A DNA stretch of 64,000 bases from Octopus bimaculoides (lineage: Eukaryota). The stretch lies in the NCBI RefSeq assembly GCF_001194135.2, contig NC_068983.1, positions 109,101,781 through 109,165,780 on the forward strand. The letters run 5' to 3'. This document shows, piece by piece, positions 1 to 64,000 of the stretch. How positions within the stretch are numbered: the stretch's first letter is position 1; each line of letters starts with the position of its first letter. Position numbers and translations under genes: made by a program. The notes beneath the pieces were generated by a model. The model was given only the letters and a program-made list of their open reading frames with translations. It was not told the DNA's origin and ran no database searches.

Positions 1-33
<33 letters not shown>

Positions 34-176
34 TTAAATATACGATAAAATCTTTATAAGAATTTATCAAGTAGTTAGCGTGAAAAACCTCATAAGGGAA
101 ACATTTATTAATTATTCCCTATAAATATATTTATTTATATTAAGGGCATTACTATACATAAATGCCCTTAATATAA

Positions 177-222
<46 letters not shown>

Positions 223-315
223 GCTTAAATATATACACATACATATATATATATATATAAATATTATATATATATAAATATACCTTACATATCTTTATAA
301 ACATATATATATGTA

Positions 316-1593
316 CAGTGGGGGGAAATAAATATTTGTACATGTCAAAATTATTTATTTATTTAATTTCTAATGAACATAAATGGGATATACCAATACT
401 GTATTTGCATACACATGCATAAACTAAGAATATGCAAAAGAAACTAATAAATTATGGTAAATAATGAATTTATATACAGTTATAAATATTTAGGGGTGAG
501 AAAAGTATTCATACAGAAGAAATTTATGAGTTTCTATGCCACAAAATACTGTTAAAATAATTTTTTTTTACTAGAACTTTCTCGTTTGTTCCAATAATCT
601 TATCAGTAGTCATTTTTAAGTGTCAAAACGCTAGCTTCTTCATTCAGCACTGTGACAACATAAAGTAGTGTCGTAATAATGGCAAAAAGTAAAGAACTCA
701 CAAATTCAGTGAAAAACTTAATTATTGAACAGTGGAAAGCAGGTAAAAGTCACAGGAAAATATCAGAGACCGTTGTGTTCCATTTTCTACCATATCTTCA
801 TTTATTCAAAGATATAAAAATTGGGAACTGTTGAAAACAGAATAAGATCCGGTGCACCACACAAGATTTCCCCTAGATCTTTAAGAAAAATGAAGCGAAG
901 AATCGAAAAAACGCAATGATCACCAGAAAGAAGATTTGTTAGCTTCAGGGTTACTAACAGCTTCAATGTTACACTACGAACAATCAGTAATGAACTTCAT
1001 AGGAATGAAGTGAAGTCATGCTCTCCTAGAAAAACTCCGCTGTTGACTAAAAGGCATAGAGATGCCCGTTATAAAATTTGTTTGTGAACATAAAGATAAA
1101 TCTGATACATTCTGGGAAAAGGTTCTATGGAGAGACGAGTCAAAAATTGAATTGTTTGGATGAAATTCGCATAGCCATGTTTGGAGGAAAGATGGCACCA
1201 CTTATTTGCTGAAAAACACAATTCCTACTGTAAAGTTTGGAGGTGGCAATATCATAGTGTGGGGATGTTTCTCTGCAAATGGCACTGGCAATTTACATGT
1301 AATAGATGGTAGAATGAATGCAGAGATGTACCAAAATATTTTGAACAATAATTCAAGGGACTCTGTAAAAAAGCTCCAGCTTTGTGAAGGGTGGGTTTTA
1401 CAACAGGATAACGACTCTAAGCACACGGCGAAGTCTACCAAAAAATGTATTGTCAATCACAATATAAAATTATTAGAATGGCCAAGCCAGTCACCTGACT
1501 TGAACCCCATTGAAAATTTGTGGCGTTATTTGAAAATTAAAATTCATTCAAGAGCCCCAACGTGCATTCCAGATTTGAAGAAAATTTGTCAAG
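316..1593 (+). mobile_element. Tc1-family DNA transposon (DD34E), frameshifted, 3' end lost in the N-gap
   Basis: TA followed by a CAGTGGGGGGAAATAAATATTTG terminus at 316. The transposase starts at ATG 679 (MAKSKELTNSVKNL...). Catalytic motifs are [16 protein letters not shown] and [15 protein letters not shown], with 34 residues between the second D and E. Frameshifts and stops are present. Confidence 0.9.
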
Positions 1594-2282
1594 NNNNNNN
1601 NNNNNNNNNNNNNNNNNNNNNNNNNNNNNNNNNNNNNNNNNNNNNNNNNNNNNNNNNNNNNNNNNNNNNNNNNNNNNNNNNNNNNNNNNNNNNNNNNNNN
1701 NNNNNNNNNNNNNNNNNNNNNNNNNNNNNNNNNNNNNNNNNNNNNNNNNNNNNNNNNNNNNNNNNNNNNNNNNNNNNNNNNNNNNNNNNNNNNNNNNNNN
1801 NNNNNNNNNNNNNNNNNNNNNNNNNNNNNNNNNNNNNNNNNNNNNNNNNNNNNNNNNNNNNNNNNNNNNNNNNNNNNNNNNNNNNNNNNNNNNNNNNNNN
1901 NNNNNNNNNNNNNNNNNNNNNNNNNNNNNNNNNNNNNNNNNNNNNNNNNNNNNNNNNNNNNNNNNNNNNNNNNNNNNNNNNNNNNNNNNNNNNNNNNNNN
2001 NNNNNNNNNNNNNNNNNNNNNNNNNNNNNNNNNNNNNNNNNNNNNNNNNNNNNNNNNNNNNNNNNNNNNNNNNNNNNNNNNNNNNNNNNNNNNNNNNNNN
2101 NNNNNNNNNNNNNNNNNNNNNNNNNNNNNNNNNNNNNNNNNNNNNNNNNNNNNNNNNNNNNNNNNNNNNNNNNNNNNNNNNNNNNNNNNNNNNNNNNNNN
2201 NNNNNNNNNNNNNNNNNNNNNNNNNNNNATATAAATATATATATATATATATATATAGTAATACCTATATATATATATGCCA

Positions 2283-3725
2283 CTATGAAAGGTTGCTCAA
2301 TAAAGAGAATGAATGGGAGAAAGAGAGTCTGCCGAATGTCGACCCAACAAAGGGACCAGCTATCTGAGTTGACAGTACTTTGGTAGATAAAGCAATCAAG
2401 ATTATGAAGACAGGGAAAACCCCCAGCCCATCAGGAATCACTGCAGAGATGCTCAAAATATCTGGCAGTGTCAGCTATAGCCTAGTCACCCATATAGTTA
2501 ACCAGGTGATACACGAAGGAATCATACCCAATGACTGGTGTAGCAGCACCATAGTCAACTACTACAAAGGTAAAGGTGACACTTTAAATACAAATAATTA
2601 CAGAGGTATAAAGTTGGATCAGGTAATGAAGGTTACGGAGAGGGTCACAGCCCAAATAATTAGGGAGGGAGTCAGTTTAGATGAGATGCAGTTTGGGTTT
2701 GTGCCAGGGAAAAGCACTACTGATGCTATATTTCTGGTGAGACAGCTTCAGGAGAAATACCTAGTCAAAGATAAACCTCTGTACCTGGCTTTCGTTGACA
2801 TGGAGAAAGCCTTTGACAGGGTCCCTCGATCTGGTAGTCAATGAGGAAACTAGGGATAGATGAATGGTTAGTGAGAGCTGTGCTAGCCATGTACAGAGAC
2901 GCTGTCAGTAAGGTGAGGGTTGGCAACGAGTAGGGGTCCACCAAGGTTCAGTCCTTAGCCATCTCCTATTTATCATAGTCTTCCAGGCAATAACACAGGA
3001 ATTCAAGACAGTATGCCCCTGGGAGCTCCTCTATGCTGATGACATTGTTCTGATAGCTGAGTCACTATCAGAACTAGAGGAGAAGTTTCAGGTGTGGAAG
3101 CAAGGATTAGAATTGAAGGGCCTTAGAGTCAACCTAGCTAAAACCAAAGTACTAATAAGTAGGAAGGCAGACAAACCACAAATCCCTTCAGGTAGATGGC
3201 CCTGCTTGATCTGTAGAAAAGGCATAGGTAGAAACTCTATAAGATGTACCCAGTGTAAGCTATAGACACATAAGAGGTGGAGCAATATCAAAGGAAGGCT
3301 AACTGGAAAGATAGATTTTGTATGTGGCAGATGCTCAGGATTAATAAACACTGAAAATGTGCAGAGAACAACTTCTGCCACATTCCAGGGAGAAAAACTA
3401 GAAGTAGTTAATAGCTTCCATTATCTAGGTGACCACATCATTAGCAGGGCTGGGTGCACTGAAAGTGAAGCTGCTAGAATAAGAATAACTTGGGCAAAGT
3501 TCAGAGAGCTCCTACCTCTTCTGGTGACAAAGGGCCTCTCTCTCTGAGTAAAAGGTAGACTGTATGACGCATGTGTATGAACAGCCATGCTACATGGCAG
3601 TGAAATATGGGCCATGACTGCTGAGGACATGCGTAAGCCTGCAACGAATGAAGCCAGTGTGCTTTGCTGGATGTGTAATGTCAGTGTGCTTACTTGACAG
3701 AGTGTAAGTACCTTGAGAGAAAAGT
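2283..3725 (+). mobile_element. RTE-clade LINE fragment (reverse transcriptase region), decayed
   Basis: Translates to KTPSPSGITAEMLK, NNYRGIKL, QFGFVPGKSTTDAIFLVRQLQEK, AFVDMEKAFDRVPR, LYADDI (~3032-3043) and FHYLG, with stops and frameshifts. Confidence 0.9.
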
Positions 3726-3824
3726 TGGAATTTTTGCAGTTAAAAAATTATATATATATAATGCTACATCTTCATTTCCTGTATTTTAATTTGCATTTAT
3801 ACACACACACACACACACACATGG

Positions 3825-3863
<39 letters not shown>

Positions 3864-3949
3864 GCTGGTTCTGCAATTTCTTGCTGAACAACCTGCACAA
3901 ATGATCTGATTCTGATGATAAAATTTATGTACTGTACATTACATTAGCT

Positions 3950-4140
3950 CACTCTCTCCATCAAATTGACATTATCTGAACAGGTGCACGGTGTTCCACA
4001 CGTCAGGTGTTTAAGGTGTGTTTTCAAAGCAATGAGAGATTAATTGTTTTACTGAAGAATACAACATACACCTGGTCCAGGAATTGAAACCACAATTGTG
4101 AGTGCAACACCCTAACTACTAGGCTATGTGCCACCACTCC
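3950..4140 (-). mobile_element. tRNA-derived SINE fragment
   Basis: The reverse complement begins with a tRNA-like head (TAGTAGTTAGGGTG...GGTTTCAATTCCTGG) and resembles the other SINE copies in the window. Confidence 0.5.
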
Positions 4141-5283
4141 TTTCTCTAGCACATACACACACTTACATATATACATATATATACACACACAAATTAACAA
4201 ACCGATATAGTATGCTTTTGTATTTTACACTGTTTGTCATAATAAATTCTTATAAAGATGTTATTTTAGTGTAAAATGTCCAAGATATAGTATTAAAATG
4301 CATAAGACTTCAAGCATTCTTTAGATTATGCTCTATTATTTAAGACTGAGGCAATATCATCTTATCCTTCTTTATTTAACAAACAGCTGAAACTGTGGGG
4401 AGAATCATAGTTTTCACTCAAGATTTCCTTTGTGGATATGGTGTTGGTAATGTGCATCATTCTGTTCAGTCAAAGGAAGAAAATCTAATCAAATTTTTGT
4501 CGATCTCCTTGAATGTTCAAAAGCAATAATTTTATTTTTGTAACCATTATATCTACATTTGAACAAAATCACTGCATCGTTTTAGATGGAAATATATCTA
4601 TAACCTCTATTATTCTTCTGAATTTATGATTAGTAAAGAGTGCAGAGAAACCTGAACTGCTTTAATCATTTGCAACTTGTTTTAAATATGTATATATACA
4701 TACATATACATGCATACACCCATACAAACTTTTATGTGTATGTGTGTGTGTCTATGTTGGTGACTATTTTATGTTTAAACTAATCTAAATATCAGAGTTG
4801 TGTATGATGTGTTTCTTTATATCTTGTATCCTGCAGTTTGACAAATAGAAATCGATAAATTAATTACCAGTAACTGAAATAAAGATCTGGGATCAATATG
4901 ATTGACTGTGATTGTAAATGAAAGCAGTAAATAAATACATTATATGTATGTATGTATGTATGCATGCAGGCATGTATATAGCAAGACAAGAGACAGAAAG
5001 CAACAGAACGAAGTGGGAGAGATGCCTGGCAGAATTGATTGGACAAGAAACAAAATACTAAGAGATATTTAGTGACATCTCTTCATATTTTCTGCTCCAT
5101 TATTTTACTTTTATTTTTGGGAATCAAAAAATATATACCACCAAAGAACCGAAAATGATAATTGACTACACGCATTCTCACAAAATATATGTGCTGTAAA
5201 CAACATGGTTAGCTGGGTGATATTTTTTTTCCTGTATAACACTAAAGTGATCAATATACACTAGCTGAAAGTTTCGTAGGTCA

Positions 5284-5319
<36 letters not shown>

Positions 5320-5999
5320 ATGTGTATGTGAGCATGTATATATTATAGTAAACACCTTATTGATTATACTTCATAATATCAAACTTCAAACTACAGAATA
5401 TTTTTTTGAAAATATCATGAGATGAACGAAAGAAACCCCACATCAATTATATCTCATGCTACACTTTGTATGAAAAAATATTGTCGCAGAAATAACGTAA
5501 AACTCAACTACAGCTGCTCAAGCTATCTGAAAAATGAAACTTAATGGCTAGAACAAGCCAGGCAAACTGTACTTTCAGAAAGACAAATGTGTTCCTCCTT
5601 AATCTGTCATACAACATTGAAACTGTCATTAATGAATCAGTAGTAATTTCAACCAGACTAATATTAGTACTTAAATTCAAACAAAATGATTTCAATCAAA
5701 ACTATTTCCTTCAGGAGCACAGAAATAAAAAGATAACCATACTGTTTAAATATGTCTGAACCATTACAGATTATATTACTGCATTCAACAAAACGTGGAA
5801 AGTACTTGTTATGTACAAACCACACAAAATTGAAACAAATATCTGTGGATTATGCACAGCCTCATACATATATGAACCTTAATAAATATACTGAGTTCTT
5901 TTATTCTTCTGTAATTATTTTACTATTTGCAGCATGAGAGCTTCAGCTATGCTGGGGCACCACCTTAGTTTTATTATGGCTTTATTCCTTGAAACCTCC

Positions 6000-6340
6000 T
6001 CTGATATACAGTATTTGGTGAATGAAGGAGTTTGATGTTGTTCTCCTCATTTGCATTTCCAGCTGTGAGGTAGATTCATCCAGAATTCTTGACAGGAGGA
6101 GACCAATTTTGTTTTGAAGACACATGCATCCACCCAATGTAGGTCCCTCAGGATTTTGGGGAAGATATTGAAGAGCTGTTGGCCCTCAAAACCCAAGCTG
6201 TTACAGGACCTGGTCTTGTATCTTGAAGGCAATATTGGGATGTTTGGCACTATGCAGTGGCATATTAATTTCCAGAGTACTGAAGTCCCAGATCAGAGAT
6301 GTTCAGTGAATGCTACCACTTCATTAAATACATGCTAAAA
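6000..6340 (-). mobile_element. CR1/L2/Jockey-like LINE ORF2 C-terminal fragment
   Basis: Minus-strand translation NSLGFEGQQLFNIFPKILRDLHWVDACVFKTKL resembles the typical LINE ORF2 C-terminal motif (L.N.LP...R...FK.KL). Confidence 0.55.
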
Positions 6341-8478
6341 AAATGATAAGCTATAATACTCTATCATAACTCAATAGATCAGCATACAGCTATTTCATGG
6401 AATACTCACTTGCATTTCCTTCTTTCTATAAACTTTAGTTTTAAACTCGGCAATGTCTCAGTAAATCTTTGCTTCCAAGTCAGTATATTAAAACATTTAA
6501 ACTCACAACTCCAACCTGGAAGTGAGATATTTCATTTCTAAAGAATTTTCAACTGGTTAAAGGCATATATTTAAACAATTTTTTCCTTAACTTCTATCAC
6601 CTTAAGGACATCATTTCAATTAAATTAAACCAGTTACAATTAAATAGTATTGTAACTTGTATGAGCTATGATTCCATCATTTATTTTATCAGCTAGATAT
6701 TTGTTATATTAAGATCTCAAATTTACATTTACATATTTCTGTTCTTAGTACAAGGAAAATATCTCAACCTTGTCTATTTATGATAAGGAGTTATTTACTT
6801 TGCTACAACTTAATCCAGTTACACACAACCAGAATTTTTGATCTTCATTGTAAATAATTGTTTCATAATCAAATGTAACAGTGTTTTGTGTAGTCAAGTT
6901 ACTTTAATTCATGTATGTCAGTTATATAAAGTTCCACATGATTAGCAACTATACAGACATTTGTACATGTCTTCTTTTGTTACAGGAGTTTTATGCACTT
7001 GTGAATAATCATATCATTTCTGACAAAAGCATTTCAGCACCATAGTTTCTATGGTAGTCAGCAATCACCTTTAGAATACAAGGATTATACTTTGAAAGCC
7101 AAATCAGTATTTTGCCTTATCTTTACATCATAAAATCATTTGCTGTCTGTATGTCAATAATAATTGCAATACATTTGTCATTCAGTTTGTTATGTACTTG
7201 TCAGCTTGTATTTGGAAACTCCAAATATTCTTCATATTATCTACTCATAAGGAAACTAAAAATCTAAACAAATATTACTAAACTTTACATTACCTTGCAA
7301 CTCATAGGCACAGAAATACTAATTTCAACTTTCTGAACAAATTTGAATTGAACTATTCTATAGTTATATAACTTGCTTATCAAAGTTATATAACAAGTTT
7401 CTACATCTTTTTAGCATGAGATAGTATAACCTGAGAAAAATATTAATTTAAAATTTACTCATTTCTTATATGACCTTGAGTTACTTTTACTTTATTTAGC
7501 AAAGGAGATTTAGATCACATTTTTCATTCTGCAATAAGATGATTAAGATATTCAGTAAAACAGAATTAGAGAACTCTTAGTTTTAATTAGGGGTCATTTT
7601 AATTGCTGCTTTTTATTTTCTTAGGAAATCTTTTATAACTAATTAATTATCCATTTGGGGTTATACTTGAAGATCTTGGATAACTGTAACATGACTTCTA
7701 AAAGATCTATGTATCGGTATTGTTTTAGTGTTTAAATATTTTCATGTGTTACCAATAACATCAAGCAAATAAGGGCTATAACGTTGATATCTGTTTTAAT
7801 CATAATTGTAATTATTAGTTATTTTGGCTGAATAAGTTTGGTTAATATATGATTGATTGATGGTGCACAGAAAATAAAACTCTGGCTATCTTATAAAAAT
7901 TCTCAAAGAAATGCATCATGACCATTCAAAAATTACAATAATAATACTATAGTTTCTAAAATACATACATTTACTTGCATATATCTCAAAAACAAATATA
8001 AATAGTTTATCAATTCAAATAAAATAAAATAAAATATTTTTCTTATTGATATAATTATAATGATTTTTTTCTACTTTAAGCACAAGGCCTGAAATTTGTG
8101 GGAGTGCTCAGCTGATACTTATTTTATCAATTCCAAAACAGATGAAAGATGAAGTCAGCCTCAGCAGAATTTTAACTCACTTTGTAAGCTGGATGAAATG
8201 CTGCCAAGCACCTTGTCCAAAGTGCTGACAATTCTGTCATCTCATATGAAAATAGATATAGCTCAAAGGAGATAAATAATGAAATTAGCTTTCAATGTTT
8301 TAACATCCAATTTTCTGTGCTTGCATGGATTAAATGAAATTAATTAAGGCAGATTTTGTTTGGCTGGATGCTCTTCCTGTTCCCATTTCTCACTTATTTC
8401 CAAGCATGACAATATTTTTCATAATCTTTTAAACATGTATAGCACAAAAGCCGAACATGACACCAGTTATATGACAGT

Positions 8479-8526
<48 letters not shown>

Positions 8527-8528
<2 letters not shown>

Positions 8529-8670
8529 TAGCTTCTTTCTGTTTCTGTCTGCCAAATCCAATCACAAGGATTTGACTGGCACACTTGCTCAAATTGCTAC
8601 ATGAAGTTTGAACCCCAAACTATGTGGCTCTGCAAAATGAACTTCTTATCCATGCAGCTATACTTGTGCC
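8527..8670 (-). mobile_element. tRNA-derived SINE fragment, same family as 19030-19304
   Basis: The reverse complement aligns by eye to 19030-19190 (CCACAT..GGTTC, CTTG.GCAAGTGT, TTGTGA.TGGATTTGG.AGAC.GAAAC). Confidence 0.55.
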
Positions 8671-8825
8671 TTCATTAGCAAATACATGATAAATAGTATA
8701 AGATATAAACATTTTACTGTAAACAGTATGCCACCAGCAACATGTGCAAATATAAATAATATAAACACATAAATTACATTAAACACACAACATTTGTGAC
8801 AGATAACATGCCATTAAGAACCCCA

Positions 8826-8865
<40 letters not shown>

Positions 8866-8866
<1 letters not shown>

Positions 8867-8933
8867 CTAGCACTCTGTCGGTTATGACGACGAGGGTTCC
8901 AGATGGTCTGATCAATGGAACAGCCTGCTCGTG
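8866..8933 (-). mobile_element. SINE fragment, same family as 36190-36495
   Basis: Shares GGTTCCAG.TG.TCTGAT.AATGGAACAGCCTGC with 36218-36250. Confidence 0.55.
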
Positions 8934-9818
8934 AGAAGGAAAAAGGCCAAGAAGGTTGATGCAAGAAGTGGAATAAGAAGAGAAAGTAAAAGTAAGAAAA
9001 CCAAGATCTTCATCTTCTTTGACTGTAGAAAGCATAATGTAGCCAGTGAAGAATGCTACAGAAAGAAGGCTAAAGTCTGTGAGACAGGCACTCAGTCTGG
9101 GGCAGGTGGTATCCTCCAGTTTGACAAAAGAAGCTTGTACAAGTGCTTGCATATGCTAAAAATTTTGGGTCTGGAATTAAGTAGTGTGGAGGGATTGTTG
9201 GACTTAAAAAGAATGCGCAACCTTTAGATATTGAATTACTAATAGGTTCAGTCAAGAGGGAAGCCAGTACCTCTAACTCTTTATAAGGCCTCCTTGAACC
9301 TCCATGAACCCAAGGTAATAAAATGTACATTAAATCACTACAGTTGATAAGCTCCCTTGTTAACCTTAGGCTGCTCTGTGCACATTTTTCTATCTTAGAT
9401 TCATATTTTTAAAGCATCTAATTTAATTTAGAGTTTATAATCGAAAATTTTAACCAAGTTTTCATTAACATGTGGTACTAAAATTAATATGAAAGGACTT
9501 TTCAAAATTATGATAACATTGGGAATTCCAGAAGTGAAAAATATGTTAAATGAGGAATGATAAAAAAAATATCATGAAATGATTTTTATATAACTTAATT
9601 TAACTTAGGATTATGTGTAATCAAATATCAGAAATATCATGTGCCAGACTAAAGAGATATAAATATATAAATAATGTGTGTGTGTGTGTGTGTGTGAGCA
9701 CGCATGTGTGTGTGCATGTGCATGTGTGTGTACAAAGGTGTGGATACATGCATGTGTGTGAGCAGATTCATGTGTATGTGTACATATGTATATATATATG
9801 TGAGTGTATATATGTATG

Positions 9819-9861
<43 letters not shown>

Positions 9862-10424
9862 AATAATTTTATATTCAGTTATAGATCTTGTAGTATCCTG
9901 TTAAAAGCCCATTCACAGTATTCAACTACCTGATGTCAAAAGCTGTATGGAGGTATATGCCACTGGATTTACTTCAGAAATTTCTTTGTGTCCACCAATC
10001 ACCTCCTTTCCACATCTTCTTCACCCCCACTGTACTGCTTTCCACTTGCCATCACCTTCAATGCCCTCACTGCACACCCCACCTAGCCCTGAGCCTCTCC
10101 TATATTTCTCTCCATTATTTGCTACAATCACCACATATTACCCATTCACCCAGCCCAAACCTCTGTTTCACCTCACCTACTTCCACCACCTCGAATTCCC
10201 TCTAAAGAATGTCCTGAGACATGTTCACCATCATCTCCTCTCACTATTGCTCTCTTTATCTTAATCTGTAACTCACTCTCCTTTGTTTTCCAACAGGGAT
10301 AACCATGTAACTACGGTACAGCAAGACACCTATATCTGTCCCTTCTCTATACCTTATATTTCTCGACTGACACAAAGTCATACACTCTCAATATTACTTA
10401 CCCCTCCCAGATGAGGGTCTTTCT

Positions 10425-10682
10425 CTCACAAGTTACTTGGTGACCCTGACAATGTTAGTGCCATGTAAAAAGCACTGGTGCTGGTGCCACATAAAAAAGC
10501 ACTGGTGCCGATGCCATATAAAAAGCACCTTGTACACTCTGTAAAGTGGTTGACATTAGAAAGAGCGTTCAGTTGTAGAAATCATGCCAAAATGGACACT
10601 GGAACCTGGAGCATCTCCTGGCCTTGCCAGCTCCTGTTAAACCCATGCCAGCATGGGAAACAGATGTTAAAGGATGAGGATA
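10425..10682 (+). mobile_element. RTE LINE 3' UTR / tail-derived repeat
   Basis: About three tandem ~26-bp units (GCCATGTAAAAAGCACTGGTGCTGGT), then the family tail (ACACTCTGTAAAGTGGTTG...CCCATGCCAGCATGG...GTTAAA) shared with 39420-39720, 47931-48447 and 56370-56963. Confidence 0.7.
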
Positions 10683-13600
10683 ATGAGTATGTGTGTGTGT
10701 GTGTGCACTTGTGCATGTGTGTAAGTGTGGGTGTGCATACATGGATATGTGTATGAGTGTCTATGTTTATGCATATGTGTGCATCTTCATGTTTGTATTC
10801 GATTCTTCCTGTTTGACTTACATTTTTGGCTTTGTGCTCATAAGTTAGTGATTCAGCTAAAAGCAGCCAATGAATTGTATCCTTGGAGAGGCATTTCATG
10901 GATAGAAAAAGCGACATAATTGTTTTTAAGACTAATGAATACAAAAATTGATTATGTAAAGGAAATATAAGAAATAACAGACAACCACAATCTAGCATTA
11001 TAAAAAAAATTTTTGAAAGAACAAGATTAATTAAGAATGTATCATAATTATTAAGTGGATAAAAATGAAAGCCAAATGAAATCATAAACATTACTTTGTT
11101 AATATGTACTTTAAATTATACTGAAAGTATGATTTTCAATTCTAAATTGGCAGTTTTGTAAAGGTGTTTATTTTTATAAGTATTTAGCTAAATTATTAGT
11201 TAACTAGTTATTTCACATAACAAATGTAATGTCTGCAATGCAGTCACACTGAATATGTTGCACAGGCCAGCTGCAGCCATAACAAATTAAATATTTGACA
11301 AATTTTTCTGAGCCAGATTAATATTTTCATGAATTTTTATAGAAGCGCATTAAGTAGATTTTATATTATATCAAAGAACAAGTATTCAGGGATGGATGCA
11401 AACTATCTGATGGGCATATGGACAAAAATACAAATAATAAAAATAAAACAAAATTACAGTGAATAAAATCAATCTGCCATTCATTTAAACATTACTATTA
11501 GTAACTATCATAATTATTCAAAAACCCGAAATCCTTCTATTTCAGAACCATAAGACACTAATATTTTTCATGAAACTGAAATCCCCTATAATGCAGTTCA
11601 ACAATGGCAGACAAGAAGTATTCCAGTTCTTTAGTGAGCTACGTGAAGAAAATTGCTTCTTATATAAAAATAATTAAGTAACCAACAGCAATGGAAAATG
11701 AAAGTATTGGAGAACGTTATAATCTAACAACAGAAATTAACAAATATGGTAATGCTAGAACTATCTAACACAGCAAACCTGTATGCCCTGAATATTTTTT
11801 GCAAGTCTGTGATTCCATAAAATATGCATAACAATAATAAAAATATTGGATTGCAACAAAAAGAAAGCATCAAATAGAAACAGAGTATGCCAGGAAAATC
11901 TGACAATACCACTGAAAGAATGAAAACAACAAACAAACAAAAACGAGAGAGATGTTATTTTGAATAGCAATACAAATAAGATGTCTATTTATCTTTATGA
12001 AATATAAATTGTGTAAGGTACCTCTGAAAACGACTGACATCTGCTGTCAAAACAGAAAAGAACTACTGTATAAGAAACAAAAAATAATGAAATAGACTAA
12101 AACTATATTTAATATTATTAATATCATGTTTATAGAGAATTATATATTTTGAATGTAATACAATTGCTCTTTGAAGGACAATTCAAACTATTGCTTGCTT
12201 AAACCAATGCTCAACATTTATAGCTGACCCACATCAATCAAGAAAAGAAGGAAGGAGACAACAAAGAACAACAAATAGAAATGTTAAACATTTTATATGT
12301 ATATGTAATTCCAAACAAGTATTTCTACTAAAAGTGAGGCAGATTCCATCTACACAGCAAAACAAAAGCTGATAATCGACTAATTTTTTGTTTATTGTAC
12401 ACATAAAGATATCAAAAGTGTAAATTGAATAGTTATACAAAGAATTTACAATGAAAATAAATAACAGAACTTAGACAATTTTCCAGTTCTGAAAAATGTC
12501 ATAATATATTTATATATAAAAATAGTCTCTTCATGATTTAAAATAAAAACCACCCCCTCATATTTAATTGATTCATTCTGAATATAATTGATATGTAGTT
12601 TCTTAGTGTTAAAAGTGGAAAGAAAAGAAAAGTGTAAAGGAAATACAAATTCCATGAATAGGTAATAAGTTTGTGAATGTTACTTGTAGAAAACTGACAT
12701 CTTAACTAGTGAGAAGATTTATCTCTTATTTGCTTAATGTATCTGGATTTGAAGCTACATATGAACATTATGAATCGTAGGGTTCAATTCAAATATGAAG
12801 ACAATGAAAGATTTAAAGTAATTCCAGAAAATAGCATGCACATAATTATAACATAGAAAGATATTTAACCATGGTATCAGTTTAGATCGATGGATAAATT
12901 GAGAAAACACTGAAAGACATGAATAAATAGAAACATTTATGCTTAGTAATAAGATAGTATAATGGAAACAGCATTTCTCCCAATTGCAAATATATACACC
13001 TCTTTGTATTAACTTCAACCATCACTGATTATAGACTTGTCGTTCTAAATTTTTCCTTCTGGAATACTGGTTTTCTTCATATTTTTTTTAATCATTTTTT
13101 CCAGTTTCTTTACTTTTCTATAAGAAATGCATGCAAAATTTTAAAATTGCAATTAGTGACATGCAATGTTTCGACAAAAAATTAAACAACTTACATGCAA
13201 CAAAAAATTATTTTATTTCTTCTTGTTTTTTAAATATAATTTTATATAAAGGCATATAACTTGTAATTCTTTTTCATTAGTAGTGAAAATTCTTTTTCAC
13301 TATGTTATTTATGACAGTTAACCTCATCAGCAACCCAAAGCTTGTGTCCAAATAAGACAAACTTGCTTAAGTGCTCACATGGAAGAACAAATATTTTTAA
13401 CTTGCAATTTCCAGTTCACATACAAATCTAAGGTTTTTAACATGAATAATTTTAAATTGAATACATGCAAAAAGAATGAAGAATTTCTTAATCTAAATTA
13501 AAACTGGCCATAATATTTCTAGAGAAATCATAATCATTCAGGATATGTTGGTAATTTTTTTATGTTCACATGAGCTAAAGGGTTTTGAATCACTACACTA

Positions 13601-14243
13601 TACCCCAGTAAATATTTATTATTCTTTTTCTGATCTTTCAGCCTTATATATCAGCACTCACACCCTAATTTCAAGTTACTGCTTGTCAACTCTTAATCCT
13701 AAAATCCTGTGTCTTTGACGATCAACAAAGGACATTTATTTGTTTATAGTCTTCAAAAGTTCTTCATATAAAATTATTATGCACACTTTCTTTTGACAGT
13801 TTATATTTCAAATTCATAGAGCTTTATCTATGAAGTAATACTAATTGTATTTACTATACAGTTTATTCTACTAGTGCTATCCACAAATCATAGGTCTCGA
13901 TATTGTAAAAGTCGAATACAAGCATTATTCATCTATTTATTTACACATGGGAATATATCTTTATTGCAGACAAAGGTATCTGCTCACTACAAAACAAACA
14001 ATTAAAAATGGAGCCTCAAACCCAAAAAAACCTTAATATGAACAATTAGCATGCTAAAAGACATTTCATCAGGAAAAAAATAATTTATATCAATAATTAT
14101 AAATGAAAATGTTTCAATTCAAGTGAAAATAATAACTAGCCATCATTATTCATTTAGTAGTGGACACATACAAATTTATGCAAATAGAGTTCACTTATTA
14201 CATAGTAATATCACCTCCAGGTGGTTTTCAAGTGGTTACTATA

Positions 14244-14281
<38 letters not shown>

Positions 14282-14291
14282 NNNNNNNNNN

Positions 14292-14902
14292 TGCATGGCA
14301 AATTTTCAAGAAGAGGGAGAATGAAAATGTTTTTTACAAAAAAATAAAAAAAATAATATATAAAAAAATAATACATAAAAAAATAAATATACCAATACAT
14401 TATATTGTCTTTGAGCTTTTAAAGTTCACTGGTAATCCATGTGTATAATTGTTAGAAATATTAGGATGCATGGAATTGAGAGTTGTGTTTTGTTTAAAAA
14501 AAGGGGTCTGAAAGTTTGTGTTAAGCAGGAAGTGTGGTGTCAGAACAGGAAGTGTGTGTAAGGGAAGATAATTCTGTCTTCCCTTACACACACTTCCTGT
14601 TTTGACACTACACTTCCTGCTTATGTCTTCCCTTACACACACTTCCTGTTCTGACACCACACTTCCTGCTTAACACAAACTTTCAGACCCCTTTTTTTAA
14701 ACAAAGCACAACTCTCAATTCCATGCATCCTAATTTTTCCAACTATTATCTACATGGATTACCAGTGAACTTTAAAAGCTCAAAGACAATATAATGTATT
14801 GGTATATTTATTTCTTTTATATATTATTTTTTAATATATTATTTTTTATTTTTTTGTAAAAAAACATTTTCATTCTCCCTCTTCTTGAAAATTTGCCATG
14901 CA
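14292..14902. repeat. ~610-bp imperfect palindrome (foldback/MITE-like) with an internal ~48-bp duplication
   Basis: 14292-14568 is the reverse complement of 14626-14902, roughly 90-95% identical by eye. The spacer 14569-14625 holds an extra copy of the innermost arm unit. The left end abuts a 10-N gap. Confidence 0.9.
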
Positions 14903-14938
14903 ATGAAAGCCGGTTAGAAATCCTTTTTAATCCTCCTT

Positions 14939-15105
14939 ATCATCATCATCATCATCATCATCATCGTTTAACGTCCGCTTTCCATGCTAGCATGGGTTGG
15001 ACGATTTGACTGAGGACTGGTGAAACCGGATGGCAACACCAGGCTCCAACCTAAATTTGGCAGAGTTTCTACAGCTGGATGCCCTTCCTAACGCCAACCA
15101 CTCAG
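14939..15105 (-). mobile_element. Young RTE LINE 3' end with (GAT)n tail
   Basis: The reverse complement is nearly identical to 48297-48447 (about 4 differences in ~150 nt). The (CAT)n run at 14939-14965 is the tail. Confidence 0.9.
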
Positions 15106-15318
15106 AACATATCTATATTAAAATATGCTTTCAGTTTAGCATTCTGCCTTATCATTATTTTTTATTTTCCTATATAAATATATGTATATTAAATAGTTAT
15201 AAGGCAATATAATCGAAACAGTATTTCTCCCAATTGCAAATGTATATGCCCCTTTTGTATTAACTTCAACCATTACTGATTATAAATTTGTCATTCTAAC
15301 TTTTTTATAAGTTGCATA

Positions 15319-15559
15319 GATCAGTGGTTAGAGCATTAGGCTCAGTCATGTGTGTTGTATTCTTGAGCAAGACACTTTATTTCATGCTGCTCCATTTCCC
15401 TCAGCTGTAGCACTGGAGCCAAGGTGATTCAACCTTTACCTTTTCCTTTGGATAACCTCAGTGGAATGAGGAGGAGAGGCTGGTGTGCATGGGTAACTGC
15501 TGGTCTTTTATAAACAATCTTGCCTAGAGGGTAACTTTCTAGCTGGAATCCGATGGTCA

Positions 15560-15563
<4 letters not shown>
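15319..15563 (+). mobile_element. tRNA-derived SINE, decayed
   Basis: A-box-like TCAGTGGTTAGAGC head and a CTTGAGCAAGACACTTTATTTCA block shared with 36190-36495 (reverse complement) and ~37660-37690. Confidence 0.6.
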
Positions 15564-15612
<49 letters not shown>

Positions 15613-15680
15613 AAGGTAGCTTATTCACAATTTACAACCAAAAGGCACAAGTACAGACGTCACTAAAGCAACCAGGTGAG

Positions 15681-15728
15681 ATTCACTGATGAGGATTAAA
15701 CAAATCCGAAATCATTGATGATCTGGCT
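15681..15728 (+). ncRNA. Type I hammerhead ribozyme motif (AUC cleavage triplet), weak stem I
   Basis: CUGAUGA 15686-92; stem II GGAUU/AAUCC closing AAACA; GAAA 15708-11; stem III AUCA/UGAU closing UUGA; C17 at 15723. Stem I has only ~3 bp (UCA/UGG) next to the core. Confidence 0.7.
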
Positions 15729-15896
15729 ATGTCTTGCTTGTTGTAGGGAGCTTAAATCCCTTGTCAGTCATTAGATAAGTGCTTCCCCATGGTTAAGTTG
15801 TTCTGACTTTTATTTCTAGCAATGCTGGTTCTAACTTGCACTCTTAGTCACCTTAGTGATGTCTGTTCACAGACAAACACACATATATATCATTGA

Positions 15897-15935
<39 letters not shown>

Positions 15936-15941
<6 letters not shown>

Positions 15942-17210
15942 CATGCAAGAAGTAAATAGATACCTTTAATTTTCAAAATTTCTGATATAAGCGTCTTAAT
16001 ATGTTTTCAGCAGTGTAGAATTTACAATGTAATCATTTTTTTTTTCATTCCAGGTGCCATTATATTAAACATTTGCAAAGAGTAACCGTGCCACACACAA
16101 AAAATTCAGCAGAACTGTCAGATTTTCAAAGAGGTTGTATTGTTAGGCAATCTGAGGTTGGTCTTAGCCAACGAAAATTGCTGAAAGTCTTCAAATTCCT
16201 CTTGCTTACTGCTAATGGAACTATAGTACAATTTAAAAGCCAAGGAAATGAATCAACAGATTCTCGTCCTGGCTGACCTGGGCCCTCAGAAAGGTAGCTT
16301 CACTGTTTGAAGAGAATGGTGGAAAACACCCCGTTCAAAGGCTTCTGACATTGCATAACAGGTAGAAGTTAGTCCAAGAACATGTGTTATATATCTGCAT
16401 AAGCTTGGATATTATGGACGAGCAGCTAGAAGAAGACCTCTCCTTTTACCAATTAATATCATGAAAAGAAAGAAATGGGCTAAGGAGATGCCAGAAAAAT
16501 CCAGTTCGTTTTGGGATAGAGTTATTTTCTCAGATGAATCTAGATTTGCCTTATTTTCAGACAGAGGACGTGTTTGTGTTTGGAGGCTTTCCAATCAAGA
16601 ATTTGATTTGAAACAACTCCAACCAACTGTGAAACATAGCGGTATCTCTGTAATGGTATGGGGAGCTGTCACCAGCAATGGTCGTTCTGAGCTGATCGAA
16701 TGCGTTGGAACCATAAACTATGAAAAATACATCGAAATACTTAAGCAAGGACTACTTCCAATGTATTCAAACTACAACATAACCAATAATGAGTTTTTAT
16801 TCATGGAAGATGGGGCTCCATGCCACGCAGTGAAAAGGAATCAGCAATGGCTGACTGAAAATGGGATCAAAAAGCTTCCTTGGCCAAGCCAACCTCCTGA
16901 CAGGAACCCAATTGAAAATCTTTGGAGCATACTAGATAGAGCTATATGAAAAACTCGACAGAAACCTAAATCTAAAGATGAATTGTTTCGATTGTTGTAT
17001 GAAATGTGGGCAGAAATTCCACAAGAAACAATCACAAAACTCATCAGTTCAATGCCAAAAAGTTTCTGAATTAATAACTGCAAAGGGAATGTCAACTAAA
17101 TACTAATGTATGTAGTCCTGCCTATCGATTACATTTCAATTGTTTGCTTTGCATATTAAATAGAAGATTTTGAAAATTAAAGGTGTCTATTTACTTCCTG
17201 CATGTGTGTG
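15936..17210 (+). mobile_element. Full-length decayed Tc1-family transposon (DD34E) with both TIRs
   Basis: ~46-bp TIRs: CACAGACATGCAAGAAGTAAATAGATACCTTTAATTTTCAAAAT at 15936 and its complement ending at 17210, with TA on the left. Transposase motifs [26 protein letters not shown] and [15 protein letters not shown] (D-34-E), with stops. Confidence 0.92.
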
Positions 17211-17289
17211 TGTGTTTGTGTGTGTGTATATATATGCATATACATTTATGTAGCTCCAACAGATTTTTTATTCTTTCACTGTTTATTTC

Positions 17290-17412
17290 CTCGTGTTCCT
17301 TTCATTTGAAGAATGTTGGCTTGAAACATAAAACATTTTCTCACCTTCTCAAGTGTTAAACTAATACACCTGTTTGTTGTTTATACACCTGTCTTCGTCT
17401 TTCTTTTTTTTC
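17290..17412 (+). repeat. Short dispersed repeat, possibly a Penelope pLTR remnant; partial second copy at ~39220-39272
   Basis: TGTTGTTTA.AC.CCTGTCTTCGTCT...GTAAATT is shared with 39220-39272. The PLE assignment is inference from a degraded hammerhead-like string at 17298-17334. Confidence 0.4.
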
Positions 17413-18164
17413 TGTAAATTTCAACCATATATACATATATATACATACATATGTATATATATTATCTTTTTATATATATAGAGAGAGAAAGAACCACATT
17501 ATCCAACGCAGCACTTTATAATTTAAGATAGTCAAGTGTGATTTAAGAGAAATTAGGCTGCTATATCAAACAGGTCAAGCGACCTCACAAAAATTTGTCC
17601 TTGTTAACAAAAAGTGATCTTTGTTGTTGTTTAACCTAAAATTAACCCTGATCAAAAAGACCTATGACAAAAAAGATTACAAGAATGACAATCCAACTTT
17701 TATTCCAAAAACTATAATCTCCAGTATATTTTTTATTGAAAATGATAGGGAGTGATTTGAGGGGAATTTGGTTACTATTTCTGGCAGGTCAAGCATCAGA
17801 GTAGGAGCACTTCTTGTTGGATACTGATACCAGCCAACCTATACTGGTGTTAACTTACATAGGGAAAAGTATTATTAGATGACAATACAGCAAGCAGACC
17901 AGATGATACTGTCATTTGCCAAAAACCAACTCTCTCTATTTCTCTCTTTCTTGCACTTCATATTTTCCTGCTTTAGAAAGAGAGTTGTTGTACGATGCAA
18001 TATGAGGTATGAGTTACTTTTAATTTCGTTGCATCAGAGGTGGGGCTGGTAAGAAGTTGTGGGAGATCTGAATTACTAAGGAAGGGTGTGATAAGTGTTG
18101 AAAGAAAGGGTTGACAGTGTTTCAGTTACATGTATGCATGCACACATACATACATCATATGTTA

Positions 18165-18207
<43 letters not shown>

Positions 18208-19029
18208 AATATATATATATATCATGTATCTCATTTGTATGAATCATCTCACTAAATGCATTTTGTCAGTTTGTAAAATAATTAAATATAAGATTTTTCT
18301 CTTAGACTGTTTAATACATCAAACAAAATGGAGATAGGTGACTTCAGATCTCATAAAATACCTCATTTTTCTTATAAAACAATGAATAGAGATGAGACAT
18401 TTCCATTTTTAGTTTGACTGAACAAATCATTTTGCATATTAAATCTGAAAGAACTGAGGTAAGTAATATTTAGTGTCATATTTAGTAATATTTTGTGACA
18501 GTACTTTCAAGTATAGTTTAGAAGCTTAATTTATTAATACTAGTTACTCTTTTATGAAACATTTCAGAAAACATTATTATATACTTTGATTTGTGTTCCC
18601 TTTGGGAGAAAATATTTTATGAAAAATATATAATGTGCTTTGTACTTAAACAGTATTTTAAAGTATCTGATTATATGATGTTTTAATTTATATTATAATA
18701 TTGGTAATATCGAAAATTTAGGGAGATCACACTATAGATGCATTTGGAAATAGGATATTATATGGAAGTGCATTCAAACATAAGTGTATTCCAGTTGTGA
18801 AGTAGATCCAGTATTGTACTGAAGTAACCAATATTTGTTATGCAATGAGACTTGGTCATGCCATGGATCACAGATTATAGGGGGATTTGTGATGGTGAAT
18901 CTGCTTATAAGAGGAATAACATTTTCCTTAATTTGATTAAATATTGTGATAACTAAGATAGCTCGGTCATCTAAGATATAGAAGCACTAATTAAAGATGG
19001 AACATATTTTGTGTTATTTAGTACTTTTT

Positions 19030-19191
19030 AGGTGTAGGAGTGACTGTGTAGTAAGTAGCTTGCTTACCAACCACATGGTTCCGGGTTCAGTCCCCCTGCA
19101 TGGCACCTTGGGCAAGTGTCTTCTACTATAGCCTCGGGCTGACCAAAGCCTTGTGAGTGGATTTGGTAGACGGAAACTGAAAGAATCCCGT

Positions 19192-19235
<44 letters not shown>

Positions 19236-19304
19236 CACACACATATATATATGTGTGTGTTTGTGTGTCTGTGTTTGTCCCCCCACCATCGCTTGACAAC
19301 TGAT
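19030..19304 (+). mobile_element. tRNA-derived SINE with internal (TA)/(TG) microsatellite, cut by the gap
   Basis: A-box-like GACTGTGTAGTAAG, B-box-like GGTTCAGTCCC (~19087), and a conserved body GGCACCTTGGGCAAGTGTCTTCTACTATAGCC. Confidence 0.8.
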
Positions 19305-22149
19305 NNNNNNNNNNNNNNNNNNNNNNNNNNNNNNNNNNNNNNNNNNNNNNNNNNNNNNNNNNNNNNNNNNNNNNNNNNNNNNNNNNNNNNNNNNNNNNNN
19401 NNNNNNNNNNNNNNNNNNNNNNNNNNNNNNNNNNNNNNNNNNNNNNNNNNNNNNNNNNNNNNNNNNNNNNNNNNNNNNNNNNNNNNNNNNNNNNNNNNNN
19501 NNNNNNNNNNNNNNNNNNNNNNNNNNNNNNNNNNNNNNNNNNNNNNNNNNNNNNNNNNNNNNNNNNNNNNNNNNNNNNNNNNNNNNNNNNNNNNNNNNNN
19601 NNNNNNNNNNNNNNNNNNNNNNNNNNNNNNNNNNNNNNNNNNNNNNNNNNNNNNNNNNNNNNNNNNNNNNNNNNNNNNNNNNNNNNNNNNNNNNNNNNNN
19701 NNNNNNNNNNNNNNATGTATTTTAAAAGTACCCATGAATGGAGGGTTAACGAAGAGTAAATTGGTTTTCTCAAGGCAGGCAACATTTATGGCAACGAAAA
19801 AAAATCATATGTTTAGTGACAGTTATTTGTAAAACCTTTTGACATGAGGTTAAAATGGGTTAAAATTGAATGAAGATGCAAACTAAACACAGTAACATTT
19901 AAAAAATTCACTGGATGAAGAGAAAGGTCCAAAAACCAGATGAATTAAAACTAAAATATTAATTTTCATAATTAATCAGTGCAGCTACATCAAAAAAATC
20001 TGTTTTGAAATGCATAAAACTGACATATAGCCATAATTATAAAAAAGTGTAAACAAGTATGACAATGTAATGACAATTGGTTGTCAAAGCTAATTTCAAG
20101 ATAATTTGAGATGGATGTGTTGTATTCACAATAATGAAGAACTATTTTATGAGGTTTATGCCAAATTCAATAATAAAAGTATAATTTCAGTTAAAGCTAG
20201 CTTTGCATAGAAATTCTCTCTTTCAGAATATGTTATATTGGGAGTAAGATAGTAATTTGGCATCTTTTCCTATTTACAATTCCAATGCCTTAGAGAAATT
20301 TATAATCATCGTGACGTTCCATTTCCCTTTGCCTAAGATGTCATGCATATGAGAAAATCATTAGTTAGGAGGTTTTAAGATGTCATTCTTGGATCACATT
20401 AATTATATTGATAAACAAATGGTTTTCTTATACTGTTTCAGTAGATACAGTTTACTTATAAAGTTCTGTATCACTGGCAAGTTTTCTTTGTATTTTTGTC
20501 ATTCATTAACTGTAATTAATCACTTCTATCTTCATGTCTCCTGCATTGGGTAATAATTTTAATCTTTTTTTTTTTTGTTCAGATAATTAAATAAAATAGT
20601 AAGTCAACTTAACTAAAATCTTCTCTTCCAGCGAAACTTACATTAAGAGAAACCTTTAGAGATTGATTAAAACTCATGCTGAGATTGATTTTTCTCTATC
20701 AAATCAGATTTGCAAGGAAGATTTGAAAATTTATCCTCATCTTTCAGTCCTCCTTCAGTAACCAGTATTCAGTCAATAAAGCAATCAGATTAGTTTAATC
20801 ACTTCTAGAGCTGAAGAAAAAAGTCACATCATCATTGGAAAATAATTTAAGAAAAACCATTCTGGCTGCTATTTTTAGACAGATAAGTCTACATAACAAA
20901 AACATTAAGTAAGAATATTTATAAAACAAGACTATAATATGCTTTAATGCATCTGAAGGAAGAGCATATAATCCAATCAATTTGTTAACTGCATGAATTT
21001 TATTCTGGGAGTTACTTCAAATATATCCTGGATTTTCAGTATTCTCTTTACTTTGTTATATACTTTGCCATGTTTCTCATATATGTGTGTGCATATGTGG
21101 GTAGTGTATGTGTGCACATGCATGTGTGCATGTGTATGTATATGCATGTGTATGCGTGCTTATATGTATGTATTTATATATAGCAGGATATTGTGTTTGC
21201 ATAATTTTTATTGTGAAACTGTCAATACACAGTCTGTAATAGAAAACAGAACCTTTAAGAAAATTTGAAAATATAAACCAAAAGAAAATAAGAAATATAC
21301 ACGATTTATTAAAGAGTACATTAAGTCTTTGTGATTGCTGTGATGGAAACCATAAATCGCAAGAAACAACATATTCACACATAATTGAAATAGTGTGCTG
21401 ACAAAGCTGATGAATAAAAAAACTCAAACAGACAGACATCCATTTGCAAACATGACAGATGAATTAATGTCCCTAGGGTAGTGACAGAAACATTTAGCAT
21501 TGTTGGGATTAGCATTTAACAAAGAACATTTACACCCAATTAATAAAAATATTAAAGCTACCATGCTCTAAATTTAAAGATCCTATCCATTCCTTAAGAT
21601 TATATAGTGCATTAAGTTATACAGCAAACAGTTTATGCAGTAATCAAGAGGAATTTGAGGGATCCCCAAAATTTCCTTATGCTCAACCACACCAAAACCA
21701 GCTGGGTGTGGCAAAATAGACCTTAATAATAATGGGTTCTTAATTAAGCAAAAGGCCAGCAATTTTTATAGGGAACAACTAACCATTACCATCAACCCCA
21801 AATATCCTTATATGTTTAATTAAAGAAAATTACAATTCCTTCCATTATGTCATTTTTTACCTTGTTCTAAAACAAAGTGGCAGCATCACTTTCACTATGT
21901 AACTGTGAGTGAGCACAGATGTAAAAATCATCTACAAGTAAACCGTCCCTAAGAATACTCTCAGGAAGTTTTCAATCTCTTCTTGCCCACCTGAATAAAA
22001 TCCTGCTTTCTGAGAAATGTGAAAAACATTTTCACAAATCTTTACTAATTACACTTCTCCCGTTTGTCTCTTCTCAATCCCAATGTCGTTGTAAATAATA
22101 ATTTTAGCTAATATTTAGTTGAGGCTATTTGGTTGAATGTGACAATTAG

Positions 22150-23330
22150 CATTCATTTTGCTCCAAACAAGAAAATGCTTCTTATGAAATATTCATTTAC
22201 AAATTCTCCTCTCTGAGTCTACGTTTCTCACTATTATAATCAAATAACTATTATTATGAAACATTCTGAAATAACATAAACAATCCAAATAGTGGCCCTG
22301 TCACTAATTTTATGCAGTATACTTCCAAACATTTTAACTTCCCTGAGAATAGTAACTTTAGTACAACAACTTATCACTCCTAGTATTCTAAAGATGATGG
22401 AAACCATCATAAACAGTCAGCTCTTCTACCCATTTTAGTCTCTTGCCTGTTTTGTAGCCATCAATTGTTACATCACAAAATACACCAAAGACTTAACTTT
22501 TACATCACAAATTTATCATGTTCTTTGAAGCTTTGACGAAAGCAAAGTTTTTATATCACCAAAGATTTAAATCATTGCTGACATTAGAATGATCTTATAT
22601 TTTTGCCTTCTTATAAGTCCTATCTATGTGCTTCCTGTTGAAACCCATTACACTGTGTGGAGATAAGGCACTTTATGTTTTACATCTAATAGCTCCCATT
22701 CTTTGTTCTTTCAGTTGCTGTTATGGCCCTCTACTCTCTAACTATTTCTAACAGGACCCACTTCGTCCAAAACTTGAGGACTTACTATTTCCATAACATC
22801 TGCTGTAACATTCTAACATTGTATAGAAATTTTGTTCAATACTTTAGCTGAAATGAAGAAAGCTCCAGAGAAATCTTTGAATCTATTTAAAAGAGGCATA
22901 TATCATTAGTAACCATAGTTAGAGTGGTACTGGAAACTATAAAAGACATAACATCTCTTTTTCTGTTTCCTCCTAAAACTGCATAAGTACAAACTCAATA
23001 CTAAATATATCAATCTCACCAAGCCATCTCTAGAGATATACATGGTTTGATTAGGTTGCAGTGGTTATGGGCCCTCTGCTGGATAAACTTATTCAAACAT
23101 TAAAGGCATAAGCTAGCAACATAGTAACTTGTCAATCATGGTTCTAGTGAAATTAGTAATAAGAATTTCCTAACACGTATGCTGAGAAAATTTGATTGCA
23201 ATACACTACATCAAGGTCTGAACAATATCAGGAAAGCCATCAGCTTGAAGATAAAAATGTCAAAATTACCTGCTTTATAAGTTCAAATTGAATTCTCTGA
23301 CATTATTCAAACACTTAATAACAATAAATT
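22150..23330 (+). mobile_element. Highly decayed CR1/Jockey-like LINE reverse transcriptase remnant
   Basis: ITPSILKMMETIINSQL (22373-22424) resembles the LINE RT N-terminal motif (P.ISL...K.ME.IIN.QL). The rest is scrambled, and boundaries are approximate. Confidence 0.45.
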
Positions 23331-25153
23331 TTTTTTGAATAAGTAAATTAATATATTTAGATACATACATTTAAATAAACTAGTGCATTGTTTACTATTT
23401 AGTACCTTTTTTGTGGATAATAAAATTTTATGGTGTGATTGCTGAATAATCTACATTTATACACCAATGCCACAATTAGTGTTTGATGTTTTTATGGTTG
23501 CAGCAACTAAATGTATTTTAGTGAGAATCTTGAATGTCAAAATACATGATTGGTGCTACCATGGGAAAATTTAATACTTTATCACAACTGAAATCCATAT
23601 ATAGCTCTCATATATTTCTTTCTTTCTTTAATTCTCTCAACGCATCAATTATTTTCAAGGTTACAAACGTGCATAATATCTGTTATATATCTTGGGTGTT
23701 ATAATATCTGTTATACATCCAGGGTGTTATAATTATTTTTAGAATAGATATAATACAGATAGAATCCCATAAATTTTATTGCCTAGAAATACTCAAAAAC
23801 ATACAAGACTGAAAAATAATTAATTTTGGACCCTGCCTTTCTTAACACAAATTCAATGCCCAGAAAAGAATATAACTTAATGATAAGATATGTAAAGAAT
23901 TTATTTATTTTGGCATTTGGGTTCACATGTCAAAATTTAGCAAACCTTCAAACATAACACCTGTTAATGTACATATATTCATTCTCACATAATTCATTAT
24001 TTATAACCCGTTTATCTCTGAGTATCTGAAGAATGAAACAGATAAAAGAGACATCTTTAACCATGATACTAAATTATACTCCTAGATTGCCTATTACCTA
24101 TTTTCAAGTAGTTAGTAAACCATGTCATTGAATTACATGGGTAAAGAATATGTAAATTTTATTTCAAACAAATTTATAATTATTGTGAAAGATATTCATT
24201 TTAACTTTTTTCATTTAGACATTACCCTTGTTCACAATTCATAATTTTTTTCTATATTGAAAAGAGCCTATTTACATTTAAATCAAAGTATTTTGATCTA
24301 CTGTAATAATTAGTTTGGTAATGAAGATTGGAAAACACTCATTTATATCAATGAATTTCTAAGTTATATTAATTATTTGTTTTTGTATTCCTGATTTATA
24401 TACATACAAGATCATAAAAAACAAAAACTACATGGGAAGTATTTAATTCCTGAGGGTATTCATGAGTTGTATCACGTGCATTGTAATTTATGCAAGCCTC
24501 CTGGGTAAAGGTTAAGATTTCTTTCATTTTGTATAGAGCTAAAGGAGGCAAGCTATTTTGTAAAATGAAATATAAAGTATGAATTTAGAGATGACATTCA
24601 AATAGTCTATGGGGGTAAAATTATTTGTATTCATTATACTTATATGTCAATAAATTTATCACATTTTCCATGAAAAGGTGACTCAATTCTCTAAATTTGA
24701 TCTAGCCTGCTTTATTCTGAGCATGTAAACTGGAGTTTTCATTCTTTATCTTGTGAGATGACATAAAGAGATCTTGTAGAAAAAAAAATGCTAAGGGCTG
24801 GATGTTGTAAATAATAATATTTTCACTTCATTCATATTTATTTACTTTCAATATCTAGTCAGAATAAATCACTTTGATCTTTTCTCAATGATTTTTCATT
24901 GATCTGGAAATGTCAAAAAGCCAGTAAATTTAAAGGTAATATTAAATGAATTTTTAGATACCTCTTTTCTAACATGCTCTGTTCCAAAATATAAATTCCT
25001 TATGATATTAAAATTTAAAATGAAGTGAATTTATTCCAATGTATACATCTTATTCAGATAATAAAGCCAGATTTTATTACAAAATCTATAACCTCATGAT
25101 GAAAGCATGTTTGCCTTAATTCTTTATAAGAATAAATTCTATTTGTTTAGATA

Positions 25154-25600
25154 CAAGGGTGGGCTGAAAAGTTAATAGGCTGACTATGAAGGAGTGAGGC
25201 TAGAGCTGTAAAATCTTGCATGCATTATTCAACTCTTCTTATTAATAACTAGACTGCTTCTTTCCAGGTAAACTGACACACAACTGTTCAAAAGAGACTT
25301 CAAAAGTAAATAGTAGTGACTTCTCTTGAAAATCGACAACAGTTGGCATCATAGTGTTATCAAGTATCCGCAAAAAAGATTTTAGCCGTCAAAGATATTC
25401 ACACTAGCATAGTTGTTACATTAGGTGATGATGTTCCAGCTTTATCAAAAGTGCAAAAGTGAGCAGCTGAATTTAGGTGACAAAGGAAAAAAACCTTGAA
25501 GATGACCCAAGATCTGAACATCTTGCAACTGTCACCACCAAGGAAAACAGTGTGTTCACCACATGGTAATGGCAATTGGCTATAAATAAAATAGCTAATG
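25154..25600 (+). mobile_element. mariner transposon 5' fragment
   Basis: TA followed by a CAAGGGTGGGCTGAAAAGTT terminus, then N-terminal HTH remnants (KDIH...LGDDVPALSKVQK*AAEF...LEDDPRS). Confidence 0.7.
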
Positions 25601-25856
25601 CTTGTAAAATAAATCTCATTCAGTCATATTCCATGAGAGTATCTTAGTGAGCCTATGATCTTTTCAGCAAAACCTTATCGATGGGTAGATGTGTATTCTA
25701 CACCAAAGAAACTATTCCCTGGAGCTAATGAAGAGTGTTTCTATAGAATTAGTAAAATGATATAGAATTAGATATCTAATTAAGCAATTAAGATTACCTC
25801 AGTTGTTTATTGATATCTTTCTTTCTTCCCTTGAATAAAATTTCTTTTACACATTG

Positions 25857-25860
<4 letters not shown>

Positions 25861-25896
<36 letters not shown>

Positions 25897-26090
25897 TTAT
25901 TGTGTATAGTGCTCAGGTGCACTACAACTCATCAAAGGTGCATGTATAGTACATGGAATTATGTACAAAAGTGAACAGAGTCATGATATACATGTGTGCA
26001 TGCATATGGAGGTAGGGATATCAGGTGTAGTGTTGGCAAATTTCAGGAAACACGGAGGTTTTAAAGGATGCAATGTCTTGGCAGCTAATA
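25861..26090 (-). mobile_element. Probable LINE 3' end with (TAT)n tail
   Basis: An (AAT)n run at 25861-25893 is followed by a GC-richer block that reads as a LINE 3' UTR on the minus strand. Family not determined. Confidence 0.4.
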
Positions 26091-26715
26091 TTTGATAAAA
26101 GTGACTGATACTGTGGAAGTTAAAATAAATAAAGTATCAAATGTTATTTAAAAATTAGGAAGCATTCTCATATGCAAATTATTCAGGATTAATTTATTTT
26201 TCTGAAATATAGCCCTGAATGACTGCTTTAAAAGCTCAATTCATATACATGCACATCCCACCAAACATACACACACAAACACTTGCACACAAACGTGTGT
26301 GGGCATAATACATATATTTACATATGCTACTTGCAAGACTAACAGTCCTAAAGCAACCCCTATAACTGAAGTGTAGTAGGAGAGAGAGTGCGATCACTTT
26401 AGGCAAGGTGATTGGAGAAGGTGAAGTATGAGTGGTACAGATTTATAGTTGTGAGAGTGTGGTACTGGAGAGAGCAATAGGGTAGACATTATTGATGGAA
26501 GCAGTATGGAAAGAAAGAGATGAATAAAGTGATAAGGGTGGGGATGTGGGCTATGTAGAGGGAATACAGAATTGTCTCACATAATAGCAAATATGGGAGG
26601 AAAGTATGAGAGGACAAGAACATGAAAAACAGAAAATAGATGAAAATGGTGAGGATCAGAGAGAGTCATTAAAAGAGAGGTGTGGGGTTCATGAGAAGTA
26701 TGTAAGGAAGAGGAA

Positions 26716-26753
<38 letters not shown>

Positions 26754-27552
26754 GAAAAGGAGTGTGTGTGTGTGTGTGTGTTGAGGTAGCAGAAAAGCTG
26801 TGGGGGTAAAGAAAGTGAGTGAAAGGAAAAGAGGCAGAGAAGGAGCTATAGATGGCAGTGGAAAAGTGATTGAGCTACAAAGTGGTGTGATGAGAGATAG
26901 GAATGATAGGGCAATGATTTAAGTGAGTTGGGAGATGGAAGGAGGGGTATGAATGGTAGAGAGATGAGCTGGTGGAAGTGAATGGGGAGATGTGTGAAAG
27001 AGGGAAAGTGATCAACAGATAGATAAGAGGATGCAGTCAGAATGCAAATGGTGGTAGTAAATATAAGCTGAGTAGATACTAATATAGTCATATATATATA
27101 TACATACTCACACTCTTAAACATGCATATGTATGCCAAAATATACATATACACACACACGTGTGTGCATGTGTGTATGTGTGTGTAAAGAGTAGAATAAA
27201 ACATGAATTTGGAGAACTGTGTAACCATCACAGTAAGCCCCTTTTTTTTTTGAATGAGGAACCTGTCACATGGTAATCACGATGTAGTGTAATGTAATGT
27301 GTCTGTCTAATATATGCACAAATGTACACACACAAACACACAGATTACAAGCTCTTTCCTGACCAGCTTTTCAATTTACATTTCACCATGGGTCTTCTGC
27401 AGTCTCACATATTTCCAGGTTTATATGATTTTTTTGTCATCACCTCTATGAGATACAGCATCTTTAGGTCAGCTGTAGCTTCATCTCAAGTCTTGCACAG
27501 TCTCTATTTTTCGGAGTACAACTAACTTGGAGCGCACAGTACTTCCTTATGC

Positions 27553-27738
27553 CAGTGGTCCACAACCGGTATACTGTGGCATACTGGTGTACCATGAGGT
27601 GATGATAAGTGTACCGCAGTGGAACCTGGATATAAATTTTTTCCCTATACTTTTAGTAATATTTTCAGTTTAGATGTGCTGCTGAATTTTGAAAAGAATA
27701 TAAGTGTACCACAAGTGAGAAAAGGTTGTGGAGCACTG
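27553..27738. mobile_element. 186-bp hAT-type MITE
   Basis: 15-bp TIRs CAGTGGTCCACAACC / GGTTGTGGAGCACTG (1 mismatch) and a perfect 8-bp TSD CCTTATGC at 27545-52 and 27739-46. Confidence 0.9.
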
Positions 27739-28149
27739 CCTTATGCAACAGTCATTCTCTATATGCAGCCTTCTCTCTTGCACACTGCATTTAATTACTC
27801 TTATTATAAATGTGGTTGTGTGTACATGTACATATCTGTGTAAAAAGTTATACACTGCACTTCACATCAAAATGCCGTGAATCACAAAAAGTTTTGTATT
27901 TTGACAATTATTTGATAACAAATTGTCTGCTGGTTCTGTACTTTCAAAGAAGAACAAGTTAAAAACATTCCATGCTTGAAAAATAGATAAGAGTTAATAA
28001 CAGGTGAAAATATCTATGTCTCAATAATATGTATTCATGAAACCCATGTTACCATAAAAACAAAAAATGTAAAATGGATTTATGAATGAACAATTACAGT
28101 TTTGGACATATGTGTATACATATGTGAATATATATTTGTAAGTACATAT

Positions 28150-28824
28150 ATACTCAGATTGTTGAAAAAATCGATTATAGGGCCCCTGGAAGAGATCCTT
28201 ATATCACTAATATATTTTATTTTAACAACCAAGGGAAATAACCCATTCATTTCCTTATATTATTTGGTATAAATCAAATTGAGTATGCTTATTTCTTAGT
28301 ATTTGAACTGTTGGAGTTATTTTCACAATGTATCCAGTATAACCCTTAAACAAGTATATAGTATTTTCCTAAACAATAGATCCACTTATTTTGGTTAGTG
28401 ACTTAATCACGAATATATCAACACTAGTGCCACTGAGGGTAATATTTTCTGGGAATGCACAAAATCCATTTTCAGAGTTATTTACTTTGAATTGTTATTA
28501 TCTCATGACTGATTTGCCTGTCATTAGGTAACATGCTTCACGATTTTAGTATACATACCTTATTGGTACTTCCTCCTAAGCTCTATATACTCTGGGAATG
28601 CATTAAAGTCCTTTTCGGGGTTACTTTATTTGAATTTTTACTATTGGGTAACTAACTTCATGTTATTACATAACTGACTTCACAATTTGGGTATTCATAA
28701 CTTAATGGGAATTCCTAAAAACAAGATTCAGTGTAAGACAGTTTGGTATTGTCTGTAAATGTACAAAAGCCATTTTAAGGGTTACATATTTTCTATTGCT
28801 GTTATTGGATTAGTGAAACAATCA

Positions 28825-28827
<3 letters not shown>
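28150..28827 (-). repeat. ~680-bp dispersed repeat, inverted copy of 48506-49195
   Basis: Collinear reverse-complement match. I counted 7 mismatches in an 87-nt sample (~92%). Confidence 0.9.
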
Positions 28828-28868
<41 letters not shown>

Positions 28869-28869
28869 C

Positions 28870-29465
28870 TGAATATACCAGAATATGTATGGTATGCACA
28901 TGAGCTCTGGTTTTCAGAAGAGGTATAGCATGCGCCTGAATATTATAAGGTTACTAAATATGTTAGTATCAGCAAGTCATCTGCTCAGTCAAGCTAAAGA
29001 GAGAGATGTCATCATCAAAATGAAAACAAGTGGGTGTACATCAGCCTACTCCTTGTTCTCCAGACCATAACAGAGGAATTCGATATTGTGACCATAGGAA
29101 CTACTTCATAACAATGATGTAATATTGATTGTTGAATTTGTTAATGATTGAAAAAAGCAAATTCAAATGTGGAAGCAAAACCTAGAACTGAGAGGTCTAA
29201 AAATCCCCAGCAAAGATTACAGGACTTTACTACAATCTGGTAAGTGGCAATATGTATTATGCAGAAAAATAGTTAATTATAGGTGATCAACAGGTGTAGT
29301 GGGATTACAAATCAGATGACTTTAAAAGAAGTATTCATTAGCAGATGATGAACTTGAGTAAATAACAGATCACACATGAAAGAAATTTTTATCAAATGCT
29401 TAGAAGGTCTCATAGAAGTGGGTGATAGTTTCTCCTACCTCAGTGGCCTAACTAGGAGTGTAGGT
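28870..29465 (+). mobile_element. Decayed RTE LINE RT fragment
   Basis: Aligns by eye to ~2860-3440 (e.g. CAAATGTGGAAGCAAAACCTAGAACTGAGAGG and GATAGTTTCTCCTACCT). Confidence 0.7.
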
Positions 29466-32400
29466 TAATTTTCCAAAAGTACAATAGCCCAGGGTGAAAA
29501 TAGTTTGCAAAGAGTTTAAGAATATTTTAGAGCTTATGGCAACAAAAGAATTCTTGATCTGGATGAAAGTCTAAATACTTGTGTACAAGCTATATTTTAA
29601 CCCATTATATTACATCCTATTTTTAATAGCTGTATCCACTTTCAGATACACTGTTAAAATGATTTCTTTCATATTTCCAAGACGCTTCTAAATTTTATAC
29701 AGTAAACAGACCAACTGCGTTAAGGATGAACATATGATGATGATGATGATGATGATGGACGCTTACTTTCCTATACACATAGATACATATACAGGTATGG
29801 CCAAGTAGTTAAGAAGCTTGGTTTGCAACCATATGTAGCTGAGCTCAGTTTTGCTGCATGTTACCTTCTACTATGGCCTTGATATGACTGAAACACCACA
29901 ATTGAAATTGGGTATACAGAATTAGTGCAGTATATAGAATCTGCAGATTAAGCTTAATTATCTTGTTTAATACAATTACCTGGCTCTTGTGTACATTTAG
30001 AGGAGTCTTTTTCTAGCCATGTTTCTAGTGTGAAAATAAATGTATTGCTTTCTACTGCAGTAATCTATGATTTGTGAAGTTTTTCTCTTTTTTTCAACTA
30101 AACTCTTACAGCAAGTAATGGCCATGGTTACTGTTCTTCCATCTATGACTAAAGTATAAAAAGGAGCTAAATGTGGCTTAGAAGTCTGAATGGGTCTCTG
30201 TTCCACTATTACCTAAATCAATTTGGTTATACTTTTGTGAATCTTAATAGATTTTCTGCAACAGTAAAATGTAAGCTCACTTTTTAACGAGGGAAGTTTT
30301 AGGCAAGAAATTTTAACATGACAAGTCTGACAAATGGAATATGAAAGAAGAATAACATAGTATTAAATATCATACATGCATATAGGCAACAAGATTTTTA
30401 TTAACTTTCATTTCAGAATTTGGATCTTGTCATTCAAACTAATTATATATTGTCTAAGATGCATGTAAGAAATAAAACCATCTTAAGTTACGTACCACAC
30501 ACTGAATGTCTACAGAAATGCTTGATTGGCTCAAAATGTTTGGAAGGCTTAGAAGCTATTTTTGAAAAAATGCAACTATTGAGAATGAAGTCAGTTTATA
30601 CCTTTCATTTCTCTTTCCTCTTTGACATGAATATGATGGAAGCTTTTGTTGCACAAAAATATTTGACAGCATCTTATGTTTTCTGAAACTGTATAACTGA
30701 TTACTTTAAATACGTTTAGTATTCTTATACTAACAGTCCTTATTACTGACTATAAGTAGTTACCAAATATAATAAAGCATTTTTACATGTCCTGCATATG
30801 ATTATATATTACTTACTGCATTAAGAAGATGGATTATACATTCATATTTGATTTAAGCAGCTAAATGTTTGCTTGTTACTGTATCATCTTAGCTAATACA
30901 TTCTGTTTTGACACAGCCTAAAAGATGTAAAAATAATTTTAACTATTCAGTTCACATATGTTATAGTTGAGTAATTGCATGAGAATCAGAAAATATTTTG
31001 GTTCTAGCTACTGACCCCCTCTACAAAGCTGAGTAGTAATCCAGTTTTGAGTACTACTCACATATCTGGGGTACTTTTATCATACTCATCACCCTCAAAT
31101 GCATCTAAAATAATGCTATTTGGTTGATTAGAAATGATTTAGTTGCCAAAACAATATAATCACAAACACACAAGCACTCTGATGCCATTACAGCATCCTC
31201 TGCTCTTCTGAACCTATAAGCTGTTTACCCTCACTGCCAAGTCTTAGATGATACCCATCATCTCACCCATGTCTCATTCCAGAGACATTAAATTTAAAAC
31301 CAATTTTACCTATCATACTGTCACAATACTGTTATTCTCTGGAATTCTTCTTAGCTATGTTATCTTTTCTACAAATGACTGACAGAATTCCAAGCTATTA
31401 TCAGCCATATGGATGTCACCACTTTAGAGAAGTCCACTCTATTAATTAATAAAACATATATATATATTATATATTTTGAATAACATCAGACTATAGGTTA
31501 TAAAACCCTAATTAAATGGATAAATATATGGTGTTAATGGTTGAAGCATATTTTTAAATGCAATTTTCTCTCTTTTTAATAGAGATTAAAACTAATACTT
31601 GCACAGATATTAATATTTGTAGATCATTAAACTGGTTGAAATGATTAAACACATCAAGATGACTCAATACTAATATTTGAAGATTAGATTTTACTATATA
31701 TCAGAGAATGCTACATGATGTGATTGATTCATCAGAAAAATAAATAGATATCACAGAAAAACTGGTGCACTGAAAAAAAAAGCAACCAATCTAGATAGAT
31801 GGGGATCAATGAGATGGGTATTCTATTCATTTTGCTCCAGAAGGAGAAAGCCCTACCACAACATTTCCAATTTGAATACTTAATATGTCAGGAGTAAAGA
31901 TCAATGTGCTTTGACAAAACACTCGAAATAAAAAAATATTTATATTTTTATATTTTCAATGAAATCCTTGGTTCTTTATTAAGGCAGTGAATGTTATTCT
32001 TATGACTATGGCTACTGCATATAGAAATGAGAGTAGCTTTTCAGCTATATTGATTTTTTTTCTTTATTTAGCTGACTTATTCCAGCAAATAAATAAATAT
32101 ATATTTCATCTGGAGGTAAAATATGCATGAGTAAGAGCTTCAAAATGAGCGACAAGATTCTACAGAAGCTTCTTATTTTCTAAGATAAATATATCAACTA
32201 CAGCAAATCTTACTGACATAATCATTGGAATTTAGTGAGAAGGGAAAAAGCTAGTGAGATATTATGTTATATTAACAGAATATGAGATTTTAATATATTT
32301 TGTAAAAGGACTTTGGCTATGCAAAAGTCTCAGTGGAACCTAAAAAATATACCTTATTGTATTATGTTAAAAGAGTAATTCAATTTTAATTTATCTAATA

Positions 32401-34116
32401 GTTTTTGGGAAATAATTGATAATTCATGAAGTTCTGCTGGGTGTTATTTTTGAAGAATAGAAAACTAGATCTAAAAAAATTATTTGGAAAAAAAATATGT
32501 ATATAATTACATCAGCTATATTTGTTATAAGTTATATATGATGGTATGACAGGCAAGAAAACATTCTAGTAATTTTTTTTATTAACAACATTATATTCAG
32601 AGAAAAAAAATTGTAACATTATTCTATTTATATAATTTTGTGTTTTTTTTTATATCAAGTAGTTTTAGGATAATAAATTTGTTGAAATCTTTTTCATGCA
32701 CTTAATATCATTGATGGACCTAGGATGTTTAATAAATAAATAAATAAATAAAATGAAAAATATAGAATATATTTGTATAAACAGCATTATCATTTTAATT
32801 TTCAGAAATAAAATTGAATGTAACACTGATGGATTTTTACAATGATAATGGTGTTTACAATTCAAAAATAAATAAATAAAAATCTCAAAATTAAAGGAAA
32901 CAAAATAAAACTATGTGAAAAATCAACACATATGAACCCATCCCTGAAAATATGAAATAAATTATAATGTTGTTTATCTAGATGGAAAAAAATAAAGTGT
33001 TAGCAAAATGTTTCTATAACCAATAAATAAATAAATAACTGAAAATAATGTAATTGAAATGGAATACTTTTCTAGTTTAGAGTATAGCTAGAAAAACAAA
33101 ACAGATCTGAAATAAACAAAATTATGCATTAAAAAAAAGTATGTAAGAATTTAAATCTTAAAATCTTTATGTAAATTTACTTCAGAAGAAAATTTGCAAA
33201 ACATTAAGTAAAATTAAAAAACAAAAATAATTATATGTCTATGTTATATAGGAAATATTTAATACAAAATGCTAAAGAAATTTTCTCATCACAATTTTAT
33301 ATACTTGTTTCTATTTAAGGATCTTTGATGTCAGAAAAAAATTATCTCCAAATATTGGATATAATACACTCAATGGAAATGAAAGAGAAAACACATATTC
33401 CTAATCTTTACAGAGTAGGGAAATATATTTCACGTTATGATCAGTGAAGCAAGGAATTTTAATGTTATAAGTTTCCAAGAGGTGACTTTACTGTACAGTA
33501 GGAGCTGATAGATTTTCTGCAAAGATATTTTCTCATCTTCTTGGCTAATTGTTCATAATGAATAGGTTTTAAATTCAAAGAAAATAAAGGGTGTTTTCTT
33601 TTGCAAGTGTGGATATGTTTGCTGATGACAAAAATTCCCTATTTTAAGTGTGAAAAATAGTACTCAGGTGAACTAAACGATTTAATAAAAAGCATTTTGT
33701 GATGTCAAGCTTGGATAAAAAGAAATTGTATATAACATGTAAAAAATGTGATGTGATAAAATGAAAATGTTGAGGAACAGAAATGCAAGTGGGGAAAGTA
33801 TATACAAGGTAGATTAGAGAAGCTGATACTTTTCTGGTAATGGTAGAATTAACAGAATGAAGCAAACAATGCTAAACTAAGGGCCAGAATATTTATGTTA
33901 GTGAAGTTTCCTAAACAGTAAATTTCTTTTACAGAATATGGTGTAGTGTTGTTTACTGGTATTAAAATTTTATCTTTCAGAAGAAAAGTTAGCTAGTAAG
34001 AGCAGACATGGCTGTGTAGTTACAAAGGTCGCTGTGCAATCATATTATCTTGTGTTCAACCGACTTCATGGCATCTTGAGCATGTGCCTTTTACTTATCA
34101 CCTTGTAAGTAATATA

Positions 34117-35040
34117 CAGAATGAGTCAGTTTTTTAGGACAGCTTTCAAAAGCTCTAATATTTTACTAAGACAATTTTTTACCTTTCTTTTCATATAGAT
34201 AGCATCAGACATCAGGTTGACTCAGCAAATGAAAAGGCATGCTGCAACAGTTGCTTTAACAGTACAGCATAAAGATACAGAGACAACTTGCTTCATGAAT
34301 GTTGTCTGGTCCTTCATTGTCAAAGTTCAAAAGGAGCTTGATGCAGCTGATTGTGATCTAACATCAGCAGCTAATGCATGCACAGGGTTCCAACAAAACA
34401 TAGCTTTGTACAAAAGGTTCAAGAAATAATCAATAAAAAACCCCCAGATATTCTATCAGGGCTGTTGCAAAGGACCTCAAAGTTTCAAAATGCACTCTCT
34501 TTGCTGTGCATGTGGACATCGAATACAAGTCGTATGCAATGCAGAGGAATCAGTCTATGTTGGATGTTACAAGAGAAAATTATTCAATTTGTGCAAAGTG
34601 CTTGCTAAATGCGTTAAAACACCAAGAGATTGGAATTCTTTGGTTTCTCTCTGATAAGAAAAACTGAAGAAATGGCAGATGGCTATGCAGAGACCCAAAT
34701 ACAGTTCCAACAGTTATGGATGCTAAATTCCTAGCAACTGTGATGGTTGTGAGAGTTGTCAGGAAGGAGAGAGATGTCATGTCATCTCACTATTTTCACA
34801 GGGCTTAAAAGTCAATGTTGCTGTCAACACAGAGACATTGCAAATATGTAAATGGATTTACAGAAAATAAAGAAATTTGTGAACACAGGAAGGATGTAAG
34901 AATCAGGTAAATACCCTTTAGAAGGCAGAACAAAAAAGTGGCCAGCAAAACTTCACAAGGAATTGAACCGTGTACCTCACAAATTTCAATTGAGCACTCG
35001 TACCAATAAGCTAAGAGACCCCTGACAACAAATTCCATCT
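34117..35040 (+). mobile_element. maT/DD37D-like Tc1-mariner element remnant
   Basis: TA followed by a CAGAATGAGTCA terminus. Translates to MKRHAATVAL...VVWSFIVKVQKEL and VPTVMDAKFLATVMVVRVV...VMSSHYFSQGLKVN, resembling maT transposases. Confidence 0.7.
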
Positions 35041-36189
35041 AATTACAATGCTAAATAAAAGCTTTTTGGGAATGTGGGAACATTTCGTACTTATTTTGTT
35101 TAGAAGAATTAAACTGAACTGCAAAAAGATCATGAATAATAGAAAATATATTTTCTTATTATTCTAATCACCTTAGTTCAAATATATCTATACTTTGGAC
35201 CAATCAAGTTATGACTAAAGTTATGGCATATTTTAACCTGACTTGGAGCAATCTGCAGGTTCAGCACTCTCATTATGATACAATTTTGTTTGGTTTGTGA
35301 TAACACTCTGTACAACATCCGTTATTGTAAAGAGTAGTTTTGTAGTAAGACCATGGTGCATTTGCTATTGAAACTACTAAGCTGTTTTAATGCTTGAATT
35401 AGATTTAATCAATACTTATCAGAATTTTGTTCAGATGTTTAGCAAACGTACATATACTTAGTGCTACTCAGTTAATGGTATAATTATTTCTCTTGATGCA
35501 TATCCTATACATACCACTGGATCATTATTTAGTTGCTGCTGTTTAGCCTCAAATCAGTCTGGATCAAACAGATTTATAATTAAAGGCATTCCAGATGTGA
35601 CTATCCCATTATTATCTTTAAGGGTATTTTTGATTACATGTCATTCCCTTATTTAAAACAGGTGTAACTGGAGGAAGACTAGGTTATTTTTATCAAGTTG
35701 AGCATTCACATAAATGTTCTCTTGATGGTTCAATAAGTTGAATAAACTACTGAAATAGAAGTAGATGTACTTAAAAAATGCAAGACAACATTTTTTGATA
35801 TTCAATTACATTAATCTTTGTAACTTTGTTTATCATATTAAAAAAAAAATCTATACATCTATCGATATATTTTTATGCTTTGATATATATTTTTTCAGAG
35901 TTCATTTTGTCTGAAGCATCAATCTAATTCAAATATTCATGGAAGTGTGAAAATGGTTGCATGAAAATAAAAATGTAAATATATTTGTATGCTATGTCCT
36001 CTACTGTTTTACTTATCAAAATAGAATAGACAGATAATTCATGTGATAATCAAAATGTAAGTGGAACAGATCATAATGTATCTATTTATTACATAGAACA
36101 ATAGTTTCTTTTTCTCTTTTACAATTTTGTGGAAGGTACTATAAATACATACATCTACATGGAAAAGGTCTTGTTTCATATACTTAGTA

Positions 36190-36495
36190 CTGGCACTCCA
36201 TTGGTTACAACAGTAACGGTTCCAGTTGATCTGATGAATGGAACAGCCTGCATGTGTAATTAAAATGCAAGTGGCTGAGCACTCCACAAATGTGTCAACC
36301 CTTAATGTAGTCCTCAGGGAGATTCAGCATGATACAAGATGGAAAATACAAGTCCTACTCGTTTTTGCCAGCTGAGTGGACTGGAACAACATGAAATAAA
36401 GTGTCTTGCTCAAGGACACAATGCACCACCAGGAACTGAACTCACCACCTTATGATCGTAAGCCAAATTCCCCTAACCACTAAGCCACACACCTG
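36190..36495 (-). mobile_element. tRNA-derived SINE, near full length
   Basis: The minus strand starts GTGTGGCTTAGTGGTTAGGG (A box)...GAGTTCAGTTCCTGG (B box), followed by CTTGAGCAAGACACTT. Confidence 0.75.
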
Positions 36496-36999
36496 TACTT
36501 AATAATAAAGAATACAACAACAAAAAAATTCACTTTAATCAGAAATATAATGGAAGGTTAAATCCTCTCCAGTCTTGATGTATGTTTTAGCATCATTACA
36601 ATCATATGCCTCGTCTATAAAAATTTCCTTCCACATATCACAAAATATGTAATAAAGCAATTGCAAGGTTATCTATAGTTGTGCCTTTAATTTTGTTGTC
36701 CCCATCTCTAAATGAAGTAATAATAAGCTTAATATCACAAATAGTCTCATGGTGTAACTATGTTGAACTCTCCTCTTTTCCCTCTTAATAGTATGTGCCT
36801 CACTAAGGCTTTAGTTTATTGAGAAAATATTCACTTCAAGTACAAACCCAAAATGAAGTCTCATAGTAGGCTTGCAAAGTATTCATTCAAGAATATACAT
36901 ACACAGCATATACACACTTAAGAAAAACAGCGCAATTCTATTAGCAAAATATATCTGAATCTTAAATGAATGCAACATTGAGAACTTTAAAATAGGGTG

Positions 37000-37400
37000 A
37001 TCTATGGCAGAGCTCTGTAGGAGCTAATCCTGCACTGAGTTCATATAGAAGATCATCATGAAGTGAATGTTTCTTGAGAGTTTACCACCAACCAACAAAG
37101 TGTTATGCATATTCTTTTTGAGCATGAGTTGATGTATTTATTTTTGTTGCTATTGTTTAGTAGATGCTATGTGGTTCATTTTATACAACAATCCAAGGCT
37201 GCCTACTGATTTTAAGCCTCATCCTTCCTCTTTCCTTTTGAGATACAGTCTGGCAATATCAGTTTTTCAAGAAATGTGCAGCTGATATCAGGACCTTGCT
37301 GACTTACTAACCATGGAACAGATTCCTTTTTTTAGACTAGTAGAGTATCCACAAGTTTGGTATCAATAAAGGTAATGCAAGTGCATTATATGATATTGCC
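37000..37400 (-). mobile_element. Decayed non-LTR retrotransposon remnant (R4/Dong- or RTEX-like)
   Basis: Minus-strand DIARLYLKRKEEG*GLKS (37214-37260) resembles the conserved post-RT motif D..RLY..RK.GGRGL. Confidence 0.4.
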
Positions 37401-38425
37401 TTTTTTTTAAGAGGATAAGTCTGATTGCTGTTTGTTTGTTTCATATATGTATGTATATACGCATGTATGTATGAGTGCTTCTATATTTAAATATATATAA
37501 TCATGTATTTTCAGTAGATGGTAACACTATGTATAACCATTTGAACATAGCTGCTTATACAGCAAAAATTATATGAAGGTGTTTGAGCAACTGAATAACG
37601 TGTTGAATGCACAATTGTATTACTACTGGTTTGACTCCTGGACCATGTGTTGTATTGTGTCCTTGAGCAAGGCACATCATTTCACATTACTCCAGTCTTC
37701 TCAGTTGAAAATGAGTAACAGCCAAATATTCATGAAGTTCCCCCACCTCTCTTTCTCTCTCTCTGCAGCTGTCATGTAATTGTTTTCGACTAATTCAAGG
37801 GTAGGAGATCTGAGAAGTTGTCTATGTTGGCTCAGGATTATATAGACACCTAAATTGTTACTACCATGCTAGCAGTCATATTCAATTGCAATTAATGGCT
37901 ATTGTTTGGCATATATAGAAGATATTATTAGCATAATTGCTGAAATCTTGTGAATCTTACACTCAAAGTGTCCAACCATCTAAATTAAAATTAAATCACA
38001 CCTATGAGCTATTGAAATAGTAATATCAATATATTATGAGGTAGTTTAACTTGTCTATGCAAACGAAACTGCAGGATATATAAGTAATAAATATTTTCAC
38101 AAGGAGTAAATAATGAAGTGAATCCTGAAAACATCTATGATGTGCTGATATATATGATCTGATGAGTTATTTTTCTCTACTATGCATCTTTTTGTAATGT
38201 ACGATTGTATTATGTAATGCCAAATATGCATATTGATGTCAAATATATGTATTAATTCAGAGTGTTGAAGTAAATAATACTATGCTGAGAATATTATGAA
38301 ATGGTGATAATCATATGGAAACACACCATATAGAAATAGCAAATTCAAATTCACCTCTCAAACCTCATAATTATTAATATATTAATATGTATAATTTTTG
38401 CATTTTGCTTGTAAAATTTTTAATG

Positions 38426-38462
<37 letters not shown>

Positions 38463-38499
38463 ATATATATATGTGTATGTATACATAAAAGTTTGCCAA

Positions 38500-39205
38500 T
38501 GTTTTGTGGTGTGAGGACCAGAGGCTTAAAGTACTTTGGATTGCAATACAGTGTATCAGAGAAAACTGTGAGATTATAGGAGAGAAGTGGATGATGACTC
38601 ACTTGCAGTTAGTGATTCAGGAAAAGAAGGAGGCATGGAAGTGCTACGATGTAAGGTTACTAAATGGAGAAAATGCATGGGAGAAAGAGAGCCCGTCTAA
38701 TATAGACCCAACAGAGGGAGTGGCTATCAGAATCAGTAATAGCTTAGTAAATAAAGCAATTAAGGATATAAAGACAGAGAAATCTCCTGGCCTATCAGGA
38801 ACCACCATTGACATCCTTGAAATATCTGGTGGGGTGTGATATGGCCTAGTCACTCATGTAGCTCATTAAGTTGTGTGCGAGGGAGTCAAACCCAATGACT
38901 GTTGTAACAGCACTATAGTCAATTGCTACATAGGTAAAAGTGATGCCTTATATAGAAAAAATTACAGAGGTATCAAATTGCTGGACCAAGTGATGAAAAT
39001 TACAGAAAGGGTCATAGCTCAATTAATTAGGAAAAGAGTTAGCCTAGATGAGATGCAGTTTGGGTTTTTGCCAGAAAGAAGCGCTACTGATGCTATCTTC
39101 CTGGCGAGGTAACTGCAGAAATACTTAGCCAAAAATAATCTTTGTGTAGGCTTTTGTTGGCACAGAGAAAGCCTTTGACAGGGACCCTCACTCCCTTATC
39201 TGGTG
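38500..39205 (+). mobile_element. RTE LINE RT fragment, same family as 2283-3725
   Basis: Translates to KSPGLSGTTIDILEISGG, NYRGIKLLDQVMK and QFGFLPERSATDAIFL; aligns with 2283-2840. Confidence 0.85.
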
Positions 39206-39269
39206 GGCAATATATATATATGTTGTTTACACCACCTGTCTTCGTCTGTTGTTTTTTTCGTAAATTCTT

Positions 39270-39376
<107 letters not shown>

Positions 39377-39419
39377 CACACACACACACACACACACACA
39401 TACTTGGTCTGCTTGAGAA

Positions 39420-39720
39420 GTAAAATCAAGGTTGTCCTTACATACATCCCTCTCCAGCTGAGTGTTCCTAATCTTGTGGGCTCATAAGTACTGGTGCCAT
39501 GTAAAATGCACCTGTGCTGGAGCCATATACACACACCCATGCTGGTGCTGTGTAAGAGCACTCAGTACACTCTGTAAAATGGTTGGCATTAGGAAGGGCA
39601 TCCAGACATAGAAACCATGCCAAAACAGACATGGAGCCGGGCAGCTCTTCAGCTGACCAGTTCCTGTCAAACCACCCAACCCATACCAGCATGGAAAATA
39701 GACGTTAAATGATGATGATG
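39420..39720 (+). mobile_element. RTE LINE 3' UTR with (GAT)n tail
   Basis: GGTTGGCATTAGGAAGGGCATCCAG...CCCATACCAGCATGGAAA.TAGACGTTAAATGATGATG. Confidence 0.75.
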
Positions 39721-39879
39721 GCATGTATTCATGTGTGCATACATATGAGCTTGCATATGTATGAACATACATATGTACACACACATGCATGTACAAAAAC
39801 ACATGTGTGCATGCACACACACATATATTTATATACATATGGGGGTGTATAAGCTAAAATGCATTTAGAAATCTTTAGT

Positions 39880-40515
39880 TCTTCACTTTTATAATCCTCT
39901 CTACTCCACTGTTCCACCACCATGCCACACTTCGTTTTGCTGGAACATTGCAGTAGCTACAGATTTGGTCCATGGTCTTCAGTAGGTTGTTCCTCATGAA
40001 TTTCCAGGTGTTCTCCATTTTACACATCTCTATCATCTCTCTTTCATCAAATGCTTTAATTAGAACTTCTCTAAATCTCTGCTTGTTTGATAGATCTGTT
40101 AGCCTCCATATCTTCCTCTTCCAAACTAGTTTGTGTTTGTCAGTCCTTCTAGCACTAAATCTGAAATCACAATCCACTTACTTATGTTGGTTAAACATTC
40201 TTCATGAGGGGGGGGGGGGNNNNNNNNNNGGGACTTTGCAGTTACAACTATCTGTCCAGCCTGCTTTCTGGTTAGAATATAAACAATCTGGCCTGTAAGC
40301 ACTCCAAATTGATTGATGACCTGGTGACCAATTAGTTTACTGATTTTAGTGTTGCAGATCATCAAGTCCAGCAGCCTTCTTCCCTTCTCATTTTAAGAAT
40401 CAAATCTATTGCCTCCATGCAATGGACAGGTTGGGCAGCATCCATGTGGGTGCTGCCCAACATGTCTGTTGAAGTCATCAACCATTAAGATAAAGTTACT
40501 GTCATTTGTCATCAA
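39880..40515 (-). mobile_element. RTE LINE endonuclease/linker fragment
   Basis: Minus-strand KRKIWRLTD...W.F.R.NLLK..DQIC...VAWWWNSGVERII linker motif, with endonuclease-like remnants upstream. Confidence 0.7.
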
Positions 40516-40567
40516 GGTAGTCAGCAAAAAAAAAATTCATCATGAAAATGATATGTGCATATATATA

Positions 40568-41846
40568 TCAGGTTGAGTAAAAAGCAATGTTTTGAACCAT
40601 GAAGAATTTGTACCTGATTTTTGCAGAGTTTTGAATTGTTTTAAAACATTTTTGAAATTGTCTGATAATACAGACATAAACTTGCCCAAATGCATCAATA
40701 AATTAACATTGGTATTTTTTTATCGTTGTTACCATCATCTGAAATGGAACTGTCAAAGCGCAATATTTGAACAATTTTGCGATTCAACTTCAAAAATTAA
40801 AAAAAGATGTAGAGCAGCTGAAACTCCTTGTGATATCAATTAAGCATTTGTTGAGAAAATGGCCTGTGAGTGGTCAGCTAGAAAAGGGTTTAAAAGATTT
40901 CACAGTGGAGACCTGAGCCTTGAAGATCATGAGTGTAGTGGACACCCATCTGTCATTGATGATGATCAATTACAGACTGTCATTGAGAAAGATCTACATA
41001 TAACCACTGGAGAACTGGCAAAAGAACTTCAAGTTAGCCATTAAACAGCCTGCAATCATTTGCATGCGATCAGAAAATCAAAAAAATCTCAACAAATGAG
41101 TACCACATGATTTGAATGAACATCAGATAATGAACAGATATGAAATTTGTTCATAGCTTCTTCTCAGTAACCAGACTGATCAATTTCTCAACTGTATTGT
41201 AGCTTGCAATGAAAAGTGGATTCTGTGCAATAATAAAAAACATTCTTTGCAGTGGTTGGACCAAAATGAAGCACTCCCTAAACCCCAAACCCCAGCTCTT
41301 CAAAAAGAAGGTTATGGCAACTGTTTGGTGGTGTACTGCTGGACTCATCCACTATAAATTCATAAAACCCAGAGAAACCACTACTGCAGAAACACATTGC
41401 CATGAAATTGTCAAAATGAACAAAAAACTGCTACTCCTCTGTCTAAGACCAGTCAACAGAAGAGGGTCAATAATTTTTCATGATAATGCTTGACCACATG
41501 TTTCACTAATGATGCTCCAGAAGTTGAGGGAACTTGGCTACAAAGTTCTTCCCCATCCAACTTATTCTCCAGATCTTTTTTCTCCAGAATACCACTTTTC
41601 AAGCTCCTTGATGGTTTCCTGTGAGAGAAGGAGTTCAAAACTCAAACTGATGCTAAAAGTGCATTCAAAGAGTTCATCAGCTCCAGAACTCCAGATTTTT
41701 ACCAGAATAAACAAACTTGTAACTCTTTGGCAAAAATGTGTTGATTGTAATGGTACTTACTTTTATGAAAAAAATTTCTGCATTGTTGAAATATATTGTG
41801 ATGAATTTCATGTTTCAAAACGTTGTTTACTTTTTACTCAGCCTGA
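40568..41846 (+). mobile_element. Full-length decayed mariner (DD34D class) with both TIRs
   Basis: TIRs TCAGGTTGAGTAAAAAG at 40568 and CTTTTTACTCAGCCTGA ending at 41846, with TA on the left. Motifs (W)VPHDL, C(D>N)EKWI, IFHDNA and HPTYSPDL are present; the third catalytic position reads E; many stops. Confidence 0.92.
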
Positions 41847-44049
41847 CAACTTTTTCATTTAATGTCTGTTATTCTATGTTAGCAAGTCTTTGATGGTAAT
41901 TGATTTTGAGGCAGGATTCTAGGGCTAGATACTTTCCCAGTTATCATTCATCACCCGATTTTCAAGTGAGGTATTTGATAAGGCCTACAGGTTTTCAAAT
42001 GTACAGAGTTATCAGTTATAATATCAACAATGAATAGCTTTGCTGAAATGATGATAATCAAAATAACAGTGAGTGATGTTTCATGGTAATTTATAATGAA
42101 ACTATTCTGTTTTACACTTACACATTTAAATATATTTCTATTGCATTTCATTTTTCAAGTAACCGATTATCTTCTTCATATACCATATAGCTTGTTCATC
42201 AGATGATGTGTTGTACATAACTGAGCCATTGAGCTATATAGTGCATACTGAAATAACTAGCTGAAAGCAAAATGAATTTGTTTTTCCATATAAAAATTTT
42301 AACTTCTCAAACATATATATATATAGGTTACTGGAACTTCTGTAGTTTCTGAGATAATGGAGCAAAATGAATCATATCATTGCAAGCACTTAACACTTTG
42401 GTAGTTGTGTATGTAGGATAAGAAGTTAGTACTGAAAGTTAATAGCATGTCTGAGTAAATGTTGTTTTAACACTCATATTCTGAAAATGTTAAATTAACC
42501 ATATTCTAGTTATGTATCTAATAGGTCTATGAAACAAAGATTTTAAAGCTTTTAAACAATGTGTGTAATCAGTCTGTTTCATTTCCCACTTCAATACAGT
42601 AAACTTCCTAATTAATATCTTTATAGTTTTTATAGCTGATGAACGAAGCCTATAATTGTTGTTTGCGATCAGTCATTAGAGAAGCATTTAAATTTAATGG
42701 TCTTCCAATATTCATCAGATTCATTCTTGAATTTGTTGGCTGTCTTTCATGTGCTAACTTCAGTTGATAATTGAATTGAGTATGCTGGGAGGATATTTGA
42801 AGTTTGGTGCCTTGTTAACATGTGTTTTATTTTGCAAATAATATTAAAGAATGAGTGCTTGTTGGTAAATTTTCAACTTTAACTTTGCTGAAATTTACTT
42901 AACCTGTTAACTTAAAAGTACATGTCATATCTCCATTTCTAATCTGTGGGATTAAAAATGTGAATCAAGTGTCCTATGTTTAACCTCATGCAACAAGTCT
43001 TTTAAAGATGTAATCACTAAAGTATCTTTGTTTTGTGCACTTTCTACAAATATCTGATCCTTGAAGACCTGGAGTCCCAAAACAGTGTCATCAATTCTTA
43101 ACTACCTGATTATTAGTTGTTAATTCTAGGTTTTTTATTAAGAAAATAGTTCACTTAGTAAGGAAATATTATACACATGCATTTTGTTCAAAATGAAATA
43201 CCAGCGAAATATTTGTAAATTTGTGTATTTATAGTAGCTTCTAATAATCTCAGTTTAAAACCAACCATTTATCATTAAACAGTTTGCAAATTAAGTTAGA
43301 AAAAGGAGGAATAAATTTCATAAAAATTCGATCTTGAATCAAGATCTGACATTTTCAATATAGTGTTTTCTTTAAATAATAAAACAAAAATAATTTTCCT
43401 TGGGCAATTACTAAATCATTGGTAATTTATCAGATCATTGTCTAATATGAAAAATATCTCACGTCTAAGAATTCCTTAGATGAACTGATAAAAGATAAAA
43501 TTATGATTATGGACAAAACTATAAAACTTCAATAGCCTAGAAACATAAAGCCTATTTTGAAAAGTTAAAAAACTCCATTAAAGTTGTCAAGATTTGAACT
43601 TCATCATGTAGTTAACACGATTTTTTTCTATGTGAGATTTGAAATGAAAATATTAATTTCTGTCAGATCAAGGAGATAATTAGTGGAAAGCCATTTTACT
43701 TCAATGATAAACTTTTGTATAAGATTACTTCAATTAATATATTTGTGAAATGTTTAAGTTATAAGATTGTATTTCTGCATTTTGAAGATATTGGCTTGGG
43801 AGTAATGCAATATTGTCAATAAGTCATAAATCCAGAGTAAGGTCCAATATTTATAAAATAAAATATATCAACATTTCAATTTTGCATCAGGGAATAATAG
43901 AAATAAAAAATAGTTTCAGAAAAGTTTATTAGATTAGTGAAAGGTTAACATGTTGCATATACCAATATTATGTCTGAAGAAAAATTCAAAATAAATTTGA
44001 ATCGCTCAGAATATTTAAAAATTTTTAATTTTTTCAATTCCTTGATTAT

Positions 44050-46300
44050 ATGCCCCCCAGTCTAATTTTTGTTTTTACATCAGTTGAGAGGAATTCATTT
44101 TCAATGCTGAATAAAGTCAAGTTAGTTCATCACTCTTGCAACATGGAAAGCCTCAAATATGTTTTTACTAATTTCAGCTTTCAAAATAATCTTTTAGAAC
44201 TTGCAAACAAAAATGCAATAGTAAGCAGTAATCTTTATGCGATCCAGACAGAAGTGCAAACTTCAGAGCATCTTTAGGATCAAAAGGAACAGTATTTCCC
44301 CAGATGAAAGGAATATCACAAGGTTAATTATTTCATCATATAACAGAATGGCTGTCACATCATTATCATAATAATTTGTGAATTCTAAACATTCTTTTTT
44401 CAATCTTTCTCTTTCTTGTTCACCCTCAATTACAACTGAATTTGAATTCAGACAAAATGAAAGCTAACCTTTGAGATCTTGAAGGAAAACACTGATTTTC
44501 CATTTCAGTTTTCAATTGGTTCATGATCTCTACCATTAGTTTATTCATTTCTTGCTGTGAAATCACACCAATTGGTATTCCCCATTTTTCCCAATATTCA
44601 TTAGCTGAAAGTATTGCATTCTGAGTAATTTTGTCATTTTTCAAATTCAGAATTTGCATAAGTTTTTTGGGATCACAAGAAGTTTATAAAACCCTATTTT
44701 CAGATCTTCAAATGTTTGCAAACTTTCTCCATTGATGATAAAATTAGGCTAACAAAGATGTAAATAGGAATTGTTGAATAGAATTCGAAAGTGATCCTGC
44801 ATCAAATGTTAGTATCCCTAGAAAATTCTCTTTCCTGCAAGTGTTTGAGGTTTGCATTAACCTCAAAAACTTGTCACCCCGTTTCATAGACTCATTCACA
44901 GAATCAGTGTTGGAACACTATATTGTATGACATTCAGTTTGGGGAATAAATACTTCTTGATGAAGAGCAGATTAAGAAAAGAAGTAAATAGTAAATATAA
45001 CAACTACAAGTTGTACCTCACTCACATGGGAACATGCCACGTTGAAGTTGGGGTTCTCAATTTACAAACACAGCTCTTTGGTTAATTTCAAGAATTTTTT
45101 GCTGAACGACTCTCCTCACTAAGCCATAACTATTGCATTATCATATACTTATCTGTGATAGGCACTGAGGGAAATTTTGTCTTCCAATCTCTCCGATATG
45201 CACCTTTCTTATTGATTTCAAAAAATCTCAGAAATACCTCCTTTATTTCTACTTTTGTATTTTCACCAATATGTACTAAACACAATTTCAGAAAACCGAT
45301 CTTTATGAGCAATATCCAGAGTTGTATCCAGTACTGTGGTAAAATATTTTGCATCCTTAATTTTGGAAATTATATTTCTTTTTGAAAACCTCACTAAGGA
45401 GATTGATTAATCTCTTTTGACTTCTGTATAAGAAGGTGATACTTTTGGTTCCTCTTTCTCTCTTTGCAAGTAATCTGCTAAGATTATATCATGCTGGTCG
45501 TTGCCAACATGTTGCCTGCATTTTTGTTGTCTCTTCTGGCTGAAATAAAATAAATGTTCCTATCCGTGAATGCCCACAAATGGCTCGATTTTGTTTTTCA
45601 TAAAGATGCAACCTCAACAACCCATTCAGTTATAGCTATCCATTTTTTCTTTTCGTTATAAATTTACTTTTGAAGTCAAACTTTGGAGTCATACTGCAAG
45701 GTACAAGTATTCCCTTCAAGTATGCTCTGAGAGAAGGGCTTGTCTTATGGTCAGATATTTGTCGATTCAACTTTCTCCAAGTGAAGAAACCTTCATTGCT
45801 AAAGTTTGACAGTAATGGTTATTACTCTTTTGAATACCAAAAGCAAACAAAGACAGTACAATTTTTCTAGTAAGGAGAGTTTAATAATTAAACCTACTCC
45901 ACAATTTTTCCATTTTCATAACTTACTCAAACTACTGGGAAAAGATTCCCCCCTCCCCATCCTTCCCACCAAATGGACCACTTTTATTTTGATATCTTTC
46001 TTGACCAACTTGTATTATTGTCATTTTCAAGTTATCTGGAACCAATTTCTTCAAATACGCAATATTATTTCGTTGCAAACATGTGATAAAATCTCCTTTA
46101 TATTCTTCAATGAATCATCATCCTTACAAGGAGACTGAGGAGAGACAGTATTATGTTCTTATTCCATATCAGAAGAATCTTTTGCTGCTCCCACATTATC
46201 GTTTACTTCCCCTACATCATTTTCACTACTTTTAGTAGGCATCAAATTCTTCTCTTTTCCCAGATTCTCCTTTATCTCTAGCTCTCTTTTTTCTTGTTGT
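44050..46300 (-). pseudogene. hAT transposase pseudogene (ZnF-TTF / DUF4371 / hAT dimerisation; Tip100- or ZMYM1-like)
   Basis: Minus-strand remnants in order: a TTF zinc finger (LLEKLYCLCLLF-like), HIGENTKVEIKEVFLRFFEI, YDNAIVMA...QQKILEINQRAVFVN, EKWGIP...QQEMNKLMVEIMNQLKTEMEN, and the dimerisation motif LLLTIAFLFASSKRLF*KLKLVKTYLRLSMLQE**TNLTLFSIE. TIRs not located. Confidence 0.85.
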
Positions 46301-47891
46301 GTGCTCCATTCAGTAGCACTTTATTCATCTGGAGTACAAGTATAACAAATTGCTCAGCTCTTTGTACAGACAATAATATAGACAGTAGATATACTAAACA
46401 TAAAAAAGGAGAAACCACAGGCATAACCTATAATACTACTACTACATTATTCTCTATATTTGTACGTACATACCTTTAGGCATGTATTATATGAGTTCTC
46501 TAATGTTACTCAGCCTAACATAACCCTCTGAGACATTTTACAGTTATCCTTACTGTACAATTGACTTAGAATACATTGTGAAAATCCACTTACATTACAC
46601 AAACGTGATTTGACTGATTTCCCAGAACTAATTATATTTGTTAGGGTAATAGACTGTCTGTGTATATTTAAAGGGTTATATAAGCAAAGCAAGAAAGCCT
46701 TAATGTTATTGCTGGACGTTTGTGATATGTCAAATACACTACGTGAGTCTAAGTGAACTCTACAATGCTCATAAATTTATCACTACTTATATTATCTTAA
46801 TCAGTATTACACACAGTATTTACATGTAAAGGTCCCCTATTATGGTCTCACTTATTAAAACATGTATCCACATCCACATTATTGTGTGCGACTGTATGGC
46901 AATTTCTACAATAAAACAGAATGAAAATTTTTTTTTGAAAAATTAGTTTTAATTTCACTATTTGATTGGATGTTCCTCCATTCTGAAATGAATATTCATG
47001 ACTCCTGTCTGCCCCATTCTCTATGCACCACTGTTTATTTACAAGCTCTCTCACAAAGAACATTTGAAAAATTAAATCTAGCAAATAATAGTGGTTTATA
47101 TATTATAGATTGCACCTTTTTCTCCAACAAAATTCAACACTTTAAAGAAACCATATACAGGCTAGTTGTAGAAATGAATATAAGTAGTTGTATAACTATA
47201 GTTGTATAGTTACAAGAAAAATGTTACACTTATTATGAAGAGTCAAAACGTTTTAGTTGAAAATGAAAAACCAATGAAGTGAAGACTAACTGATAGATAA
47301 GGAACTGAATTACAATAAGTGAAATTTTCTGAAATACTGGCATTGTCAAATGTGACAAAAAATGTTTACAGTGTATACATTGTTAAAAAAATTCTAATAA
47401 ATGTTTTATATTGTCTATATATAAATTTTACTTTGAGCTTCTAACAATATTAATTTTTGCTGTTAATTCTCAAGGTGGTGCTCCAGCATGGCCACAGTCA
47501 ACTGACTGAAACAAGTAAAAGAATAAAAGAATATCTAATGAAGTATTGACAAACAAACAAGCAGGAGACATCTGGTTGTAAAACAAGAGAATGATACATT
47601 TTATGCAAAGTAGAAAATGTTTGTGCGAATATGGAAATAACTGATGCTGGTTAAATAATATCAAAATACATACTCCTTCAAACACTTACACACACATGCA
47701 TGCACGCATGCAGACACGCACACACAAACACACACACACATTTTAAACTTAATCCATAATAAATTCCAATCTACTGGAAGAGGTATCTATAGCATTGGCA
47801 GTATATTAACCTTCAACAGTATCACTGGGTATCAAGCTGATGATTCTGATCTGAATCTAAAACATACAGAAACCAAACAATTCAATGCTAC

Positions 47892-47930
<39 letters not shown>

Positions 47931-48447
47931 AAAAGTGCCACACCCTAACAGTTGAGGGAACCCGTGGAAGAGGTAGGCCCAGGAAGACCTGGGCTGAGGT
48001 GGTGAGGCAAGACCTTCGTACATTGGGCCTCACCGAGGCGATGACTACGGACCGAGACCTTTGGAAATGGGCTGTGCATGAGAAGACCCGGCAAGCCAAG
48101 TAAGATCGTTGCCAGTGCCCCTGGACNNNNNNNNNNNNNNNNNNNNNNNNNNNNNNNNNNNNNNNNNNNNNNNNNNNNNNNNNNNNNNNNNNNNNNNNNN
48201 NNNNNNNNNNNGCTTGTGCGGGTGGCACATAAAAGACACCATTTCGAGCGTGGCCGTTTTCGTGCGGGTGACACGTAAAAGCACCCACTACACTCTCTGA
48301 GTGGTTGGCGTTAGGAAGGGCATCCAGCTGTAGAAACTCTGCCAAATCAGACTGGAGCCTGGTGTTGCCATCCGGTTTCACCAGTCCTCAGTCAAATCGT
48401 CCAACCCATGCTAGCATGGAAAGCGGACGTTAAACGATGATGATGAT
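47931..48447 (+). mobile_element. Young RTE LINE 3' end (ORF C-terminus, 3' UTR, (GAT)n tail), interrupted by a gap
   Basis: KKCHTLTVEGTRGRGRPRKTWAEVVRQDLRTLGLTEAMTTDRDLWKWAV is open to its stop, CpGs are retained, and the tail reads GATGATGATGAT. Confidence 0.92.
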
Positions 48448-48505
48448 ACTAGCTAAAATACCCAGTAATTCCTGGGAAAGCAGGGCCTATCCCTTGGTTT
48501 TGTTC

Positions 48506-49330
48506 TCATGATTGTTTCGCTAATCCAATAACAACAATACAAAGTATGTAACCCTTAAAATGGCTTTTGTGCATTTACAGAGACTACCAAACTGTCTTAC
48601 ACAGGATTTTGTTTTTAGGAATTCCCAAAGAATTATGAATACCCAAATTGTGAAGTCAGCTATGTAATAACATGAAATTAGTTAACCAATAGTAAGAATT
48701 CAAATAAAGTAACCCCCAAAAAGGCTTTAATGCATTCCCAGAGTATATAGAATTTAGGAGGAAATACTAATAAGGTATGTATACTAAAATCGTGAAGTAT
48801 GTTACGTAATAACAGGCTAATCAGTCATGAGATAATAACAATTCAAAGTAAATAACTCTGAAAAGGGCATTTGTGCATTCCCAGAGAATATTACCCTCAG
48901 TGGCACTAGTGTTGGTATATTCATGAGTAAGTCACTAACTGAAATAAGTGGATCCGTTGTTTAGAAAAAATACTATTTACTTGTTTAAGGGTTGTACTGG
49001 ATAAATTGCGAAAATAGCTCTAACATTTCAAATACTAAGAAATAAGCATGCTCAATTTGATTTATACCAAATGATTTAGGAAAATGACTGGATTATTCTG
49101 GGTGAATAGGTTATTTCCATTGGATGCTAAAGTGAAATATATTATATATATATATGAGGGGCCCTATTATCGATTTTTTTAAACAATCTGAGTATGCCAT
49201 AGGGTTTCCAGACATGAGTTCTTCTAATGTGTCAAGTTTCATCAAAATCGATAAAAACGATGTAGATGGAGTTAGCTAACAACTACACAAACACACCTAC
49301 AGACAGAATTTTCTACATATGCAGTAGATA
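48506..49330 (+). repeat. Dispersed repeat (longer copy of 28150-28827) with a Helentron/HINE-like right end
   Basis: Inverted match to 28150-28827. The extra part 49196-49330 has CAAGTTTCATCAAAATCG...ACAAACACACCTACAGACAGAATTTT, reminiscent of DINE-1/HINE termini (inference). Confidence 0.8.
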
Positions 49331-50319
49331 TACACACACACACACACAAACATCTATATGTATACATACATACATACATACATACATTCATACATATATA
49401 TATTATTTCAACCACTGTTTCTTATGACACAGGCAGGCTTATTGAACAGTGTAGCTGTAGCATTTAGTGGTTTTTAAAAACTCTATTAATCACAAAACTC
49501 TCATTCTAGCATGAGGAAATGCAAGAAAAGTTTGGACGGTATTAATCATCATATTTGATCAATGTCAGTAATCCTGATTGGAATTATATCTTCCATCTGA
49601 TAAAATTACACTTTCCTCCTGGATAAAAATTTAGAAAAATTTTCAATACAGTACAGTTTATTTACGCATTATCAGCCATTAATAATAAAATAAAACAATG
49701 AATAATTCAAATTCCCAGGACCCAAATAACATTAATGCTTGAAACGTGTATGTCCAGTCAAAAATAATTCTAAAGAGATATCTGTTATCTAAGCAGCTCA
49801 GTCATATCTAACATTAATGAGAATTGCATTCATTACATTGAATGAACAAGAAATCAATTCAAGATTAGATATCCTCATTATAATTATACCTATAGAATAT
49901 TATGAGAAGGATTCCAGATTTGCATACCACCACATATTTAGTTAATAATCTGCAATATTTGATTGTACCCTTCAAACAAAGTAATACTTCATACATAATC
50001 AAATTCATTTCGTAGTTAAGATATTTTGAGAATCTTAACATTTTAAAACCTTGTTTTATTGAATAAGCATTATTTCGTTGAACAAGCATACCATGCTAAT
50101 ACACATAAGTATAACTACTACCTTAGATAATATAATGGTACTCCACTAATTGTGAAATTAAACACATTTCCCTTGTATTTGTAAAACAAGCTTTTAAATA
50201 TCAGTACTCAATACAACCCCTTAAAAAATGCTTTTTACTTTTCAAAATAATTTCATATAAATATATATACAGAAAATGCTTTTCTGCAGTGGTACATGCA
50301 TATATCATCATCAACAGCA

Positions 50320-50530
50320 ACATCGTCATTTAACTTCTACTCTCCATGTCAACATGGGCTGGATTGTTTAGCAAGATCTGGTAATCCACAAGGCAGCATC
50401 AGGCTCTAATGTCAATTTTGGCACGGTTTCTATGGCTAGATGGCCCTTACTAATGCCAGCCACTTTACAAAGTAGACTGGGTGCTTTTCTTCATACCACT
50501 GGCACAAGTGAGGTTGCTAAGTAACTCGTA
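50320..50530 (-). mobile_element. Older RTE 3' tail fragment
   Basis: CATCGTCATTTAAC...TCCATGTCAACATGGG...GATGGCCCTTACTAATGCCAGCCACTTTACA is a diverged reverse complement of the RTE tail. Confidence 0.65.
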
Positions 50531-50812
50531 AAATGAAAAAAAGAATAAAGGGCGGAAAAGGAAAAAAGCTTCTCCACAAATCCTATACAAGAACAGTGAC
50601 CATCCCTAAAAGAGCAGTCAATAATAACTAGCTTTTGAAAAATGAAAATATTATGATTGGATTATAAACATTGTTTACAAAAAGAAAATAAATTACAAGA
50701 TTTTAATATATATAGATGGAATCAAAGACTTTACCGTTCTTTACCTGAAGAATCATTTAACAACACAGCTTGAAGTTGTAATGAGGTTATGCAGCTATTA
50801 ATTAAATACATA

Positions 50813-51032
50813 CCAGGGTGTGCTGAAATGTTCCTGGCTTTAAGGGTATCACGAAAGGCCTGGTTAGAGGCCCAACCTTCTGAGTTCTTTTACAGGGCTT
50901 AGAAAAACTCTGAAGGACTGCTGCAATAAGTGTGTGAATCCTAGAGGGGAATACGTTAGATAAAATCATAAAATAACTGATCCCCCTGTATTTTCTTTTA
51001 CCCAAAGTCAGAAACTTTTCAGCACACCCTCG
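50813..51032. mobile_element. 220-bp mariner-derived MITE
   Basis: ~29-bp TIRs (CCAGGGTGTGCTGAAATGTTCCTGGCTTT / AAAGTCAGAAACTTTTCAGCACACCCTCG) with TA on both sides. Confidence 0.8.
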
Positions 51033-51849
51033 TATGTGCACGTATGTGTGTGCATATGCATACACACATTCAATTTGTAGCAAAATCGCTAAAAAGAGTA
51101 CAATGAACTTGCTATTAGGAGTTGAAAAATCCAACATTTCAGACACTGTCCTTCATCAGAGAAAGTTGAAAAGAGAAAAATAAATGAGGCAGAAGGGTTT
51201 TGCATGCTCTAAGTTTAAAAAGGAAAAACTAGTTGCAGGCTGTCTTTTTTTTTTTTTTTAAACATAGAGGATGTAAAACTGTGCTATCTCTCATATATTT
51301 CTCTCCTTTCAAATTTTTCCTGAGACAGAACACTGCTTGAAATGTCAGACTTTCAACTCTCCATGCCAAGTTCACTAGACACTTTTTATTGATTTTACTA
51401 AAGCAGACCTACATCAGCCTCTTTGGAGTCTGTTTGATCATATGTATATAGATATTTATATGTGTGTATGTGTGTGTGTGTGTGTGTGTGTGTCGTTCAA
51501 ATTTACAGAAAACAAAAGATGAAGACAGGTGAGGGAACAAGCAGGTGTATTAGTTTTACACTCAGGAAGAATGGAAAAGTATTTTACGTTTCAATCCAAT
51601 GCTCTTCGACAGAAAGGGTTGAGAGGAGAAAATGGAGAGAGAATGTAAAAAAAAAACGGTGGGAGAAAAAAATGTGAAAGGATGAAATGACCAAAAGAAA
51701 GAGGCTGAATAAAAGTGAGACAATAATGGTGAGCTGGCTGAACTACGGTGCACAAACAGATCTGTGTATGTAAGAATGGTGTGAGTGTGTATATGTGAAT
51801 GGGGGTGAGCACTTGTGAATGTATGTGTGGACAAACTTAAAATTATGTG

Positions 51850-52250
51850 AGCCTGTGTGTGCATATGGAGGTGTGTGTGTATGTGCATAAGTAACCTAGT
51901 GCATGCTTTGCTTGGAGTGATATGCATTTCATGTATTTGTGTGTGTACGTGTGTGTGCATGTGTGTGAGGCAGCGTGACGTGTGTATATGTGTGTGTGTG
52001 TGTTTGTTAGTGTATGAAGTGTGTGTGTGTGTGTGCGTGTGGGGGGTGCGTGTGGGTGTGTGTGAGTGTGTGTATGTGTGTGAGACCCTATAGTGTGCGT
52101 GTGTGTTGTGTATGTTTATGTACAAAAGTTGTATGTGTTTATATGTGTTGTGTGTGTGTGTGTGTATTGTCTGTGTCCAGGCGTGTTGTGTGCTTGTGCA
52201 TTGTGTGAGAATTTTAGGAATGAATACTATGTGTTGTGGGGGAATGCATG
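51850..52250. repeat. Long degenerate (GT)n compound microsatellite
   Basis: Directly visible. It generates the spurious CV/HT-rich ORFs in the track. Confidence 0.9.
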
Positions 52251-53027
52251 GAGGCATGAGGTGGAATAGGTGTGACAAGAGTTAGGGGTTTGGAGGCATT
52301 GGGTGCTAGTGTGTGTATAGTGGGAAGGTGTGTGTGAATGTATGTGCATCCTTTAAATACTTCATTTACAATTGTTTCGTCATTGTTAAATTATATAAAC
52401 TTGCATAAAGTAACTATATCAGCAACTATTGATTAATTTTCATGTGCTGTGTGGAATTTATTTTACAACACATATTGTACCATGATATCTCAAAATTCCA
52501 TGAAAGTTTATATGGTGATTAATTCTGAAAACTTCAAAATATATGCATACCAAAGTGGATGGGTCTGCATGATCATATTTATGTAAAAAAAATAAAACAA
52601 ATGAAAACAAGGAAGCAAGTGGATTAAGGAGGAGTCAGTAGGATTTGTTAAGATATTTATCTTCCCTCTTTGTTAACAGTTTTCCTCATCACTATAAAAG
52701 AATGTCCAGCTGTGCCATCTACTATAAATCAGATGTTAAAATGTCAAGGGTCTGATAGTTTTGAATCCAAATGCTTTAGCGTTCCTTTCTTTCAAACTAA
52801 AATCAGACTCATTGTCTCCACTTTAAGCCACATACGTATTACACATATTTGTTGAATTATCTATCTCTCTGTTTCTACATACGTATATATGTATATGTAT
52901 ACAAATCCATACACGCACACATGTATGTCCTCAAACAAGCGCATATTAACTGCTACACACAACTGGAACTCAATAGAGCGCTAACATGGTATCCACCTAG
53001 ATAATATATCCATTCAAACTGACTTTC

Positions 53028-53095
<68 letters not shown>

Positions 53096-53187
53096 AAACA
53101 TATATATTAATAATGCAGTTACATATTTTTTACGCATGCTCAACCACTGATATTATTATAAATAATAATATCCTCATATATATTTAG

Positions 53188-53229
<42 letters not shown>

Positions 53230-53637
53230 ATATATGTATGTGTGTTTATATATGTGTATATATGTGTGTGTATGTGTGTTTATATATGTGTGTGTATATA
53301 TATGTATATGTATGTATATATATATGTATATATATATGTATATACATATGTAACTATATATATAACTATATATATATATATNNNNNNNNNNNNNNNNNNN
53401 NNNNNNNNNNNNNNNNNNNNNNNNNNNNNNNNNNNNNNNNNNNNNNNNNNNNNNNNNNNNNNNNNNNNNNNNNNNNNNNNNNNNNNNNNNNNNNNNNNNN
53501 NNNNNNNNNNNTATATATATGAAAAATATATATACACATGTAAATATAATGATAATAAAATGACAACAAAAGAATGAAACCTCAATATTAGGTAAATAGA
53601 GCAACTTATATATGTATAGTATAGGACAATCTGTAAG

Positions 53638-53712
53638 TTGTCATAATAGGGCTCAAAGTTTCAAATGCCGGAGCTAAGAGCTACAAAGCATTTTCATCAG
53701 CCATTTTGACAA
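53638..53712 (-). ncRNA. Type I hammerhead ribozyme motif, predicted inactivated (GCC instead of GUC)
   Basis: Minus strand: stem I UUGUCAAAAUGG/CUAUUAUGACAA; CUGAUGA (53700-53694); stem II AAAUGC/GCAUUU; GAAA (53662-53659); CUUUGAGC-C. U16.1 is replaced by C. Confidence 0.75.
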
Positions 53713-53971
53713 TAGACACCGTGAAAAACCGTTTAATAAAAGGGAAGTTGCTCTAATAGACAGGAAAAGTTATAAAAGATGAAAAATAAACAATAGATAT
53801 TATAAAAAATACATGCAAATATATTCTCACACAACCATATTTTATACGTTTTGTGAGAATATGACTGCATGTATTTTTTATAATTTTAATTTTTTATTTT
53901 TTATCTTTTATAATTTTTCCTGTCAAATAGAGTAACTTCCCTTTTATTCAATGGATTTTTCATAGCGCCTC

Positions 53972-54046
53972 TTGTCAAAATGACTGATGAAAATGTATCA
54001 TAGCTCTTCGTCCCGGCATTTGAAACTCTGAGTCTTATTATGACAG
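53972..54046 (+). ncRNA. Type I hammerhead ribozyme motif (GUC triplet, predicted cleavage after 54034)
   Basis: Stem I UUGUCAAAAUGA/UUAUUAUGACAG (11 of 12 paired); CUGAUGA 53984-90; stem II AAAUG/CAUUU plus U.G; GAAA 54022-25; self-complementary stem III ACUCUGAGU; C17 at 54034. Confidence 0.85.
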
Positions 54047-54574
54047 CTTACAAATTGTCCAATGCTATACATATATAAATTCCTCTATTTACCTAATATC
54101 GAGGTCTCATTCTTTTGTTTTTGTTTAATTATTATTCTTAATATATTTANNNNNNNNNNNNNNNNNNNNNNNNNNNNNNNNNNNNNNNNNNNNNNNNNNN
54201 NNNNNNNNNNNNNNNNNNNNNNNNNNNNNNNNNNNNNNNNNNNNNNNNNNNNNNNNNNNNNNNNNNNNNNNNNNNNNNNNNNNNNNNNNNNNNNNNNNNN
54301 NNNNNNNNNNNNNNNNNNNNNNNNNNNNNNNNNNNNNNNNNNNNNNNNNNNNNNNNNNNNNNNNNNNNNNNNNNNNNNNNNNNNNNNNNNNNNNNNNNNN
54401 NNNNNNNNNNNNNNNNNNNNNNNNNNNNNNNNNNNNNNNNNNNNNNNNNNNNNNNNNNNNNNNNNNNNNNNNNNNNNNNNNNNNNNNNNNNNNNNNNNNN
54501 NNNNNNNNNNNNNNNNNNNNNNNNNNNNNNNNNNNNNNNNNNNNNNNNNNNNNNNNNNNNNNNNNNNNNNNNNN

Positions 54575-54790
54575 TATACATTTAATAGGTTTCCCATTTT
54601 GGGGTTTGTAGGACTATTGGTAAGTTTGATTGTATAATTTGAAACATGTTGGTAACTCCAGTGTCGTGTGTATTTATGAATGGGATGATATTTTCTTTGT
54701 TTTTTTGTGGAGTTCTGAGTTATGTGATGTCCAGTTTCATTGCTCTTGAGATTTTGTTTTCTATTAATTTGAGTAACCATCTGGTCTTGC
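54575..54790 (-). mobile_element. Penelope-like element ORF remnant (RT thumb to GIY-YIG linker)
   Basis: Minus-strand KLIENKISRAMKLDIT*LRTPQKNKENIIPFINTHDTGVTNMFQIIQSNLPIVLQTPK resembles the PLE linker motif (LR.PK....IIPF..T.NP....F.II..NLPIL). It runs into the N-gap. Confidence 0.65.
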
Positions 54791-55449
54791 CATTTTCATA
54801 GACCAAGAATCAACTTGTCATCTTGTATTGAAAGAACTGACCAACTGTATAGATATAAACACATTTTTTTCTTCCTTCCTTTCTTTCCTTCTCTTTTCCA
54901 CTGACATAAAAAAAAACACTTTTTTTTCACTTTGAAAACATTTTTCTTTCAAACCTCCTCTGAGCTGGCTGAACTAAAGTAAGCATCTGTTCTAGGCACC
55001 TACATAAAAATATATATTCCCTTTCTTTATCTCTTGTCCAAAACACTTCTTTCAGATACATAGGCATACACACACACACAAACACACACACTCTCTCACA
55101 CTTTCTCCCTCCACTATCTCCCATTCCTCTTCTTCTTTTCCTCCACATTACTCTTCTTTCCCCCTCTCTCTCTCTCCACCCAAACCCATTCACTAATACT
55201 ATAAAAGGTGACAAATCCCTTCACACAAATTAAATCTGAAGAATCTATTAGAGTAGATGAAAATATGTGATTTGTAAAAACACATGACATGTTAATAAAT
55301 ATTTGTACATGTACAACCATCCAGATCTCTGAATACCTTATTTTTTCTTAATATATAATATCTGTGCATCACCTCCAAACCTATATATGTATGTATATAT
55401 ATATGTGTGTGTGTGTGTGCGTGTGTGTGTGCGTGTGTGTGTGTATATA

Positions 55450-55491
<42 letters not shown>

Positions 55492-55834
55492 NNNNNNNNN
55501 NNNNNNNNNNNNNNNNNNNNNNNNNNNNNNNNNNNNNNNNNNNNNNNNNNNNNNNNNNNNNNNNNNNNNNNNNNNNNNNNNNNNNNNNNNNNNNNNNNNN
55601 NNNNNNNNNNNNNNNNNNNNNNNNNNNNNNNNNNNNNNNACATATATCAATTAGAAAATGGAGGCTAATATGCTGTACCCAACGACTTGCAGATAGTGTA
55701 TCCCATTGAATTCATTAACTTAATTTGTAACTAAAGTGACAAAAAACCACAAAGTACAAGTGTTTATGACAAACCATGTATATTGACAACTGGGTTTACA
55801 AATAAAAGTACATAAGGAATTTGAGAATAAGCAT

Positions 55835-56210
55835 AAACTTAATCTTACAGCTGTTTCAGCCTAGCATTGGCATGCCCCATTCTATCCGAATAGCTCCTGC
55901 CGGAGTAATTAGCGGATGAAATGCTGAAACGGGGGTACATGCACAATTCGCTAGGCCTCTTCAGAGATTCACAAAAAAATCCATACAAATATACTGTAAG
56001 AGATAAAAACAAAAATGAAATAGAAATAAAAATAAAAACAAAACTAAAAATAAAAATAAGGGTACAGCAAGAATAAAAAAAAAAAAAAAATGAAAAATGA
56101 AAATATAACATAAAAAAAATATAAAAATATAAAAATATAAGGCACATAAAAAGCCTACAAACAGTACATGAGGTCATACAAATAACTATAGACACTCTAA
56201 TATATAAGTC
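55835..56210 (-). mobile_element. Penelope pLTR/retrozyme-like element (U-rich tract followed by a hammerhead)
   Basis: The minus strand reads a long U-rich tract (forward A-rich 55970-56140) directly into the HHR at 55969-55841, the same architecture as the arms of 53541-54149. Confidence 0.55.
55841..55969 (-). ncRNA. Type I hammerhead ribozyme motif (GUA triplet) with a ~100-nt extended stem II
   Basis: Stem I AAUCU/AGAUU; CUGAAGA (55964-58); stem II GGCCUAGC/GCUAGGCU continuing AUUG/CAAU, GCAUG/CAUGC, CCCC/GGGG, AUCCG/CGGAU and CUCC-GGCA-GGAG; GAAA (55857-54); palindromic stem III CAGCUG. Cleavage is predicted between 55846 and 55845. Confidence 0.85.
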
Positions 56211-56369
56211 CGTGTGCATAACCATACTTAGATGCTCAATGATTCAAGATCATATATATATATGTGAGTACACATGTGTGTCTATATCCATCTATCCCCT
56301 CACACATACGTATACATATACAAATATGTATACACAGACATTCTCCTACGTACATGTATCATGTGTTGA

Positions 56370-56963
56370 ATATGGATTGGGACAGCTGTGTGAAAAAGTG
56401 TCACACCTAACCGTGGAGAGAACCTGTGGTAGGGGCAGACCCAGGAAGACCTGGAATGAGGTGGTGGTGCATGACCTTCAAATGCTGGGTCTCACAGAGG
56501 CAATGACAAGCAACCGAAGCCTTTGAAGGTATGCTGTGCTTGAGAAGACCTGGTAAGCCAAGTGAGATCATAGCTGTGGCCAGTACCAGTGTTGAATAAC
56601 TGGTTCATTTAAAAGTACTCTTCAATCGTCAGGCAATATGCTGTACTTGAGAAGACCTGTTGAGTCAAGTGAAATCATAGTTGTGGCTGATACCAGTGCT
56701 GGCTGGCATTTGTGCTGGTGGCATATAAAAAGCATTATTTGAATGTGGTCGATGCTAGTGCCACCTGATTGGCTCCTATGCCAGTGGCTTGTAAAAAGCA
56801 CCCACTACATTCTTGGAGTGGTTGGCGTTAGGAAGGACATCCAGCTGTAGAAACCTTGCTAGATCAGATTGGAGCCTAGTGCAGCCTCCTGGTTTGCCAG
56901 CCCTCAGTCAAACCATCCAACCCATGCCAGCATGGAAAGCAGACGTTAAATGATGATGATGAT
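56370..56963 (+). mobile_element. RTE LINE 3' end with an internally duplicated 3' UTR and (GAT)n tail
   Basis: TVERTCGRGRPRKTWNEVV.HDLQMLGLTEAMT; ~60-bp direct repeat at ~56532-56592 and ~56639-56699; tail ends at 56963. Confidence 0.85.
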
Positions 56964-56970
56964 GTGTATG

Positions 56971-57010
<40 letters not shown>

Positions 57011-58546
57011 AGTGTGTGTGTTTATATATATATATATAAATATATATGTATATATATACATGTAAGTGCATTTGATTATAATGTTTAAACTGGTATCAAA
57101 TATTTTATGGAATTTATGAAAAGGAGCAAACTAATTTCAATTGCTGACTATTTATAAATTTATTTTGCGCAATATTTTTGGCAACACATTTCTCTTCTAC
57201 TTGTAAATATTTTATAATTTCAATCCATGATTGATTTTCAAATTTTATTTCTTAATAATATTCTACACATTCCATATTTATGCTTATAAATTCTTTCTAA
57301 TGGAGTTAAATTTAAAACTTTTAATTTTTTAGTTCTATCTACTGAAATCCTAATTTGTTTTATTGTATGCCAAAATTTCCAATAAATTTTCATTATCAAG
57401 TATCATCAACCAGATTTTTTTAGAAAATCTTCATCATTTACCATTATTCATACTCTCTGTTGAACAGTTTTTATTACTTCTGTTCTGTCAACTCTAGAAA
57501 CACTATAATGGTCATCTGTGGAATATCCTTCTCTTCCTCCTCATTAACATCATAACCATCGCAACCACCACTATGATCATCATCACCACCACCACTACCA
57601 TCATTATCATCATCAACATTGGTTTAAGTTTGCTTTCTATAATGACATGCATTGGAAAAGTTGTTACAATTGAAGTCAGCACATAGTTGGGTTTACTGCT
57701 CACCAAGATGGATCAGCAGACTGCATCTCATTTGTTTGTTTTTTTTATTTTACCAGTTTGCCACCTTGAAGCGTAATGTATACATTGATAAGCCTTGGTG
57801 TGGCCTAGAGCATTGCGGTCAGTGAATGAAGCTATAACAGTCAATCACATTTAAAATTGAACATCATGTATAAATAAGTATGGTCATGTGCAAGTTAGTT
57901 CAAGAGTGTTGTTGTAAGATTGAACTTGCTATGCATGGGGTGCACCCTGTATTACACAATTGTTTCTGTAGATGGAAACATTTTCAGTAAAAATAGAAGC
58001 AGAGGATGGGATATACAGTTCATGTGATGTCAGAAATGAAATAATTTATAAAGAAGGAGTGGCAGTAGATAAAAATTATATAATACAAAGATAAATAACA
58101 TGAATTTAAAGATTGACAGGCAATAAATTGAAATTAATATTCTGTCCATTGGTGTAATGATTGTTACAGACAAACAAATGGGCTACCTTTACACACTGCT
58201 CAAGAATGATTGAACAGAAATAAAATCAGATGATAATATGTAGTCTGAAGAAGTAAACACCCGATGAAAATATTGAATGAGAGCAAAGAAGACTAAAAAC
58301 TAATGGAAAGTACTTTGAAACAGAAAATGAGTCAGAAAAAAAAGAGTACATCTGAAATATCATTGCAAATTTTACTAATTTCAAGAATTTAAATAGGCAT
58401 TTATTGAAGTAGTGATATTTTGTGAACATTTTAGATCAAGTACATAAGTATTCTATGGAGTTTATGTTTTCATAGGTGCAAAGCTTGCCTTTTCTTGTGC
58501 CATTCACCATCTTACAAATTTAGTGTTGTCCCTTACACTAACTTAA

Positions 58547-58766
58547 CCCTTTTGTTACTGTATTTATTTTGAGATGCTCTGTATTTCTTTCAATTATTTT
58601 AAATATAACAAAGAATTTAGTAAAATAACTTAGTTATCATTCAGTTAGTGTTAGGAAAATGATTTGTGACTAAGGTTTGGTGGAAGATTTTAATTCAAAA
58701 CTTATGAAAACAAGACATTTGTACTCAGAGCCAGAGCCGGTTTCAGCTGGGTTGGTAATGAAAGGA
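58547..58766. mobile_element. 220-bp piggyBac-type MITE
   Basis: TTAA at 58543-46 and 58767-70, with short TIRs CCCTTTTGTTAC / GTAATGAAAGGA. Confidence 0.72.
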
Positions 58767-59352
58767 TTAAATATGACCAGATCTATTTTACATGATGAAC
58801 AATCCTGAATGCAAATAGCCATCATTGTCTTGTTTGTAGATTGTTTTGGATATCTAGATATTAAACTTCATGTGAAATATTGTAGGCTATATCAACACAC
58901 TATCACTATAGATACATACGAACATACAAATAGTCTTTCACACACACATACATACATAAATGTACGTGCACAGAGTCATACATATACAAATAATTTTGTA
59001 AAGTTTAGATATTTGCACAGTTTTTACATTAATTGCAAAGTTAAGTGGAAGCTGATTAAATTTTTTATCTAGTCAAACTGAAGGACACAAAACTAAGTAT
59101 GTCAGTTAATAGCAGGCAGCAATATTTCTTACAGTGCTTGTAATATGAACATACGGCTCTATGACACAGCACTTTAAATATTATAGGATTAATTTAAATA
59201 TAAAAAATAGGATTGAAAAGAGACATGACAGTACATTTCTATTTTTAGAAAGTAGTTTTTACCATGATGACTACTGTTTGTCTTAAGTCCCTACATTATA
59301 AGAAAGAGAGCAACCTTTTAAAGAAATTTCAGATTGTTCTTTTCCTCTGAAG

Positions 59353-59383
<31 letters not shown>

Positions 59384-62300
59384 AATCTGCTTTGGTTTCA
59401 GCAACTTCATTTCTATTTCCCATTGTTAAACAAAATACATAATCACAGTTGCTGATCAAATAATGAAGGATGTTATACAAATCTGAAGTAGTTAATTATC
59501 ATATAATTCTCTTTAAAAAATTTTAATTAACAAACATGCTCTTTGTGATAAAAACTAAAATTGCCAAGGCATTAGCTTTAACAAATATTTTATTGTGACT
59601 GAGAATAATGGATTTCAGTTTATTTTGGGTATGATCATTGTGTCAACAATTGAAGCCTTAAACTTTAAAATATTCTATTTGATAAACACTTTTCAAAATA
59701 CACATCTAAAAATAATGCATTGGTGTCAGAATAATAGCTAACAATTAGCAAATATTTCAGTATGTGGTTTCAACATTTTTAACTACTGCTTCAATTGGAA
59801 TTACAGATTATTTCATAATTACAAACTAACATATGGGCAAGTTCATGCTTTTATACTTTGATATATAAAAACATAATATCAAGTTAAAGAACATATTGAT
59901 TACTTGAAAGTGTAATAACTAGATAAGCATGAAACCTGAGACCAATGTTAGTTATATAATATATATCCAAAGGAGATTGATAGCATACATAATATATTTT
60001 AGACTAATATGTTTATGCTTAAAAATGTCATTACTGAATTAAAAGAAAGGTAATCTATTTCAAAGTAATATATTCACATCCATTAGGATTTTCGATTTGC
60101 AAAGTATGAAAAAAAGAAAAAAATTAAAAATACAAAACAAAAATCCCAGTGACAGTAAGTGCTACTATTTTCATAAATAATTCCTAAATTTTAAATTATA
60201 GTTGCAGTGAGAAAATCCAAATGATGAATAAAAGAAACACTTAATAATCATGCCAGTTGGGGGATTGTATCCCACATTGGTTTCACTTCAAGTTTTTAAT
60301 CAAAGCAACTTAGATTTTCTTATCTTCTCAAATATCTGTCTTGGCTTCTATATATTGTCAATAATTTTTTTTATATTAATCAAATAAAATATACAATAGC
60401 AGTTTTTTTTATCAAACGAAAAGAGATGTGAAAATATGAACAGATTTGTTATCCTACTTAAAATTGCACGACTTGATTTTTTTTATATAATAAAAAGGGT
60501 ACTTTTGTAAATAGTTAGGACATATTCTTAAGTAGAAAAGAAGTTTGCAAAATGTCTTCCAGGATATTAGTAGTTATCAGGTCTAAACTTTAAACTATAT
60601 GGTAAAGGTATATCCATGCATTTAAGAAGTTAATCAAGTGTATGGATATTCCTGTACCATGTAGTTAACATAAGTGAACCAAGTGGCTCAGTGTATGATC
60701 CCATGTATTAATTTAATTCCGAGATTTGAAATCAATACAATTTAATTTGTTGCATAACCTTTCCTTGATATTCTAATATTATAATCCGTTTTGAGTGTCC
60801 TATTAAATTCAATTTAAAATTTACATATTCTCAGTCACCAGTAAACTCTGATGATGCTAGTTCATTAAACATTATCCAACATTAGGTAATCAGCTCCTAG
60901 AAGTATATTGATTTCTAATACAGTCACAAGGAAAGGGTATAGTTTCTAGAAGTTTATTAAAAGTGAATATAGCTTGGAAAATATCAAGAAAAGGTTGTGC
61001 TACAAATTAAATTATCTTAATTTGAAATCTCAAAGTGAAGTTACTAAATTTAGTATCTAGTGTTTGTTGTCCCATAGTTTAAAAACTGTTGAGTATTATG
61101 AGAGTTATTCTTATAGCTGCAATGCAGATAACCAGAAAAGAAGTTAAATCAATAAGAGATAAAGTGTATTAAAAATCTGTTAAGTGAATGGTTTTAGATT
61201 TGATAGCAACTTGTTCAATAATAACATTTAAAAAATAACTTCAATATTTATTTTTCATTAAGGAAATGTACATACATAATTTTTTCAGATATTTAATTTA
61301 TTTTTATAGCTAATGACATTGAAAATGAAGTTACAGAAATATATTCAAAAGTATTTAATTTCCTTGTATGAAATCCTAACATATGTGCATTAGGAAATAA
61401 ACATTAAATGCTTCCTCTAATTCTTTTAAATATACTTTGATATACTTCATGATATAAAAAGAATTTTCAATTTATTTCTATGACCACTTAAAATGTCATA
61501 TCTAATGCAACGAATTCTGATGTGTCTCCAATCTTTAAACATTTAATAAATTCCATTTTCCCCAAACCTCTAATATTTCTATTTCGCTACTTAATTTCTT
61601 TATTTGCTTTAATAAATTTTCAGCTATTTTTCTGTCACATATATCAACAAGAGTTATAAAAAAAATCTTGATTGATACAGATTACTGAAATGCTATGCTG
61701 GTAATATTTTTGGTGATGATGACAATAGGGATGAATGTATTTAAGTTTGTAAAAGTAAGCAGTCATTCTCAAGTACAAAAACAGTCTGAATACCTAAATG
61801 TTAAGATAATAAAATAATTTGAAAAAAAAAACACTGGAAAACTGAAACTTTTTTTAATCAGTGATGGTTTGAAAATATTTTCAAGCAAACATGAAATATA
61901 ATTAAGATAATATCTTATTTTTGCTTCATTTTGTAAAGTTACTGATGTAGCATATGTTACTGATATGTATAACTGTTATTACCAAGAAAAATGGCAAGGT
62001 GAAAGTTTTTTTTAATTATTAGGAAATTTCACAAATAAATCTTTTAAGATAGCTAAACTTAAAACATAAAAAATCATTTATGTTTTATAACACCGCAACT
62101 CTTTCACATTTTAATTGTTTGCCAAGAAAATGCCATTTAAAAAAAAATTACTTTAAAACAGAAAAATACAAGACTAACAGAGCAGATTCAGTTTTACCTA
62201 ATTTACATATAAAGAACAGAAGTACATAAAAAAATGATCTCATTTTAGAGTAAATACTTAAGTGAAAACAACTGTTATGATAATCTTTTTATATATGTTA

Positions 62301-63213
62301 AAATAATGCAACTCTAATAAAGTACTAAAGTATGTATATTTTTTAATCAAAATCTAGAAAACAGTTTTTAATTTAAATCTCTCCCATAATTCCTGCAGAT
62401 GTTTTACTGAACTGTGGAGACTACCGCAGATTGTTAAATGGTTTCATTCTTTAGTTGAAGCCATTTTCCTTCACTGACACTTCTAACAACAGACTTTGCA
62501 TCTTCCCATCTCTTTGAAATTATAAAACTTATGTATTTATTTATCAATATTCAGCATGATTTACTTGCCTTTCAATTGGACTACAATTTCAATTTCCATA
62601 TAACAAGTTTAGAAAGAAAATGTTTTGTTTCTTGTTGAGATGCATAAAGGCCAAAATATATAAATGATTAATAAAAGAAAATTTTCATAAATCTAGAATA
62701 GTCCTTGAATAAAAGTATAGTTTCAAGAAGTCTAAAGTCAAAAAAAGTCAGATGCAGAAAAATTGAAAGATTGACAATTAAGGTGACCTGACTACTTCAG
62801 ACAGACATGTAAAATTGATGCAACTACATTGATTAAGATGAGAATTCACATTGTTTTTCTTTATGATAGTTTTTCAGTACAAATTACATACTTTTTATTT
62901 AATTGATTGCTATTAGCTTGTTTTAATGTTTATGTTTAATGTTTGTATATTGATTTGATGAATGCACACCAATTTTGTATTTATATGATCTTCATTCCTT
63001 GGAAATTTAGTAGATTTATCTTGTTTTACTTTAAAGTAAATTGCTATTGATTTAGCAGGAAATTATTTTTTTATTAATATCCTATTTCACACATTTCTAT
63101 TGATTTTTATTTTGTGATGTGAATAAGAAGCAAACACAACTTTGTGAAAATGTAACATCAATAAATCAGAGATCAGATGTTTTGTATAGTCTGTAAAGCA
63201 TGTGCTCACATGC

Positions 63214-63268
<55 letters not shown>

Positions 63269-64000
63269 GCCACTGAATGGACTTATAAAGTTGAATTGAA
63301 CGTGGAGACTGAATATAGAAAGAAGATGCATAAAGAACTTGTTTACAAAATAAACAGCTATCTGGAAACGAAAACTTTTCAAAAAGTAATCCAATGTATA
63401 AATAGTTTTGCATACTATTTATACACTTTCAAAGTTGGGTTTTATACGTGCCCTAAATTACTAATAAATAGATTAGATATATATTGATTACCTCACTAAA
63501 ATAGTTAAAAAAATTGAATACTCCATGGTTTTAGCTTTTGTTTAACATTTCATTTAGCAAACTACACTGAAAAATTCCAAGTTCAATAAAAAAGATATTG
63601 CATTGGGAATATTTTGTTCTTTTGAATTGTAAATTTCATTTTCCTAAAATTTTATAACGTTTTAGTACTCACTTGCAATATTACAGCAAAATACTATCTC
63701 ACCCTATGAGAAGAAGGTGAAAGAATATGTGGAGAGACCATATTACTAAGCTTTAAAAGTAAATGAGGATTGATGTATCTACTTTGAAGAGTGACAACCA
63801 AACTACCCAACTTTAAACAAAAGTTAGTTTAATATTTACGAGGAAATAATTTAACAAGCCTTTGATGTATAAATGTTTTAACAATATAGTTGGGTGTTTA
63901 GCAAAGTATTGTTTATAAATTGCAAATTAACATTGATTACAATGAAATTAGATTTAAAATTTAGCAAATGAATTACAAGATGATGAATTATTATAAGTCA

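What the first reader, a model, noticed from the sequence alone, without database searches (positions are those of the whole stretch)
53541..54149. Palindromic element carrying two divergent hammerhead ribozymes with compensatory base pairs
Seen in sequence: a ~290-bp-arm palindrome in which each arm, read outward, gives a U-rich tract and then a complete type I hammerhead fold (53972-54046 on +, 53712-53638 on -). The arms differ in ways that preserve pairing: the core-proximal stem I pair is A-U in one and G-C in the other, the distal stem I pair is U.G versus U-A, and the last stem II pair is U.G versus C-G. The right arm keeps GUC; the left arm has U16.1>C. Established: Penelope-like elements and retrozymes carry type I HHRs, often with short palindromic stem III that works as a dimer, and PLEs can form inverted pLTR junctions. 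Inference: a transcript crossing this unit from either side reads one antisense and one sense arm, so it can form either a ~290-bp dsRNA hairpin (RNAi/ADAR substrate) or a self-cleaving ribozyme. That would make it a conformational switch or bidirectional self-cleavage cassette. If the palindrome moves as a unit, it would be an unusual non-autonomous dual-ribozyme element. I cannot check whether it has already been described.
Basis: partly seen in the sequence, partly recalled or inferred. Interest (0 to 1): 0.85.

Follow-up and report, generated by a model that had tools for sequence, protein, structure and literature searches.

The report
Decayed inverted repeat with relic hammerheads
A real ~600-bp palindrome in an octopus-like genome carries a hammerhead-ribozyme-like motif on each arm, but it looks like an old, neutrally decaying head-to-head duplicate of a ribozyme-bearing retroelement repeat, a known arrangement, and not a new ribozyme/dsRNA switch.

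Summary
The sequence observation holds. Arms 53548-53835 and 53848-54136 are 84% complementary around a 12-nt spacer. The right motif has a full catalytic core, three helices and GUC. It is the only such hit in the window, and none matching all its helix lengths appears in 693 Mb of shuffled sequence.

- No Rfam hammerhead model scores either arm, even at E<=10 over 88 nt.
- The 10.1-11.1 pair is A-U, not the conserved G-C, and the left arm has C at 16.1.
- Monomeric helix III never forms in silico.
- Arm-to-arm identity is flat (84% in the HHR, 81-86% elsewhere).
- The single compensatory pair is expected by chance about 26% of the time.
- In read-through transcripts a hairpin of about -220 to -320 kcal/mol sequesters the motif completely.
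- An inverted pair cannot supply the tandem sense copies that weak-helix-III HHRs need in order to dimerise.

Best reading: a roughly 25-My-old head-to-head duplicate of an HHR-bearing Penelope-like pLTR or retrozyme-type repeat, next to a microsatellite in a transposon-rich region. Family copy number and covariation could not be tested, because no octopus genome was searchable at the DNA level.

The parts
53512..54149 (.). Whole unit: one 638-bp contig bounded by assembly gaps 53382-53511 and 54150-54574. The palindrome's outer right end, and therefore any target-site duplication, is lost in the gap.
53548..53835 (-). Left arm; its sense strand reads outward on the minus strand. About 84% identical to the right arm.
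53836..53847 (.). 12-nt non-palindromic spacer at the symmetry centre. The arms realign within about 6 nt of the centre, so the junction is symmetric.
53848..54136 (+). Right arm; its sense strand reads outward on the plus strand. Similarity to the left arm continues roughly to the gap at 54150.
53873..53920 (+). T-rich (U-rich) tract upstream of the right HHR motif, mirrored in the left arm. It lies in the 22% GC central region 53724-53959.
53972..54046 (+). Right-arm type I hammerhead-like motif.
- Helix I: 53972-53983 with 54035-54046 (11 of 12 pairs).
- Core: CUGAUGA 53984-53990.
- Helix II: 53991-54021 (6 bp at its base, 19-nt distal part).
- GAAA: 54022-54025.
- Helix III: 54025-54033 (ACUCUGAGU).
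- C17 at 54034; predicted cleavage between 54034 and 54035.
The core is intact, but 10.1-11.1 is A-U.
53638..53712 (-). Left-arm hammerhead-like motif.
- C3 at 53700.
- GAAA at 53662-53659.
- C instead of U at 16.1 (53651), giving an A15.1.C16.1 mismatch.
- C17 at 53650.
- Helix II is stable (P=0.99) and includes an inner AGCU/AGCU hairpin.
53028..53381 (.). Compound (AT)n/(TG)n microsatellite abutting the left side of the unit. TA-rich sequence resumes at 53512-53545. This may be the insertion target.

Best explanation
The unit is an old, non-coding, head-to-head (inverted) duplicate of the HHR-bearing terminal repeat of a retroelement. The source was either a Penelope-like element pLTR or a related retrozyme-type unit of about 300 nt. 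It sits beside an (AT)n/(TG)n microsatellite in a transposon-rich region of an octopus-like genome.

Shown:
- The palindrome is real, and both arms carry a hammerhead core with helices I-III in the type I arrangement.
- The arms have diverged 16%, uniformly along their length.
- One motif has lost U16.1, and the other has lost its helix II stability.

Inferred:
- Both arms arose in a single insertion event, because the junction is symmetric with a 12-nt loop. Two routes are plausible: priming of reverse transcription from both cleaved target strands, which PLE enzymes can do in vitro, or snap-back self-priming of the cDNA.
- The arms then decayed neutrally for roughly 25 My.
- The hammerheads are relics inherited from the parent element, where tandem sense copies would have allowed dimeric self-cleavage.
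- At this locus they have no ribozyme function. Any transcript that crosses the unit simply forms a long imperfect dsRNA hairpin, like any other inverted repeat, and would be a generic ADAR or small-RNA substrate.
For: - Palindrome and symmetric junction.
- HHR motif beyond chance. It is the single strict hit in the window and appears in 0 of 300 shuffles. The rate is 0.003 lax hits per window, with no hit matching all observed helix lengths in 693 Mb. None of 178 pattern-selected metagenome/viral loci reaches its quality.
- Neutral decay. Arm identity is 85/81/84(HHR)/86% by segment. There are 12 differences in 75 nt, including a broken A15.1-U16.1 pair. The compensatory signal is at chance level.
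- No ribozyme-competent fold at this locus.
- Literature. Inverted 5'-truncated copies next to pLTRs, HHRs in pLTRs, assembly breakage and microsatellite targets are all described for PLEs (PMC8557442). A PLE protein cleaves and extends both target strands and prefers AT-rich sites (PMC11167929). Type I HHRs sit in AT-rich units of 150-450 bp and a weak helix III means dimer action (PMC7229834; PMC4209133). O. vulgaris has about 30 active Penelope families, and PLEs expanded around 56 My ago at JC about 0.2 (PMC13282606). Giant squid has 235 Rfam Hammerhead_1 hits (PMC6962438).
- Age. An arm-to-arm JC distance of about 0.18, or 0.09 per arm, corresponds to about 25 My on the calibration in PMC13282606.
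- Host. A Tc1 ORF is 84% identical in protein, and 90% in nucleotides, to an O. vulgaris copy.
Against: - The window contains no PLE reverse transcriptase or GIY-YIG coding sequence (tblastn with Poseidon_Ac; stop-free scans).
- No second copy of the arm was found in the window, in 20 kb of O. vulgaris, or in the metagenome/viral collections. Membership of a repeat family is therefore assumed, not shown.
- No Rfam hammerhead model scores it.
- A symmetric junction is not what two independent 5' truncations would give.
- The microsatellite flank is weak evidence, because microsatellites are common in this window.
Confidence: 0.6

Rival explanations
1. Foldback/MITE-like DNA element. The palindrome itself is the mobile unit, with long terminal inverted repeats, and the hammerhead-like motif is carried inside each repeat.
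For: The arms are symmetric with only a 12-nt spacer. The unit is AT-rich and non-coding, with no RT nearby. Octopus genomes hold many MITE/TIR families (PMC13282606).
Against: No other copy exists in the window. Termini and target-site duplications are unreadable because of the gap. In animals, hammerhead motifs are documented in retroelements, namely PLEs and retrozymes.
Confidence: 0.12
2. One reading: a functional bidirectional self-cleaving cassette or ribozyme/dsRNA conformational switch.
For: The right arm has an intact core. One compensatory and two one-sided pair-preserving changes, with only one broken pair, give a joint P of 0.05. Half of the differences fall in distal helix II.
Against: - HHR helices have probability 0 in read-through RNAs.
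- The hairpin is -322 kcal/mol, against -5.5 for the HHR fold.
- The HHR segment is not better conserved than the rest of the arm.
- The left arm has C16.1, and the right arm's helix II is destabilised.
- There are no tandem sense copies for dimerisation.
- There is no Rfam hit.
Confidence: 0.06
3. The hammerhead-like motif is a chance occurrence inside an unrelated palindromic repeat.
For: - One hit of comparable quality (helices 8/6/2) appeared in 693 Mb of shuffles, so a few would be expected in a 2-3 Gb genome.
- There is no Rfam support.
- The 10.1-11.1 pair is A-U.
- Lax hits occur in a bacterial coding sequence.
Against: The per-window probability is about 1e-4. Helix I has 11 of 12 pairs, and the motif has a quasi-palindromic helix III and GUC. 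Its setting, an AT-rich repeat of about 300 nt, is the documented one for type I HHRs.
Confidence: 0.1
4. Assembly artefact: a chimeric or falsely inverted contig.
For: It is a 638-bp contig isolated between two gaps. PLE-type structures are known to confuse short-read assemblies.
Against: The arms differ at 16% of positions, and the longest perfect inverted stretch is about 19 nt. A read-plus-reverse-complement artefact would give identical arms.
Confidence: 0.05
5. A box C/D snoRNA-like unit: UGAUGA, then CUGA, with a terminal stem.
For: There are weak Rfam matches to C/D families such as SNORD73, SNORD46 and Afu_298 at 13-17 bits. UGAUGA, CUGA and a terminal stem are all present.
Against: All matches have E of 1.6-9.6 and fall far below gathering scores. 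The C box begins with C, not R. This reading ignores the GAAA, helix II and GUC features that make the HHR pattern improbable by chance.
Confidence: 0.02

Closest known systems
Penelope-like element (PLE) pLTR junctions with an inverted 5'-truncated upstream copy (Evgen'ev & Arkhipova 2005; Craig et al. 2021, PMC8557442)
   Same: Head-to-head inverted repeat of a terminal region that carries a type I hammerhead motif. AT-rich/microsatellite neighbourhood. Breaks a short-read assembly. The host lineage is known to carry Penelope families.
   Different: No RT/GIY-YIG ORF is present. The junction is symmetric. The HHR lacks the PLE min-HHR hallmarks, namely the 9/10.1 bulge, G10.1-C11.1 and a short helix I.
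Metazoan non-LTR retrozymes (Cervera & de la Pena 2020, PMC7229834)
   Same: AT-rich non-coding unit of about 300 nt with a type I HHR. Helix III is short (2-3 bp) and quasi-palindromic, like invertebrate HHRs.
   Different: Retrozymes are direct tandem arrays that yield circRNAs. Here the two units are inverted and there is no tandem copy.
Canonical type I hammerhead (Rfam RF00163 Hammerhead_1; Schistosoma/newt satellite HHRs)
   Same: CUGAUGA...GAAA core, open helix I, A15.1-U16.1 and GUC cleavage triplet in the right arm.
   Different: 10.1-11.1 is A-U. The helix II element is 31 nt long and helix I is 11 bp. The motif gets no score from the Rfam model.
Long inverted-repeat hairpin RNA loci (hpRNA / ADAR-edited inverted repeats)
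   Same: A transcript across the unit would fold into an imperfect duplex of about 290 bp. The centre weakly resembles miRNA-precursor hairpin models.
   Different: There is no evidence of transcription. The Rfam hairpin matches are far below gathering scores (56 vs 211 bits; 35 vs 100 bits).

Membership tests
Hammerhead ribozyme, type I | Conserved core C3-U4-G5-A6-N7-G8-A9 and G12-A13-A14 | tested here: met
   Both arms have it: CUGAUGA and GAAA at 53984-53990/54022-54025 (+) and 53700-53694/53662-53659 (-).
Hammerhead ribozyme, type I | Three helices around the core, with helix I open | tested here: inconclusive
   By pairing rules, helix I has 11 of 12 pairs, helix II 6 bp and helix III 3 bp. 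Thermodynamically, helix I has P about 0.7 and helix II has P of 0.17 (right) or 0.99 (left). Helix III has P about 0 in both arms and in all 4096 arm mosaics.
Hammerhead ribozyme, type I | A15.1-U16.1 pair followed by H17 at the cleavage site | tested here: inconclusive
   Met in the right arm (A-U, C17 at 54034). Not met in the left arm (A.C, C at 53651).
Hammerhead ribozyme, type I | Highly conserved G10.1-C11.1 pair (PMC4209133) | tested here: not met
   A10.1-U11.1 in both arms.
Hammerhead ribozyme, type I | Match to the Rfam hammerhead covariance models | tested here: not met
   No hammerhead family at gathering score, at E<=10 on 638 nt, or at E<=10 on 88 nt around each motif. I obtained no positive control for PLE-type HHRs.
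Hammerhead ribozyme, type I | Covariation in helices across family members | tested here: inconclusive
   Only two sequences are available. There is 1 compensatory pair, 2 one-sided changes and 1 broken pair. P(at least 1 compensatory)=0.26; the joint P is 0.05.
Hammerhead ribozyme, type I | Mg2+-dependent self-cleavage after position 17 | not testable with these tools
   Requires in vitro transcription.
Penelope-like element (pLTR) | Adjacent ORF with RT and GIY-YIG endonuclease | tested here: not met
   tblastn with Poseidon_Ac gives a best E of 4.1 anywhere in the window. No such segment appears in the stop-free scans. The adjacent gaps total 555 nt as written.
Penelope-like element (pLTR) | Terminal repeats that may be inverted, with an HHR inside the repeat | tested here: met
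   Inverted arms, each with the motif. Architecture as described in PMC8557442.
Penelope-like element (pLTR) | Min-HHR hallmarks: unpaired nucleotide between 9 and 10.1, helix II of 6-8 bp, helix I of 4-5 bp, palindromic 15.2-16.2/loop 3 | tested here: inconclusive
   Helix II of 6 bp and a quasi-palindromic ACUCUGAGU are met. The bulge and the short helix I are not met.
Penelope-like element (pLTR) | Sequence similarity to a curated octopus PLE terminal repeat | not testable with these tools
   No octopus genome or repeat library is searchable at the DNA level. The PLE protein search returned no octopus entry among the 120 listed hits.
Metazoan non-LTR retrozyme | Type I HHR inside an AT-rich unit of 150-450 bp | tested here: met
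   The arm is at least 289 nt, with GC of 22-39% by segment.
Metazoan non-LTR retrozyme | Direct tandem repetition of the unit | tested here: not met
   Only the inverted pair exists. blastn and nhmmer --max find no direct copy.
Foldback/MITE DNA transposon | Defined termini with target-site duplication, and multiple copies of the whole palindrome | not testable with these tools
   The right end runs into the gap at 54150. No other copy exists in the window.
Box C/D snoRNA | C box RUGAUGA and D box CUGA brought together by a terminal stem, plus a match to a family model | tested here: not met
   The C box starts with C. The best snoRNA matches are 13-17 bits at E of 1.6-9.6, below gathering scores of 35-60.

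The most novel reading that the evidence does not exclude
The whole palindrome is the consensus unit of a cephalopod family of non-autonomous elements. Such elements would move as an inverted dimer and carry two divergent hammerheads of an unusual variant (A10.1-U11.1, extended helix II, 11-bp helix I). The hairpin form would act as a silencing or editing substrate, and arm-only transcripts would self-cleave.
Probability: 0.07. Interest if true: 0.6.

Novelty: new member of a known kind. Interest (0 to 1): 0.25.

Why it matters
If the best reading is right, this is one more fossil of the known association between type I hammerheads and Penelope-like or retrozyme retroelements, here in a cephalopod. 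Its value is mostly for annotation. It marks a hammerhead variant that Rfam models miss, and a locus where an inverted PLE-type junction broke a short-read assembly.

It would matter more only if genome-wide data showed that the palindrome is a recurrent mobile unit, or that the A10.1-U11.1 variant is a conserved, active family.

Tried and rejected
1. Rfam at gathering score on the whole window, and at E<=10 on 638 nt and on 88 nt around each motif, gave no hammerhead family. It returned only sub-threshold miRNA-hairpin and C/D snoRNA matches.
2. Other copies in the window: blastn with word size 9 and nhmmer --max found none.
3. An exact two-block HHR pattern in metagenome contigs gave 0 hits. 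A relaxed pattern gave 120 loci and a viral scan gave 58 loci. All are chance matches limited to the pattern itself, and the lax descriptor hits lie in a conserved bacterial coding sequence.
4. The 'pseudo-protein' trick, using a 48-aa stop-free antisense stretch to catch gene calls on copies in public assemblies, found no candidates.
5. PLE protein route. The Poseidon_Ac protein from a paper supplement gave 4581 homologues but no octopus entry among the 120 listed.
6. Two PLE loci fetched as positive controls (L179, L180) showed neither Rfam nor descriptor HHRs, so they could not serve as controls.
7. An O. vulgaris chromosome locus and an ENA contig reached through the Tc1 protein share only the paralogous Tc1 copy and have no arm copy.
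I replaced them with stop-free segment scans.
9. Rejected: the miRNA-precursor reading, because the scores are a quarter to a third of gathering. Rejected: the C/D snoRNA reading, for the reasons given under the rival explanations.

Full report
**What is there**

The window is a gap-ridden scaffold of 32% GC. A Tc1 transposase remnant at 16359-16946 is 84% identical in protein to an Octopus vulgaris entry and 90% identical in nucleotides to an O. vulgaris chromosome copy. The host is therefore an octopus or a close relative.

The finding lies on a 638-bp contig (53512-54149) between N-gaps 53382-53511 and 54150-54574. The palindrome is real:
- The repeat finder reports arms 53548-53744/53940-54136 (82% complementary) and 53724-53835/53848-53959 (86%). 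Together these form one inverted repeat of about 289 nt per arm with a 12-nt spacer.
- blastn gives 83.6% identity over 591 nt.
- The MAFFT alignment shows that the arms realign within about 6 nt of the centre.

The arms differ at 16% of positions and the longest perfect inverted stretch is about 19 nt. A simple read-plus-reverse-complement assembly artefact is therefore unlikely.

**The hammerhead motifs**

The right arm (53972-54046, +) has:
- CUGAUGA at 53984-53990;
- a helix II element at 53991-54021 with six closing pairs;
- GAAA at 54022-54025;
- ACUCUGAGU as helix III;
- C17 at 54034;
- a helix I with 11 of 12 positions paired.

The left arm (53712-53638, -) has the same layout but with C at 16.1 (53651).

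My strict type I descriptor finds exactly one hit in the 64 kb on both strands, and it is this one. The chance controls are as follows:
- None of 300 dinucleotide shuffles gave a hit, even at lax thresholds.
- In 11,155 shuffles (693 Mb, both strands) there were 32 lax hits, or 0.003 per window. One hit was of roughly comparable quality (helices 8/6/2). None matched all the observed helix lengths.
- None of 178 metagenome and viral loci pre-selected for the core pattern reached this quality.

The motif is therefore improbable for this window (about 1e-4), although a 2-3 Gb genome would be expected to hold a few comparable chance hits.

**Evidence against an active ribozyme**

- *Rfam.* No hammerhead family scores either arm at gathering score, at E<=10 over the 638-nt unit, or at E<=10 over 88 nt centred on each motif. 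I obtained no positive control for PLE-type hammerheads, because the two PLE loci I fetched contain no detectable HHR. The negative is therefore informative but not decisive. Others have detected cephalopod type I HHRs with Rfam, for example 235 Hammerhead_1 hits in giant squid (PMC6962438).
- *The 10.1-11.1 pair.* It is A-U in both arms, whereas G10.1-C11.1 is described as highly conserved (PMC4209133).
- *Folding energy.* The HHR fold is about 6 kcal/mol worse than the MFE in both arms: -5.5 vs -11.1 (right) and -12.2 vs -18.7 (left).
- *Pair probabilities.* Helix I is supported at about 0.7. Helix II is supported only in the left arm (0.99, against 0.17 in the right). Helix III is never supported, in either arm or in any of the 4096 mosaics of the two arms. 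Its 3' strand pairs with C3/U4 instead.

A weak, quasi-palindromic helix III is the documented signature of metazoan type I HHRs that cleave as dimers formed by tandem sense copies (PMC4209133; PMC7229834). An inverted pair places the two sense copies on different strands, so no single transcript can form the dimer.

**The compensatory argument**

The two 75-nt motifs differ at 12 positions, which is 84% identity. The other arm segments are 85%, 81% and 86% identical, so the ribozyme segment is not preferentially conserved.

Among the differences there is one compensatory pair, two one-sided pair-preserving changes and one broken pair, the essential 15.1-16.1. With 12 substitutions placed at random and the observed transition bias:
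- at least one compensatory pair arises 26% of the time;
- at least one compensatory pair together with at most one broken pair arises 5% of the time.

This null is biased towards structure, because the pairs were defined on one of the two sequences. The signal is at most a faint trace of past constraint and is not evidence of function.

**The switch model**

A transcript spanning both arms folds into a hairpin of -322 kcal/mol. In transcripts that read through from the far arm and stop just after the HHR emerges, all three HHR helices have probability 0. In those transcripts 66-67 of the 75 motif nucleotides pair with the opposite arm.

In arm-only transcripts the right arm forms no HHR helices (P about 0.02). 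The left arm forms helices I and II, but it lacks U16.1 and never forms helix III.

Each arm therefore has a different defect, and the hairpin dominates whenever both arms are present. I find no support for a conformational switch or a bidirectional cleavage cassette.

**What it most likely is**

Published descriptions of Penelope-like elements match the anatomy:
- Insertions are often partial tandems that form pLTRs.
- HHRs are 'typically located within pLTRs'.
- Such structures cause problems in short-read assemblies.
- Microsatellites such as (TA)n are preferred targets (PMC8557442).

A purified PLE protein cleaves and extends both target strands and prefers AT-rich DNA (PMC11167929). That offers a route to two cDNA copies meeting head-to-head. 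Snap-back self-priming would also produce a symmetric junction with a short loop. Both routes are inference.

O. vulgaris carries about 30 active Penelope families, and PLEs expanded around 56 My ago at JC about 0.2 (PMC13282606). The arm-to-arm distance of JC about 0.18, or 0.09 per arm, corresponds to about 25 My on that paper's calibration, assuming the arms were identical at birth.

The left side abuts a 350-bp compound (AT)n/(TG)n array. This is weak evidence, because microsatellites are frequent in the window.

The arm length (at least 289 nt) and AT-richness (22-39% GC) also fit the retrozyme-type unit (PMC7229834). A recent preprint argues that animal retrozymes derive from PLE pLTRs (10.64898/2026.07.22.740005).

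**What does not fit, and what I could not test**

What does not fit:
- The window contains no PLE coding sequence.
- The motif lacks several PLE min-HHR hallmarks.

What I could not test:
- I found no second copy of the arm in the window, in 20 kb of O. vulgaris or in the metagenome and viral collections. No octopus genome was searchable at the DNA level.
- Family membership, copy number, palindrome recurrence, target-site duplications and covariation therefore all remain untested.
- The right end of the unit is lost in the gap.

**Verdict**

The sequence-level observation is accurate and the hammerhead-like motif is not a window-level coincidence. The locus behaves like a neutrally decaying, TE-derived inverted duplicate with relic hammerheads, which is a known kind of structure. 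It is not a new regulatory device.

I rate it a new member of a known kind, with interest about 0.25. The residual novel possibility, a recurrent palindromic dual-hammerhead mobile family with an unusual HHR variant, has a probability of about 0.07.

Noticed in passing
window 53710-53974 and 53801-53882: The AT-rich centre of the palindrome gives sub-threshold Rfam matches to miRNA-precursor hairpin models: MIR8562 at 56 bits vs gathering 211, and mir-3149 at 35 and 30 bits vs 100. This is generic long-hairpin resemblance and not family membership.
   Followed up: partly
window 2368-3544 (+) and 38489-39109 (+): Frame-broken LINE reverse-transcriptase remnants. RVT_1 scores E=9e-9 and 4e-12 at 2368-3262, with a weaker fragment (E=0.002) at 38870-39109. 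They are not PLE-type.
   Followed up: partly
window 16019-16946 (+), 1206-1590 (+), 41203-41859 (+): Tc1 (DDE_3, HTH_Tnp_Tc3_2) and mariner (Transposase_1) transposase remnants. The Tc1 copy is 90% identical in nucleotides to a paralogous copy on O. vulgaris chromosome OX597817.1, and 92% identical to an ENA metagenome contig.
   Followed up: partly
window 47861-48100 (+) and 56125-56523 (+): Two stop-free segments share a C-terminal motif (GRGRPRKTW..VV..DL..LGLTEAMT). It resembles the end of an RTE-type LINE ORF, judging from my own knowledge. Neither has a Pfam hit.
   Followed up: no
loci L023, L027, L032, L087, L111 (metagenome contigs): A conserved bacterial coding sequence (translating as ...LTDENMDMQPLFETILEHV...) contains CTGATGAAAAT...ATTTGAAAC with short flanking complementarity. 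It passes a lax hammerhead descriptor and so is a recurrent false positive for core-pattern HHR searches.
   Followed up: partly
protein P0082: A PLE-type RT protein 62% identical to the lizard Poseidon_Ac query is labelled 'hypothetical protein, partial [Escherichia coli]' on a 2.6-kb contig. This is probably eukaryotic contamination in a bacterial assembly.
   Followed up: no
window 14575-14672: A 49-bp unit is duplicated in tandem (2.0 copies, 95% match), just downstream of the 10-nt gap at 14282-14291.
   Followed up: no
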